DNA from: Rebecca billardiae RCC1528
Lineage: Eukaryota; Protista; Haptophyta
Reading direction: 5' to 3'
DNA: 64,000 nt
NCBI GenBank assembly: GCA_965240325.2
Contig: OZ251252.1
Location: 558,001-622,000, forward strand
The position numbers and the translations under genes were made by a program. Shown piece after piece: positions 1 to 64,000 of the stretch. Every line of letters begins with the position of its first letter. Position 1 is the first letter of the stretch. The notes under the pieces are model-generated. The model saw only the letters and a program-made list of their open reading frames with translations, was not told the DNA's origin and did no database searches.

Positions 1-238
1 ACGCCGGAGTTGACGTCTCGCGGCTGTCGATCGAAAAGATCGAGCCGCAGGACGATGGCTCCACGCTCGTGGTCGTGAAATCCACGGCCAACCCTGCCGC
101 CGGCGAGACGCTCACCGACCTGCGATCGGTGCTCCAGCCCAAGCCGCCTGTGTTGGCGCCTCTGGACGCGCTGAGCTCGGAGCTGCCGTACACGCTGATC
201 GACGTGCAGTGGCACATGCCACCGTCCTCGCCGCCAGT

Positions 239-272
<34 letters not shown>

Positions 273-1005
273 CCCAACCTCGACACCGAGGAGTACCTCG
301 GCCTGCACATCGACCTGACGGCCGGCGAGCTTGCGAGCGCGTCCAACGCGACGACACTGCTCGCGTCCGTCGCTGCCGAGCTCGGCATCGCCGCATCGCG
401 GCTGTCGTTCGAGGCGGTGACGGAGCAGGGCGACGGCACGACCAAGGTGGTGCTCAAGCTCACCACGGATGAGTCGGCGGGCGAGTCGCAGGTGGACCCG
501 ACATCTCAACTCACACCGAACAACGGGCCGGGCACGCCTGCGTCTCTGGACGAGCTCTCGTCGAGGCTGGGCGTGCCGATGGTCGCCGCGCCGTTTAGCC
601 ACGTGCCGCCCTCGCCGCCGCCTGCGCCGCCCTCGCCGCCCTCGCCGCCGGCACCGCCGCCCGACCTCGCCAACGAGGAGTACGTTGCGCTCGAGTTGGC
701 GCTGACGCCGACACAGCTCGAAGCTGCGCGCGAGGCACTGCTCGTTTCGCTCGCCGCCGAGCTGGGTGTCGACGTGTCTCGGCTCTCGTTCGAGGCTGTG
801 GCCGACCAGGGCGACGGCACGACCAAGCTGGTGGTGAAGCTGACGACGAACACGTTCGCCGGCGAGTCGAAGGTCGACCCGACGGGCCAGCTCAAGCCGA
901 ACAACGGGCCGGGCACGCCGTCATCGCTCGCCGATCTCTCGTCGAGGCTGGGCGTGCCGGTGGCGGAGTACCCGTACAACCACGTGCCGCCCTCGCCGCC
1001 ACCCG

Positions 1006-1070
<65 letters not shown>

Positions 1071-3711
1071 GCGCCGCCGCCTGACCACGCCAACGAGGAG
1101 TACCTCGCGCTCGAGATCTCGCTCACGCCCGCGCAGCTCGAGGCCGCGCGGGAGGCGCTGGTGGCCTCGCTTGCGGCCGAGCTGGGCGTCGACGCGTCTC
1201 GGCTCTCGTTCGAGGCGGTGGCCGACCAGGGCGACGGCACGGCCAAGCTCGTGGTGAAGCTGACGACCGACCCGTCCGCGGGCGAGTCGTTGGTGGACCC
1301 CACAAGCAGGCTCACGCCGAACAACGGGCCGGGTACGCCGACGTCGCTGGCTGATCTGTCCTCGAGGCTTGGCGTGCCGGTGGCCGAGCCGCCGTACAAC
1401 CACGTGCCGCCGTCGCCGCCACCAGCACCGCCTTCCCCTGCGCCGCCGCCCGACCACGCCAGTGAGGAGTACCTCGCGCTGGAGCTCGTGCTCACGCCGG
1501 CGCAACTCGAGGCTCAGCAGCAGGACCTGCTGGCGGCGCTTGCCTCCGAACTGGGCATAGCCGCAGCTCGGCTCTCGTTTGAGGCGGTGACCGACCAGGG
1601 CGATGGCACCACCAAGCTGGTGGTGAAGATCACCATCGACCCGTCGGGCGAGTCGAAGGTGGACCCGACATCTCAACTCACACCGAACAATGGGCCGGGC
1701 ACGCCGACGTCGCTCGCCGATCTCTCTGAGAGGCTGGGCGTGCCGGTGGCTGAGCCGCCGTACAACCACTTGCCGCCCTCGCCGCCGCCCTCGCCGCCGC
1801 TGCCGCCCTCGCCGCCGCCCAACCTCGAGCTGTACGACTACGCGCGAGTGCGGGTCAACTCGACCGAGTTCGCGTTCGAGGAGTTCTCGATCGACTTCTT
1901 GGCGAAGGTGGCTGAGGCGCTCGGCGTGGACGTGGAGCGGCTGTCGGTGCACGCGACGAACGTGCTGAGCGACACGACGACGCGCGTGGTGATCCGCATC
2001 CGCAACGATCCGTCGGTAGGGGACGCTCCCGTGAACATCGTGGAGAAGCTCTCGCAGGCGGCTCCACCTGTGATCTCGCCATTGGAGCAGCTCAGTGATC
2101 GACTTCGCTTGCCTGTGCGCGGGCTTCCGACCTCGTTCGAGCCGCCTTCGACGCCTCCGTCGCCGCCTATGCCACCGCCACCGTCGTCGCCGCCTTCGCC
2201 GCCTCCAGACCTGACGGTGGAGGACTACGTCGAGCTGCGGCTCAACCTCACCACGTGGGAGGCGGCCGCGGTGGCGGACGAGCTGCTGGCCGCGCTGGCT
2301 GAGGCGGGCGGTGTGGACCCGTCGCGCCTCTCGATCGAGCGGATCGAGCCTGTCGGCGGCGGTGAGTCGTCTCTGGTCGTGATCAAGTCGACGGCTAATC
2401 CGGCCGCTGGCGAGACGCTGACCGACCTCTCGTCCATGCTGCAGCAGCTGTCCGCGCAGCCGCAACCGCCCGCGCCGCTGGACGCGCTGAGCTCGGAGCT
2501 GCCCTACACGCTGATCGACGTGCAGTGGCACATGCCGCCGTCCTCGCCGCCCGCGCCGCCCGCGCCGCCCTCGCCGCCCTCGCCGCCCCCCAACCTCGAC
2601 ACCGAGGAGTACCTCGGCCTGCACATCGACCTGACGGCGGATCAGCTCGTGGGCTCGGCCAACACCACGACGTTGCTCGCGGCCATCGCAGCCGAGCTTG
2701 GCATCGACGAGTCGCGGCTGTCGTTCGAGGCCGTGACCGACCAGGGTGACGGCACGACGAAGGTGGTGATCAAGCTCGCAACTGACCCGTCGGCGGGTGA
2801 GTCGCAGGTGGACCCAACTGGCCAACTCACACCGAACAATGGGGTGGGCACACCGACGTCGCTGGCCGATCTGTCGTCGAGGCTGGGCCTACCGTTGGCG
2901 GACGGGCCGTTCAGTCACGTGCCGCCCTCGCCGCCACCTGCGCCGCCATCGCCGCCATCGCCGCCCGCGCCGCCGCCAGACCACGCCAACGAGGAGTACC
3001 TCGCGCTCGAGCTGTCGCTCACGCCGGCGCAGCTCGAGGCCGCGCGGGAGGCACTGCTTGTTTCGCTCGCTGCCGAGCTGGGCGTCGACGTGTCTCGGCT
3101 CTCGTTCGAGGCGGTGACCGACCAGGGCGACGGCACCACCAAGGTGGTGGTCAAAGTCAGGACCGACCCGTCGGCCGGCGAGTCGCAGGTGGACCCGACA
3201 TCTCAACTCACACCGAACAATGGGCCGGGCACGCCGTCATCGCTCGCCGATCTCTCGTCGAGGCTGGGCGTGCCGGTGGCCGAGCCGCCGTACAACCACG
3301 TGCCGCCCTCGCCGCCGCCAGCACCGCCCTCGCCGCCATCGCCGCCATCGCCGCCCGCGTCGCCGCCCGACCTCGCCAACGAGGAGTACGTCGCGCTCGA
3401 GCTGGCGCTGACGTCGGCGCAGCTCGAAGCCGCGCGGGAGGCACTGCTCGTCTCGCTGGCGTCCGAGCTGGGCGTCGACGTGTCTCGGCTCTCGTTCGAG
3501 GCGGTGGTTGACCAGGGCGACCGCACGACCAAGCTCGTGGTCAAGCTCGCGACGAACCCGTCGGCCGGCGAGTCGAAGGTGGACCCGACCTCACAACTCA
3601 CACCCAACAATGGGCTGGGCACGCCGGTTTCTTTGGTCGATCTCTCGTCGAGGCTGGGCGTGCCGGTTGCGGAGTACCCGTACAGCCACGTGCCGCCCTC
3701 GCCGCCGCCCG

Positions 3712-3746
<35 letters not shown>

Positions 3747-5618
3747 CCGGACCTCACCAATGAGGAGTACGTTGCGCTTGAGTTGGCGCTGACGCCGGCA
3801 CAGCTCGAAGCTGCGCGCGATGCACTGCTCACTTCGCTCGCCGCCGAGCTGGGCGTCGACGTGTCTCGGCTCTCGTTCGAGGCGGTGACCGACCAGGGCG
3901 ACGGCACGACCAAGGTGGTGGTCAAAGTGAAGACCGACCCGTCGGCCGGCGAGTCGTTGGTCGACCCGACGGGCCAGCTCACGCCGAACAACGGGCCGGG
4001 TACGCCGGCGTCGCTCACCGCGCTCTCGTCGACGCTGGGCGTGCCCGTTGCTGAGTACCCGTACAGCCACGTGCCGCCGTCGCCGCCGCCGTCTCCGCCA
4101 ATGCCGCCCGCGTCCCCACCGCCGCCCTCGCCGCCGCCCAACCTCGAGCTGTACGACTACGCGAGAGTGCGGGTCAACTCGACCGAGTTTGCGTTCGAGG
4201 AGTTCTCGATCGACTTCTTGGCCAAGGTGGCCGAGGCGCTTGGCGTGGACGTGGAGCGACTGTCGGTGCACGCGACGAACGTGCTGAGCGACACGACCAC
4301 GCGCGTCGTCGTCCGCATCCGCAACGATCCGTCGGTCGGCGACGCGCCGGTGAACATCGTGGAGGCGCTGTCGCAGGCCGCGCCGCCGCTGCTCACGCCG
4401 ACCCAGCAGCTGAGTGATCGGCTTGGCGTCCCGATCATGGAGGTGCCGCTCGCTTTTGAGCCGCCATCGCCGCCACCCTCGCCGCCATTGCCCTCACCGC
4501 CGCCGTCGCCGCCGGCCCCGCCGCCCGACTTCCGCGTCGAGGACTACGTCGAGCTCAAGCTCAACTTCACCGGCCTGGACGTGGAGGCGGCGACGGCCGA
4601 CCTGCTCGCCAACATCGCGGAGGAGGCGGGCGTGGACGTCTCGCGGCTGTCGGTTGAGAGGATCGATCCGCTCGACGACGGCGCGTCGCTGGTCGTGGTC
4701 AAGTCGACGACCGCCCCGGCCGCTGGCGAAACGCTGACCGACCTCCGATCCGTGCTGCAGCCGGAGGTGCCGGCGCCGGCGCCGCTCGACTTGCTCAGCC
4801 GTGAGCTGGGCTACACGCTGATCGACGTGCAGTGGCACATGCCGCCGTCCTCGCCGCCAGTGCCGCCCTCGCCGCCCGCGCCGCCCTCGCCGCCCCCCAA
4901 CCTCGACACCGAGGAGTACCTCGGCCTGCACATCGACCTGACGGCCGGCGAGCTGGTCCGCTCGGCCAACATCACGCTTCTTGGCGCCGTGGCGACCGAG
5001 CTGGGCATCGACGCGTCACGCGTGTCGTTCGAGGCCATCACCGACCAGGGCGACGGCACGACCAAGGTGGTGGTCAAAGTCACGAGCGATCCGTCCGCTG
5101 GCGAGTTGCAGGTCGACCCGACGGGCCAACTCACACCCAACAATGGGCCGGGCACACCGTGGTCGCTCACCGTGCTGTCCGAGAGGCTGGGCGTGCCGTT
5201 GGTCGACGGGCCGTACAGCCACGTGCCGCCCTCACCGCCGCCCGCGCCGCCAGCGCCGCCATCGCCGCCCTCGCCGCCGCCCGACTTCGCGAGCGAGGAG
5301 TACGTCGCGCTCGAGCTCGCGCTCACGCCGGCGCAGCTCGAGGCTGCGCGCGACTCGCTGCTCGTCTCGCTTGCGGCCGAGCTGGGCGTCGACGCGTCTC
5401 GGCTCTCGTTCGAGGCGGTGACGGACCAGGGCGACGGCACCACCAAGGTGGTGGTCAAAATTATGACCGACCCGTCGGCCGGCGAGTCGCAGGTCGACCC
5501 GACCTCCCAACTCACACCCAACAACGGGCTTGGCACACCGTCGTCGCTCGCCGATCTCTCGTCGAGGCTGGGCGTACCGGTGGCGGAGTACCCGTACAAC
5601 CACGTGCCGCCCTCGCCG

Positions 5619-5660
<42 letters not shown>

Positions 5661-8600
5661 CCCGACCTCACCAACGAGGAGTACGTCGCGCTGTTGCTCT
5701 CGCTCACGCCCGCGCAGCTCGAGGTTGCGCAGGAGGGCCTGCTTGGCTCGCTGGCGTCCGAGCTGGGCGTCGATGCGTCCCGCCTGTCGCTCGAGGCCAT
5801 CACGGACCAGGGCGACGGCACCACCAAGGTGGTGGTCAAAATTATGACCGACCCTTCGGCCGGCGAGTCGCAGGTCGACCCGACCTCCCAACTCACACCG
5901 AACAATGGACCGGGCACACCATCGTCGCTTGCCGACCTGTCGTCCAGGCTGGGCGTGCCGGTGGCCGAGCCGCCGTACAACCACGTGCCGCCCTCGCCGC
6001 CGCCCTCACCGCCCGCGCCGCCCGCGCCGCCCGCGCCGCCGCCCGACCACGCCAACGAGGAGTACCTCGCGCTCGAGCTGTCGCTCACGCCCTCGCAGCT
6101 TGAGGCCGCGCGGGAGGCGCTGCTCGTCTCGCTGGCGGCCGAGCTGGGCGTCGACGTGTCTCGGCTCTCGTCCGAGGCGGTGACGGACCAGGGCGACGGC
6201 ACCACCAAGGTGGTGGTCAAAGTTATGACCGACCCGTCTGCCGGCGAGTCGCAGGTCGACCCGACCTCCCAACTCACACCCAACAACGGGCTTGGCACAC
6301 CGTCGTCGCTCGCCGATCTCTCGTCGAGGCTTGGTGTGCCGGTGGTGGCGCTGCCGTACAACCACGTGCCGCCTTCGCCGCCACCAGTGCCGCCAATGCC
6401 GCCCGCTCCGCCGCCCTCACCCTCGCCGCCGCCCGACCTCGAGCTGTACGACTACGCATCCGTGACCGTCAACTCGACCGAGTTTGCGTTCGAGGAGTTC
6501 TCGATCGACTTCATCGCCGAGGTGGCGGCGGTGCTGGGCGTCGAGGAGGAGCGCATGTCGGTGCACGCGCTCAACGTGCTCAGCGACACGACGACGCGCG
6601 TCGTCATCCGCATCCGCAAGGACCCGTCGGTCGGCGAGGCGCCCGTGGATCTCGTCGAGCTGCTCTCGCACGTGCCGCCGCCGCCGCTGCTCTCGCCGCT
6701 CGAGCAGCTCAGCGACCGGCTGGGCGTGCCGGTGCTCGAGACGCCGACGGCGTTCGAGCCGCCGTCTTCACCACCCTCGACGCCGCCCACGCCGCCACCT
6801 CCGTCGCCGCCGCCCGACCTCACCCGGGAGGACTACGTCGACCTCAAGCTCAACCTGACCGGCCTGGACGTCGACGTTGTGACGGCGCAGCTGCTGGCTG
6901 CGATCGCGGCGCAGGCCGAGATCGACGTGTCGCGGCTCTCGATCGAGAGGATCGACTACCTGCCGGGCGGCGCTGCGGTCGTCATCGTCAAGTCCACGGC
7001 CGACCCCGCCGCCGGCGAGACGCTCACCGACCTCAGAGCTCTGCTCCAGCCCAAGCCGCCCGTGCAGGCACCGCTGGAGTCGCTGAGCGAGAAGGTGGGC
7101 TACACGCTCGTGGGCGCGCACAGGCACACGCCCCCGTCTGCGCCGCCGGCGCCGCCGACGCCGCCGGCGCCGCCGGCGCCGCCGCCCAACCTGGACACCG
7201 AGGAGTACCTCGGCCTGCACCTCGACGTGCCGGTGGGTCAGCTCGCGAGCTCGGCCAACACCACGACGCTGCTTGCGGCCATCGCGGCCGAGCTCGGCAT
7301 CGACGTGTCTCGGCTCTCGTTCGAGGCGGTGGCCGACCAGGGCGACGGCACGACCAAGCTCGTGGTGAAGATCACCACCGACCCGTCGGCGGGTGAGTCG
7401 CAGGTGGACCCGACCTCCCAACTCACACCCAACAATGGGGTGGGCACACCGTCATCGCTCGCCGATCTGTCCTCGCGGCTGGGCGTGCCGTTGGTCAGCG
7501 AGCCGTTCAACCACGTGCCGCCGTCGCCGCCACCTGCGCCGCCGTCACCGCCGTCACCGCCGCCATCGCCGCCATCGCCGCCATCGCCTCCGTCGCCACC
7601 GCCCGACCACGCCAACGAGGAGTATCTCGCGCTCGAGATCTCGCTCACGCCCGCGCAGCTCGAGGCTGGGCAGGAGGCGCTGCTCGTCTCGCTTGCGGCC
7701 GAGCTGGGCGTCGACGCGTCTCGGCTCTCGTTCGAGGCGGTGACGGACCAGGGCGACGGCACCACCAAGGTGGTGGTCAAAATTATGACCGACCCGTCGG
7801 CCGGCGAGTCGCAGGTCGACCCGACCTCCCAACTCACACCGAACAACGGGCCCGGCACACCATCGTCGCTTGCAGATCTCTCTGAGCGGCTGGGCGTGCC
7901 GGTGGCGGAGCCGCCGTACAACCACGTGCCGCCCTCGCCGCCGCCAGCGCCGCCATCGCCGCCATCGCCACCATCGCCGCCATCGCCGCCGCCCGACCAC
8001 GCCAACGAGGAGTACGTGGCTCTCACGCTGAACCTGACGCTCGCGCAGACCGAGGCTGCGCAGGAGGCGCTGCTCGGCGCGCTCGCGACCGAGCTCGGCG
8101 TCGACGCGTCGCGGCTGTCGTTCGAGGCCATCACCGACCAGGGCGACGGCACGACCAAGCTCGTGGTGAAGATCACCACCGACCCGTCGGCGGGCGAGTC
8201 GCAGGTGGACCCGACCTCCCAACTCACACCCAACAATGGGGTGGGCACACCGTCATCGCTCGCCGATCTGTCGTCGCGGCTGGGCGTGCCGGTGGCCGAG
8301 CCGCCGTACAACCACGTGCCGCCGTCGCCGCCGCCGGCGCCGCCCTCGCCGCCCGCATCGCCGCCGTCCCCCGCTCCGCCACCCAACCTCGAGCTGTACG
8401 ACTTCGTCGCGGTCATTGTGAACTCGACCGAGTTTGCGTTCGGCGAGCTCTCGGTCGACTTCCTCGCCGAGGCCGCCGCGGTGCTCGGCGTCGACCCTGC
8501 CCGGCTGTCCGTGCACCACGTCGAGGGGCTGAGCGACACGGCCACGCGCGTCGTGATCCGCGTCCGCAACGACCCGGCGGCCGGCGACGACCACATCGAC

Positions 8601-9090
8601 GCCGTGAGCACGCTGATGCAGCAGCCGCCGGCGCAGCTCTCCGCGCTGGCGCAGCTGAGCGCCCTCCTCGGCGTCACCGTCCTCGATATCCCCACCGCCT
8701 TCGAGCCGCCCTCGCCGCCGCCCTCGCCGCCGTCGCCGCCGTCGCCGCCACCCAACCTGCGCGAGGAGGAGTACGTTGCGCTCGCCATCAACCTCACGCT
8801 CGCCGAGTTTGACGCCCTGCGCCAGGACGAGCTGCTGGACCGCATGGCGGAGCGGCTCGGCATCGACCGCGAGCGCGAGTCCATCGAGATCGTCTTTGAG
8901 CTCAGCGAGGACGGCATCCTCGCGGTCGTCAAGATCCGCGTGCGCGAGGGCGAGGACTTTGCGGACCCGGTCGGTCGGCTCACGCCGCTCAACGGGCCGG
9001 ACGCGCCGCGCTCGCTCGAGGAGCTCTCTGAGTGGCTGGGCGTGCCCGTGCTCGCGATCTCCTCGCACGTGCCGCCCTCGCCGCCGCCCG

Positions 9091-9149
<59 letters not shown>

Positions 9150-11213
9150 TACCTGATGGTGGAGGACTACCTGGCGCTCACGCTCGCGCTCACGCCCGAG
9201 CAGCTGGGCGCGGCGGAGGGCGCGCTGCTCGCCTCGATCGCGGCGCAGCTCGGCGTGGACGTGTCGCGGCTCTCGATCGAGCTGGCCAGCCCGCTGGGCG
9301 GCGGCACGACCAAGGTCGTCGTCAAGCTCTCCACCGACCTCTTCGCCGGGCAGACGCCCATCGACATCACGGCCCGCATGCTCGAGCTCGCGCGCGGCGG
9401 CGCGGGCGGCGGGTCCGGCGGGTACGGCGGCGGCTGCGGCAACTTCACCAACTCGACGAACCGGACGAACGGCACGAACGGCACGGGCGTCAACTGCACC
9501 AACGGCACCGCCGAGCTGCCCGCCCTCTCGATCATCGAGGGGCTGAGCGCGCTGCTCGGCCTGCCGGTCGCGGCGCTGCCGTACAGCCACGTGCCGCCCT
9601 CGCCGCCGCCCGCGCCGCCATCGCCGCCGCCCGACCAGATGACCGAGGAGTACGTCGCGCTGGAGGTGGACCTGCCGTGGTACGCGGTCTCGGAGGGCGC
9701 GAGCGCGCTGCTCGCCTCGATGGCGGAGTGCCTCGGCGCCGCGCTCTCGCGCCTCTCGCTCGAGCTCGTGCAGGAGCTCGGCACGAGCCGGACCAAGGTC
9801 GTCGTGAAATTGACGACCGACTTTGGCGCCGGCGAGGCGCCCGTGAACCCGACGGCGCGGCTCACGCCAAACAACGGCCCCGGCACGCCGGCGTCGCTCG
9901 ACGCGGTGTCGGAGTGCCTCGGCGTGCCCGTCGTCGCCGAGCCGTACAGCCACGTCCCGCCGGCGCCGCCGCCGTCGCCGCCGCCGCCGCCGCTCACGCC
10001 GCGCAGCCCGCCCGGCGCGCCGCCGCCGCCGCCGCCGCCGGACGAGGGCGACCCCAACCTGCTGCTCGACCCGCAGGTGGCGCCCGGGGCGGGCGTCTTC
10101 AGGCCCGGCGACGACCTCGACGTCGGCGGCGAGAGCACGGCGGGCACGAGCAACGTGGTCGACATCCGTGACCTGTGGGACATCATCCGGGAGAGCCTGC
10201 GCGACCCGCGCACGGGCGCGTGGACGCTCGGCGGGATCGTGTTCGGCGGCATCTTCGTCCTCGGCTGCATCGCCGGCGGTCTGTGGTTCATCATCACGCG
10301 CCGCCGGCGCAAGCGCGAGCGGAACTTCAGGGAGCTCTTCATCCCCTCGATCGGCCTGGGCGGCATCCGGCTGCAGATGCGCCCGCCCCTCGCCGCCAAG
10401 CCTTGGCTCCTGGCCGCCCCGCCGGCCGCGCCCATCACGGTGGAGCGGCCGATGACCGACTACCCGTGGAGCTTCGTGCTCGGCGGCTCGAAGAAGCGCC
10501 CGCCGCCCGCCGAGGGCGCTGCCGACGACCTGCGTGACGTCCCCCTGGAGGCGAGCGGGATGCCGGTCGTGCTCGTGCAGAGCCCGCCGCACACGCGGCG
10601 GAGCTTCGGCGGCGGCGTCCGGCTGGCGCCATTGCCAAGCCCGCGCGGGAGGAGCCCGGGCCTCGCCAGCAACCGGCCGACCAAGCTGCCCGCCTCGCTG
10701 GATGACGACGTGGCTAGCCCGACCACCACGCCCCTCAACCGCAGCCGACGGCCGGGCGCGCTCGGGCTGGCCAGCCCCGGCGCGTCGCCGCAGCTCGCCT
10801 CGAACCGCAGGGGCAAGCTGCCCACCACGACGAGTGGGGACAGCAGCTCGCCCGCATTCCGCACACGCCTGCCGCACAAGCCCGAGAGCCTGACCTCGCC
10901 CGGCAAGGCCCCGGGCCCGGCCAGCGCCGGCCGGCGCAGCCTCGGCCGCCAAGACACGGGCGGGAATCGCATCGTGCGCGTGCCGGGCGGTGGGATCACG
11001 ATCGGCCGGCTCGACAAGCCGCTGCCGCCGCCGTCTGACTCGCGCATGAGCTCCAGAACGGTGCCCCAGCCCCGGGATGCGGGCAAGGGCAACGACCCGC
11101 CTACGAACAAGCCGCCGCCGCCGCCACAGCCGCCGCGACCGCCGCCGCCGGAGAACCCACGCGCGAACGCCAAGACGATGCCGCAGCCCAGGGATCCCCG
11201 GCACAAGAAGTGA
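1..11213 (+). CDS. Giant Pro-rich (PPSPP, extensin-like linkers) modular type-I membrane protein, 5'-truncated by the window edge
   Basis: Frame is open from base 3 (AGVDVSRLSIEKIEP...) to TGA at 11213. It has ~25 copies of a ~100-aa domain separated by PPSPP linkers, an N-glycosylation-rich segment (NFTNSTNRTNGTNGT), one hydrophobic TM (GGIVFGGIFVLGCIAGGLWFII, ~10230-10296) followed by RRRRKR, then a Pro/Ser/Arg-rich tail. Confidence 0.9.
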
Positions 11214-13197
11214 CGACGCGACGCGGCCGCGATTCCGTCAACGAGCAGCAGCAGGGATGACGACGGCAGCGCAACCCATCGCGCGCGGCGCCCGCGGCGA
11301 TGATCATATCAGTCGGCGGCGCGGCGCCGCCGCCTGCGCCAGCAGCCTGTTCCGACTCGTCCGCTGCCGTGCGCACGCACGCGAGTGGCGCGTGCGCTGA
11401 CCTGGTGCCATCACTACTGAGTGATAATGCTACTGCGCGCGCGCGCGCGTCATCATCGGCTGCTGCCTGCCTTTCACTTGGGGCATCAGTACTGCCTACA
11501 ACGACGACATGTGATGCGTCCTTAGATGAGGCATAATCGCGATTCTAGCTGCCCGTCCATTCGGGTCCAACTCCAAGGGTCACTAGTGAGTCTAGTGACT
11601 AGATCGCAGTGATCGCACGTCTTTGCTCGCCCGACAGCCTCATCAACGGCGGACTGATGTGATCCGCGGGTGACGATGCGACCGCTTATTCGAGTGCGCC
11701 TACGGCCACCACCGGGGTGGGGATCGTTCATGGGCACCCTCTGCGTGCCATGACATGCTCTGGCCGTGCGTGGTGACTTGGCCCACCGCGCGTAAACGGG
11801 AAAGACACCCGAGCACGTGCTTCCGAGCCACCCGAATGGCACAATGTGCCACCCATGGACACCAAACACGTGCCAGAGCGCGAGCCTTGCGTGCTGGAGT
11901 AGCCGCACGACACCAAGGAAGACGTATGCGCGCTCTCAACCATCTTCAAGCGACGACTCCGTCGACTCTGCCTCGCAGACCGCGGTACGATCCTCGACCT
12001 TGTGCTCGCAGCAAAGGCCATGACGGTAAAGCAGCACCCAGGCGATGGGAGTCAGCCGGCAGCCACTACACTGCGACTGTACACACCCAGCCCCGCAAGG
12101 CGAGCCATCCTGCTCGCCACCAGCCCGTCATACAGCTCCACGAGGAGCACAAATCGACAGCCGCCGCTCAGGACGACCCATGCGCAAACGTGACGGGACT
12201 GGCCGGATGAAGCGTTGGCGATGCGCAGCGCGCCCAACGCTGGTGGTGGCATCGAGTACATGCTAGGGGTAGGCGGTGGCCCACACGAGCCGTCGCGTGG
12301 CCCGCATATTACCCGAGGTGGCCCGTCTCGAAGGCGCCGCGCAACCCAGCAGGTGAGCGTTCGACGCGCGCCGTCAGGCGAGAAGTCGACCTGGCGACGG
12401 ACCGCGGGCGGCGGAAGCAACGCAGACATGTCGCTCAAGGTGTGCACGCACACCACCGGGGTATCCGAACGATGTGTCCAGCACTACACCTGACATGAGG
12501 CGGCGCAGTCGTCCAGTCGAGGCTCTCGAGCCCCTTCCCGACCTTCGTCGCGGCGAGCCGTCGGACGGCCGGTGGCGATTTTTGACAAGCGCGACGAGCG
12601 AGTGCGGAGCGACGAGAAAAATCGGGAGAAATCAGGCGCCCAAAATCCGAAAAGGCTTTTTCACTGGCGAAAATCGGGATGGTCATGGACCTAAGGCTAG
12701 CCAGTTGTCCTCCGGTCCCGGAAGCTCACTTTGCCGTGCGTTGGCCTGCGTCCGCCAGAGTGGGTGCATGGCCCACGAGAGGAGGTCCAGCGTGCAATTC
12801 CGGTCGCCCGTGGCGTCGTCCGGCGTGAATCCGCCGGGATGCCGACGGAGCCGCTCGCGACGCGCGGGCTGCACATGGCGGGCGTCGACCCCCTCGACCG
12901 CGGCTACTCCAGGGAGACGCACATCGCCAGCATGTTCCGACACGACGCGCTGCGCTGCACGCCCGCGCACATGCCCGACGCTCGTGCGTGCGTCTGGCAG
13001 AGACGATTTTCTTTTCTTGGCAAGGCAATTTTCTTTATTATATATATATATATATATATATATCTTATTCTTTTCTTTTCCCCGGGGCCGGGTGCGGCCC
13101 GCGGCGGGTGCCCGCCCAGGCGGGCGGGCACGGTCAAGGGGCGGACCTACGTATACTATCAGCATCAGCTTCGTACGACCGACGACGCCCGCTCGCG

Positions 13198-15234
13198 CTA
13201 CACTGGCTTCTCCCACGTGCTGACGCCCGTTTTGGAGTTGTAGTAGTACGTTCGGCCGTCAGGTGATGTGTACGGAGCCTGCGCAGCGCGGCCACGCGAA
13301 TGGGGCGGGCGCATTATTCGCGGCTCAGCGCCGGGGTTGCGCGCGCGCGCAGGGGGCGCGCCTGTCCGCGAGCGCCTCGCGAGCGGCGCGCAGCGGGGTT
13401 GGACCACGCGCGCACCCAGTCCGAACTGCCTCCTTGTCCGGCGGCGGCTGCCTGCTGCTGCGCCGCTGCAGACTGCGCGTGTGGTATCAGCTGCGGCTGG
13501 TGTCCACCCGCTGGCCGCGGCCCGGGCCCGAGCCCGCCACCGCCCGGCCCTGCAGAGGTCGAGACGCCGAACTGTGCGGCCTCGGCCGCACCTGCTTCGG
13601 GTTCGGGCTGTGGCAAGCCGGCGGCAGCTGCCTGCATGGCCTGCGCGCGCGCAGCGCACGCGCCGCACGCGCGGTGCGTGGAGGGGCGCGCCAGCTGCTC
13701 AGCCCGCGCGTCACCCCACGCGGCCCGCGCGCGGCGGGCTTGGCGGCGCGCGCCGCGCGCACGCGGTCGCGCGCGCACCAGCATCTGCTGCGCCTGCATC
13801 GTGGCGATGTGCTGCTGCGTCAACTGCTGCATCTGCGGCATTGGCGCCGGCTGCGGCTGCCCCGGCGCCTGTGGGCTCATGCCGCCGGCAGGCCCCGGGC
13901 CCGGCCCGACGGCCGCGCCTGCGGGCATGTGCCCTGGCGGCATGGCGCCCATGCTGCCGCCGAGCGCCATGGGCGGCGCCGCGCCCATCAGCCCGGGCGC
14001 GCAGACGCCCATGCCACCCATCTGCCCGGCGGCAGCCATCATGGCCGCGTGGTTGCCGTACGCTGCGGGGCCGAAGCCAGCCGCTCCAGGAAACATCGCC
14101 ACTCCCCCTGCGCAGCGCGCGCGCGCGCGCACGGTCGCGAGCAGCGGCACAGGGCAGCAGACCGCGTGGGCGCGGCGCTCAGCCGAGAGCCCGGCGCGTG
14201 CGCCGCTGCCGCCGACGCGCGCGTGGCGGCGGCGGCGTGCGACGCGCGCGCGCGCGCCGCGCACGCCGCCCGGCGCGCACGCCTCACCTAGAGGATGCAG
14301 GCCGTAAGCAGCCGCGGCTGCATACGGGTCTTGCCTCCCAAACCCCGGGAACGGCATGCCGTACCCCTGTGGGAACGCCCCCATGCCCACCATGCCGCCC
14401 GGCGCGCCGAGCATCACGCCTGGTGGTTGCCCCGGGCCTGTGGGGCCGATGGCGCTGCCACTCCCCGACCGCGCTCGCCGGCCTCGTCCGCTGCCCGGCG
14501 AGTCGGCGATGCGCACAACGAGCGGCTCCGAGGCTCCACTCGGCACGAACTTGCCATGGACCGCCAGGATCGCGGCGTTGGCGTCCTCGTGGCGCGCATA
14601 GCGGACAAAGCAACACGCCCTGCACGCGCGCGCGCCGCGCGCGCCATCGGGTTGGCGCGCCCTCGCGCGCGTGAGACGCAGCCGGGATGGGCGCGGCGCG
14701 CCTGTGGCTGCGCCGCGGCTGCGCCGAGCGCGTACATGCCCGATCTGCTCCCGCCGCGCATCAGAAAGACCTCCTCCACCTCGCCATGGGGCTCGAAGAT
14801 CTGCGCGCGCGCGCGCGCTCGCGGCGGCTCGTCAGCGGAGGCGCAGTTGGCGCACGCCGCAGCCAGCATGTCTGCCGCGCCAAGCATGCGCACAGCTCGG
14901 CCGGTCGAGCGGTCCGCGCGTGGGCGCAGAAGCGCGACAGGGCCCGCCGGCCCGGCGTGCATTGCACGACTGTAGCTGCCATCCTCTCCACCGCAGTGCC
15001 GCGCCGTTGGGGCGCGCACTCGAGCGCAGGCCGCCATCGGACGGGCGCAGCGCGCACTTGTCTGATGTCCTCCTCTGTGGAGCCGGGAGGCAGCCCTGCG
15101 CGCGGTGCAGGGCAAGTCGGACGTGCAGGGCGCGGATGTGAGCGGCAGGTGGCCTCAATGATGCGTCCAAGCACGCTCGGTAGCGCGCAGCGCGCACCGC
15201 CGACGAAGAGCTTTGCCTCCTGCCCCTGCTGCAT
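13198..15234 (-). CDS. RRM + C-terminal WW domain RNA-binding protein (FCA/CELF-like), ~7 exons
   Basis: Manually spliced with GT-AG introns: MQQGQEAKLFVGG|LPPGSTEEDIRQ|IFEPHGEVEEVFLMRGGSRSGM|ACCFVRYARHEDANAAILAVHG...EPLVVRIAD (RRM). A Gly/Pro/Met/Gln-rich linker follows, then W|APYTSPDGRTYYYNSKTGVSTWEKP (WW). Confidence 0.88.
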
Positions 15235-17039
15235 AGACCCGCGGGCCCTAGGCGAGCGGAGGCATCCGGCCGCGGGCGGGACCCCGCGTTCGCCCTGCGT
15301 TTGCAAAACTGTAATTTGGCCAAGACCATAGTTAGCGTGCGCCATGTGGCACCCATGCGGCACTGGCACTTCGAACGCGTTTGGACCAATCAGAGCCCCG
15401 CATTTCGAGGCAGCCTGTGTGGAGCCCACGTCGGACGGCCGCGGCCCGCTCGGTGCGGAGCGTGGCTTCGCCGGCATGTGGTGGCGGCAGATGGCCGGCA
15501 GCGCTGCACCGAGGCGGCCCAGCGGACTGGGCGGCGCTGGACCTCGCGTCGACACCGCGGCAGGGCTCATGGTCGGGCTCACACGCTCGCCCAGGCCGCG
15601 CGCGGCCCCGCAGGCCGTTGCGTATGCACACGTTTGAGCCTGCTCACGGTTCAGCCTTGCAAACGGGCGCGCGGGCGCAGACTTAATTAAGTCGCGCACA
15701 AAAATAATTAGCTCGGTCATCATGAAGGGTATCTTGACCAGTATCCCTGATTCCCTGCCGCCAGGTATTGGGATTGCCCACATAAGCAAACGTATTCGTC
15801 AGCATGCAAGCGCCATTATTCACCGACTCGTTTTGCATATGGCGCGCATAGCAACCAAACGGTACATTGTGAGCCAGGACAGTTGTCAACATTTCAAAAC
15901 AAACCACCGTATCAATATCAATCAGATGGATTGCGACCAGGATTGTATACAGCCTTGGTTCGAGCTCCGACAATCGAACCGTTGCGGATAACCATTCATT
16001 CGAATGATCGATGAGCTGGCGGTATTTTTCGACAGATTTTCCTACCGTCGTCCGGACTCGTAAGCTCGCGGTGGTTTGCCGTTTGCCGAGTTGCCGGTGG
16101 CCAGGGTCCGGCTGAAATTGAACACTGGCGAGGCGACCGGTGCGCAGCGGTCAGAGGGAGCACGGCCGAACTCGGACTCGTGTGAAGGTCCCTCCCACTG
16201 GGACCTTCACACGTCTCGAGGGACCTTCACACGTTCGACGAGTGAAGGTCCCTCCGCTGGCGCCGCCCGTTGGCGCTGGATGGGATGGCCGCGTGCGTGC
16301 GCGAGCGCCCGCCTCGCGTCGCGCGCCCCGCGCGCAGAGCGCGCGCTCGGCCGCGCGCGACGCGGCGAAGTCGAGGCTGACATGCCCCTGGCCCACTTCG
16401 CGCCGCGCAACGCCGCCCACGCCCATCGCCGCTCGCACGCGCAGGCCTGCCGCGCACGGCTTGGGCTTTTCAGCACAGGCTGGCGGCGGCGCGCCGGGCC
16501 GAGGGCTCGGCCGGTGTTGTGCCCCTCGGCCAGGCCGAGACTTGGCGGAGGCGCGGGTAGTGCCATCGCCTGCCCAGATCCCGGGCCTCGCCGTCAGAGT
16601 GTGCACGCGAGGCGCGCTGTCGTGGTCGACAGGTGAGGCGCCGCGTGCTCGCCCTCGAGCGGGCGGCGGACATACCGGCAGGCGCGCGCGCACACAGCGG
16701 GGCTGTCGAGCTGCTTCCGGCTGGTTAGATCGACGGCGCATGCCCTGGCCCTGGTCTGGGAGGCGTGCGCGGGTTCGGAGGCCGGTGAACGCTCGGCGCG
16801 GACCCACGTGTCTTGCCGGGCACGGTTGCGCGACAGCTCTGCAGCCAGTCTCGAGGCTGAGTGGCATCAGAGCGCTTGCCGGCGTGCTGGCGGGCTCAGC
16901 CGCCGGGCCGATGCCCACGCCTTGGCCGGGATGCGACCGGCCTCCGCGTCCTCCGCAGCCGCCTGGAGCCGTCGACCCGCTGCCCACGGCCCGCGGCCGG
17001 CAGGCCGCTTGGCGGATGGCCAGAGGAGCAGGCGGCCGA

Positions 17040-17720
17040 GCCGGCTGGGCGGCAGCGAGGGTGGTGGGGATGGAGGCGGGCTCGGCGGCGGAGGCGGCGG
17101 AGGCGGGCTTGATAGCGGGCTCGGCGGCGGCGAGGATAGCAGGTTCAGTGCTGGCGATGACGGTGGGCTTGGCGGTGAGCTCGGCGGTGGCTGACGTGGC
17201 AGACTTGGCGGTGGGATCGGCTGCCGGCGGCTTGGTGGCAGCGGAGGCGGCGGCGACGGGATCGAGCTCGGCGGCGTGGTCGGAGGCGGTGCTGATGGCG
17301 GCGATGATGCTAGCGGGCTTGTTGGCGGCGATGTAGGCAGCGACGGCTGCGGGCTCAGCGGCGGGCTTTGTGGCGGCGATGTAGGCGTTGATGACGGTGG
17401 TGGGCTCAGCGGCGGGGTCGGTAGCGGCGACGGCAGCGGCAGGCTCGAGGTGGGCTTGGTGGCGGTGATGGCGGCCGGGCTCGGCTATGGACTTTGCGGC
17501 GGTGGGCTCGGGGGCGGAGTCGGTGGCGGCGAAGGTGGCGAACCCAGCGCTAGGCTTGGCGCTGGGGTGGAGGAGACGGGCTTGGTTGTCCGTGGTGGGC
17601 TTGGTGGCGGCGATTTGGCGATGATGGCTGTGAGCGGCGGAGTGGCCGTGAGCTCGGCAGAGGTGACGGTGGCTCGGGAACGGTGGCTGGCTCGGCGGCG
17701 GCTTCGGCGGCCGCGACGGA
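17040..17720 (-). pseudogene. Degraded Pro-rich (PPSPP) coding fragment inside the TIR element
   Basis: The minus strand reads e.g. PPPSPLSSPPPPPPPPSPPPSPP, and the reading frame is broken. Confidence 0.55.
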
Positions 17721-18811
17721 GACGGGCTGTGAGGCGGCTAGGGCGGTGGTGTGGGATGGGATTACTGCGTCACTGTTGCCCTCGGTCAGAGCTTGGCGGG
17801 GACACAGCGCGGCCAAGCTCCGGGCGTTGGCGCTGCCGCCAGGTCGGCCGCAGGCCACCCACTCGTCGGCAAAGCTTGGGCGGCAGCGATGCCCAGACAT
17901 GAAGGAGGGCACTGCGGGATCGCTGCGTCACCTCGGGAAGGCTGAGTCCATGAGAGAGATGATCGGCACTGCCCCGTCTGGTGGAGTTCGATGAGCTGAC
18001 TTAGACTACTTTTGCGACCGTAGGCTGCTGCTCGGCCTTGTCAGAGTCGACATCCGACCTAGCGCCAGCGCGGCGCAGTACGTATCGATTGAGTCATTGC
18101 GCGGACCAGCAGCATGAGACGTCATCGCGACTCGGAGTTCGTCACGTGCCACTCAACCGCGTCCGACCCGCCCCACTGCCACCTTGGGCAGGCGCCTGCA
18201 GACGATACGGCGGGCCAGCATCATAAGCTGCGCTCCTGCTGAGTGCTGGCTGATGATGACTGCGTCAGACGACTGCGCATTGCAGCCGCAGCCATACCGT
18301 ACATACGCTCTCAGCGGGACTACGCGCGAGTTGTTCTGCCTTCTAGCGGTGCCGGCACGTGGCGCGACGATTCTGGCGTCATTATCACTTGACGACTCGA
18401 CTGATCACGACGAGTGGCCCTTCTCAAGCAAGTGCAGCAGCATTAGAAGTATAGCCTACACTCGTCCGTCGTCGTCTGGTTCCCCTGAGAAGTCTTCTGG
18501 AATGCATCAGCGACATGCTCCCGCAGCCTGGTCAGTGGTCCAAGCCAGTCACATCCGGCAGCCTGACATCATCCCACATGCCGCGTGGGCAGAGAGGCGC
18601 GCTATGCCCACGCGACTGGCTTCCTAGAAGCTGCCGTGACGGAACGAGTGTCAGCAGTGGACCGCCGGCCGGTGCCGCGCGCCGCACCGCCGGGCCCAAT
18701 GGCAACGAACACCCGGTGGCCGGCGGTGCGGCCCTAGGCTAGTGCGGCGGATCTATCGCGTATAGAACGACCGGCCGTGACGCGCTCTGCACCACGTACA
18801 TTCAGACGCGG

Positions 18812-20451
18812 CAATGAGCAGCATGCACCACCGTCCGGCCGTCTCAGGTCGCTGTCGTCGGCAGCCAGCCGGTGCCGGGCACGGTGGCGCCGGGCGCTCG
18901 TAGCTGAAGGACCGCGATCAAGGATTGATTGCCAAGTCGTCAGCCGACGACTGGGAAGTTGAGCCTGATGCTGCCCGCTGCCGGTTCGCGGGACGAATGA
19001 CGAGCAGCCTATGGCCCGTGAACCTGCTTCAGCTCCTAGAACTCTTCCAGACGTGGTGAGGATATCCCTCACGAACTCAGCCCTCTCGCGCTGACGCAGC
19101 GCGTCTTGCGGCCTGCTGCGTGCCGCGAGCTATCGGACAGCGCGGCCCGCCGGCCGCGGGCCTTGGGCGGCGGGTCGACGGCTCCAGGCGGCTGCGGAGG
19201 ACGCGGGGGCCGGTCGCATCCCGGCCAAGGCGTGGGCATCGGCTCGGCGGTTGGGCCCGTCAGCACGCCGGCAAGCGCTCTGATGCCACTCGAGACTGGC
19301 TGCCGAGCTGTCGCGCAACCGTGCCCGGCAAGACACGTGGGTCCGCGCCGAGCGTTCACCGGCCTCCGAACCCGCGCACGCCTACCAGCCCAGGGCCAGG
19401 GCACGCGCCGTCGATCTAACCAGCCGCAAGCAGCTCGACAGCCCCGCTGTGTGCGCGCGCGCCTGCCGGTCCGTCTGCTGCCCGCTCGAGGGCGAGCACG
19501 CGGCGCCTCACCTGTCGACCACGACAGCGCGCCTCGCGTGCACACTCTGATGGCGAGGCCCGGGATCTGGGCAGGCGATGGCACTACCCGCGCCTCCGCC
19601 AAGTCTCGGCCTGGCCGAGCCTGCCACAACGAGCAGCATGCACCACAGTCCGGCCGTCTCAGGTCACTGTCGTCGGCAGCCAGCATTCGCCGGGCGCGAT
19701 GGCGCCGGACGCTCGCGCGCGATCAAGGATTGATTGCCATCAAGTCGTCAGCCGTCGACTGGGAAGCTGAGCCTGATGCTGCCCGCTGCCGGGTCGCGGG
19801 ACGAATAACGAGCAGCCTACGGTCCGTGAACCTGCGTTAGCTCCTAGAACGCTTTCAGACGTGGTGAGGATCTCCCTCACGACCTCAGCCCTCTCGCGCT
19901 GACGCAGCGCGTCCGCTGCCACTCTACGGCCCTGCTTCCTGCTGCGTGCCGCGAGCTCTCGGACAGCCCGGCCCGCCGGCCGCGGGCCGTGGGCAGCGGG
20001 TCGACGGCTCCAGGCGGCTGCGGAGGACGCGGAGGCCGGTCGCATCCCGGCCAAGGCGTGGGCATCGGCCCGGCGGCTGAGCCCGCCAGCACGCCGGCAA
20101 GCGCTCTGATGCCACTCAGCCTCGAGACTGGCTGCAGAGCTGTCGCGCAACCGTGCCCGGCAAGACACGTGGGTCCGCGCCGAGCGTTCACCGGCCTCCG
20201 AACCCGCGCACGCCTCCCAGACCAGGGCCAGGGCATGCGCCGTCGATCTAACCAGCCGGAAGCAGCTCGACAGCCCCGCTGTGTGCGCGCGCGCCTGCCG
20301 GTATGTCCGCCGCCCGCTCGAGGGCGAGCACGCGGCGCCTCACCTGTCGACCACGACAGCGCGCCTCGCGTGCACACTCTGACGGCGAGGCCCGGGATCT
20401 GGGCAGGCGATGGCACTACCCGCGCCTCCGCCAAGTCTCGGCCTGGCCGAG
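18812..20451 (+). repeat. Internal ~815-bp tandem duplication that includes the inner part of the right TIR
   Basis: 18812-19619 aligns with 19627-20451 (GAGCAGCATGCACCAC...CTGGCCGAG) with scattered substitutions and indels. Confidence 0.85.
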
Positions 20452-20841
20452 GGGCACAACACCGGCCGAGCCCTCGGCCCGGCGCGCCGCCGCCAGCCTG
20501 TGCTGAAAAGCCCAAGCCGTGCGCGGCAGGCCTGCGCGTGCGAGCGGCGATGGGCGTGGGCGGCGTTGCGCGGCGCGAAGTGGGCCAGGGGCATGTCAGC
20601 CTCGACTTCGCCGCGTCGCGCGCGGCCGAGCGCGCGCTCTGCGCGCGGGGCGCGCGACGCGAGGCGGGCGCTCGCGCACGCACGCGGCCATCCCATCCAG
20701 CGCCAACGGGCGGCGCCAGCGGAGGGACCTTCACTCGTCGAACGTGTGAAGGTCCCTCGAGACGTGTGAAGGTCCCAGTGGGAGGGACCTTCACACGAGT
20801 CCGAGTTCGGCCGTGCTCCCTCGGTCACTGCCACGACAGTC

Positions 20842-22388
20842 ATGCTCATGCTGCGGCGCGTGTGGGCGAGCGTGTCGCGCCTCGTGCGCAAGGTCACGCC
20901 GCCGTCGCTCGCCGACTGGTTGCTGCAGGAGGGTGCCATCCTCTTCGCATACGTCCTCGTCGGCGTGATCGTGTACAATGTCATCGAGCGCTGGACGCCA
21001 CTGGACGCGATATATTTTATGATTGTGCGTGCGCGCGCGCGCGCGCGCGTAAGCGGCGCGCCCGCCGCCCGCGCGAGGCGGTGCCTGACGGGCGAGGACG
21101 GCGCGCGCGCTGGACGATCGTGCAGGTGACGAGCACGACCGTCGGCTACGGCGACATCTCCCCGGAGGACGAGGGCGGCCGCCTCTTCACGTGCGTGTAT
21201 GCGCTCCTCGGCATCACTGTCGTGATCAACGCGATCGTGCCCTGCCTCTCGTGGTTCGCGGTGGTGCGCGGCGTGATCGAGCAGCACGTGATCGACCCGC
21301 TCGCCGTCCGGCTCGGGGTCAAGGAAGCGGACAGCCTCGCGCTCGACGCCGCCGTCGAGGCGCAGGGTACACGCTCGGACGCGGCGCGGTACTCCAAGGC
21401 GCTGATCGGGCCGTTCGTGTCGCTGCTGCTCGGCTTCGTCATCGGCATGCTCGTGATGGGGTGTGGCGCGAGCGCCTGCCCGCCTCGCGCGCAGCGCGCG
21501 CGCTCACGCGCTCCGCCCGTGTCGCGCCGCCGCGCCGCCCGGCTCCTCCGCCGCCGCAGGTACGGCTGGCACAACGCGCTGTACTGGGCCATCATCACCA
21601 TGACGACCGTTGGCTACGGCGACCTGTACCCGACGACGTGGTACGAGAAGCTGATCGCGATCGTGTACCTGCCGCTCGCCGTGACGGCCCTCGCCGACGC
21701 GATCTCGGAGATCTCGTCCATCCGGGTGCGCGGCCGCATCCGCACGGCCAACTACCTCGCGCGCGTCGACGAGCTGCTGCTCGAGGAGTGCCGCGGCGAC
21801 CCGGCCGAGACGCTGACCGAGGCCGAGTTCCTCGTGTCCGTGCTCAAGGCGCACGACCTGGTGGACGAGGCGACGCTCGTGGCGATCCGGCGGCAGTTCC
21901 GCGCGCTCACGCGGCACTACGGCTGGTCGGCCGCCGACGCCAGGCAGCTCGACGCGCGCATGGTCTTTGCCGAGCTCGTGCAGCAAGGGCGGATCCAGCA
22001 GCGGCCGGACGATGGGCCGCTCCTCCCGCCGCCGGCCGGTCGGGGCGCCAAGCCAGTCGCGGAGCAAGTCGACATTCGCAGCGACGACTTTGGCTTCAGC
22101 GAGTGGCACCAGCGATACTGGCTGCCACGAGTGCTCGCGCACCCGCGCGCCCGCAAGCGGGCGGGCGCGCCCGCGGACGACTCGTCCACCTCCGAACGAC
22201 GACGCTTCAGCGTGCTCGCCGCTGGCTCGTCGCCGATGAGCATGGTTGGCTTCACCGTCAGGCCGCCGACCGCCGCAGAACCCGCAGCGGCCGCGGCCGC
22301 GGCCGCTGGTGCCGCGCCCGCAGATGCCGACGCCGACGCCGAAGCAGGCGGGCGTGCAGAAACGACGGGAGGCGCGACGATGCACTGA
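20842..22388 (+). CDS. Two-pore-domain potassium channel (TPK/KCO-like), 3 exons
   Basis: Two pore loops, TTVGYGDISP and TTVGYGDLYP, with flanking TMs. Introns 21025-21125 and 21461-21559 give a continuous frame. The C-terminus has a TPK-like EF-hand-type region (TLTEAEFLV...IRRQFRAL). Confidence 0.9.
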
Positions 22389-22804
22389 GGCTGTCTGACT
22401 GCTGACTCGCGCTGGCAGCGCGCCCGGACCAGATCACCAGTGATGGCATCAGAGGCCACTGGTCGCAACGTCGTCTTTCGGATCCGCGCATCGCGGCATC
22501 GCGGCATTCGGCAGTCGGCGCGGCGCTCGCGACCGATCGCGGGCGCGGCGCCCGGCGGCCGATCGCTGTCAGGCGGCGCCTCAGCGCGGAGTCGCCGGAT
22601 GTATGCTAGTTATGCCTATGCTGATGCCCGGATGGCGTCCGATGGCGATGGCGCGCTGACACGGTCGTGTCATCGTGCGTCTCGCGATCTTATTATATTC
22701 TTATTATTAGTAAATTCTCTAGCTAGCATTATGACGGTGTACCGTTGCAGCAGTATGAAGTAGTCAGATTCTACTATATTTCTATTTCTGCGGGCCGACC
22801 GCAG

Positions 22805-23124
22805 CAGTCCTCGACTCAGACTGGCACCGTTCCACAGGAGTCGCGGGTAAGTTTCGTATCCGCATCTACCCGCACGCCACCGGCGGAGGCACGATCTCAC
22901 TACTATCTCGGCAGCCCCAAGCCCCGAGCCCGGGCGGTACTCCGGCCCGTCCGGGGCTGACGCGCACCCAGGATCATCCGATGATGTGATATCCGCCCGC
23001 CTCGCCCGCTCGGCGCTCCGGGGCGCGCGGTCCCGTCAGGCTCAGCCCGCCTGGTCGCTTCCGGTGGACCTATCGCCCACACGCGCGGTAGGGAGCACCC
23101 ACGCTTCTTCCGTTCAGTCTAACA
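22805..23124 (+). mobile_element. Diverged solo LTR related to the 28006-29499 element, in opposite orientation
   Basis: Reverse complement of the TRIM LTR (CCACAGGAGTCGCGGGTAAG...GGGAGCACCCACGCTTCTTC...CAGTCTAACA). The left boundary is uncertain and no TSD was seen. Confidence 0.8.
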
Positions 23125-23600
23125 GTACTCGTCACTGCTGCCTCGTCGGTCGTGCGCCGGTCATCAATTCAGTAAATTATATATATATATATATATATAT
23201 ATTGTCTCTGCTGCTCGATCTGCTGCTACAGCTTGCTGACTCTGACGCCTGCCCGTTGCATACCACGTCGTTAATATATATTCAATATTTCATCGTCAGT
23301 CGTTTCCCGCGCCCGGAGAAGTTCCGATCGGCAATAATAAGTCTTCTCCCGCAGTTATTAAATATCAATATATATCTATATATCTATGTGTCTGTTGCAC
23401 TCTGAGCCTGACGCTTGTCCGATGCTGCCACGTCGTTAAATATATATATATTGATATTGACGCGACAGCAGATATTGTCATCGGGCCCGCGGGCCCGGCG
23501 CCGGGCGGGCCGGGGTCGCGTGCCTCACTCTCAGATTCGACTTCGTCACTAGTGTCATGATATGATTGATGATGAGGGACGACCCGGCGGCCGCCTGCGC

Positions 23601-23717
23601 CGCCTCCGTGCTTCAGGTCGCGGCCAGCACTCGGCTCAGCACCCGGCACACATCGTGGCAACGGGAGCTGGGCCGAATCCTCGTGCTTGCGGCGCGGCGA
23701 CCGTCATATGGGTGCGC
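23601..23717 (-). promoter_or_regulatory. Putative type II SECIS element with a long apical stem
   Basis: Minus strand: ATGAC(23707-23703)-GGTCGC pairs with GCGACC-TGAA(23615-23612), and GCC pairs with GGC. Unpaired AA at 23688-23687 is followed by GCAC/GTGC, TCGGC/GCCGA, CAGC/GCTG and CCCG/CGGG. It lies ~60 nt after the stop of the TGA-containing DsbA gene. Confidence 0.75.
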
Positions 23718-23766
23718 TGGCCCGTCGTGTACCCGGACTACCGGGCCTCTCATCGCTCGAGCGCGT

Positions 23767-24543
23767 TCACGCGGCGCCCGCGGCGCCCGCCAGCGGCAGG
23801 TTGAGCGCATGCGCAAAGCAGGAGCGGCCAGTGGGGCCGACACGCTCGACCTCTCGGAGCACGCGCTCGTGCTCGTCGGCATGGGCGGCGCCGTTCAGCA
23901 CGTGCTGCCCGTCGACGACGAATGTCGGGATCGAGCTGATGCCCAGCTGCCGCACGAGCGCGAGCGTTGCCTCGATCTCTCCGCGGCCCTGCTCTGTCGC
24001 GAGGAACGCGAGCGCCTCCTCCTCCGGCAGGCCAGCGTGCTCCGCGGCGAGCTTGGCCAGCCGCGAGGCGTCGTTGAGGCGGTGCCCTTGGATGAAGTGC
24101 GCCACGTTCAGCGCGTCGTACAGCCGCTCCGACGCCTCGAGGCCGCGCGTGCGCGAGACGTGCTGCACGAGCCGGTGAGACTTGAGTGTGTTCGACGCGT
24201 GCCGGTCGAGGTCGATCGGCTCGGCGATCCCGGCCTCGAGCGCGCGCTCTTTGAGGCCGTGGCGCCGCTTCTGCGCCTCCCAGCCCGCACGCCCGCCCCA
24301 CTTGCGCTCGAGACGCGCGCGGTTCGTCTCGCTGAAGTCCTCGCTCTCCGGGTATTCCGGCTCGAGGAAGAACGGAACGCGCACAACGGACACGGCGAGC
24401 GGGCGCGTCGGATCGGCGGGGGCGCGCGCGATGCGCTCCATGGCCGTGCGCAGGTGCCACTTGCCGATGAACCCGTTTGGTCACATTGTATCGGAGACGA
24501 GCTCGACGATGACGCGCATCGCCCGAGCCCCTTTGGCAGCCAT
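23767..24543 (-). CDS. DsbA/FrnE-like thioredoxin-fold oxidoreductase, probable selenoprotein (Sec at TGA 24483-24481)
   Basis: ATG at 24543 gives MAAKGARAMRVIVELVSDTM[TGA]PNGFIGKWHLRTAMERI..., in frame with ORF 23767-24441 (VPFFLEP, SNTLKSHRLV, GISSIPTFVVDG). The TGA sits at the first Cys of the FrnE SDxxCPWCxIG motif, and a SECIS-like hairpin lies downstream. Confidence 0.85.
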
Positions 24544-24634
24544 GATGACGAGCACGGAGCACGCGCACTTTTTGTGATGCGGCCGCAGGCCGCATCTATC
24601 CAGCAAGCGTGGGGTGCGTACCCCCATACGTACC

Positions 24635-24689
24635 AATTCTATGATTTAAAGACACAGGCACGAGGGCGCAGCTCTCCTGATTCGTCTGT
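24635..24689. repeat. 55-bp dispersed repeat (probable element terminus); identical copy at 59615-59669, diverged inverted copy at 31488-31537
   Basis: AATTCTATGATTTAAAGACACAGGCACGAGGGCGCAGCTCTCCTGATTCGTCTGT is identical at both sites. Confidence 0.85.
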
Positions 24690-24947
24690 CGAAGTACTGA
24701 ATGGAGTTAATGGAGGATGTCGGAGCGCGTTGGCCGCGGGTGAGGGAGTCGTCGTAACCGATGCTGATCACACGGTCACTGAGGTAGTAGGCGCCCGGGG
24801 ATGCCGCTGTTTTGCAGTCGTCGTCGGCCTTGGTCATCATGTAGTTGCCCGCGTCGTCGTCGTCCGAGGCTGTTCAAGTTGATGCCGTAGTGCAGGTAGT
24901 GGATGTGGTCGCCCGGGCCGGTGTGCGCGGCCTAGTGGCCTTGCCGA

Positions 24948-25073
24948 GTTGAGGGAGTAGTCGCCCTTGCCGTTGAGGAAGTCGTCGTCCTTGCCGTTGA
25001 GGAAGTCGTCGCCCTGGCCGCAGAGGAAGTCGTCGCCCTTGCCGTTGAGGAAGTCGTCGTCCTGGCCGCTGAG
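24948..25073 (-). repeat. 24-bp tandem repeat (~5 copies) encoding G(K/Q)(G/D)DDFL(N/C), RTX-like, in a broken reading frame
   Basis: Unit ccttgccgttgaggaagtcgtcg(t/c). Translation: GQDDDFLN GKGDDFLC GQGDDFLN GKDDDFLN GKGDYSLN. Confidence 0.8.
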
Positions 25074-25649
25074 GGTGCCTGCGCTGCCCAACCGGGCGCG
25101 TCTGGCGCGCCAGCGCCGCGCGCGGCTCTACGCCAGCGACTGCGGCACGGCGGCAGCCAGGTCACGGGGGGGGTCGCCGAGGGACGCGGTGCGAGCCTGC
25201 TTGGCCGGCTTGGCGTCGCTCCCGCCAGCGGAGGAGGGCCCATCCTCCTCGTACCGTGTATGGATACGCCGTACGGGAGATTAGGGGGGTTCAAATAATC
25301 AAATGAGATGCACTACTTTACCTGTATGATGATAACGGCTCACGCAGAGCTATCATATCTGCTACACCTCTACGGTATGGCCAACCGGTTTTAATGAATT
25401 TATAATCTCATCGTACCACAGTGAAGCCACGCTCACGGCCGCACGGGTGCTGGTTTGATGAGGTTTCCGAAGCTCATTGGCGATTTTAGATGGCCCTGAC
25501 CACGGGCGGTACCGAATCGCAACCTTGGTCCAGCAGAGAATCTGAACTCGCGACTGGCGCAATTAAGTGCCCTACAGTACCGAAGATGCGTCGCTACTCG
25601 GACGGCCTAGGTCTGCACCCTCACCCACCTCTCGATCGGGCAAGGGGCA

Positions 25650-27860
25650 ATGGGCCGAGCAGGCGGCGCGGCGCTCTCAGCAGTCGAGATTAGCGCCGAG
25701 CTCGAGGCCAGTTTGAACGATGCGCGCGCCGTGCCCAACCTCGCTGCCCGCCGCTTCGCCATGCCTCTCCTCTTCACGGCCATCCTCCCCCTCGGCGTGT
25801 ACGTGGTCGACCTGATTGTCGTTGCGCACCAACGTGCCGTGCCGCTCTGGATGGCGAGTGTCGTGGACGACCACCTGTACGCTCGCGCGCAGGTGTACCG
25901 CTTCGTCGCGGCGCTTCTGTTCCCGCTCGCCGCCACGCTCCTACCGCCCTCCCACCTCTTCCTCGTGCGCATCCGCCTGCTCCTCGGCTCGTGCGCCTTT
26001 GCAATCGGAGCGGTGTTCACGTTCGTTCTGTGGCTTATGATCTCACGCGCGCCGCACGAGAGCCCCTCGCTCGCGATGCAGGCGTCCGTCGTCACACACG
26101 GGGTTGGAACAGTGCTCTTTTCCGCCGCCCTGTGCGCGAGCTGGCGCCGGCCGCGCCTCCTGCTCGAGCGCTTCCACAGCGCGTACGGCGTGTGGCTCGG
26201 TCTCGTGTGCGCGCGCGTATGCGCCGAGCACGCGCTGTGCCTGGGCGCGCCGCAGCTCGCGACGTCGATGGGGCTCGACGTGGTCGCTGCGAGACGCGCG
26301 TATGCACTCCGCCTGTCCACGTGCGCCGCGTCCCTGCTCGTCTCGGCGGCGTGCGTGCTGCCGCCCGTGCGCAACCGATGGCTGGCGTGCGTGATGCACC
26401 GCACGGGCACAAGTGGCACTCGCGCCGGGCTGGCGCCGCTGCTCGGCTTCGGGCTCGGGCTCGAGCTCGAGCCGCAGGAGCTCGTCGCCTGCACGCTCTC
26501 GCGTGTGCGCACGCACGTGCTGCACGACGTCGCCGCCACTGGCCTGTTCTCGCCGAGCGTCGAGCAGGCGAAGGCGGTTGCACTCGCGGCCCTGTCCCGC
26601 GACGGCACCGGCGCCTGCGGCGGCACGGCCGGCCATGGTGGCGCGCATCCGTGTGCGCCCCCGCCCGTCGGTCGCGCGCGAGCAGCTGCCATGGCTGCCA
26701 ACAGCTCGCTCCCCACCCTGTCCGCCCTCTCATCGCTCGGCGGCCGTGTGCGGTCCGCCCTGCACCGCGGTCCGGCCCCGGGAGCGGCCTCACCACCCAA
26801 GCACGCGCTGCCGCCGATGCCTGCCCGCCCGCCCGCCGCCGTGCCCGGCACAGCGCGCGCGGCCCCTAAGGCGCCGCACGCGTCCGACGCGCCCCAGGTG
26901 CCGCCGGCGGCGCCATGGGCACCGGGCCCTCCGCACGAACCCGACATCGACGCATCCGCCGTCGCCGCGCCGCCGATGCTCCGCCCCTCGCGCGCGCTGC
27001 GTGAGGTGAGCACCCCGCGCATCGATGCGTACGTGCTGCACTGCGCGCGCGATCCGTCGCAGCCCCGGCGACTCGCGCTGCTCGCGTGGGCCGCGAGCTT
27101 CGAGGCCCGCCACGGTCGGTGGCCGGTGATCGTACTCGACAGCGGCTGCCACGGGGCCGATCGAGACGATGCCTTCCACGCGCACCCGGACGCGCTCATC
27201 GCCGCCGAGGCTGCCGTGTGCTCACAGCGCGGCGCCCGCGCAGACGCGCGGCAACACAGCGGCGCCGCCAGCTACCGGCTCGCTCAGGTGCCCGTGCTGC
27301 TCGGCTGCAGCACACAGCTCGTCGTGCTCACCGGCCCGCGGCTGCTGCGGCTCGACATGCACATCCTGATGGTGCTGCACGTGTGGAGCGCGCTGGGCGG
27401 CGATCTCGACCACGTCCACTTCCTCCCGTCCGGCGTGAGCGCGCACAAGCTGCACCGGCTTGCGACGGCACTGGTCGGCGGCGTCGTCTCCGTGCTCCAC
27501 GCGCCGACGCCGCCGTCCCACGCGGAGGAGCGCGCGATCCTCGAAGCGGCCGAGCTGACCGGGCAGCTCGGCTTCGACGCGACGATCGCGGCCTATGCGC
27601 CGCGCGTGCTCGACGCGGCCGACAGGCTGCGCGCGCAAGGTGACGTCGACGACCAGAGCTCGAGCTCGGCAGCCTCGCCGCGCTCGCCGCTGCACGTGGC
27701 GTCACGCCTCACGGGGCTCTGGGCCGGGCGCCGTCACGGCATGCGTAGGCAGTGCGCGACGGTACACCCTGCGACGGCGGCTGACGCGGAGAGCGAGCCA
27801 GATTCCACGGGCATGCGCACGCGATGGCGCCCGGCACGTGCCGGGATGCAGACTGTTTGA
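25650..27860 (+). CDS. Multi-pass (~6 TM) membrane protein with degenerate C-terminal TIR-like domain
   Basis: About six hydrophobic segments and a Pro/Ala linker precede IDAYVLHCARD...LLAWAASFEARHGRWPVIVLDSGC...VPVLLGCSTQLVVLTGPRLLRL...VWSALGG. This follows the protist TIR-like pattern (F.SHSW.D / W.D..C / LP..L.GC..L..L.G..Y..RLWC..E), but the WCxxE is lost. Confidence 0.75.
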   Translation: MGRAGGAALSAVEISAELEASLNDARAVPNLAARRFAMPLLFTAILPLGVYVVDLIVVAHQRAVPLWMASVVDDHLYARAQVYRFVAALLFPLAATLLPPSHLFLVRIRLLLGSCAFAIGAVFTFVLWLMISRAPHESPSLAMQASVVTHGVGTVLFSAALCASWRRPRLLLERFHSAYGVWLGLVCARVCAEHALCLGAPQLATSMGLDVVAARRAYALRLSTCAASLLVSAACVLPPVRNRWLACVMHRTGTSGTRAGLAPLLGFGLGLELEPQELVACTLSRVRTHVLHDVAATGLFSPSVEQAKAVALAALSRDGTGACGGTAGHGGAHPCAPPPVGRARAAAMAANSSLPTLSALSSLGGRVRSALHRGPAPGAASPPKHALPPMPARPPAAVPGTARAAPKAPHASDAPQVPPAAPWAPGPPHEPDIDASAVAAPPMLRPSRALREVSTPRIDAYVLHCARDPSQPRRLALLAWAASFEARHGRWPVIVLDSGCHGADRDDAFHAHPDALIAAEAAVCSQRGARADARQHSGAASYRLAQVPVLLGCSTQLVVLTGPRLLRLDMHILMVLHVWSALGGDLDHVHFLPSGVSAHKLHRLATALVGGVVSVLHAPTPPSHAEERAILEAAELTGQLGFDATIAAYAPRVLDAADRLRAQGDVDDQSSSSAASPRSPLHVASRLTGLWAGRRHGMRRQCATVHPATAADAESEPDSTGMRTRWRPARAGMQTV

Positions 27861-28005
27861 GGGAGCTCAGCTGGCAGCGGCGTTTCCGCCAGCAGTAGCG
27901 TAGCGAGCGCGCAGGCGGCGGCGCCGTGGCACGGGCACCGCACGAGCCAAAGGCGGCTCGGCATCAACGTCAGACCCAGCCTCATAGTCAGTTATGCAAT
28001 AATAT

Positions 28006-29499
28006 TGTTAGACTGAAGAAGAAGCGTGGGTGCTCCCTACCGCGCGTGTGGGCGATAGGTCCACCGGAAGCGACCAGGCGGGCTAAGGACGGCCCCGGAG
28101 GGGCGAGGCGGACGGGGTCACATCATCGGATGATGAGTCAGCCCCAGAGGCCAGAGGCTGGAGTACTCCGGCTCGGGGCTTGGGGCTGCCGAGATAGTAG
28201 TGAGATCGTGCCTCCGCCGGTGGCGTGCGGGTAGATGCGGAAACTTACCCGCGACTCCTGTGGAACGGTGTCACCGAGGACTGGTGCCCAGTCTGACACT
28301 CCTCCTCACCGACCACAGCGAGGTGCGGTGCCTGAGTGCGCGTGCGCGTGTGCGTAAGTGTGAGTGGGCGCGTAAGGCGAGCGTGCGTGTGCGTGCCCGA
28401 CTGTCTAGCTGCCAAGCTGTCCGGAAGCTGCGAATCGCAGCAGCGATCGAGGGACGTCTGGAGTTGCTCGCGAATCCGTCCGAGCAGTCGTACTCCAGTG
28501 AATGGACGCCTGCCGAGCTGGCTGACCAGGCTCGGGCTCGGCTCGGGCGTCGACGGGGGCGTGGTGCCCCAGGCAGTTGATCGAGCGATCGTGTGGTCGT
28601 GCCAGCTGCTGTGGACTTACCGAGATCCACCTGCCTGCTCCTCCTCGATGGGTCGCGTCGACGGCGACGGTGCACCACCGCGTGTGGGCTGGTGCAATGG
28701 GACATGGACTGGTCTCACGCGTAGAACCTTGTGTCGGCTTCGGCCGCAGAATGACGCTGCCTCGCAACCGCGTGTCACGAAGAAGCTGCACATAGCGAGC
28801 GCGGAGATGATCGAGCGGCGCGCGGTGTCGATCGACGTGATCGTATCCGCTGTCGCCTAGTGAACGCGTAGATCGCGCCTCATCTCCTCCTTGCAAGCTG
28901 CTCGGCCATCTTGGCGGTCGAGGGCTGCATTCATGAAGTCAATCGACTTGGCCGTCGAGACTCCTCCTGCATCTGAGCAGGGCGTGCGACTCGGCGCACG
29001 ATGACGACGCGAATGTCGTCGGAATGAGGTACGTCAACACCTCCTCCTTGAAGGCTGCCGCGGTTGGGCTAGCCTGCCTTGGACCATCCGACTTGGATGT
29101 GAATCGTCTCGCGAGCTCGCAACGCGCGATGCGCGCGAGCGCGTTCCTTGCGCCAGCGAGGTCGGGTCCGGTAACGAGCGCGTCTCGTTGCTGACTCCGA
29201 TACCATGTTAGACTGAAGAAGAAGCGTGGGTGCTCCCTACCGCGCGTGTGGGCGATAGGTCCACCGGAAGCGACCAGGCGGGCTAAGGACGGCCCCGGAG
29301 GGGCGAGGCGGACGGGGTCAACATCATCGGATGATGAGTCAGCCCCAGAGGCCAGAGGCTGGAGTACTCCGGCTCGGGGCTTGGGGCTGCCGAGATAGTA
29401 GTGAGATCGTGCCTCCGCCGGTGGCGTGCGGGTAGATGCGGAAACTTACCCGCGACTCCTGTGGAACGGTGTCACCGAGGACTGGTGCCCAGTCTGACA
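28006..29499 (-). mobile_element. Complete non-autonomous LTR retrotransposon (TRIM-like), 1494 bp
   Basis: LTRs at 28006-28298 and 29206-29499 (TG...CA; only a 1-bp indel noticed). TSD AATAT at 28001-28005 and 29500-29504. PBS TGGTATCGGAG (tRNA-iMet-like) at 29205-29195 and PPT GAGGAGGAG at 28307-28299. The ~0.9-kb interior has no pol. Confidence 0.95.
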
Positions 29500-30129
29500 A
29501 ATATATTAATATATATATATATAATATATATTAATATATTAATATATATATACTACTATGAATAGTTCGGAATTATATCATGCATATCATATATATCACC
29601 TGTCTGGTAACTGATGGCGATGCTGCGGTCCGTAGAGACGGTAGAGAGTTTAAGCTGATGAAGCTACTCATATTCTATACCACGACGCCACTAGTATCGT
29701 CAGGGCCGTGCTGAGGGGCCGTGCCGCCGCACCGTGCCGCACCGGTATGGCTTGCCGCGGGTACGTAGCCGCCAACTGGTCGGAACGGCGGCGCGGATTC
29801 ACTCGTCCGCGTACTCTCGAGTCTCGCGACTCGAGTACGTACGCGTCAGTCTCAGAGTCGCTCTCGGGAGGGGGGGGGGGCTTTTTTTTTGGGCGACCCC
29901 TTCAGGCGCACGACTGCAGCTGTCGTACTCGAGTAGTCCGCGCGGAACTTAATACTCGGGTGCGCCCCGCGTGGCGGGCGGGGGGGTCGGCGGGCCGTGC
30001 CAGTGCTGTCGCAATGTTTCCTCTGCGCGGGTTCGCGTCTTTCCACATTCGCTCGTGGCCGTGGGTGACGGACAGTCGGACCAGTGACACCTGAAGTTCT
30101 CCCACTGGCACTCACGTGTACACGTCCGG

Positions 30130-30800
30130 CGTGCGCATCCGATTAGCGAGGCCCACACCCACGAGGGAATGTGCAGCACGCGGGGCGGGGCGGGTAGCCC
30201 GTTGCTCCGCGCGAGCGCGGGTACGCGCTGTATGTGCCGCATCTCGACCGCGATGGCGTAATCGAGCGCCTCGCCGCCGACGAAGCCGCCAGAGTAGATC
30301 ATGTGCATGTCCTCCTGCCGCCAGCCGAGAGCGGTCGTCGCGAGGATGCTTGCCGATGTCCGCTCCGGGCATGATGGGCTCGGCGCAGGGCGCGTTGACG
30401 TCGTACACGAACGCCACGCTGAGCACGAGCGCGTTGACGTTCAGGCGGTCGTCGCTCTTCGCCTCTTCGACAGGTCTGGCGCCCGCGTGTTCGGCGGCAC
30501 GAGGAGCTGTTGGTTGTGCGCGCGCGCGCGCACAGCGACAGCGTGTGCCACTCGCGATCGAGAGTGGGCACGAGCTGCTCACGCGGGCACACGAATCGCA
30601 GCGCATCCGTCACCGGCGTGACGACTTCCGCCTCGTCCCGCAGCGCCTGCGCCATGGACGAGGATGGCGCGGCGATGTTGCATGCTCGACGTTTCATCTC
30701 TCTGCGGATGGCATCACGGGCTTGTCTGTGTCGCGCTGTGGCGGCAAGGGTCGCCAACTCGCGAAGACACAGTTGCTGCCACGGCGACAGACCCGGGAGG
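30130..30800 (-). pseudogene. Frameshifted coding remnant, possibly a Ulp1/C48-like peptidase fragment of a transposon
   Basis: Coding-like blocks in different frames (SVAFVYDVNAP; LGWRQEDMHMIYSGGFVGGEALDYAIAVEM...RVLHIPSWVWASLI). No catalytic triad seen. Confidence 0.3.
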
Positions 30801-32064
30801 TGCGTCCGCTGCGCGTCGTATGCCGTTGGCGCTGCGCTTCCGTCGCATTGGTCACCGTCGACGCCATGCACGGCGGACGTGGGCTTCGGCTGAGGGACCG
30901 GACCGCGAGCAATGACTGAGTCCGGTGCGCGGATTCCGGCGATCGAGTTCAGAAGGCCGCGCCAAATCTTGCGTCGCGTGCGATGGCGCTTCCCGCCCGC
31001 GAGACACCTCGTGATGAGGGCCTTTCCGCACCGAGCCCGACGCGCGACGGTGGATCGCGCGAGGTGGTTGTCGTGCGCAGTGCTTGATGCCATGGCCGTG
31101 CGAGCGCTCGACGTGCAAGTCAGGCGAGGACCGCCCCAGGTCGCACGATCGTGTCGACGCGCCGAGCGTACCTCCAAACGCGTCGACTTTGGCCCCCGTT
31201 CGACCTGCACGCGAGACGACGAGGGCAGCAATCGCGAATCGGGCGAAAACTCGTCTAGGGAATCCTCGCGCGATGTCCCCGCCGGCGTTGGATCTGGCGC
31301 GCGCGGCCCACGCGCTCCGCGCCGTGACGCACTCGCTTTTCGGCCGAGCGTCCCCAGTGGTCAGAGCTGCGAGGGTGCCCGGTGGTGAGCGACGCGATTT
31401 TCTTTTCTTTGCGAGGCGATTTTCTTTTTTCTTTTTCTTTTTCTTATCTTTTTCCCGGGCACTACCTACCGGGGCGGACCTACCGGTAATCAGGAGACCC
31501 GCGTCGTCCGCCTACCTGCGTCGTTAAATCATAGAATAATGGGTACGGCCCGCACCGTATGACCATTCATGAAAGGGAACGAATATTCGGCTGTATGATG
31601 ATCGCAAAGCGCGGAGCAACCCCACTTTTGATGACGATGCGCGGCCAAGGGGCAAGGGCAAATACAAGGGGGTTCACTTGATGCGGCCGCATCACAGGAT
31701 CAAGGCGGCTTGATAATGAACAGGATTCACAGCGTTGGCGGCGGTACAAATCACAGCAAGATTCATCAGCAATCGAAGAGGTTCGAAGGTCAGGAGCCTT
31801 GCGACTTCCAGACTATCACGGTGCGCGCGCCCATTGGGCCAACGACGACGACAGGGGATTATAATTGGTCCGGGGCAGGCGCGCAAGAGAATCCGACTGA
31901 ATCTAGGATCCGAAACGTGTTAAATGAGTTGCACTGAACAGCAAAGCCTGAAAGGCAAGCCTTCCTTGCCCGCTCTTTCCGCCGGACGAGGACTTTCCTT
32001 AGCTTTTCACGCTCAGGGTGCGACGATAAGATGGGAGCGTAGGCGTGCCCTGTCCTGGAGGCGC

Positions 32065-35000
32065 ATGTCCCGGGCCGGATCGCCCCTCGCCATTGTGCTG
32101 GCGTGGGCGGCGCTCGCCGGGTGTACGAGCGCGGCGTCGGGCGTGGGCGAGCTTCGCGTGGGCCCGACGACGTTTGCCGCCGCCTTCTTTGATTTCAGCG
32201 CGGCGGGCGCGCGCGTGCGCGGGCCGCTCGTGCTCGTCGGCCAGGCCAACCTCACGACCGAGGTGGATGGCGTGCGGCGCTGCCCGCCCGCATGGACGGG
32301 CGCCTCGCCGCCCGAGCAGGTACTGGCGGGTGCGCTCGTCGTGCACGTCGACCCGAGCGTCGCCTGCTCGCCCGAGCAGACGGCGCGCGCGATGCGAGCG
32401 CACGGCGCCGCCGCCTGGCTGAGCTTCCGGACCGCGGTCGCGCGCGCCGACGGCGTGCCGGGCGAGGAGAGCGGCGAGTGGCGACCCGGCGACGCGCGCT
32501 CGCTCGACATGCCGAGCGCGGACATCTCGGGCGCCGACACCGAGCGCCTGCTCATCGCCCGCCTCCGCGCCGCCGTGCCGCCGCCGCACGCCGAGCTGGC
32601 GACGACGCCGCCCGGGGCGCCTGGCGCCGCGCGGCGCATGCTCACCGGCGCGCTCGCGTGGAGATGGCCGCTGTGGCTCGTGCGCGCGCTGCTGCTGGTG
32701 CTGCCCGCGTGCCTGCTCGTCGCGGAGAAGCTGGTCATGCGCATCGGCACCCTCTTCGACTGGGCCACGCCTCGCGCGCGCGTGTGCCCGCACGGCGCGC
32801 TGCGGATGGCGGCGGTGGCGACTGCGCTCTGCGCGCTGCGCTCGGTGTGCCGGCCGAGTCGCGTGCTGCCGATGCCGGCGCGCGTGCTCGGGGCCTCGCT
32901 CGAGCACGCGTGCGTCGCGATCGCCATCACCCTCTTCAGCTGCCACTTCCTGCGCACCGCGCGCACCGCCGGCCTCCCGCCCGCGCCGATGCGGGCCTCG
33001 TCCCTCGCCGTGAAGCTTGCGGGCGCGCTGACGATCGGGCTGGCGCTGTGCGCGGTCGGCGTGGCGGCGACGGCGTTCCACTCGGCGTGGGACGAGGAGC
33101 TGCGCGACCTGCACCGCACGCTCACCCACGCCGTCCTCCCCGTCGCCGAGCTCACCGTCTTCGCCCTCGCGCACCTGTCTGTGCGACTGCTCGCCGGGTG
33201 CGCGGGTGTCCCCTTCAGTCCCCTCTTCTACCGGATCGGCACGCACGTGCGCGCGGCGGTGGTGCTCAGCGCGCTCGCGACGGCGGCGGACGTGGCGCAC
33301 GCGTACTACGGCCGGGGCCCGTGGCGCGCGCTCGCGTTCGCCACCGTCGCCGACCTCGCCAACCTCGGCGTGCTGTACACGATTGCAGACGCGCTCGCGG
33401 GCGTGCACTACCCGTCGCGCGTCGGGCCTTTGCACCGAGCGCTGCGCGCGCTGAGGAGGCGGAGCGCGGCGTCGGGCGCGCAGGAGTGCGCGCAGGGGCG
33501 GCTCCGGCTGGCGAGCGCGGCGTCGAGGGTACGCGGCCGGCTCAGCCTCCGCGGCCGTCCGCACGCGCGCAGAGCGATGCTGGCCGACCAGTTGGAGCGT
33601 GGCGCCGCGGGCGGCACCTCCTGTCCCACCTCCTCCGCCGCGCAGCTCGAGCTCGCGGCGGTGGCGGAGGGTGGGCGGGGGCCGGGGGCGGGCTCGGCGG
33701 AGGCGGGGGCGCTCGCCGGGTCGGTGCGCGCGGCGCAGCCCGAGCAGCAGCAGCCGGCGGAGCTCGGGGCAGGAGCGGCCTACCCCGCGGCCGACGCGCG
33801 GCCGACGCAGTCGCAGCCGCAGTCGCCGCAGCAGCAGCAGCAGCCGCTGCCGCGGCCGGAGCGGCAGCCGCAGCCGCCGGTGGCACAGCCGCCGGAGCCA
33901 GCGGTGCTACCGGAGGCGGAGCAGGCGGACGAGGAGGCGGCCGTGCACCTGCCGCCGCACCTGCACCTCGGCGTCAGCCTCGTCTTCCTACGAGACTTTG
34001 CGCGGCGGTACGGCTTTGCAGAGGACGCGTCGTCGCACGCGATGCGCGAGCTCGTGTGTGCCATCACGCGCAGCTCGCTGCGCTCGATGGCGGAGTGCCT
34101 GATCGAGGACCGGCTGCCAGGGGGCGAGCCCGTCGTGGGGATCGCGACGGTCTTCGTCTCGCACGCGCACCAGTGCGGCTACCGCCGCATGCTCGACGCG
34201 GTCGACTCGTACGTGCAGATGCACGCGCTCGACCCGCGCCGCACGTACGTGTGGCTCGACATCTTCTCGATCAGGTGCGGAGCCCGAGCCCTGATACCCT
34301 CGCCCTCACCCGAACCTACGCGCCGGGCGCGGGCTGCGCCGGGTGTGGACCGGAGGGCCGCGTGGACTGGGTGGGGGCCGCGCCGAGTGCGGGGGCAGCA
34401 TGCTCGCGCGCGCGCACTGGCACGCCGCGACGCGCGCGCGCGCGCTGTCGCGCCGTCGCGCCGGGGCAAGGCAGCCAGGCGGGACGGGGCGGGGCGGGGC
34501 GAATGCGGCTTGCCGGCTCACTCGGAAGTCGCGACGGCGCGCGGCCGCGCGCTCGAGCCCGCCCGCGCGGCCTGGCCCCGCCGACCGTGCCGCGCCCCGC
34601 CCGCCCTCACGCCGCCCGACCGCGCGCCCTCCCGCGCCGTGGCCCGCGCCCCACAGGCAGCACATGGTGCAGTACGACATCGCGCTGGTTGGCCACGTGG
34701 AGCACTCGATCGGCCGCGTGGTGATGGTGCTCGACCCGTGGGATAAGCCCGTCTGCCTCAGCCGCGTGTGGTGCGCCGCGCCGCCCGCCAGCCGCGCCGC
34801 CCGCTGCCCGCCACGCCGCTTGCAGCTCACTCACCATCGCACCGCGCGCGCGCGCGCCGTCTCCCCCGCTCTCTCCCTCTCTCTCTCTCGCGCGCGCGCG
34901 CACCGCTGCCGCCGCTGCCTGTGCGCAGGTGTCTCTACGAGCTGGTGCACTCGCTGCACCCGGAGGTGGACCTCGACCTCACGGTGCCGCCTGCAGAGCG

Positions 35001-35241
35001 CGCGCGCTTCGTCAAGGCGCTGCACAACGACCCGTGCCGCGTGCAGCAGATGCTCACCACGTTCGACGCGCGCGACGCGCAAGTCACCGTCGACGCGGAC
35101 CGCGACCTGATCCTGCAGATGATCGCCAGCACCTTTGGGGGCATCTATGAGGGCGACGACGACGGGATTGAGTACTTCAACCAGGAGACGCGCCTCGCCA
35201 TCCACGATGCGCTCGCGGCGTTCTCGTGGCAGCTCTTCTGA
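32065..35241 (+). CDS. Signal peptide + PA (protease-associated) domain + 7TM + cytoplasmic TIR-like domain receptor, 3 exons
   Basis: Signal MSRAGSPLAIVLAWAALAGC; PA-like LAGALVVHVD..ACSPEQTARAMRAHGAAAWL...MPSADISGAD; seven hydrophobic segments; Gln/Pro linker; TIR-like VFVSHAH...YVWLDIFSIR|QH...VVMVLDPWDKPVCLSRVW|CLYE. Introns 34275-34656 and 34771-34928 (GT-AG) keep the frame to TGA at 35241. Confidence 0.8.
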
Positions 35242-36077
35242 GGCACGGCGCGCCTGGGCGAGACGCCCCGCGCCGCCGCGGCCGCCCGCGCTGCGTTGGG
35301 CGCGCTCGCAGCCGGCGCGCTCTCGTAGCTCTGGCGGATGCGCTGCTATGGACGACGACGGCGTGACGACGACGACCACGACGGCCGGACGCGCGATCGC
35401 CACTCTGCTCATCATCGGCGGCGCCGGTGGTGTGGTGATGCTGATGGCGTGCTGGTAGTCGGCGCGCGATACGGGCTGAGCGCCGGCGGCGGCGGCGGCG
35501 CGCCGGGTGCCTTCGCGTCTCGGACGACTCGACGCGTCGGACGACCACGAAAGGCCAGTGCGCCAGCTTCATTTCCGAGCAGTGCAGCAGTCGGTCAACG
35601 CCAGGCCGCTACTGTAGCGTGACGAGCGGCGTCGTCGATCATCAGCGCGCAGGCAGAGTAGTCGTCGTCATCGGAGTCAGCGCACATCTGTATGGCGTCA
35701 CGCCGTCGTACACGTAGACGTTATTATTATATATAATTTATATATTATTATTATTATGATTATTATATTTAAAAACCAAATATGAAATATATTATATATA
35801 ATAATATATTACCGCCGGTGGCCGCGCGATATGCGACAATGACGCATGAACGCCGAACGCGTCGGACGACGACACTGACGACAGTATCAGTCGTCTGTGA
35901 CACTGACAGCAGTCCGCCTGCAGTCCTAGGACCCAGCCCCAGACCCATCAGTCTGCCCCGCGTCCCGCGTCCGCCCGTCCGTAACGGTGAGGCCGCCACG
36001 GCCGACTCAGGGCGTCAGGCCTGCGGTGTGACGTACTGATGACGATCATGCGGGCGGGGCTCGCGAAGTGCACGGCG

Positions 36078-36962
36078 TCAACGCGCTCGGCGGAGCGATG
36101 CACGAGCCTCCGCCAGCCAGTCCGCGCCGAGCGCCGAGCGCTCGTCGCACGTGAACGGCACGGTGAGCGCCGTGCGCACGCCTCGGCGCACCTGGCGCAC
36201 GCGGTGCGGGTTCTCGCTCCCAGAGGTGAGGAGCAGGAGCTGGCCGCGCTGCGGCCGGATGAGCGTGGGCGGCTCGGCGGCGCGGCCCCGCGGCGGCGCG
36301 AGCTCGAACTCGCCGCCCGCGAACTCGTCGCCGTGGTCCGAGAGGTAGAGCAGTCCGGTGAACGTGAAGGTGCCATACTGCTTCGTGTCGATATGCTCGT
36401 GCCAGTACTCGTCGTGCTGCGTGACCGCCGGCCTCGAGGCGTTGAGCCGGGACCAGAAGGTCGGCTTGGTCAGCCGCAGGCCGCGGCTGCCGAACGCGTC
36501 CGAGGCCGCGCCGCGGATCCGCTCGTACACGCGCTCGAGGACGTCGAGCTCCGCGCCCGTCGCGATCGGCGGCGCGCGAGTCGAGTTGAGAAGTGCAAAG
36601 ACAGAGACGAACTTGTCGCCGAGCGAGAGCGCTCCGGACTCGAGGTCGAGGATAGTGGGCCCGCCAGCACCGCCGCCGTGCGCCATGCCACGGTCGGCGA
36701 TCGCGCGGAGTGCGGCCACCTCGTCCGCCGACGCGAACCCGCCGATGACGACGTGGCCGCACGTGCGCGGCCGGCACGCCTCCGCCATGCGCTCATAGTC
36801 TGCGCTGCACGCGCGCGGGACGATGGCTGGCGCGGATGGCGCGCCACTCCAGCGGCGCCATCCGAAGGCTGCCGCCGCGGCGAGGACGCCCACGCCGACG
36901 AGCCTCGAGCCTGGCACGCGCGGACCGACGGGTTGGTGCTTCCGCTTGGCTCTCGGCGGCAT
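36078..36962 (-). CDS. OGFOD3: 2-oxoglutarate/Fe(II)-dependent oxygenase OGFOD3-like
   Basis: KPTFWSRL...HDEYWHEHIDTKQYG.F.FT.LLYLSD...F.GG.F...SGSENPHRV...G.R.ALT, giving the HxD...H triad. N-terminal TM. Confidence 0.85.
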   Translation of the reverse strand: MPPRAKRKHQPVGPRVPGSRLVGVGVLAAAAAFGWRRWSGAPSAPAIVPRACSADYERMAEACRPRTCGHVVIGGFASADEVAALRAIADRGMAHGGGAGGPTILDLESGALSLGDKFVSVFALLNSTRAPPIATGAELDVLERVYERIRGAASDAFGSRGLRLTKPTFWSRLNASRPAVTQHDEYWHEHIDTKQYGTFTFTGLLYLSDHGDEFAGGEFELAPPRGRAAEPPTLIRPQRGQLLLLTSGSENPHRVRQVRRGVRTALTVPFTCDERSALGADWLAEARASLRRAR

Positions 36963-37124
36963 GGTGAGCAGCAAGGCCGGCCGGACGCGAGGCAGGACGA
37001 AGGAACTCCCCCGCAGCCTTGTGAAGCAGCAGGACGGTGGGCGTTGCAGCGCCACCGGCCGGCGCGTGCCGCGTCGTCGATCCCAAGATTCTCGCACGCA
37101 CGTGGCCCCGGCCGAGCGTTCGCC

Positions 37125-39701
37125 ATGGAGCTCCCGAGCGACCCCGCGGCGATGAGCAAGAAGGAGAAGATCGAGTACATGCAGGCGAACGGCGACGAGG
37201 CGTTCCTCGACAAGTACAAGCTCAAGGGCCAGGCGAAGAACCTCGCCAAGGCGCTCAAGCAGCCCGCTGTCGACAAGGCGTTCGATGAGCTTGTGAACGG
37301 CCCGGCGCGCGCCGCCGCCGCCGCGGCCGAGGCGGCGCGTGCCGCGGCGGAGAAGGCGGAGGCCGACGCGTCCGCCGCGGCGAAGCTCGCGGACGAGCGC
37401 GCCGCGCGCCGCGCGCTCCAGCTGGAGGAGGCCGCCGCCAAGGCCGCCGCGGACGAGCGCGCCGCTCGGCGTGAGGACGCGCAGTACGGTCAGCGCGTCA
37501 CGGCGGAGCGGATCGCTCGGCTGCGCGCGGAGCGCGAGGAGGAGATGCGCCGGCGCGCGGAGCTCGGCGCCGAGGCGCGCTCGGCCACACAGCCCGCCGC
37601 CGAGGTCGGCATCGCGCGCCTGCCCCACGAGGCGCTCGCGCACGTCGCGACGTTCCTGCCTCCCACCTGTCGGCTCGCGTTCGGTGCCGCGTGCGCGCGG
37701 CTGCGCGCGGCCGTGGTGCTCGAGCCGCGGCTGTGGGAGGAGATCGACATGTCGGCGCTGCCGGCGGGGGCGCAGCAGACGGACGAGGCGCTGCGCACGC
37801 TCGCGGCCCTCGCGCAGGGCGGCCTGCGCGCGCTGCGCGCCACCGACTGCCCTCGGCTCTCGCGCGGCGCGGTCGCTGGCGTCGCGCTGGCGTCGATCAC
37901 TCTGCGGGAGCTGCGCGCGGTGGGCGTCGGCGACGGCACGGCGTGGTCGGTGGAGCAGCTCGAGACGGTGCGCGCGGGGTGCGCCTCGCTGCGCGTCCTC
38001 GAGCTCGACGTGTGGGTCGAGCGGCTCACCGACGCGGCGGCCGCACAGCTCCTGAGCGAGGCGACGGCGGCCCGCGCCGACGGCGCGCCCGCGGCCTGCG
38101 CCAACGGAGCGGAGAGCGACGACTGTGGCGGAGGCGCGCTCGAGCTGCTGCTCGCGGGGCTGACGGTGCGCAACGTGGACGCGGCGGACGTGGGCGCGCT
38201 GCACGCTGTCCTCGGCCCGAGCGGCGCGCTCCGCGCCCTCGTCCTCGAGGGCTCGAGCGCACACCAGCTCGGGCCGACGGGCGGTGCTACGCTCGCAGCC
38301 GCCATCAACCGCGGCGGAGCCGGCGCGCTCACTCGGCTGGACTGCCCGCGGGGGTACATGCTTGACGAGGGCGTGGCGGCGCTGGCGGGCGCGCTGGGCG
38401 AGGCGCGGTCGCTGCGCACGCTCGCGCTCGCGTCGAACGCCGTGCGCGCGCCCGCGATGGAGGCGCTTGCCAGCTGGCTCTGCGCACCGAGCGGCGGCGC
38501 CGCCGCCGAGCGCGGCTGCTCGCTGCGCACGCTCGACCTCCGGTATAACGAAGTGGGCGCGGTGGGCGCGCCGCACGTGGGCACGGTGCTGCGCGGCTGC
38601 GCCAGCCTCACCGAGCTCGACCTGCGATTCAACGGCATCGATAACCACGGCATCGTCCAGCTCGCCGCGGGCCTCGCCGACAACGCCACGCTCACCCGCC
38701 TCGACCTCACGGGCAACCTGTGCCAGATCGGCGGCGGTGAGGCCCTCGGCGACGCGCTGAGTCGGAACCGCGCGCTCACCGCGCTCGAGCTCGACTCGAA
38801 CCGGCTGACGGCGAAGGGCGCGGCGGCGATCGCGGGCGGGCTGATGAAGAACGGCACGCTGCGCCGCCTCTCCGTCGGCGGCAACGGCGTCAAGGCCGGC
38901 GCCAAGAAGTTCGCCTCAGCCCTACAGGTGAACTCCACCCTCCAGCATCTCGAGCTCGGCTCCAACGGCATTGACGACGACGGCTGCGACGAGCTCGCGT
39001 GGATGCTGGCGGCGAACGGCACGCTGACGCACCTGGCACGCGCGGCCGCGCGGCGCGGGGCGCGCGCGCGCGCGGCGCCCGAGCCCGCCGCTGCGCGCCC
39101 GCGCACCCGGCGCGCGCGCGGCCGGCCGGCGTCGCTCACTCCGCCCCTCCCCGCGCCCCGCGCCCCCGACCGCCGCCGCGCGCTGTGCCTGCTGCCCCCA
39201 CCCGGCTCACTGGCGGCGCGGCGCGCAGGACCTGTCGCGGAACGACCTGACGGACGAGTGCTGCGAGGAGCTGGCGGACGCGCTGCGCTCCAACGCGACG
39301 CTCACGTCGCTAGACATGGCGACCTGCCGCATCGCCGACGCGGGCGGCGAGCAGCTGGCCAGCGCCGTCCAAGTGCGCGCGCGGCGCACGCGGGCCACAC
39401 CGACCTGCCCTCCGCGCGCGGCCGCGAGTGCGCACGCGCAAGCGCGGCGCGCCGTCGTGGTTTGCTGCTGAGCGCGCCCCTGCCCCGCCACTCCCCCGCC
39501 ACGGGCGTCGGCGCCGCACGCACGCAGGAGAACACCACGCTGCGCTCGCTCGACCTGACGCAGAACGTGATGAGCCCGCTCTTCGTCACGAAGCGCATGC
39601 ACGGCCCGTCGCTCAGGGCGCGCGTGCGCGCGTCCTTCCAGCGCGCGCCCGTGGATGACGACGAGGGCGGGGAGGAGGCCGCGGCTGCCGGCACTGACTA
39701 G
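37125..39701 (+). CDS. F-box + RI-type leucine-rich repeat protein, 3 exons (first intron GC-AG)
   Basis: F-box IARLPHEALAHVATFL...C..LR....LW, followed by many LxxLxLxxNxI repeats. Introns 39036-39228 (GC...AG) and 39373-39527 restore the LRR exon DLSRNDLTDECCEELADAL... Confidence 0.85.
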   Translation: MELPSDPAAMSKKEKIEYMQANGDEAFLDKYKLKGQAKNLAKALKQPAVDKAFDELVNGPARAAAAAAEAARAAAEKAEADASAAAKLADERAARRALQLEEAAAKAAADERAARREDAQYGQRVTAERIARLRAEREEEMRRRAELGAEARSATQPAAEVGIARLPHEALAHVATFLPPTCRLAFGAACARLRAAVVLEPRLWEEIDMSALPAGAQQTDEALRTLAALAQGGLRALRATDCPRLSRGAVAGVALASITLRELRAVGVGDGTAWSVEQLETVRAGCASLRVLELDVWVERLTDAAAAQLLSEATAARADGAPAACANGAESDDCGGGALELLLAGLTVRNVDAADVGALHAVLGPSGALRALVLEGSSAHQLGPTGGATLAAAINRGGAGALTRLDCPRGYMLDEGVAALAGALGEARSLRTLALASNAVRAPAMEALASWLCAPSGGAAAERGCSLRTLDLRYNEVGAVGAPHVGTVLRGCASLTELDLRFNGIDNHGIVQLAAGLADNATLTRLDLTGNLCQIGGGEALGDALSRNRALTALELDSNRLTAKGAAAIAGGLMKNGTLRRLSVGGNGVKAGAKKFASALQVNSTLQHLELGSNGIDDDGCDELAWMLAANGTLTHLARAAARRGARARAAPEPAAARPRTRRARGRPASLTPPLPAPRAPDRRRALCLLPPPGSLAARRAGPVAERPDGRVLRGAGGRAALQRDAHVARHGDLPHRRRGRRAAGQRRPSARAAHAGHTDLPSARGRECARASAARRRGLLLSAPLPRHSPATGVGAARTQENTTLRSLDLTQNVMSPLFVTKRMHGPSLRARVRASFQRAPVDDDEGGEEAAAAGTD

Positions 39702-40391
39702 CAGCGCAGCACTGAGTCATACGACGCAGAATACATGACGAGCGCCACATGCATTACATATCGATCATCGCGCGTCGTCTATGATCAGTACGGTAGTAGT
39801 CACGCGGTGAGTGACCCGGTGACCGCGGCTGGGCGCACCGCGCATCTGTAGTATAGCTGTATAGTATTAGTACGCCGGGCCGCATGAGTCAGCGGCGTCG
39901 GATGGCATGGCGGTCCGATGGGCCGATCTCGATGGCATGGCCGCCTGCTGGGCCGGCGCCGTGGGCCGGCGCGACATATATCTATTTATTATTATTTGAT
40001 GCCGCCGCCATATATCAGCAGCGCGCTCGGATGCCGATGAGCGTCATCGCACTATAGATGATCTATTGGAATCTACATGATGATAGTGAGTCATAAATAC
40101 CGTAGTCGTGTGTAACCGGTCTGACCGGATTCGCCCCGAGGGCGCCTGCCGCCGCCGGCGGCACCCATCAGATCGACAGACGACACTGCTCAGACGGCCG
40201 CCACTCAAGAGAGAGAGACGATATATATAGCGGCGGCCATGAGCAGTGTGAGTGTCGCCCGCCCGTCGCCGCCCGTCTGTGCCGGAGTGCGGATCGTCAG
40301 ACGTCACTGACTCAGTCCGACTGACCCGGGCCGGGGCGGGGCCGGGGCGGCACAGTAGCACGGGCCTGCGCAGCAGATCCCGCGTGGACTG

Positions 40392-41675
40392 CTAGTTGCG
40401 CCCGCGCGCCCCGCGCCTCAGCAGCGCGCCGATCACGACGCCGACGACGGACGTGGCGACCGCCAGCGCCGGCAGGTTCCGATCCACCACCGCCGCAAGG
40501 CCGCCGCCGCCCTCTGCCGGGGCGACCGTGCCGCCGTCGTCCTCGCCGCTGCCGGGCAGGCTGCCGAGGATCGCGCCGACGAGCGCCTCCACCTCCGCCC
40601 GCTCGAGGTGCTCGATCCGGCGCTGCAGCTGCAGGTACGAGTCGCGAGCGTCGAGCGCGTCGCGATGGTCGATGTGGAAATTCTTGAATCGCCACGTGCA
40701 ATTGCACAGCAGCGCGGCGCGCAGGTAAGGCAGGAGCGCCGCGCGCTCCGCGGCGCGCAACGGCCGCTCGGAGGCGTACGCGATGAGCAGCGCGGCGAGG
40801 CGCGCGGGGTCGAGCACCTCGCCCCCGCCCGCCCCCGCGCCCCCGCCCGCCTGCACGAAGCACGTGCCGATCGCGCAGCACGCCACGTCGAAGACGAGCG
40901 GCGCCGCGCACGCGTCCTCAAAATCGATGAGCCCGCAGAGCGCGCCCGACGGCGCGTCGACGAGCACGTTGTCGAGGAAGGGGTCGCCGTGGCAGATGCC
41001 GCAGGGCAGGCCGGGCGGCATGCCGCGCTCGCCCACCGCCGCGCGCAGGCCGCCGAGCCGCCGCTCGTAGAAGTCGACGTACGGATGCCGTGTCGTGTGC
41101 TCGGACGCGCGCAGCGCGCGCAGCATGGCCCCCGAGCAGTGCAGCTGCAAAAGGCACGCGCCGCCCTCGCGGAAGGTGCGCACGGGCGGCTCGCCTGGCA
41201 CCGGCGACGCGCGGTGCATGCGAGCCAGACCCTCGCCGATCGACCGAATCACCGCGATCGGGTCCGCCCCCTTCTCCTCGATCGCCGCGTCCGCCGGCAC
41301 GCCAGGCACGTGCGTGAGCATGCACACCGGCTGGCCGCGCGAGCTCTGGACGACGTACTCCGCCGCACCGCCGGCGGCGCCGCCGGCGACGGGAAGCGCG
41401 GCGCACGCGGACGTGAACCCACGCTGCCCGAGCACGGCCTGGATCACCGCCTGCGCCTTCACCTCCTCGGTCGGGTAGCCGAGGCACACCTTGAGAACAG
41501 CCGTGCGCCGAGCGCCCCGCTGCTCGTCGATGCGGAACGTGATGCCGCTGAAGCCCCCGAAGAGCTGTGTCGCGCTGATGCTAGCGGCTGTGCCGTCCCC
41601 GTATCCGAAGCGCGCGCACAGCTGCGCGATCTCGTCGGCGGGCACCGCGTGCGTCGTCAGGGCGGCCTTCACCAT
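40392..41675 (-). CDS. APH-superfamily phosphotransferase, homoserine kinase type II-like, with C-terminal hydrophobic tail
   Basis: VLKV, LARMH, GICHGDPFLDNVL and LIDFEDAC motifs. C-terminal LPALAVATSVVGVVIGALLRR. Confidence 0.8.
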   Translation of the reverse strand: MVKAALTTHAVPADEIAQLCARFGYGDGTAASISATQLFGGFSGITFRIDEQRGARRTAVLKVCLGYPTEEVKAQAVIQAVLGQRGFTSACAALPVAGGAAGGAAEYVVQSSRGQPVCMLTHVPGVPADAAIEEKGADPIAVIRSIGEGLARMHRASPVPGEPPVRTFREGGACLLQLHCSGAMLRALRASEHTTRHPYVDFYERRLGGLRAAVGERGMPPGLPCGICHGDPFLDNVLVDAPSGALCGLIDFEDACAAPLVFDVACCAIGTCFVQAGGGAGAGGGEVLDPARLAALLIAYASERPLRAAERAALLPYLRAALLCNCTWRFKNFHIDHRDALDARDSYLQLQRRIEHLERAEVEALVGAILGSLPGSGEDDGGTVAPAEGGGGLAAVVDRNLPALAVATSVVGVVIGALLRRGARGRN

Positions 41676-41836
41676 CGTGCCGGTCGCCAGTTCGCTCGGG
41701 CTCGCTGACGTGTCGCCCAGGCGGTGGTGCCTCCCTGCGAATGTTCTTCTGGCGGGAAACCAAACGCCGAAAAGCATCCAGGGTCTCGGTGTCGAGCCTT
41801 CTCTCAGACGATTCCTCTCAAGTTCGCGCTGCTCGC

Positions 41837-42760
41837 ATGGCGACGGTCCCGGCAGTCGCCCTGCGGCATGCATTCAGCCACCTCGGACCGCGTGACCGGC
41901 TCGTCGTGGCGCAGGTGTGCCGGTGGTGGCACTCCGTCGCAACTGATCTCTCCGCCGGCACGGAGCCGGTGCCCGTGCGCTACGACATGACGCACCCGCC
42001 CGCGCCGCCTTTCTCTGCGTACGTGTGCACGGCGGTCTACGGCGCTGACGTGTACGTGTACGGGCACACGGACGAGTTCGAGGGGTGCGAGTGCACCGAC
42101 GGGTGTCGTGACGCCAAACGGTGCCCGTGCTGCCGGTACGGTGGGCACGTGGAGTGCTCGTACACCTGCGCGTGCTCACGAGCACTGTGTCGCAATCGCG
42201 CCGTCGGCCTAGGCCTTTGCGTGCACTTGCAACTCGTGCACACGGCGTGCGGCCTGGGGGTGCGCACGCTCGAGCAGCTGGGGCGTGGCCAATTTGTGTG
42301 CGAGTACGCGGGCGAGGTGCTCACCGCCAGCGCCGCGCGCGCACGCCTCGACGCGTACGATCGAGACCTGATGGCTAGCAAGTACCTGATGGCAGTCAGG
42401 GAATCGTTCGGGCCGTTGCGGCATGGGAGAGCAGGGCGGGGTCTCGGTCGTGCGCGGACGGAGGTGACGTACGTGGACGCGACCTACTCCGGCGCCGTGG
42501 GGCGCTTCATCAACCACTCGTGCGCGCCGAACCTCGAGACGCGGACCGTCCGCGTCGGCCACGCCGTGCCGCACGTCGGTCTGTTTGTGTGCGTGGCCAG
42601 CATACGCGCGGGTGAGCAGCTCAGCTTCGACTACGGCGAGGCAGCCGCGGACATCACTGGCGTGCAGAAGGTGGCCAGCAGCGGCACGCCGTGCCTGTGC
42701 GGTGTGCCGGCGTGCCGCGGCTTCCTGCCCAACCACGACGAGCTCCTGCTGGCGGACTGA
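41837..42760 (+). CDS. F-box-like + pre-SET/SET/post-SET lysine methyltransferase (SUVR3/SETMAR-like)
   Basis: Pre-SET GCEC...C.CC...VECSYTCAC...C.NR, GLGVRT, FVCEYAGEV, RFINHSCAPN, QLSFDYG and post-SET CLCGVPACRG. The N-terminus VPAVALRHAFSHL...VCRWW is F-box-like. Confidence 0.88.
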   Translation: MATVPAVALRHAFSHLGPRDRLVVAQVCRWWHSVATDLSAGTEPVPVRYDMTHPPAPPFSAYVCTAVYGADVYVYGHTDEFEGCECTDGCRDAKRCPCCRYGGHVECSYTCACSRALCRNRAVGLGLCVHLQLVHTACGLGVRTLEQLGRGQFVCEYAGEVLTASAARARLDAYDRDLMASKYLMAVRESFGPLRHGRAGRGLGRARTEVTYVDATYSGAVGRFINHSCAPNLETRTVRVGHAVPHVGLFVCVASIRAGEQLSFDYGEAAADITGVQKVASSGTPCLCGVPACRGFLPNHDELLLAD

Positions 42761-42957
42761 AGCAGCAGGCAATAAGTGGCCGCTGACGGACCTGAGTCCT
42801 GAGCATGGCGGGCGCCCCCGCGGATCGTTCTACTCCGGTTCTCGCGTCGGGCTTCCGGCCGGTCCCGCACTCCTGTCTGGCAAATAACTTCGTCACAGTC
42901 GTCGTATATCATTATTAAATCCATCGTCGTCATTATAATCGCGATCAGCAGCATATA

Positions 42958-42958
<1 letters not shown>

Positions 42959-43037
<79 letters not shown>
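42959..43037. repeat. (TA)n microsatellite, ~39 units
   Basis: Uninterrupted TA run between convergent genes. Confidence 0.95.
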
Positions 43038-43041
<4 letters not shown>

Positions 43042-43482
43042 GCTGACGCCTCGGCCTGTGTTGCATGATACCACGTCGTTAATATATTCGGCGGCGGCGG
43101 CGGATGCGGGATGACCGGATGACCGCATACATATCCGCCGAATATAATCCGCCGCGTACGGCGTAGGCCGTAGTGCGCTGCGAGCCTCAGCATCATGACG
43201 ATCAAGTCATCACGACACATGCAGCGCGCGAGAGTAGTACTCTGACGGCCGCGAGTGCGCCCGATAGGCGGGCCTTGATTCGCCGCCAAGCTCAAGAGCG
43301 CGCATACTTGTAGCCAGTGACGACCATCGCGCTGCGAGGTGCGAGTCCGACGACTCCGACGACTTTCTCCCGAATGTGGAGCAGCCGTATCAGATCGCGG
43401 TCATCGCGATATTCTGGAGAGTGGAGTCACCGCCGTGTGCGCATCGTCACGCGGGCGCCGTCAGGCGGGCGCCGTCGACGTA

Positions 43483-45039
43483 TCATCCGACACGTCGCTC
43501 GAGCGCGACCACCCGGTCCGTCAGCCGTCCCATCGCCTTGAGCAGCACGAGCTGCTGCCGCTGCAGCGTGCGCAGCATGCCGCCCACATGCCGCAGCGCC
43601 TCCGCGCTGCCGGCGCTGTCGCGGGCGCGATCGCTGCCGCTGTCGCCATCGCCGTCGTCCGCTGTGTCCTCCTCGCCGCCATCTGAGCCGTCCTCGTCGC
43701 CGGCAGCGTCGGCGCGCGCGGTGGCATGGCTCGACGCCTCCACGGGGGTCGGCCCGGGCCGTTTCGACTTGAGGCAGATGTGCACCTCGCCCAGCAGATT
43801 GCTCACCACCCTGCGCCCGTCGCCCACCTGCATCAGCACGGCCTCGCGATGCGCGACGAGCGCGCGCTGCATCCGGCCTACCTCGTCCGCGCTGAGCGCG
43901 CGCAGCGCGCGCACGAGCGACATGGGCGAGTCCATGAACATGGCTGTGTCGAACTTGAACCAGAACTGCTCGTACGGCACGAAGTCGTGGAACGCCGCCT
44001 TCATCTTGTCGCACAGCACCACCGGGATGCAGCCGGCCGCGAGCGCGCTGTAGAAGCGCGACGAGGTGCAAATGTCGCCCGCGGGCGCGAGGCAGAATGT
44101 CGACTCCGCCATCAGCCGGCCCATCGTCACGTACCGGTTGCCGGTGGAGCCGGCGGCGATGCGCGCGTACGACGCGGCGAGCTCGTCCACGCTCGTCCCG
44201 CGCTTCTTCGCCGTCTTCGCCAGCGCGCGCTCGGTGCACTGGTGGCCCTCGCCGCGCCCGCCGCGCGAGGGCACCAGCAGAATGTCAGCGTCGCCGTCCG
44301 TGCCGGCGAGCAGCTCGGAGAGCCGGCAGCGGATGAAGTGGCCGGTGCAGCACACGTCGAAGGAGCCGGCGAAGTAGAGGAGGCGGCGCTTCGGCCTGCT
44401 CGGGTTGAACGCGCGCAGCGCCTCCTGGTTGGGCTGGTGCCCCACGTCGAACGTGCACTTGCCGACCGACGAGCCAGCCGACTTTGGGTGCCACTTACCG
44501 AACGGCTTCATCCGGCCGACGATCGTCTTCCGGAGGAGCTTGGAGAGCGGCTTCATGCGCATGCGCATGGGCACCGCGACGGAGAGGTTGTGCAACGGCG
44601 TGCCGACCAGGTCGGGCCCGAACAGCTGCGACTTGGAGCTCACCCAGAAGTGGTCGTTGCCCCCATACCGCTTCCAGTAGCGCGCGCGCTTGAGCGCGTC
44701 GTACGCAACCTCCATGCGCTGCTCGTGCGTGACGCCGTTGCACACGTGGATCTTCCACGACGAGTACTCCATGATGGGCAGGTAGAACACCCGCGCCTGC
44801 TGCGGGTCGCTCACGCGGTTCGGGTGCGCCTTGAGCCGGTCGTACACGTGGATCTCCTGCAGGCCCTCGCCGTGCGGCGAGTTGATGAGCTGCGCGTACC
44901 CCGGGCAGTTGCGGAGGTAGGACATGTCGAGCGCGGGGTCGATGTACATGTAGAACTTCATCGTGTCCCACGGCCGATCCTCGTCCGCGCGCGCGATCCC
45001 CGACGCTGCCACGAAGAGCAGCAGCAGCCGGCACGCCAT
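43483..45039 (-). CDS. Exostosin-family (GT47) glycosyltransferase
   Basis: Signal peptide; DPQQARVFYLP, YWKRYGGNDHFW, LLYFAG and MAESTFCLAPAGD..TSSRFYSALAAGCIPVVL motifs. Confidence 0.9.
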   Translation of the reverse strand: MACRLLLLFVAASGIARADEDRPWDTMKFYMYIDPALDMSYLRNCPGYAQLINSPHGEGLQEIHVYDRLKAHPNRVSDPQQARVFYLPIMEYSSWKIHVCNGVTHEQRMEVAYDALKRARYWKRYGGNDHFWVSSKSQLFGPDLVGTPLHNLSVAVPMRMRMKPLSKLLRKTIVGRMKPFGKWHPKSAGSSVGKCTFDVGHQPNQEALRAFNPSRPKRRLLYFAGSFDVCCTGHFIRCRLSELLAGTDGDADILLVPSRGGRGEGHQCTERALAKTAKKRGTSVDELAASYARIAAGSTGNRYVTMGRLMAESTFCLAPAGDICTSSRFYSALAAGCIPVVLCDKMKAAFHDFVPYEQFWFKFDTAMFMDSPMSLVRALRALSADEVGRMQRALVAHREAVLMQVGDGRRVVSNLLGEVHICLKSKRPGPTPVEASSHATARADAAGDEDGSDGGEEDTADDGDGDSGSDRARDSAGSAEALRHVGGMLRTLQRQQLVLLKAMGRLTDRVVALERRVG

Positions 45040-45462
45040 CACGGGCCCGTCGCTCAATTCACGAATCGCACGATGGCCGCCCGTCCACTGCAGCGGTGCA
45101 GCCGGGCTCAACTGCCGGAACACATCGAAAGACGACGATCGGACTCTACCCGCTGCTAAGAGTGCGTAACTGCGTTCTAAGTAGTTACTGCGATAGTCTA
45201 GCAGAGTGATCCGAGGCGCGCACTGCCGTGCCATAGTTGTGTGCATCGTCTTCCCAGGTGAAGCGTGGGCACCTCGTGACACCACGGCACTCTGACGGTG
45301 TCGGAACATGCAGGCCTCCGTGACCCGCGGCGGCGCCTCCGCGGCCGTCCGCCGCCACGGCGGCGAGTCAGCGGGCGCGGAAGAGTGTGCCTGCCGTCAC
45401 CGGCAGGCAGCCGCGCGCAGCAGCAGCAGCAGCAAGCGCAAGAGCAAGCGCACGAGCGGCGT

Positions 45463-46239
45463 CTACTCCGCCTTGCCGTTCACCTTGTGCGCGCCATTCC
45501 TGCGCGCCGGCGGCTGGGGGCTCCCGACCGGGCTGCCCATCGTCCGCCTGTGCTCGTCGAGCTGGGACTTGCAGTAGTGCGCGAACCCGCCGAGCCCGCT
45601 AAGCAGCAGCACGAGCGCGCAGGCCTTGGCCGCGACGACGCCAGAGTGCGTGCCCTCGCCGCTCACCGCGTCCTGCAGCGAGCTCGCCGAGCTGCCCGTC
45701 AGCGACCACGCCACCGAGTAGGGCACGTTCACCGCGACCGTGACCGCTCCGAACAGCGAGGTCGGCACGACGTGCGCGGGCAGCAGCGAGAGGCCGTAGT
45801 TTTTGATGGCGATCGGCGTGGGCGAGGCGCGCACCATCGCAATCGTCTCCGCCGGCGCGCCGAGCAGCGCGTGCTGCAGGTGCGACGTCAGCTTCTCCAG
45901 CCGGCCCCAGCGGCAGTGGTGGTGGTTCGCGTTCGGATGCGCCGCGTCCCACGCGGCCGCGGCCGCGGCCGCGGCCGCGCGGCGTCGGGCCAGCACCGGC
46001 GAGATGAACGTCCGCCCTAGCATGAACGCCCCCAGGCTCCCCGCGGTCTTCCCCACGACCGACGCCGTCACCGAGCTCACGGAGGAGAAAGTGTATCCCG
46101 CCGCGATCTCGAGAGGCGTGGTTGGCAAGCACGCGACCGTCCACAGTGTGAGGAAGAGCGCGTAGTAGACGACGCCGAGGGGCCCCTTCGTCTGCAGCCA
46201 CGTGAATAGCCGCAGCACCGTGAGCACCAGCGTCTGCAT
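45463..46239 (-). CDS. VTT/DedA (SNARE-associated Golgi, TVP38/TMEM64-like) membrane protein
   Basis: CLPTTPLEIAAGYTF...GKTAGSLGAFMLGR and MVRASPTPIAIKNYGLS motifs. Start codon uncertain. Confidence 0.8.
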   Translation of the reverse strand: MQTLVLTVLRLFTWLQTKGPLGVVYYALFLTLWTVACLPTTPLEIAAGYTFSSVSSVTASVVGKTAGSLGAFMLGRTFISPVLARRRAAAAAAAAAWDAAHPNANHHHCRWGRLEKLTSHLQHALLGAPAETIAMVRASPTPIAIKNYGLSLLPAHVVPTSLFGAVTVAVNVPYSVAWSLTGSSASSLQDAVSGEGTHSGVVAAKACALVLLLSGLGGFAHYCKSQLDEHRRTMGSPVGSPQPPARRNGAHKVNGKAE

Positions 46240-46566
46240 CGTCGACGGGCCCGGCGCCCTCCGCAGAGCGCGGCCGGCGTGAGCGCTGCGACAACCAGGC
46301 GCGGCCGCTGGCAGCCACTGCCCGTGTGCGCTAAGGAGACACTTCCGCCGCCGGTGACAAGATGCACGATGCAGATTGCAGCCAATCGGAGCGGGTTTGC
46401 AAAATGTTCGCCGTACAACAGCGACGATCCTCGGCGTGACGAAGCCCGCGCCGTTGGGCCGTGGTCGTCAAAGGTGAACGAACGAAGGTCGGGGCGCTTG
46501 ATCCGCCCGAAACAAGTCCTCCAAAGCGCACTCTTCCTTCCGGAAGACTCTGATTCAACTTTCCTA

Positions 46567-47171
46567 TGGAGCGCTCGTTGGAACTTGGCGGGGCTTGGAA
46601 CTTGACACCGCATTTCCCAGCGAAGTGCCCCATCTCGGCGGGGCTGGCACGGTCGGCACACGCTCCTGAGCGCTCGCTTTGCGGTGCGGCAGGCCTTGGG
46701 CCGCCCAGACAGACATGCCGCGACCGAATTACCGGGCCATGCGCGCACCACACCCGCGCTACATGGCCTACGCGCTGGACGACTGAGAGGCAACGCCGAA
46801 CCACTGCATTCCACTGCCCGGCATGCACCCCGAGTCACCTTCAGAGGGCGTCGACGAGCGCAGAGCGGGTGCGTGGGAGTTCGACCAACTCGTGTACCTT
46901 CTTGCAAGCACCAGCGGCGAGGTCGCAAGCCGAACCTTGACCAGCCGTGGAACTTGAGCTGGTCGGCAGCAAAACCACCGTTCAACCCGGATCAAGTTAG
47001 CAGCGTGCGAGGAGGAGGCGCGGTGCGCGTCCGCGGCTGGCGAGAGGCGTCCGGACCGTGCCGTTCTCGGCCGCGCCCGCGCGCTTCCCGCCGCCGCGGG
47101 CCCCGTGTACGCCCGTCGTCGCCCTCGCCGCGCGGGCGCCAAACCGGCGTCAAGTTCCAACGAGCGCTCCA
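46567..47171. mobile_element. MITE (~605 bp) with 21-bp TIR and TA flanks (Tc1/mariner-type TSD)
   Basis: TA|TGGAGCGCTCGTTGGAACTTG ... CAAGTTCCAACGAGCGCTCCA|TA. Extra internal GGAACTTG motifs at ~46597 and ~46949. Confidence 0.8.
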
Positions 47172-47299
47172 TACTACATTGTCACTCTTGATCATGAACA
47201 GACTCTTGATCAGTTGACTGCGAATTAGTCATCCATCACTGGAAAATCGTCTCCGGACTTTCCTGGTCGCGAGCCCGCAACGAAGCCCGCGACGTGGCC

Positions 47300-48728
47300 A
47301 TGGACGGCCGACACGCCGCGCGCGCAGCGCTCCTTCTCGCCGCCGCGTGCACGAGCGCCGCCGCGACGCGCGCCAGGCCCGCCGCGCGCGCGCACGCGCG
47401 CATGTCGACCACCCCTCCGTCCGCTCCAGCCGACGCCTCGCCGCGCCCCGCCCTCGCCCTCGAGGACGTGGCCTTTGCGTTCGAGGGCGCCGAGCGTCCG
47501 CTGCTCGAGCGCGTCGGCCTCGAGGTGCGCGTGGGCGAGCGGCTGGGCCTGGTCGGGCGGAACGGGTGCGGGAAGACGACGCTTCTCCGCCTCGCAGCCG
47601 GCCTCCTCGCGCCCTCCGCCGGCACCGTCGAGCGCGCCAGCCAGGCGCGCGTCGGCGTTCTCTCACAGGACTATCTCGAGGGGCTGCGCGCGCACGCCGA
47701 GCCGGCCGAGGAGCTCGTGGCAGCGGCGCTGGCGCAGCCGGCGTGCGGTGCGGCGGGGTCGGGCGAGGGCGAGGGCACGGAGGCGAGACGCGCCGAGGCG
47801 CGCGCGCTCCTCGCGCGCTTCGGCTTCTCGCGCGAGCAGCTGGAGCAGCGGCCGTCGCAGCTGTCGCATGGCTGGGGCATGCGACTCGGACTGGCGTGCG
47901 CGCTCGCGCCGCGGCCGGAGGTGCTGCTGCTCGACGAGCCGACGAACCACGTGGACCTGCGCACGATCGAGTGGCTCGAGAGCTACCTCCGCGCCGAGCT
48001 CGGCGGCACCGCCCTCCTCTTCGCCTCGCACGACCGCGAGTTTGTCGACCGCGTCGCGACGTCGATCGCTCACGTTGACGGCGGCCGGGTCACGCGCTAC
48101 CAGGGTGGGTACCGGAGGTTTGTCGAGCTGAGGCGGCTGCGCGTGGAGGCGGGCCGGGAGCGGGAGGCGCTGGGCGCGCGGCGCGCAGCCGCCGCGCCCG
48201 ACGCCGACGACGACGACGACCTCGACGCCGTCCCCGCCTGGAGGCGCGAGCCGAAACCGTGGGAGCGGCAGCCTGACCTCGGAAGGGCGGGCGGCACCAA
48301 GCGTGCGCGCGCCCCGCCGCTGCGGTTCAGGCTCGCGAGCGCGCTCAAGCCGCCGCGCGCGCTCGTGGCGGAGGCGGGTGGCGCGCCGCCCGTGCTCGCC
48401 GCGCTCGACGGCTGCACGTTTGCGCACGCGCAGACCGGCGCCGCGCCGTTGGCCGCTGCCGCGGACGCCGGCGCCGCGCCGGAGGGCGCGGCGCGCGGCG
48501 CGGACGCTGGCGCGGCCGGCGCGCCACGCGTGTGTGCGGCGAGCCAGCAGCCGGCGCGCGCGGACAGCGCGGTGCTGCGCGACGTGAGCCTGTGCGTGCG
48601 CCGCGGCGACCGCGTCGGCCTCGTCGGCGACAACGGCGCGGGCAAGAGCACCGTCCTGCAGCTGCTCGCAGGCACGCTCGCGCCGGCGGCGGGCGATGGG
48701 AGTGCCGGGCTGCGCGCGGCCGTGGAGC

Positions 48729-48785
<57 letters not shown>

Positions 48786-49699
48786 AGGGCGTTCGGGCCT
48801 TCTTCTTCTCGCAGAACATGGCGGACACGCTGCCGGCGCAGCTCGACCTCGTCAGCGCCGTGCGCGAGGCCGCGCGACTGGGCGTCGTCGTCGCGCGCGC
48901 TAGCCCTCGCGACTCTGCATCCGCGGCCGACGTGGCCGGCGCGGCCGGCGCGGCCGGCGCGGCCGGCGCGGCCGGCGCGGCCGGCGCGGCCGGCGCGGCC
49001 GGCGACGCTGCGGGCGCGGACGCGGGCGCGGGCGCGGGCGCGGACGCGGACGGTGCAGCAGCCTCGCTGAGTCGGGACGAGCGGGTGGCAATCCACCGGC
49101 AGCTCCGAGCGGTCGGCTTCCCCGCCGGCACGCACGAGCGCACGGTCGGCAGCCTCTCCGGCGGTGAGCGCGCGCGCGTTCTGCTTGCCGCTCTCCTGCG
49201 CGCGCGCGCCCAGCTGCTGCTGCTCGACGAGCCGACGAATCACCTCGACATCGGCGCGACGGAGGCGCTGGAGGAGGCGCTGCGCGCGTACGACGGCACG
49301 CTCGTGGTCGCGTCGCACGACCGCTTCTTCCTCGGCCAGACCACGCGCCGCATCGTCGAAGTGCACGCCCAGCAACTGTGCGAGCACGAGGGCGGGTGGG
49401 CTGCGTACGCTCGCGCCGCCGCCGAGCGCGCGCGCGCCGAGGGCGAGATGTCGAGCGCCGCAGCGGCCGCGGCGCGGCGCGAGGCGGACCAAGGGTTCGT
49501 CGGCGCGCGCGCGCACGCGCCCAAGATGGTCACGGTCGACGGCCGATTCTTCGACGCGAGCGGGCGCGAGCTCGAGCGCAAGCGCGCGGCGGGCGCGCGG
49601 CCGACGATGAAGCGGCCTGGCGCCCTCAAGCGCATGAAGAACTCGCAGCGCCGCCAGGTGGGCCGACCGCGCCGGCAGCAGGAGGCGGGGTCCGAGTGA
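47300..49699 (+). CDS. ABC-F family ATPase (two ABC domains, no TM), possible plastid-targeting presequence
   Basis: First ABC: GRNGCGKT, LSHGW, LLLDEPTNH, SHDR. Second ABC: GDNGAGKS, LSGGE, LLLDEPTNHLD, SHDR. In-frame (GCGGGC)n and (GCGGCCGGC)n microsatellites at ~48730-48785 and ~48932-49003. Confidence 0.92.
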
Positions 49700-50372
49700 G
49701 TGGTGCTGGCCTGGACCGGATGACACGGGGCGCGTGTCTGGCGCTGAGCGCGGCCGCCGCCCGGACGGCAGACGACGGTCCGTCGGTGGCAGTAGTCCAC
49801 TGTCGAGCGGGCAGCCCGTCGCGCGTCTTTGCCTTTATATATATATATCTAGCGCTGTCTGACGTCCGTGAGCGTGACGGTGGGCACGGCACCTGCCATT
49901 GTCAACTGACGACGGCCCGTAGTCGTCGGCCCCGGCCCGCGGCACCTACGGGACCGCGCGTAGTCGGCGTAGTGCCAGTGCGGGCGCCTGTCCGCGGCTG
50001 TCGGCAACGACCGTCGTCATATCATCATCGTCGTAGTCAGTCACTATCGTCATCAAGCTGTCGTCACAGTCGTCGTCATTTCACTATACACTGTAACACT
50101 CAGTGTCACTACACTATACGACGACTGCGCCAGTATAGCAGTTATATATATATATATATATTATATACGCGCATGCACTGCTTAGTGTCACTGTCCGGTA
50201 GGCAGCGCCGTGAACGGTCGAGGTGAACCGCCGTGACCGGTCACCGGGAGCAGTGCCGCACTCAGATGCGCGTCAGCGCTAGTCCGACGCCGATCACAGA
50301 GCACTGCGCTGCTCCGACTCGGTCTCTGCAGCAGCCGCAGTGGGGCCTCGACAGTCCGACAGAGGCCGAGCG

Positions 50373-52223
50373 TCAGCAGACTCCGACTCGAGCCCGCCAC
50401 GCCGTCTCGACGCGCGTGGGCGTGGCCATATCATCAGTCGGTTGGACGGGCTTGCCTTGGCCGAGCGCTGCCGAGTGCATGCCGCACGAGTGCACTGCGC
50501 CGTCAGCACTCACAAACAGCGCGTGAGTACCGCCGAACGAGCATTGCACCACGCGCTCGTGAGAGAGGGCATGCACGCGCTCCGGCGCCATCACATTCTC
50601 GTCGAGGCGCCCAGGCCCAAGGCCCAGGTGGCCGAAGTGGTTTTTGCCAAACACGTGCACGCCGCCGTCCGCGCCCAGGACCGCGCTGCAGTGTGGGCTA
50701 GCGCTGCTGCGCACGGCGCGCATGCCTGCTAGCGCCTCAATCTGCCTGGGCCGCGATTGGTCGGCCATGTCACCGTACCCAAGTTTGGCGTGCCCCTCGC
50801 CACATGAGTGCACGCCGCCAGCGGTGTCCACCACGAGGCTGTGGTAGTCGCCCGCGCTCACGTGCACGGCGCGCACGCCCGCGAGCGCCTCGATGCACCT
50901 CGGCGTGTGCTGCTCCTGCTTGTCACCGTGGCCGAGCTGGCCGAAGTACCCGTGGCCACACGAGTACACGGCGCCCTGCGTCGAGAGCAGCAACGTGTGC
51001 AAATCACCCGCGGCCACGCCGCCCACGCGCACGCCACTCAGCGCCTCGATGCGCGTGGGCACCGGCCGCTCCCGAGTGTCACCGTGGCCAAGCTGGCCAT
51101 TGCCGTTGAAGCCCCAGCTGTATGCCACGCCGGCGGCGGTGAGCGCGAGGCTGTACTCGCCACCGGCGGAAATAGCAACAATGACCTCCCCCAGCAGCGT
51201 GTCCACGCGCGCAAACGCCCCACGCCCACGGCAGTCGCCGAGCCCAAGCCACCCAGCTCCGTTCTCGCCGCAGCCGTACACGGCGCCGGCCTCGCTCAGC
51301 GCGAGCAGGTGTTGGCGGCCGGCTGCCACCGCGACCACGCACACCGCGGACAGCGACGCCACGCGTGTCGGCACGCACACGGGCGGCATCAGCTGCCCGT
51401 GAGAAATGGCGAGCGGCGCGAAGAGCCCGGGGACCACCTCCTCGTCCTCGTCGTCGCTCTCCGACTCCGACTGATCAGGCACCAACACCTCGCCGCACGT
51501 GTGCAGCCCGCCCTCAGCGTCCACAAACGCGCTGAAGTTGTCGTCGCCAAACGCGACGCAACACGCGGCGACGCACGCGTGCCGCGCGCTCATCTCCAGC
51601 ACGCGCTCGCGCTCGAGCAGCTCGGCCGTCCACGTGCGCGGCAGCGTCGGCAGCGCGCGCTCGTGCCCGCGCGCGCGCACGCGCTCGCGCAGCGCGTGCT
51701 CGACAGCCGAGCCGCTGCCTGGCGCGCCGCGGAAGAGGCGTGATGCAGCATTGGCCGCGGCGAGATCGCGAGCGCTACCGAGGTGGACGAGCACGCGCAC
51801 GATCAGGTCAAAGGGCAGCGCGGCAAAAGCAGGCCCCGACGCCTCCAGCACGGCTGCGCTGCCGCGGCGCGCCCCATCCCGCCCCGCGCCGCCCGAGGGC
51901 CGCGCGAGCGTGACAGGGCCCGCTGCGACAGCCACGTGGCGCGACGCGCCGAACCGGCGTACGCCAGCGTACATCGTTGTCGCAGACGACACCTGGGTGG
52001 TGCGCCCGCAGCCGGCGCGGCCGCAGCGCACGGCACAGCACTCGGACGCGAGCGCGCGCTCGAAGAGGCACACGTTGTGCGCGACGTGCTCCGCGCCGCA
52101 TGCGAGCGTGGCCCACGGCTGCGAGCCGATGCGCTCGCCGCACAGGACACAGGTGCAGTCGTCGGGCGTTGGGCTCGGCGCCGAGGGCGTCTCGCCGTCG
52201 TGCGCACCCGGCGTGCGCTCCAT
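50373..52223 (-). CDS. RING-like + F-box + RCC1-repeat protein
   Basis: RING-like CVLC...LACGAEHVAHNVC...C....C; F-box FAALPFDLIVRVLVHL...DL...ASRLFR; repeated AG..HSL.L...G.VYS.G....GQLGHGD. Confidence 0.85.
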   Translation of the reverse strand: MERTPGAHDGETPSAPSPTPDDCTCVLCGERIGSQPWATLACGAEHVAHNVCLFERALASECCAVRCGRAGCGRTTQVSSATTMYAGVRRFGASRHVAVAAGPVTLARPSGGAGRDGARRGSAAVLEASGPAFAALPFDLIVRVLVHLGSARDLAAANAASRLFRGAPGSGSAVEHALRERVRARGHERALPTLPRTWTAELLERERVLEMSARHACVAACCVAFGDDNFSAFVDAEGGLHTCGEVLVPDQSESESDDEDEEVVPGLFAPLAISHGQLMPPVCVPTRVASLSAVCVVAVAAGRQHLLALSEAGAVYGCGENGAGWLGLGDCRGRGAFARVDTLLGEVIVAISAGGEYSLALTAAGVAYSWGFNGNGQLGHGDTRERPVPTRIEALSGVRVGGVAAGDLHTLLLSTQGAVYSCGHGYFGQLGHGDKQEQHTPRCIEALAGVRAVHVSAGDYHSLVVDTAGGVHSCGEGHAKLGYGDMADQSRPRQIEALAGMRAVRSSASPHCSAVLGADGGVHVFGKNHFGHLGLGPGRLDENVMAPERVHALSHERVVQCSFGGTHALFVSADGAVHSCGMHSAALGQGKPVQPTDDMATPTRVETAWRARVGVC

Positions 52224-53170
52224 GCGTCGTCGACGACGACGTACGCGCGTGAGCTAGTAGTAGTCGTCAAAGCGGGGCCGGCGCGGCTTGGCGTGCGCAC
52301 TGAGGGCGACGACGGTTGGTCATGGGCGGTGACAGTTGGCGGGTGACAGACAGTTTGAAGTCGAGAAGGTGAATGGTGATGCCAGGTGAGTGACAGTTCA
52401 CAGTTGCCGTTGGCGGGCGTCAATCTCGCCTGAGCGTTTACGGAGCTGGTAGTGGTGGCGATTATTGCACGGTCCATCTAGCTGTCGTGAAGTGGTTGCG
52501 CTAACTGACACGGGTGCGACGCAGCAGCCAAGGCAGTAAGTGCTTGCAGCTTGATGCAGAGCAGCGGCGGTTTGCCGCCGCCCTCGGCCGCACCGCGTGA
52601 CCGCCCGAGTCCGACCCGCGCCTGCTGCTCACAGTCTGCGAGTAGTTCGACTGACCGGGTCCGGCGACCCGCGCCGCGGCGGCCTGGGACCGCCGGGCGG
52701 CCCGGGCCGTGCATCGAGTACGCTGTGTCGCGACACAGACGACGTACTACACATATATATATATATATGCGCGCGCACTGCCGTGCACCGCAAGCTAGTG
52801 ACCCCTGTGTCATCACTGAGGCGAAGTAAGGCATCACGCCGCACGCGGCTCACGCAGTCAGCAAGGCCGGTGGGCGGTACGGTGAAGGCTGTGAGTGCTG
52901 TGACCGCGCCTGTCGCTGACTCGCTGAGTTAGAACTAGATAGAAGCCCGGAGCCCGGAGAGTGACAATAACTGACGACAGCATCCTTCGCCGCCACATTG
53001 TCAGCAACGCAGCGCCTCATACACGAGAATGCGCGACGAATCGGACGTGCCATCACTCTACTCCGGACTAGCGCCGGCGCCCGCACCAGCTGGCAAGCCG
53101 CCATTGTACAGCGTTTTGGCGAGTAGTGTCGCCGGTGGGCTCTCGTAGAAATAAAACAGGCCTACTATTA

Positions 53171-54145
53171 TCACCAGTTGGCGCGAGCAGAGGGCGTGTC
53201 TGTGCTCACCTCCGTCCCGGCGCGCACGACGACGCCTGCGGCCCAGTCGACGTACTCGCCCGCCGCCGGATGCGACTTCCGGTACGCGTCCGTGTACTTG
53301 CCCTTCATGTTGACCTGTGGGCGGTTCGGGTCGTCCTGGTGCTTGAGCCAGCACTGGCCGGTCATGTCGCCGGGCGGCAGCGCGGCGGGCGCGAAGCACT
53401 TTGGCTTCGGGCAGAAGACGTAGACGTTGCACACGAACCACGCTGGCGCGACGGGCTTCCACGCCTTGCACGCCTGCGCGCACTCCTCCAGCGTCGCCGT
53501 GTGGTGCCCGGACCCCCACCGGAGTGCGTAACCGTCAAGGTCGAGGTGCTCAAAGCTCCTCACCTCGCGCGCCGCCTCGAACTCTGCCAGGCCGGCCTCC
53601 TTGCCGCCCTGCGCGAGCGCCCGCTGGATGGCGCGCGGCACGTCCTTCGGCTCCTTCGCGCGCGTCGCCCGCAGCGCCTGCACCGCCCGCTGCGCGCTGA
53701 AGCCGCCCTCGATCATGCCCTGCACCACGTTGGACGGAAACGGCAGCCCGCACTCGGTGAGCGCGCTGCACCAAGTCGTCCAGAAGCGGCCGCACCACTC
53801 CTTGCACGCGGCGTTCGAGGCTTGCGCGACCGGCGTGGGCGTGGGTGTGGGCTCGGGCACCGGCGCGGGCACGGGCGTGACGGCGCCCGTACCCACGCCC
53901 GTACCCATGGGCGTGGGTACGGGCGCTGTCACGGGTAAGGATTCGGGCACCGCTGCGATCGCCGCGGCCTGCGGGGCTGCGGCCGTCACCCTGTGCGCAG
54001 CGCTGAGGAAGGGAGGCGACGTTATCAAGAAGACCATGCCCACGGTGCAGCCGAAGAAGGCCAAAATGTGCTTCCTCCGCGGACCCGTGCGTGCAAGTTG
54101 CTCCACGTCGTCTATTGCATCGAGCACGATGCGATCGGCAGCCAT
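53171..54145 (-). CDS. Type II membrane protein with C-terminal apple/PAN-like Cys domain
   Basis: N-terminal TM (ILAFFGCTVGMVFLI), Pro/Thr stalk, and ECAQAC...CNVYVFC....C....GQCWLK. Confidence 0.72.
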   Translation of the reverse strand: MAADRIVLDAIDDVEQLARTGPRRKHILAFFGCTVGMVFLITSPPFLSAAHRVTAAAPQAAAIAAVPESLPVTAPVPTPMGTGVGTGAVTPVPAPVPEPTPTPTPVAQASNAACKEWCGRFWTTWCSALTECGLPFPSNVVQGMIEGGFSAQRAVQALRATRAKEPKDVPRAIQRALAQGGKEAGLAEFEAAREVRSFEHLDLDGYALRWGSGHHTATLEECAQACKAWKPVAPAWFVCNVYVFCPKPKCFAPAALPPGDMTGQCWLKHQDDPNRPQVNMKGKYTDAYRKSHPAAGEYVDWAAGVVVRAGTEVSTDTPSARANW

Positions 54146-54203
54146 CGTGACTGGGGCCGCACGCACGGTGCCGACAGTCGGCGAAATGACGATGACGGCC
54201 GCC

Positions 54204-55298
54204 ATGAGGTGGGTGATCCTCTCCCTCCTGCTCGGGGCGGCCGCGTCGCGCGGACGCAAGCCGCCAAAGGCCTCGGCGCCCCTGCCGCATGTGTACGAGC
54301 CCGAGGAGGGCGACACGCGGCCGCGGGTCGCACTGTGCATCGTCGGGCTCTTCCGCGACCATCGCGAGCGCGTGCTGCCGTCGCTGCGGCGCGTGCTGTT
54401 CAACTCGACTGAGTGGAGGCTGGACGTGTTCATCGAGACGTGGACGACGATCGGCGCGACGCGCATGCAGCGCCTGCACGCGCGCTCCGACGAGACCGGC
54501 CAGATCCTCGACCCGCAGTGGATGCGCGAGTACCCCAACCTCCTCTCCCTACACGTCGAGCGCACGCCCAGGAACGTCTCGCGGCACTTCCACGGCATCG
54601 ACCTGCCGCCCGTGCTGGCGTCGCACAACCCGCAGAGCTTCGGCTCGACGCTCCCCAACCTGCGCCGCATGTACCAGTGCAACGAGGCCAAGCGCGCGTG
54701 GGAGGACGCCAACGGCTTCGCGTACGACGCGGTGATCAAAACGCGGCCAGACTACGTGTGCGGCGGCTCGAGGTGGCTGGCGCTCCTCACGGCGCTGCGG
54801 CTCGTGCTGCGGCACGGGCGCGAGCCGGCGGCGCAGCCGTACCCGTTCTTCCACGAGCACTCGTGGCCGCACGTCATGGTCTCCGACAAGTTCGCCATCG
54901 GCACCTCGCGCGCGATGGACTACTACATGTCAGCGTGGACGGCGCTGCCGCGGCTGTTCAGCAGCCAGCGGCTGTCTGACGCGCAGGGGCACCGCAACCA
55001 CCTGATCGGCGAGCGGCTGCTCAAGGTGTACATGCGCGCCGCGCCGTTCGACCACATGCAGACGTTCTGCTGCCAGTCGCCGCGCAAGCACCACAAGCTC
55101 GGCCGGTGCAAGCGCGACTACGCGCCGGGCGGCGTGATGCATGCCCTGTTTCACAAGAACAGGCCTGCAGAGCTGCTACCTGCGGCGGTGAGCGCGGGCG
55201 GCGGAGAGGACGGCGTGGATGACGATGGCGTCCCGGTGCCGGCTGACGCGCCCCGGCTTGGGCTGGATGAGCTGGCGGAGGGCGGGCGTCAGAGGTGA
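54204..55298 (+). CDS. Secreted/Golgi putative glycosyltransferase (RVALC..G..R / YD.VIK.RPD / D.FAIG type)
   Basis: Signal peptide MRWVILSLLLGAAAS; motifs RVALCIVGLFR, LDVFIETW, YDAVIKTRPD, SDKFAIG, GERLL. Confidence 0.65.
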   Translation: MRWVILSLLLGAAASRGRKPPKASAPLPHVYEPEEGDTRPRVALCIVGLFRDHRERVLPSLRRVLFNSTEWRLDVFIETWTTIGATRMQRLHARSDETGQILDPQWMREYPNLLSLHVERTPRNVSRHFHGIDLPPVLASHNPQSFGSTLPNLRRMYQCNEAKRAWEDANGFAYDAVIKTRPDYVCGGSRWLALLTALRLVLRHGREPAAQPYPFFHEHSWPHVMVSDKFAIGTSRAMDYYMSAWTALPRLFSSQRLSDAQGHRNHLIGERLLKVYMRAAPFDHMQTFCCQSPRKHHKLGRCKRDYAPGGVMHALFHKNRPAELLPAAVSAGGGEDGVDDDGVPVPADAPRLGLDELAEGGRQR

Positions 55299-55779
55299 CG
55301 GGTGGCGAGTCTTCGGCCGCCCCCGTACTACTCCCTCGTCAGTGCGGCCAGTCTCACGGCACGACCGCGCTCTCATCAGTGCGAGCGCCGGAGCGCGCAG
55401 CGCCGAGCCCGGGCCCGGGCCCGCGGGGCCCCGGGGCCCCGCCCCCGGGCCGTGGCCGGGGGCCCGGTGGCCGCGGTTTCACGGCGGACGGACTCATCAT
55501 AGCCGCCGTGATGACAATTATGCGCGCGTCGTTATCGTCTGATGGTGCCAACTAATTGACTATAATTATATACTCGCGACATCACGATCGCGTCGTCGTC
55601 GTCGTGCGACGAATGAGCAGCCGCCTGCTACTCGGATGCGCGCGCATCGCTGAGCATCAGTGCCAAGGGCGGTGCCCAGCGCTGGCTACCGAGCAGCCTG
55701 AGCAGGCGTAGCCGTACGCGCCACGTGGAGCTCTAAGCGGCTGCACGCGCAGGCGCGCCTGCCGCCCGTGGGTGACTGC

Positions 55780-57828
55780 TCACAGTCGGCTGCGCGGCGC
55801 AGGCCCACCGCCGGACGTCGGCGTGGGCGCGGCATCGAGGACGGCCCCGATCATCGCAAGCGCCTCGGCCACCGCGTCGCCAAATCTGGCCACGTCGGGC
55901 ACGCCCGAGCCCGCCTCGCCCTCGCGAGCACGCACGGCGCCGCCCGCGAGCGCGGTGATGTTCAGAGTGAACCCGCGAGCGTCATAGACGTACCCGAGGC
56001 CGTACCCGTTTGGAACGACCGGGCCGAAACCGAATGCGCTGAGGGCGGGCGAGCGCAGGCACGAGGTGGAGAGCACCGAGGCGCACGCGCGCGCCCACGC
56101 CGGGTCCGTGTACAGCGCGGGCAGCCCCCCTTCTGCCCGCTCCTGCGCCAGCCCCAGCAGCGCCTGCAGGTGGCGCTCGTGGCCGAGGCCCGCCTGGCAG
56201 AATCGGACGGTCTCGGCGTGCGCGCGGCACGCGGCGGCGAGGGCCGGGAGCAGCGCGGGGCTCGCGCCGCGCGTGCGCAGCGCGAGCGCGACGAAGGCGC
56301 GCGACTCGTCGCTCACCGCCCGGATCGTCTCGGTCCGGCCGTGCCGGAACGCCTGCGTCGAGCACGCCTCGTACACGGACGCGGCGGGCAGGCCTTCGGC
56401 GCCGTCCGCGCCGCCGTCCGCGCCGTCCGCGCGGCCGTGCTCGAGCGCGTCGGCGAGCTGGAAGGACATCTGCACGACGGCGTCGAGGCCGAGGCCATGC
56501 GCGCGCGTGCGCGCCGACGTCCACCCGTCGAACCGCCGCATCTGCTGCGCGAGCTCGGCCCGCATGCCTCGCGCGTGCGCGCCGGCCGCGCGCACAGTCG
56601 GCTCGAGCGAGGGCGGCACTGTGAGCGCCAGTGCGCTGGGCGCGCGCGAGGGTGCTGCGCCCGGCTCGGCTGAGGGCGCGCCGTGCGCAGCGGCGAGCTT
56701 GTCCACGTCCTCCAGCATGCGCAGCAGCTGCACGCCGTCGTACGGCGCGTGCTCGAAGCACAGCCCCGCCTCTCCGTTCGCGTAAAGAATCAACTGCAAC
56801 TTATCGTACCAGCGGTCTGCCTCGCCGCCGGCGCGCGGCGGCGCGAGCAGCGTTTCAGACAGGGCGACGTCGAGGGCGGGCGGGGCGGAGGGGTCGAGGC
56901 AGAGCACGAGCAGCGCCTCGTCGATGCACGCGAGCGAGCCCGGGTTCGGCCCGCCCGCCTCGACGAGCGCTGCGCGCGCCGCGGCCCACTCGTCGCGCTC
57001 GAGAGCGGTGAGGTTTCCCACGCAGCGGTGCGGAGGCGCGGCGACCGCAGCGCCCGCGCTGGCGCTCGCGCCACGCGTGGGCGCGCCGCCGCCGTCCTCC
57101 TCGCAGATGGCGTGCAGCACGGCGCGCAGCGTGGTCGGCGGCACGGGCTCGTCGGCCTCGGTGAGCACGTCCACCGCATAGAAGGCGCCTCGGCGCAGCA
57201 CGACCACGTGCCGGGGCGCGAGCGCGGTGCTAAACTGATCGGGACCGCCGGCGCGCGGGAGCCGCGCAGTGCCGAGCACGTGCGCGAGCGAGTTCATGCA
57301 GCGCGCGCTGCCGTCGCGGCCGAGCTCGAGGTCGAGCTCGCCGTGGCGAAGGAGGGCACTCCACCGCCCGACCGCCGAGAGCAGCGTCGACGCGCGCCAC
57401 AGCGGGTCCTCCGCGGCCCACGGCACGGACCGCAGCACGACGGCAGGATTCGAATTGACGGGCACCGGCGCGCGCGGGCCGAGGTACGCGATGTCGTACC
57501 AGCGCGACTCGATGTACGACGAGGCGGCTGGGAGAGCAGCATCGCGCGCGAGCAGCTCGGACTGCAGCGCGCGGCCCTCGCCGCTCTCGAACGCCGCGAC
57601 CGCGGCGCGAGTCGCCTCCCGAGCGCGCGCCGAGCGCTGCAGGGGCAGCGCGGCGCGAAGGTACTTGCGGCACGTGTCGGCCAGCGCGGGCACGGGCAGC
57701 CGAGGCACGCGCTGCTGATGCGCCACGTATCGCGGGTGGTGCAGCCCCGCCGCCGCGTTCGCCTGCCACCACGCCTGCGCGCGCATCTGCGCCGATGCCA
57801 CCTCGGGCCGTGCGTCGGCCACGTTCAT
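55780..57828 (-). CDS. Choline/carnitine O-acyltransferase, peroxisomal (PTS1 -SRL)
   Basis: PRLPVP.L..T..KYL, DRWYDK, FEHAPYDG (catalytic His), YEACST..F.HGRTETIR, LSTS and FGPVVPNGYGLGY motifs. Ends in SRL. Confidence 0.92.
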   Translation of the reverse strand: MNVADARPEVASAQMRAQAWWQANAAAGLHHPRYVAHQQRVPRLPVPALADTCRKYLRAALPLQRSARAREATRAAVAAFESGEGRALQSELLARDAALPAASSYIESRWYDIAYLGPRAPVPVNSNPAVVLRSVPWAAEDPLWRASTLLSAVGRWSALLRHGELDLELGRDGSARCMNSLAHVLGTARLPRAGGPDQFSTALAPRHVVVLRRGAFYAVDVLTEADEPVPPTTLRAVLHAICEEDGGGAPTRGASASAGAAVAAPPHRCVGNLTALERDEWAAARAALVEAGGPNPGSLACIDEALLVLCLDPSAPPALDVALSETLLAPPRAGGEADRWYDKLQLILYANGEAGLCFEHAPYDGVQLLRMLEDVDKLAAAHGAPSAEPGAAPSRAPSALALTVPPSLEPTVRAAGAHARGMRAELAQQMRRFDGWTSARTRAHGLGLDAVVQMSFQLADALEHGRADGADGGADGAEGLPAASVYEACSTQAFRHGRTETIRAVSDESRAFVALALRTRGASPALLPALAAACRAHAETVRFCQAGLGHERHLQALLGLAQERAEGGLPALYTDPAWARACASVLSTSCLRSPALSAFGFGPVVPNGYGLGYVYDARGFTLNITALAGGAVRAREGEAGSGVPDVARFGDAVAEALAMIGAVLDAAPTPTSGGGPAPRSRL

Positions 57829-57887
57829 TCAGTCATCGGACGAGCGGCCGGACACCACCGAACAAGGGCGAACACGCTCGCAGGGCG

Positions 57888-58790
57888 ATGGCAGCCTCCT
57901 CATCATCGATGCGCCCGATGATGTGCCACGCACTCGTCCTGTGCGCGCTGCCGCTGGCTGCGGGCTGGGGCGGGCCGCGGGCTGTGGGCGCACGCACATC
58001 CAGCGCTCAAGCTCAAGCCCACGTTCTCGTGCGGGCCCGCCCGATCGCGGCTGCGCCCCCGCCGGTGAAGGGCAGCTATTATCGCCGCCCGGCCAAAGCG
58101 GTGGAGCGTGGCGGTGGCTTCTTCATCCCGGGCCTCGAGGGCGACAAGCTACGGCTCGCGGCGGCGTCGTTCGTCAGCGTGGCGCTCATCGCGAACCACG
58201 CCGCGAGCGAGCAGCCGATCGCGGCCTCGCAGGTCACCAGCGAGGTCATCGGCGCCGCCCTGTGCGCATGGGCGCTCGTTGGTGTTGCCGTGGACAGACT
58301 GGTCGCGGAGGTGAGCGAGCGCGGCGCGCAGGCGCGCTCCGAGGCCAGCACGGGAGGGAGCTCCGAGACGCGCGGGCTGCTCCGCATCAGCGAGAGCTGC
58401 CCGCCTGCCGCGGCCGACGGCTTCCCCTGGGTCGCGACCTGCGTGCTTGCTTCCACGCGGGGCTCGACGGCGTTGCTCGTGCGGCCGGCTGACGGCGCCG
58501 TTCTCGCGGTCTGCGGCCAGCTGGCGCGGGACGGCGCCGGGCCGGTGCTGAGCGAGCCGGCGCGTGCGGCCGTCGCCCGATGCGCAGCCGGTGGCGCAGC
58601 CGTCCTCGACGAGCCGTCCGTCGCCGAGTCGTGCGCGGTCGCATCTGCCGCTGTCTGCGCGGCCTCGCCGGAGCTCGCGCTGGTGGTGACGGCAGATGCT
58701 CCAAGCGCGTTGGCCGACGACGACCGCGAGTGGCTCAGCAAGCTCGCGGCTCGCCTCGACGGGGCCGCGATGACCGGCGGCTCTCCGTGA
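57888..58790 (+). CDS. Cofactor assembly of complex C subunit B (CCB2/CCB4-like), plastid-targeted
   Basis: RGGGFFIPGLEG..LRL......AL.ANH....SQ..SE.IG plus two TMs, W....VL..T, and C-terminal DREW. Bipartite signal/transit-like N-terminus. Confidence 0.75.
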   Translation: MAASSSSMRPMMCHALVLCALPLAAGWGGPRAVGARTSSAQAQAHVLVRARPIAAAPPPVKGSYYRRPAKAVERGGGFFIPGLEGDKLRLAAASFVSVALIANHAASEQPIAASQVTSEVIGAALCAWALVGVAVDRLVAEVSERGAQARSEASTGGSSETRGLLRISESCPPAAADGFPWVATCVLASTRGSTALLVRPADGAVLAVCGQLARDGAGPVLSEPARAAVARCAAGGAAVLDEPSVAESCAVASAAVCAASPELALVVTADAPSALADDDREWLSKLAARLDGAAMTGGSP

Positions 58791-60399
58791 GGAGCGGCGC
58801 GGCGCGCTGCTGACTGCCGCCGCCGTGCGGTCAGTCGATCTGCTGTGGCACAAGAGTATATCCTTCGGTCTGACTGAAACCGCGCCGTGATGTATATATC
58901 ATACGCGCGCGCCCTCAGCGCTGCAGCTGAGCCACAGCTCGGCAGCGCATGAGACTGAGTCGTCGTCATGCACTGCTCAGTCGCATGCGCCGCCGCCGCC
59001 CGCGCGCCGTCGGCGAGGCCCAGCCGCGGACTCGGGCCACGACTGCGGCACGCTTACGCTAAGCCGCCACGCTCTGATAGTGACGCCGCACTGGCCGGAT
59101 AGAGTGGCAGCAGGATACGGCACGGGATTCGCGTGCGGCGCGCATCAATATATATATATATATATATACATACGGGCACGGCGGCGGCGGAGTAGAACGC
59201 GCGCTGACGATGCTGAACAGCTACACAGTGGAGAAAGATCGGGCCGAAGCCGTTTGATGAGCATGGTCGGTTGTGAGCACGCCCATTCGAATCGATGGCG
59301 CGCTCCGAGCGGCGGGCATGCGCGCATGTGTGCCGCGAGGGGGGATGCGAGGCGTCGGCCGGCTTGCCAAGGCGGTTCCCCGGGGCGGCGTCACCCTCGC
59401 CCGCCCCTCCTCGCCCACCCTCGCCCCACGGGCGGCCACACGTGAGCTGTTAAGATGACTTCACGGGGGCCGCGCGGCACGCGCGCGGAGAGGCGAGGAA
59501 GTGGTGTTTCGCGGAAAAACGTTCTATAGCATTGTGCCCAACCCATGTGGGCACCCGCTCCACAAGTTTGTACGCCGCCAAACCGCACACAGCGGCCTGA
59601 GCAGCTCCCAGACTAATTCTATGATTTAAAGACACAGGCACGAGGGCGCAGCTCTCCTGATTCGTCTGTAGTGGTACTGGTCGAAGCTTGCAAGTGCAGC
59701 AGTTGCAGTGGTGTGAGCGCGTTGATGTTGGTCCCCATGGCGGATGTCGTTGTTGTCGTCGTCCGGACGTCGTCAGGCCCACCAGGAAGTGCATGGGTAC
59801 GAAAACAAAGGCGAGTGAGCATGTTGGCGTCGGCCAGGCCGTCCCCTACTTGGTCAGCAGCTGGTGCGGATGATGTCGTCGCCTACTTGGTCAGTGGCAG
59901 GTCATGGTGGACGATGGTGTAGCCTGTTCTTGGTCAGCAGCTGGTGGATGATGTTGTGGCCGAAGTTAGTAGACTGAGTTTCGCTCTTGAAGCCTGTTTT
60001 TGGGCCAGATCTTGGTGTGGATGTAGCGCGGCGAGGAGGCGCCGGGCGCGCGCCCGAGCTGCGTGCTGGCACTCGCCATGACCAATATGCATCGTCCGTC
60101 GCGAACGACCCGGCTCGCCTCGACCTCTCCGACCCGCCGGGCAGCCACGACCGAGCACGGCACGACAATGGCCAAACCGGGAGGCTTCTCAGACCGCGTG
60201 GGATGGGCATAGGCGCGAGAGAGGGCGCCCAGCGCGCTCTTGAGATGCACAGGAGTACGCACTGATGCGTATGGAACCATCCCATCACGATCGCCCCGAC
60301 CTGGCGCGCCCTATCTGGCCCGTCAGGCTGCCCGCGCCGCCGCCGCCGCGCCTCGCCGCCGCCACGGGCGCCGCCGCATCGCGGGCACGTGGGTAAGTC

Positions 60400-60698
60400 T
60401 GTATTCAACAAATACAGAATTTCCGGTGCGGCCCTCTGTTGGGCGGCAAGGTCGATCTGGTCGACACCTGCCGCGCGGCATGGGCCACGGCGCGGCGAGG
60501 TGGCGGCTGGCGCACCGCGGCGCGGGCGGGATGGCTCGAGGACACCACCGCCCCGCCTCCCACGCCGCGCCGTGCGCGTGCGCCGTGCTCTCGTCGCGTA
60601 CCGAATTTCCTGCGGCGAGCGACGTCACACAGCGCGACCATGCCATCGCGCGACCAAGTGCCGTCCAGCGCGGCGATTTGTCGTATTTGTTGAATACA
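60400..60698. repeat. 16-bp inverted pair of self-palindromic AT-rich sites bracketing ~270 bp
   Basis: TGTATTCAACAAATAC at 60400-60415 and GTATTTGTTGAATACA at 60683-60698. Confidence 0.6.
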
Positions 60699-61815
60699 TG
60701 CGGGTACGAATCGGACGCACGACGCCCTCGACGCACACGTCGAGAGCCACGCGCGCGGCGTGGACTGGCACACGACGCGGAGATGGCGGGCGCGGTGCCG
60801 CGGGCGCGCGACTGGTCTAGAACAGCACAATGAAGCGCGGGACGGCGCTGCGCGCGTGGGCTCGCTGCCGTCTCCTCGCAGTCGAATATTTCTGTGCACC
60901 CTCCTACCAGGTCAGTCGACCGACTTGCACGCGGCATGCGAGCACTGCGTGCGGGGAGGAGTGTGACATGGCAGGCTGTGGCGAGGTGGATGGCCGTGCA
61001 GGAGTATGCTAGGAAGGGCCGCTCCCGCGCTCGCGCGGTGCCTCGCGCACGCCTCGTCGAGGACGAGCGTGTTTGAATGGCTCCGGGGAGGCCTGAGACT
61101 TCGCTTGTTCACAGCAGCGCGCGACAGGTGCACACAACGAAGGTGACGACCAGGCACTCCGGCGAGGGCGGCTGTGCTGGCAGCAGACTGCATTCGGAGT
61201 AAGATGCGCCATCTTACGCGCCGCTTCGCCTCGCTGCATCGCCGCACTGAGCAGCAGGGCTCCACGCTCACGAATGGCTCACCACGAGCTACGTGACCGG
61301 CCAGCCGCGTGCAACCCGGCGAGGCAGAGAGGGGCGGAGGGATGGGGAGGCTGGGTGGGATGTTGCAGTCCCATGCCCGGGGCACTCGTCAGGCGCCTGC
61401 GCGGCCACCGTAGCGTCTTCTGTGCGCTCGTGCGACCCGCGCGAGAATTTCCCCGAAAATCGGCTCGTGTCGGACGGGTTACGGTAACGATAATCCCGTT
61501 TTTGTTCACTGTGATACTGTGAGTACTGATGCATGCGCGCGCCGCGGCGCCGCCCATATTAATCACGGCGGGCGCTCGCAATCTGAATAATATGCTGAGC
61601 AGCGGCGCGCAAGCTACTACGGCGCCGCTAGTCGTGCCGAGTGCCGGTCGGCCGGCGCCCGCGGCACACATCAAGCAGCGCACTGCGCAGTATATATATA
61701 TATATATGTCTAGCCGTCCTCGAAGCGCCTGCGCCATCCAGATGCAGCGAGGAGGCGAGGCAAGGCGCCGGGCAGGGCGGAGCCACGCAGCGAGATACCA
61801 AGACTCTATACATTA

Positions 61816-62480
61816 TGTCGAAGGGAATGAAGAGCCCGAAACGACTGAGCTAAATCGGTTGGCGCGAACCGATTTCGCTCAGTCGTTTCGGGCTCTTCAT
61901 TCCCTCGGACATAACCGTAAGTCTCCTGTGGGACACCCCGCGAGGGGCTGTAGTCCCGTCCAGTGTTCTGACGGATTTGTTGTCGAGGTTTTTCTCTCCC
62001 CGCCTGGTCTTTCCCAGGTGTTCCACCCTGCGTGCTCGTCTGCTCTGTGGCTTCGTAGAGACTCCGTCTTTTGTGGGCGGTGAGCCCTTCTTTGCTGCTG
62101 TGGCTTTGTGAGGCTCTTTTTGTGTCTTTGTTGTTCACCCGGGCGACTGTACCCGGAGGTTGCGCGTCGCGGACCGTGCTCGTTTTTTTTTTTTTGTCGT
62201 CGTCTTTCTTTGTCGGTCATCTTCTTCGTGCTCCCCTCTTTCGTTCGTCTTTTTGCCGACTCCTCGCTTTTCATTCCCCCCCGGAGCCGCGAGGCTCTCG
62301 CGAGGTCGAAAGCGCTTCGCGTGAAAGGCCAAGAGTTGCCCGCGTCGGTCGGTCGCTGGATTCGAACAGGTGACTTTACGGTTGTGTCGAAGGGAATGAA
62401 GAGCCCGAAACGACTGAGCTAAATCGGTTGGCGCGAACCAATTTAGCTCAGTCGTTTCGGGCTCTTCAACTCCTCGGACA
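61816..62480. mobile_element. 665-bp element bounded by two 96-bp hairpins with TGTC...GACA termini
   Basis: Hairpins at 61816-61911 and 62385-62480, each with 45-bp arms and a GGCGCG loop. The interior is T-rich and non-coding. Confidence 0.75.
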
Positions 62481-62485
62481 TAACC

Positions 62486-63874
62486 GGGAATTACGATGAA
62501 GTCTTCTCTCCTACCATCAGGTACGAGGAAGTCAGGCTACTGCTCGCGATCGCCACCTATTACAGGAGCCCTCAGCGTCCTTGGTTGGCACACGGAGCAG
62601 ATGCAGCCACAGCATTCCTCAGTGCTGACGCTGAGAGTACAAACATGTACATCAGCTTGCCGCCGCTGTATCATCACAATCTGTCACCAGGTGAAAATGA
62701 GATTGCAGCTGGCAGAGCAATTAAGAATTTGAACGGCTTCAAACAAGGGAGTCGTATGTGGTACTTGCACAACCACAAAATTCTGCTCAAGATTCGTTTC
62801 GAGCGCCTGGCACAATCTTGGTGCATTTACATCAGGCGTGAGAAAGACGTAACCGATATCATCGGTGTTTACGTCGACGATATTATCGTCATGAGCAACT
62901 CGGCAGACAAGAATCGCCCCAAGGGGATCATCGCCGAGCTAGGCAAATTTTACGAAGTCAAGGACCTCGGTCCGCTGGACAGCTTTGTCGGATTGAGTAT
63001 CCGACAGGAGCGCGATTGTACGCTCATTCACATGAGCAAGTACATCAGCGAGTTGCTTGAGAAGCACTCCGTGTCCAATTTGAGCGGATCCGAGACTCCG
63101 ATGCGAGTGAGCAACAGCCAGCCTGAGCCTGAGGGCGAGGCGCTGAGCGACCGAGATGCATCGAAATTTCGTGCTCTCGTCGGCGCGCTGCTGTTTGTCA
63201 TGAACGCGTGTCGTCCTGACATCAGCTACGCGGTGAACATGCTCGCACGGAAGATGGCAAAGCCTGACTCCACCGATATGGTGGCAGCCAAACGCGTGTT
63301 GCGGTATCTCGCTGGTACTCGCACCGTGGGACTGAAATATATCAGCAAGGCAGCGGCTTTACAGCGCGATCCTGCGCAGCCGAGATACATTCACAACGAA
63401 ATGTTTGTGGACTCGGATTGGGCCAATGATGCCGAACGGCGACGCTCCACCGGAGGATACGTTTATTTCTTCGCCGGTGCTCCAGTCACCTGGCGCTCGT
63501 TCAAGCAGTCTATCGCTGCTTTATCCTCGTGTGAAGCTGAGTACATCACTCTTTCTGAGGGAGCCAAGGAGGCAGTATATCTCAGAGATGTACTTACCGA
63601 TCTACTTGGTCAGACATGCCCAAATCACGTGGTCATCCACGAAGATAATAAGGGGGCGAAAGATCTGTCCAAGAATGCCGTTCACCATCGCCGCTCCAAG
63701 CACATAGACGTGCGCCATCATTTTATCCGCGATTGCGTGGAATTGGGCGCAGTCGTCGTGGAGAAAGTCCACACTGCTGAGAATATTGCTGATATATTCA
63801 CCAAGGCGTTACCAAAGGCGGACTTCTTGAAGTTCCTACATCGGATGCTTCATGCTTTTGTCCTGGACAAATAA
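62486..63874 (+). mobile_element. pol: Ty1/Copia pol fragment: reverse transcriptase + RNase H, 5'-truncated
   Basis: Open frame from 62486: NYDEVFSP..R...RLLLAIA, D..TAFL, GFKQGSR.W, YVDD, DLG; RNase H FVDSDWA, LSSCEAEY, EDN, KHIDVRHHFIR, ADIFTK. GC content is lower than the host genes. Confidence 0.95.
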
Positions 63875-63898
63875 GTCACAGGGTAAGCTTCCGATTGT

Positions 63899-64000
63899 GG
63901 GGGGGTGTCCGAGGTTATCCGAGTTGTTCGGGGTTTTCCACGCTGAGAGCCACTGGGAAAAGAGACCCACACTGGGATTTCCGGATAAACAAACCCTCCT
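63899..64000 (+). mobile_element. Polypurine tract and start of the Copia 3' LTR (runs off the window)
   Basis: G7 tract at 63899-63905 immediately followed by TGTCCGAGG at 63906, ~30 nt after the pol stop. Confidence 0.85.

Follow-up and report, generated by a model that had tools for sequence, protein, structure and literature searches.

A candidate single-chain receptor of the haptophyte Rebecca billardiae with a PA-fold ectodomain, a GPCR-fold bundle and a HET-like domain of the TIR superfamily

At the locus described here, three exons make up an intact gene of Rebecca billardiae RCC1528, which encodes a membrane receptor of 878 aa. The gene lies in a window of 64,000 nucleotides (contig OZ251252.1, positions 558,001 to 622,000), which is the whole stretch of DNA that was analysed and to which all coordinates below refer. 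From the N-terminus onward, the protein is composed of a predicted, cleavable signal peptide, an extracytosolic PA domain, a GPCR-fold bundle, a disordered cytoplasmic linker and a HET-like domain of the TIR superfamily, and we consider this reading, together with the mechanism that we infer from it, to be quite probable. The gene belongs to an expanded multigene family of Pavlovales haptophytes (Diacronema lutheri and relatives), and its whole architecture is common to at least 27 other clusters defined at 50% identity.

Gene structure and splicing

Three exons on the forward strand, at 32065-34274, 34657-34770 and 34929-35241, join into an ORF of 2637 nt that encodes 878 aa. The parts of the gene are as follows.

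32065-34274, + strand: exon 1, residues 1-736 and 2 nt of codon 737; it holds the signal peptide, the PA-like ectodomain, the 7TM bundle, the linker and the first half of the HET/TIR-like domain
34275-34656, + strand: intron 1, 382 nt, GT...AG, phase 2
34657-34770, + strand: exon 2, IGRVVMVLDPWDKPVCLSRV, which covers the region of helix B and strand C and ends two nt into the W775 codon
34771-34928, + strand: intron 2, 158 nt, GT...AG, phase 2
34929-35241, + strand: exon 3, which completes W775 and holds C-L-Y-E779, the rest of the TIR-like core and, before the stop, a helical extension at the C-terminus

A six-frame search with the HMM of the C-terminal-domain family returned exactly three pieces, which abut at the proposed junctions.

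33910-34278: HMM positions 2-124, score 163.5
34655-34795: HMM positions 123-169, score 53.4
34924-35238: HMM positions 160-264, score 102.5, reaching the stop

Residues 614-877 of the spliced protein form an unbroken alignment with many relatives. The NCBI-annotated D. lutheri protein KAG8459293.1 aligns straight through both junctions, and P0020 is aligned across both with 51% identity over residues 635-874. Since the three pieces abut and spliced relatives align through them, both splice junctions are supported by homology. The sequence-only reading of this DNA had proposed two GT-AG introns and a single polypeptide, with a WCLYE motif split by intron 2 and therefore hidden among the ORFs. 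Both proposals hold: the ORF is clean, homology supports the junctions 34274/34657 and 34770/34929, and the codon of W775 is divided TG/G by intron 2, with WCLYE kept across the junction in the homologous alignments.

Exon 2 by itself aligns gaplessly to P0120 and P0003. Exon 1 ends at a splice donor reading GTGCGG at 34275, and a simple repeat occupies 34842-34908 inside intron 2. In the genomic sequences of several relatives the gene calls stop at a matching HMM position (~116-130), a break that fits, as indirect evidence only, a shared intron 1 site. At the other end of the gene, the HMM of the N-terminal family spans 32173-33438 within exon 1, and the start Met is identical in the gene call on the contig of a second strain (P0001). 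The allele of that strain differs from ours at 10 sites in exon 1, of which 7 are synonymous and 3 non-synonymous, with neither frameshift nor stop; exons 2 and 3 are identical between the two strains. A search for RNA runs over 33900-35300 found none. The one run found for exon 1, of unknown kind (0.05 share of sampled words), yielded five very small contig pieces on the gene, none of them with a joint.

Ectodomain, seven-helix bundle and linker

Four features precede the C-terminal domain.

32065-32142, + strand: predicted signal peptide, residues ~1-26, MSRAGSPLAIVLAWAALAGCTSAAS
32143-32604, + strand: PA (protease-associated)-fold ectodomain, residues ~27-180
32668-33393, + strand: seven-helix TM bundle, from the AlphaFold (AF2) model
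33445-33903, + strand: low-complexity cytoplasmic linker, residues ~461-613, 153 aa, rich in A/R/Q/P/G

Residues 1-460 of the protein itself were modelled with AF2 (pLDDT 85.8, pTM 0.85), and this model contains the signal peptide, the PA-like ectodomain and the seven helices that had been read from the sequence. A hydrophobic peak at residues 4-28 and, in the model, a helix of low confidence at 5-18 in front of the ectodomain mark the predicted signal peptide, and the relatives in alignment A2 begin at the same position. The ectodomain is modelled mostly with pLDDT >90 and carries two Cys, C73 and C101, that are nearly invariant among relatives. When it was compared with the PDB by Foldseek, the top matches were the PA ectodomains of ZNRF3/RNF43, with a probability of 1.00, E values of 5e-4 to 1e-2 and a TM by target between 0.5 and 0.66; further matches were to the PA domains of aminopeptidases and of the transferrin receptor. 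Pfam PA (PF02225) gives no match in the window protein and is weakly matched by seven relatives out of 27, the best at E 2.6e-4; P0069, for example, reaches 20.3 bits and stays below the cut-off of 23.9. As modelled, then, the N-terminal ectodomain has the PA fold.

The bundle that follows consists of exactly seven helices in the model, at residues 202-233, 237-262, 270-301, 311-337, 343-380, 386-415 and 419-443. Its best VIA-align score is Z 18.4, to P2Y14 over ~245 residues, and scores to P2Y14, CB1, P2Y12 and others range from 16.9 to 18.4; these exceed the level of 13 below which caution is advised for helical bundles, at identities to GPCRs of 5-13%. The best 50 entries are all GPCRs except for two de novo designed GPCR-like folds, and the modelled bundle can accordingly be assigned the GPCR fold. 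Read by eye, the sequence shows neither a DRY following helix 3 nor an NPxxY within helix 7, and the absence of these class A motifs leaves G-protein coupling unsupported. Combined PA and multi-TM regions also occur in SPPL2-type (signal-peptide-peptidase-like) proteases. That assignment was rejected, as the model has seven helices of GPCR fold rather than nine and none of the YD, GxGD and PAL motifs was seen, again by eye.

In the ESM Atlas, the nearest clusters by features are hypothetical proteins with a PA domain and 7TM, followed by THH1/TOM1-3, GPR137_N and TPRA1. The first group comprises PA-7TM proteins of Endomyxa and Zoopagomycota in which the whole N-terminal module is matched (feature score 0.95), and a structural search matches these stand-alone proteins at a TM of 0.69 over residues 27-460. 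Judged from their length of 460-610 aa alone, the Endomyxa and Zoopagomycota proteins probably lack the HET/TIR-like domain.

A signal peptide followed by seven helices places the C-terminus in the cytosol, in agreement with the earlier expectation, and the predicted cytosolic position of the C-terminal domain is derived from this topology. The positive-inside bias is weak (13 vs 10 K+R). The linker, first described as rich in Gln and Pro, is present with a broader composition; it falls outside both family HMMs, and a Pfam search of residues 461-619 (window 33445-33921) found nothing, even at E 10.

The C-terminal domain within the TIR superfamily

The C-terminal domain is ~265 aa long (residues ~614-878) and begins in exon 1.

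33904-34274, + strand: HET/TIR-like domain, part 1, with the N-terminal helical extension, strand A, helix A and strand B

Strand A carries FVSH, with H700, and strand B carries W730-L-D732. The motifs from which a TIR domain had first been recognised are all present, as VFVSHAH (696-702), VWLDIFS (729-735) and WCLYE, the last within RVWCLYE (773-779). They coincide with the consensus blocks FVSHA, YxWxDxFxxRQH and RxWCLxE of a domain family with 118 representative relatives at E <= 1e-3. Every one of the 52 aligned relatives of this family has the W and E of W-x-x-x-E, here W775 and E779, and conservation is at least 90% for each of H, W, D, P, P, L and R. Thirty positions are conserved at 75% or more; 28 of them are identical in our protein, and the other two are swapped conservatively (T to S, F to Y).

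The family is poorly visible to sequence profiles. Pfam finds no match at E <= 10 in the window's own exon pieces, and no relative tested reaches the threshold of Pfam TIR or TIR_2 (PF01582 / PF13676) or of HET (PF06985). HET and TIR_2 are nevertheless the only Pfam families matched repeatedly among the 52 relatives, both below threshold: TIR_2 in three (best E 0.0076) and HET, the family matched most often, in five (best E 0.0032). Scores to HET are 13.7 bits for P0012, 14.2 bits for P0061 and 11.8 bits for P0025, against a curated threshold of 22.5 bits, and HMMER aligns HET on block 2 alone (HET profile positions 35-75), in a consistent register in three relatives. Scanning 20 further relatives singly with Pfam added one HET match and no TIR_2 match. 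Against PDB sequences the family profile found no TIR, and only chance helical matches. Word-based protein searches brought up P0001, P0002 and P0003 alone, almost nothing apart from the allele of the gene itself, and the family profile added nothing new.

At the level of structure the relationship is clearer. The C-terminal model was built on the 51%-identical homologue P0020 (pLDDT 96.8), which stands in for the window's spliced sequence; Pfam, the atlas, structure prediction and fold search together covered the exon pieces, residues 1-460 and P0020. VIA-align places this model at Z 7.0-7.6 to the TIR domains of SARM1, RPP1, RPPT, AbTir and SpbK over ~115-130 residues, a range that the tool calls 'middling', with ~120 of 242 residues superposed and identities of 10-16%. 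In an unbiased search of the PDB (48,161 chains), 28 representative chains had Z >= 5, and bar a few uncharacterised entries these were TIR, ThsB or nucleoside 2-deoxyribosyltransferase folds. A viral structure library gave no significant match, the best again being a TIR protein, at E 0.02. The modelled domain thus has the flavodoxin-like alpha/beta TIR fold that the sequence-only reading had anticipated, and in the model the conserved W and E sit on the helix after strand C, with E779 as a putative catalytic Glu on helix C. What stands of the earlier TIR assignment is this fold and the conserved W and Glu; what falls is a canonical TIR domain, given the sub-threshold Pfam TIR and HET matches and the length of ~265 aa. 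The label 'TIR' is therefore right at the level of fold and superfamily only.

Fungal HET domains, the cell-death domains known from heterokaryon incompatibility and from NLR-like HET-NACHT-WD40/TPR proteins, share with our family the link to TPR-type repeats. Presumably the HET blocks A-L-S-Y-x-W, W-I-D-x-x-C-I-N-Q and R-x-W-x-x-Q-E correspond to F-V-S-H-A, W-x-D-x-F-x-x-R-Q and R-x-W-C-L-x-E here, a resemblance that we treat as a lead only. Unlike in HET proteins, the domain here stands C-terminal to a 7TM region or, in other members tested, N-terminal to TPRs without NACHT or NB-ARC, and it is longer by ~60 helical residues at the N-terminal end and by ~80 at the C-terminal end. HET has been described as remotely homologous to TIR, with the functional Glu retained and with relatives in haptophytes, stramenopiles, choanoflagellates and green algae (PMC4986451, PMC9153377).

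Enzymatic TIRs, such as SARM1, the plant TNL and TIR-only proteins RPS4/RPP1/RUN1 and the bacterial AbTir/ThsB/SPARTA, have the core alpha/beta TIR fold in common with our domain. The wording W-C-L-x-E is also, we take it, the same as that of plant TIRs. However, the domain here is nearly twice as long, matches no Pfam TIR or TIR_2 at threshold and stays at Z <= 7.6. It stands at roughly equal distance from fungal HET and from TIR, and is best described as an extended HET-like branch of the TIR superfamily, forming an unnamed family.

This domain family occurs in haptophytes, dinoflagellates, chlorophytes, oomycetes, chytrids and choanoflagellates, and in many protists the domain is fused, at the N-terminal side, to TPR repeats. 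Within the window, an upstream ORF at 25650-27857 was considered as a paralogue of the receptor and rejected, as neither family HMM matches it and it has no Pfam match; look-alikes in the atlas make a distant TIR-like domain in this ORF possible.

Possible mechanism, alternatives and significance

With this architecture in mind, one may propose how the receptor works. A ligand bound by the PA domain or by the 7TM pocket would change the conformation or the clustering of the receptor, and this change would bring the cytoplasmic TIR-like domains into association. The associated domains may then cleave NAD+ or a related nucleotide by means of the invariant Glu, as SARM1, plant and bacterial TIRs and TeTIR do; alternatively, their output may be the recruitment of partner proteins with the same domain. 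Such a receptor would probably serve to recognise microbes, viruses or non-self. Both its gating by a ligand and its signalling, as an NADase or of cADPR type, are inferred only. In its full form, the proposal is a G-protein-independent one-component system, existing in dozens of paralogues, in which a PA-headed receptor of GPCR fold switches on an attached HET/TIR-like nucleotide-cleaving enzyme, and in this form we put it forward tentatively, as one possibility.

Several known systems offer partial precedents. In the same phylum, membrane TIR proteins of Gephyrocapsa huxleyi combine an extracellular region or multiple TM segments with an intracellular TIR-type domain that has the conserved Glu; induction of these genes comes early in infection, within 0.5 h after the virus is added, and their products were proposed as receptor-like signal generators (PMC12489294). 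Unlike the domain studied here, these TIRs are defined by HHsuite matches to canonical TIR Pfam families; the example described there has a single TM helix and EGF-like or leucine-binding-like ectodomains, and the main text describes neither a PA domain nor a seven-helix GPCR fold (PMC12489294). The TeTIR (TEP1-extended TIR) of TEP1, NWD1, NWD2 and NPHP3, a Glu-dependent NADase of 200-350 aa (bioRxiv 10.64898/2026.09.21.753143), is a precedent for an extended TIR-like domain that had escaped recognition, and it is likewise tied to TPR or WD40 repeats. TeTIR, however, always lies directly upstream of a NACHT ATPase, and none was seen here. Toll-like and IL-1 receptors also carry an extracellular sensor and a cytoplasmic TIR-type domain on one chain, but they are single-pass proteins with LRR or Ig ectodomains, whereas a PA domain and a GPCR-fold seven-helix bundle are found here. 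The sequence-only reading knew of no characterised protein of this architecture. The receptor is less singular than first thought, as it has many paralogues in a multigene family of Pavlovales and membrane-anchored TIR proteins were already reported in a haptophyte in 2025 (PMC12489294).

The same architecture could also work by assembly alone. The HET/TIR-like domain would then be a non-enzymatic adaptor that, once the receptor is activated, nucleates homotypic assemblies with soluble proteins containing the same domain, for instance together with TPRs. Animal TLR/MyD88 TIRs would be a parallel, as would the role of adaptor that Dyrka et al. first suggested for HET (PMC4986451). The many TPR proteins with the domain at their N-terminus are possible partners, and in the literature searched no enzymatic activity is reported for HET-type domains. 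Against an adaptor stands the W-x-x-x-E that none of the 52 aligned relatives has lost, a pattern that one would sooner expect of a catalytic site than of an interface. Animal adaptor TIRs, by comparison, often lack the Glu. Catalytic activity is reported even for animal immune TIRs in a 2026 preprint (10.64898/2026.04.20.719644), and on balance we regard the purely adaptor role as rather unlikely.

An endomembrane sorting or trafficking receptor, or a GPCR proper, appears improbable. On this view the ligands of the PA domain would be cargo or peptides, as they are for vacuolar sorting receptors, RMR or ZNRF3, and the C-terminal domain would be a regulatory tail only, leaving the receptor without a direct link to a TIR enzyme. 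PA domains do occur in sorting receptors and E3 ligases. The atlas places the 7TM region near THH1/TOM1-3, GPR137 and TPRA1, which are largely endomembrane families, but at scores to named 7TM families of only 0.66-0.71, so that these are leads only. UniRef names the D. lutheri relative KAG8460825.1 (P0070) an 'RGS domain-containing protein', yet this protein has no Pfam RGS match even at E 10, and an RGS domain was rejected. The C-terminal domain is the best conserved part of the family and is found independently in other architectures, and it thus behaves as an effector module rather than as a tail. That the gene is unexpressed or a decaying paralogue, and the model a computational construct, is very improbable: the single run shows no joints, and the gene is one of many paralogues in a family that may turn over quickly, but the 878 codons are intact, the conserved positions are kept or conservatively swapped, homology supports both junctions, and the two strains differ in exon 1 mainly at synonymous sites with the frame open.

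TIR-type domains are common to the innate immunity of bacteria, plants and animals. Little is known of the way in which unicellular algae detect viruses and microbes, and the gene provides a concrete and testable receptor candidate, with a GPCR-fold seven-helix protein and a TIR-superfamily effector on the same chain and a family expanded in Pavlovales. The effector comes from a large domain family without a Pfam model, lying between fungal HET and TIR. If the proposal is true, cleavage of NAD+ by the invariant Glu would bear on the long-open question of HET biochemistry, and a HET-type domain would for the first time be assigned an enzymatic function. Haptophytes would then have a pathway leading from the cell surface to NAD+, or to a messenger like the cADPR isomers, in response to pathogens, viruses or non-self.

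Structure of the fusion gene

Joining reading frames across two introns yields a clean 2637-nt ORF on the + strand that encodes a single polypeptide of 878 aa, as the sequence-only reading had proposed. The motifs it quoted are all in the protein (VFVSHAH at 696-702, VWLDIFS at 729-735, and WCLYE within RVWCLYE at 773-779), and the codon of W775 is interrupted by intron 2, which thus splits the last of them.

Exons of the fusion gene, from ORF joining, and matches of the profile (HMM) of its C-terminal domain family
32065-34274, + strand, exon 1
34657-34770, + strand, exon 2
34929-35241, + strand, exon 3
33910-34278, + strand, HMM positions 2-124
34655-34795, + strand, HMM positions 123-169
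34924-35238, + strand, HMM positions 160-264

GC content is ~75% across the gene and ~54% immediately up- and downstream, in a window of high-GC eukaryotic DNA. The frame is open upstream as far as a Met at 31924. We prefer the Met at 32065 because GC content drops upstream of ~32000, because the gene called on the contig of a second strain (the allele P0001) begins at the equivalent Met, and because the alignment of relatives of the N-terminal module (A2) starts from that residue. Both introns have GTGCG at the 5' end and CAG at the 3' end, and the shared GTGCG may be a local 5' splice-site preference. A simple repeat lies within intron 2, at 34842-34908.

Homology to other predicted proteins supports both splice junctions. 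A phmmer search of 1.84 billion representative proteins, with the 117 aa of the domain that exon 1 encodes as query, found 118 relatives at E ≤ 1e-3, and residues 614-877 of the spliced protein align uninterrupted to many relatives, for example P0014, P0024, P0012 and P0020, the last with 51% identity over 635-874. When the whole window was translated in six frames, the C-terminal HMM matched exactly the three pieces listed, which abut at the proposed junctions, the last ending at the stop codon. An NCBI-annotated protein of Diacronema lutheri, KAG8459293.1 (P0120), aligns across both junctions, with WLDIFSIRQHMVQYDIALVGHVEHSIGRVVMVLDPWDKPVCLSRVWCLYELVHS of the window paired with WLDAVSIRQQNVEADVHLIGAIERKVRRVVMVLDPWDAPVCLTRVWCLFEVVHC. 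A search for RNA runs over the region listed none, and the single sequencing run found to contain exon 1 yielded five small contig pieces on the gene and no joints. Many unspliced genomic gene calls of relatives (e.g. P0004, P0007, P0013, P0017, P0023) stop at HMM positions ~116-130 or 160-170, which coincide with the two intron sites of the fusion gene, suggesting that these intron positions may be conserved across paralogues or species.

The second strain's contig, from another sequencing run, is 99.5% identical to the window over 4.6 kb. Within the gene there are 10 differing sites, all in exon 1 (7 synonymous, 3 non-synonymous), with exons 2-3 identical; in these small counts from two strains, this is a pattern of apparent purifying selection.

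Genes neighbouring the fusion gene
25650-27857, + strand, multi-TM ORF of 736 aa, just upstream
about 36081-36600, - strand, 2OG-Fe(II) oxygenase gene (Pfam PF13640), downstream
about 37100-39700, + strand, gene with BTHB, F-box-like and RNI-type LRR_6 matches in Pfam, downstream

The upstream ORF has no Pfam match, and it is ruled out as a paralogue of the fusion gene since neither the PA-7TM nor the HET/TIR-like family HMM matches it. In the atlas it resembles haptophyte hypothetical proteins that have TIR-type clusters among their structural neighbours, and a more remote TIR-like domain might be present in it. Gene calls for both downstream genes exist on the second strain's contig as well, and there is no sign of an operon-like link. 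A long + ORF starting at 36039 and overlapping the oxygenase gene is probably spurious over its first ~1 kb.

A PA ectodomain joined to a GPCR-like helical bundle

AlphaFold2, run on A2 (residues 1-460 of the window protein and 26 relatives), gave a confident model with pLDDT 85.8 and pTM 0.85, and its parts agree with the signal peptide, PA-like ectodomain and seven hydrophobic helices that had been read from the sequence. A low-confidence N-terminal helix at 5-18, within a hydrophobic peak at 4-28, is taken as a predicted signal peptide. It is followed by a beta/alpha domain at residues 27-180 and by long helices, exactly seven, within residues 202-443. In a Foldseek search of the PDB the top matches were the PA ectodomains of ZNRF3/RNF43 (E 5e-4 to 1e-2, TM by target 0.5-0.66), followed by PA domains of aminopeptidases and the transferrin receptor and then, for the helical part, by class A GPCRs. 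VIA-align placed P2Y14, CB1, P2Y12 and others at Z 16.9-18.4, above its own caution level for helical bundles, with ~245 residues aligned; the best 50 entries are GPCRs, save two de novo designed GPCR-like folds. Pfam PA has no match in the window protein itself, and matches weakly in 7 of 27 relatives (best E 2.6e-4). C73 and C101 of the ectodomain are nearly invariant in A2, consistent with an extracytosolic domain.

With a signal peptide, a PA domain on the outside and seven helices, the C-terminus would lie in the cytosol, as had been expected, and the loops show a weak bias towards the same topology (K+R 13 inside, 10 outside). The class A signatures DRY and NPxxY are not visible in the 7TM sequence, so "GPCR-like" describes the fold and not coupling to G proteins. 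Atlas look-alikes of the PA-7TM module (feature score 0.95; TM 0.69 over residues 27-460 in the structural search) suggest that it also occurs as stand-alone proteins of 460-610 aa in Endomyxa and Zoopagomycota.

The linker that follows, earlier described as a Gln/Pro linker, comprises residues 461-613. These are of low complexity and A/R/Q/P/G-rich; they lie outside the coverage of both family HMMs, and Pfam has no match in residues 461-619.

The C-terminal HET/TIR-like domain

In an alignment of 52 full-length C-terminal domains (A1), the consensus reads LGVS..FLR.F ... T..V...V...T ... G.P.VG.AT.FVSHA....F..LLDAL, then Y.W.D.F..RQH ... IG...LVLDPW..P..L.R.WCL.E, then D.R.A.A....D...I ... 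N..V..ALR.AL. No variation is seen at the W and E of WCLxE, and conservation is at least 90% at the H of SHA, at W and D in W.D, and at two Pro, a Leu and an Arg. At positions conserved at ≥ 75% the window protein is identical in 28 of 30, with a conservative replacement at each of the other two (T to S, F to Y).

The closest complete homologue of the window's domain, P0020, was modelled from A1 with pLDDT 96.8 and pTM 0.92. An N-terminal helical part (1-60) leads into strand A (FVSH), helix A, strand B (Y.W.D), helices, strand C (LVLDP), a helix with W143 and E147, strand D and a helical C-terminal extension. Against PDB and Swiss-Prot models Foldseek returned only weak E-values (0.03-1), with top ranks that are mostly TIRs (RPPT, SpbK, RUN1, SARM1, MAL, RPS4, BdTIR, plant TNLs); VIA-align to these reached Z 7.6 over 115-130 residues. 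An unbiased VIA search of 48,161 PDB representatives gave 28 chains at Z ≥ 5, which, save a few uncharacterised entries, have TIR, ThsB/TIR-like or nucleoside 2-deoxyribosyltransferase folds, groups that share one common fold and a catalytic Glu (bioRxiv 10.64898/2026.09.21.753143). Since the match list is uniform despite modest scores, we accept a TIR-type fold for the core, as predicted from the homologue P0020. Helix C of plant TIRs has the same W-x-x-x-E spacing and exactly the same W-C-L-x-E wording, and the spacing is identical in SARM1 (W638/E642) and AbTir (W204/E208). E779 is likely equivalent to the catalytic Glu of TIRs.

No Pfam model reaches threshold in this domain, in the window protein or in any relative tested. 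Only HET, the fungal heterokaryon incompatibility domain (5 of 52 members, best E 0.0032), and TIR_2 (3 of 52, best E 0.0076) matched more than once, both sub-threshold; the HET matches sit in consistent register on the W.D.F..RQ block, at HET profile positions 35-75. A search of PDB sequences with the family profile found nothing relevant.

Similar domains occur in other protein contexts. The P0020 model matched AlphaFold DB clusters over its full 240 residues (E 1e-15 to 1e-10, TM 0.7-0.87). Judged from their UniProt entry names, these include "TPR-like" proteins, "Mbre TPR repeat protein" entries of choanoflagellates, MalT-like TPR proteins of oomycetes, "kinesin light chain 3"-named proteins, and many uncharacterised or receptor-like proteins with EGF-like, Apple, ephrin-receptor-like or VSR-like parts. 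A shape search of the atlas gave a concordant picture, with oomycete TPR_12/TPR_10 proteins (TM 0.86-0.89) and clusters from Chlorophyta and Haptophyta, and the relatives scanned carry TPR_12, TPR_10 and NPHP3-type TPRs downstream of the domain. In one relative, P0109, the domain occurs together with TPRs and a cyclic-nucleotide (cNMP)-binding domain; P0055 (1239 aa) has three tandem HET/TIR-like domains, and P0064 (1807 aa) two, followed by NPHP3-type TPR repeats. This distribution agrees with Dyrka et al. 2014, who used PSI-BLAST to find HET relatives in stramenopiles, haptophytes, choanoflagellates, green algae and bryophytes, and who drew a remote HET-TIR link (PMC4986451); a functionally important Glu is kept in HET, according to Lapin et al. 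(PMC9153377).

Together with these reports, the fold, profile and distribution results lead us to the name HET/TIR-like. The "TIR domain" of the sequence-only reading stands as a member of the TIR fold superfamily with the invariant W and E, but not as a Pfam TIR; judged by sequence profiles, the domain is outside both Pfam TIR and Pfam HET as now defined.

A putative receptor family and its possible output

The N-terminal HMM shows that the fusion gene belongs to an expanded family, in which the domain order of the window protein recurs: 27 other representatives of 50%-identity clusters have a complete PA-7TM module ahead of the domain, and about 10 further ones are N-terminally cut. The named members are all "hypothetical proteins" of D. 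lutheri (KAG8459293.1, KAG8458467.1, KAG8460825.1), with a looser relative in Pavlovales sp. CCMP2436, so that a haptophyte of the Pavlovales is very probably the source of the window. Receptor-TIR fusions as a kind are already known from TLR/IL-1R and G. huxleyi proteins, and HET/TIR-like domains outside fungi have been known since 2014. In the literature searched we found no description of a PA ectodomain, a GPCR-fold seven-helix bundle and a HET/TIR-like domain in one protein, in line with the earlier impression of an uncharacterised architecture, and the effector domain family has no Pfam model.

The fusion protein is well supported as an architecture, and one may speculate on its mechanism. 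According to this speculation, a ligand would be bound by the PA or 7TM part, and the receptor would be activated via conformational change or clustering. The output could be Glu-dependent cleavage, with NAD+ or another nucleotide as substrate; alternatively, proteins with the same HET/TIR-like domain could be recruited homotypically. Three observations speak for catalysis. W and E are absolutely invariant. TeTIR (TEP1-extended TIR), another extended TIR-like family, sets a precedent, having turned out to be a Glu-dependent NADase (bioRxiv 10.64898/2026.09.21.753143). Finally, haptophyte TIR genes whose N-termini are extracellular or multi-TM, and which are induced 0.5 h after virus addition, have been proposed to encode signal-generating receptors (PMC12489294). 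Against catalysis, however, counts that no documented activity for any HET-type domain was found in the literature searched.

P0070 (KAG8460825.1 of D. lutheri, 1069 aa) has the PA-7TM and HET/TIR-like ends with an insert of ~250 aa between them. Its UniRef name is 'RGS domain-containing protein', and with a cut-off as loose as E 10 Pfam has no RGS match in the insert. An RGS domain there, if real, would connect the 7TM module with G-protein signalling.
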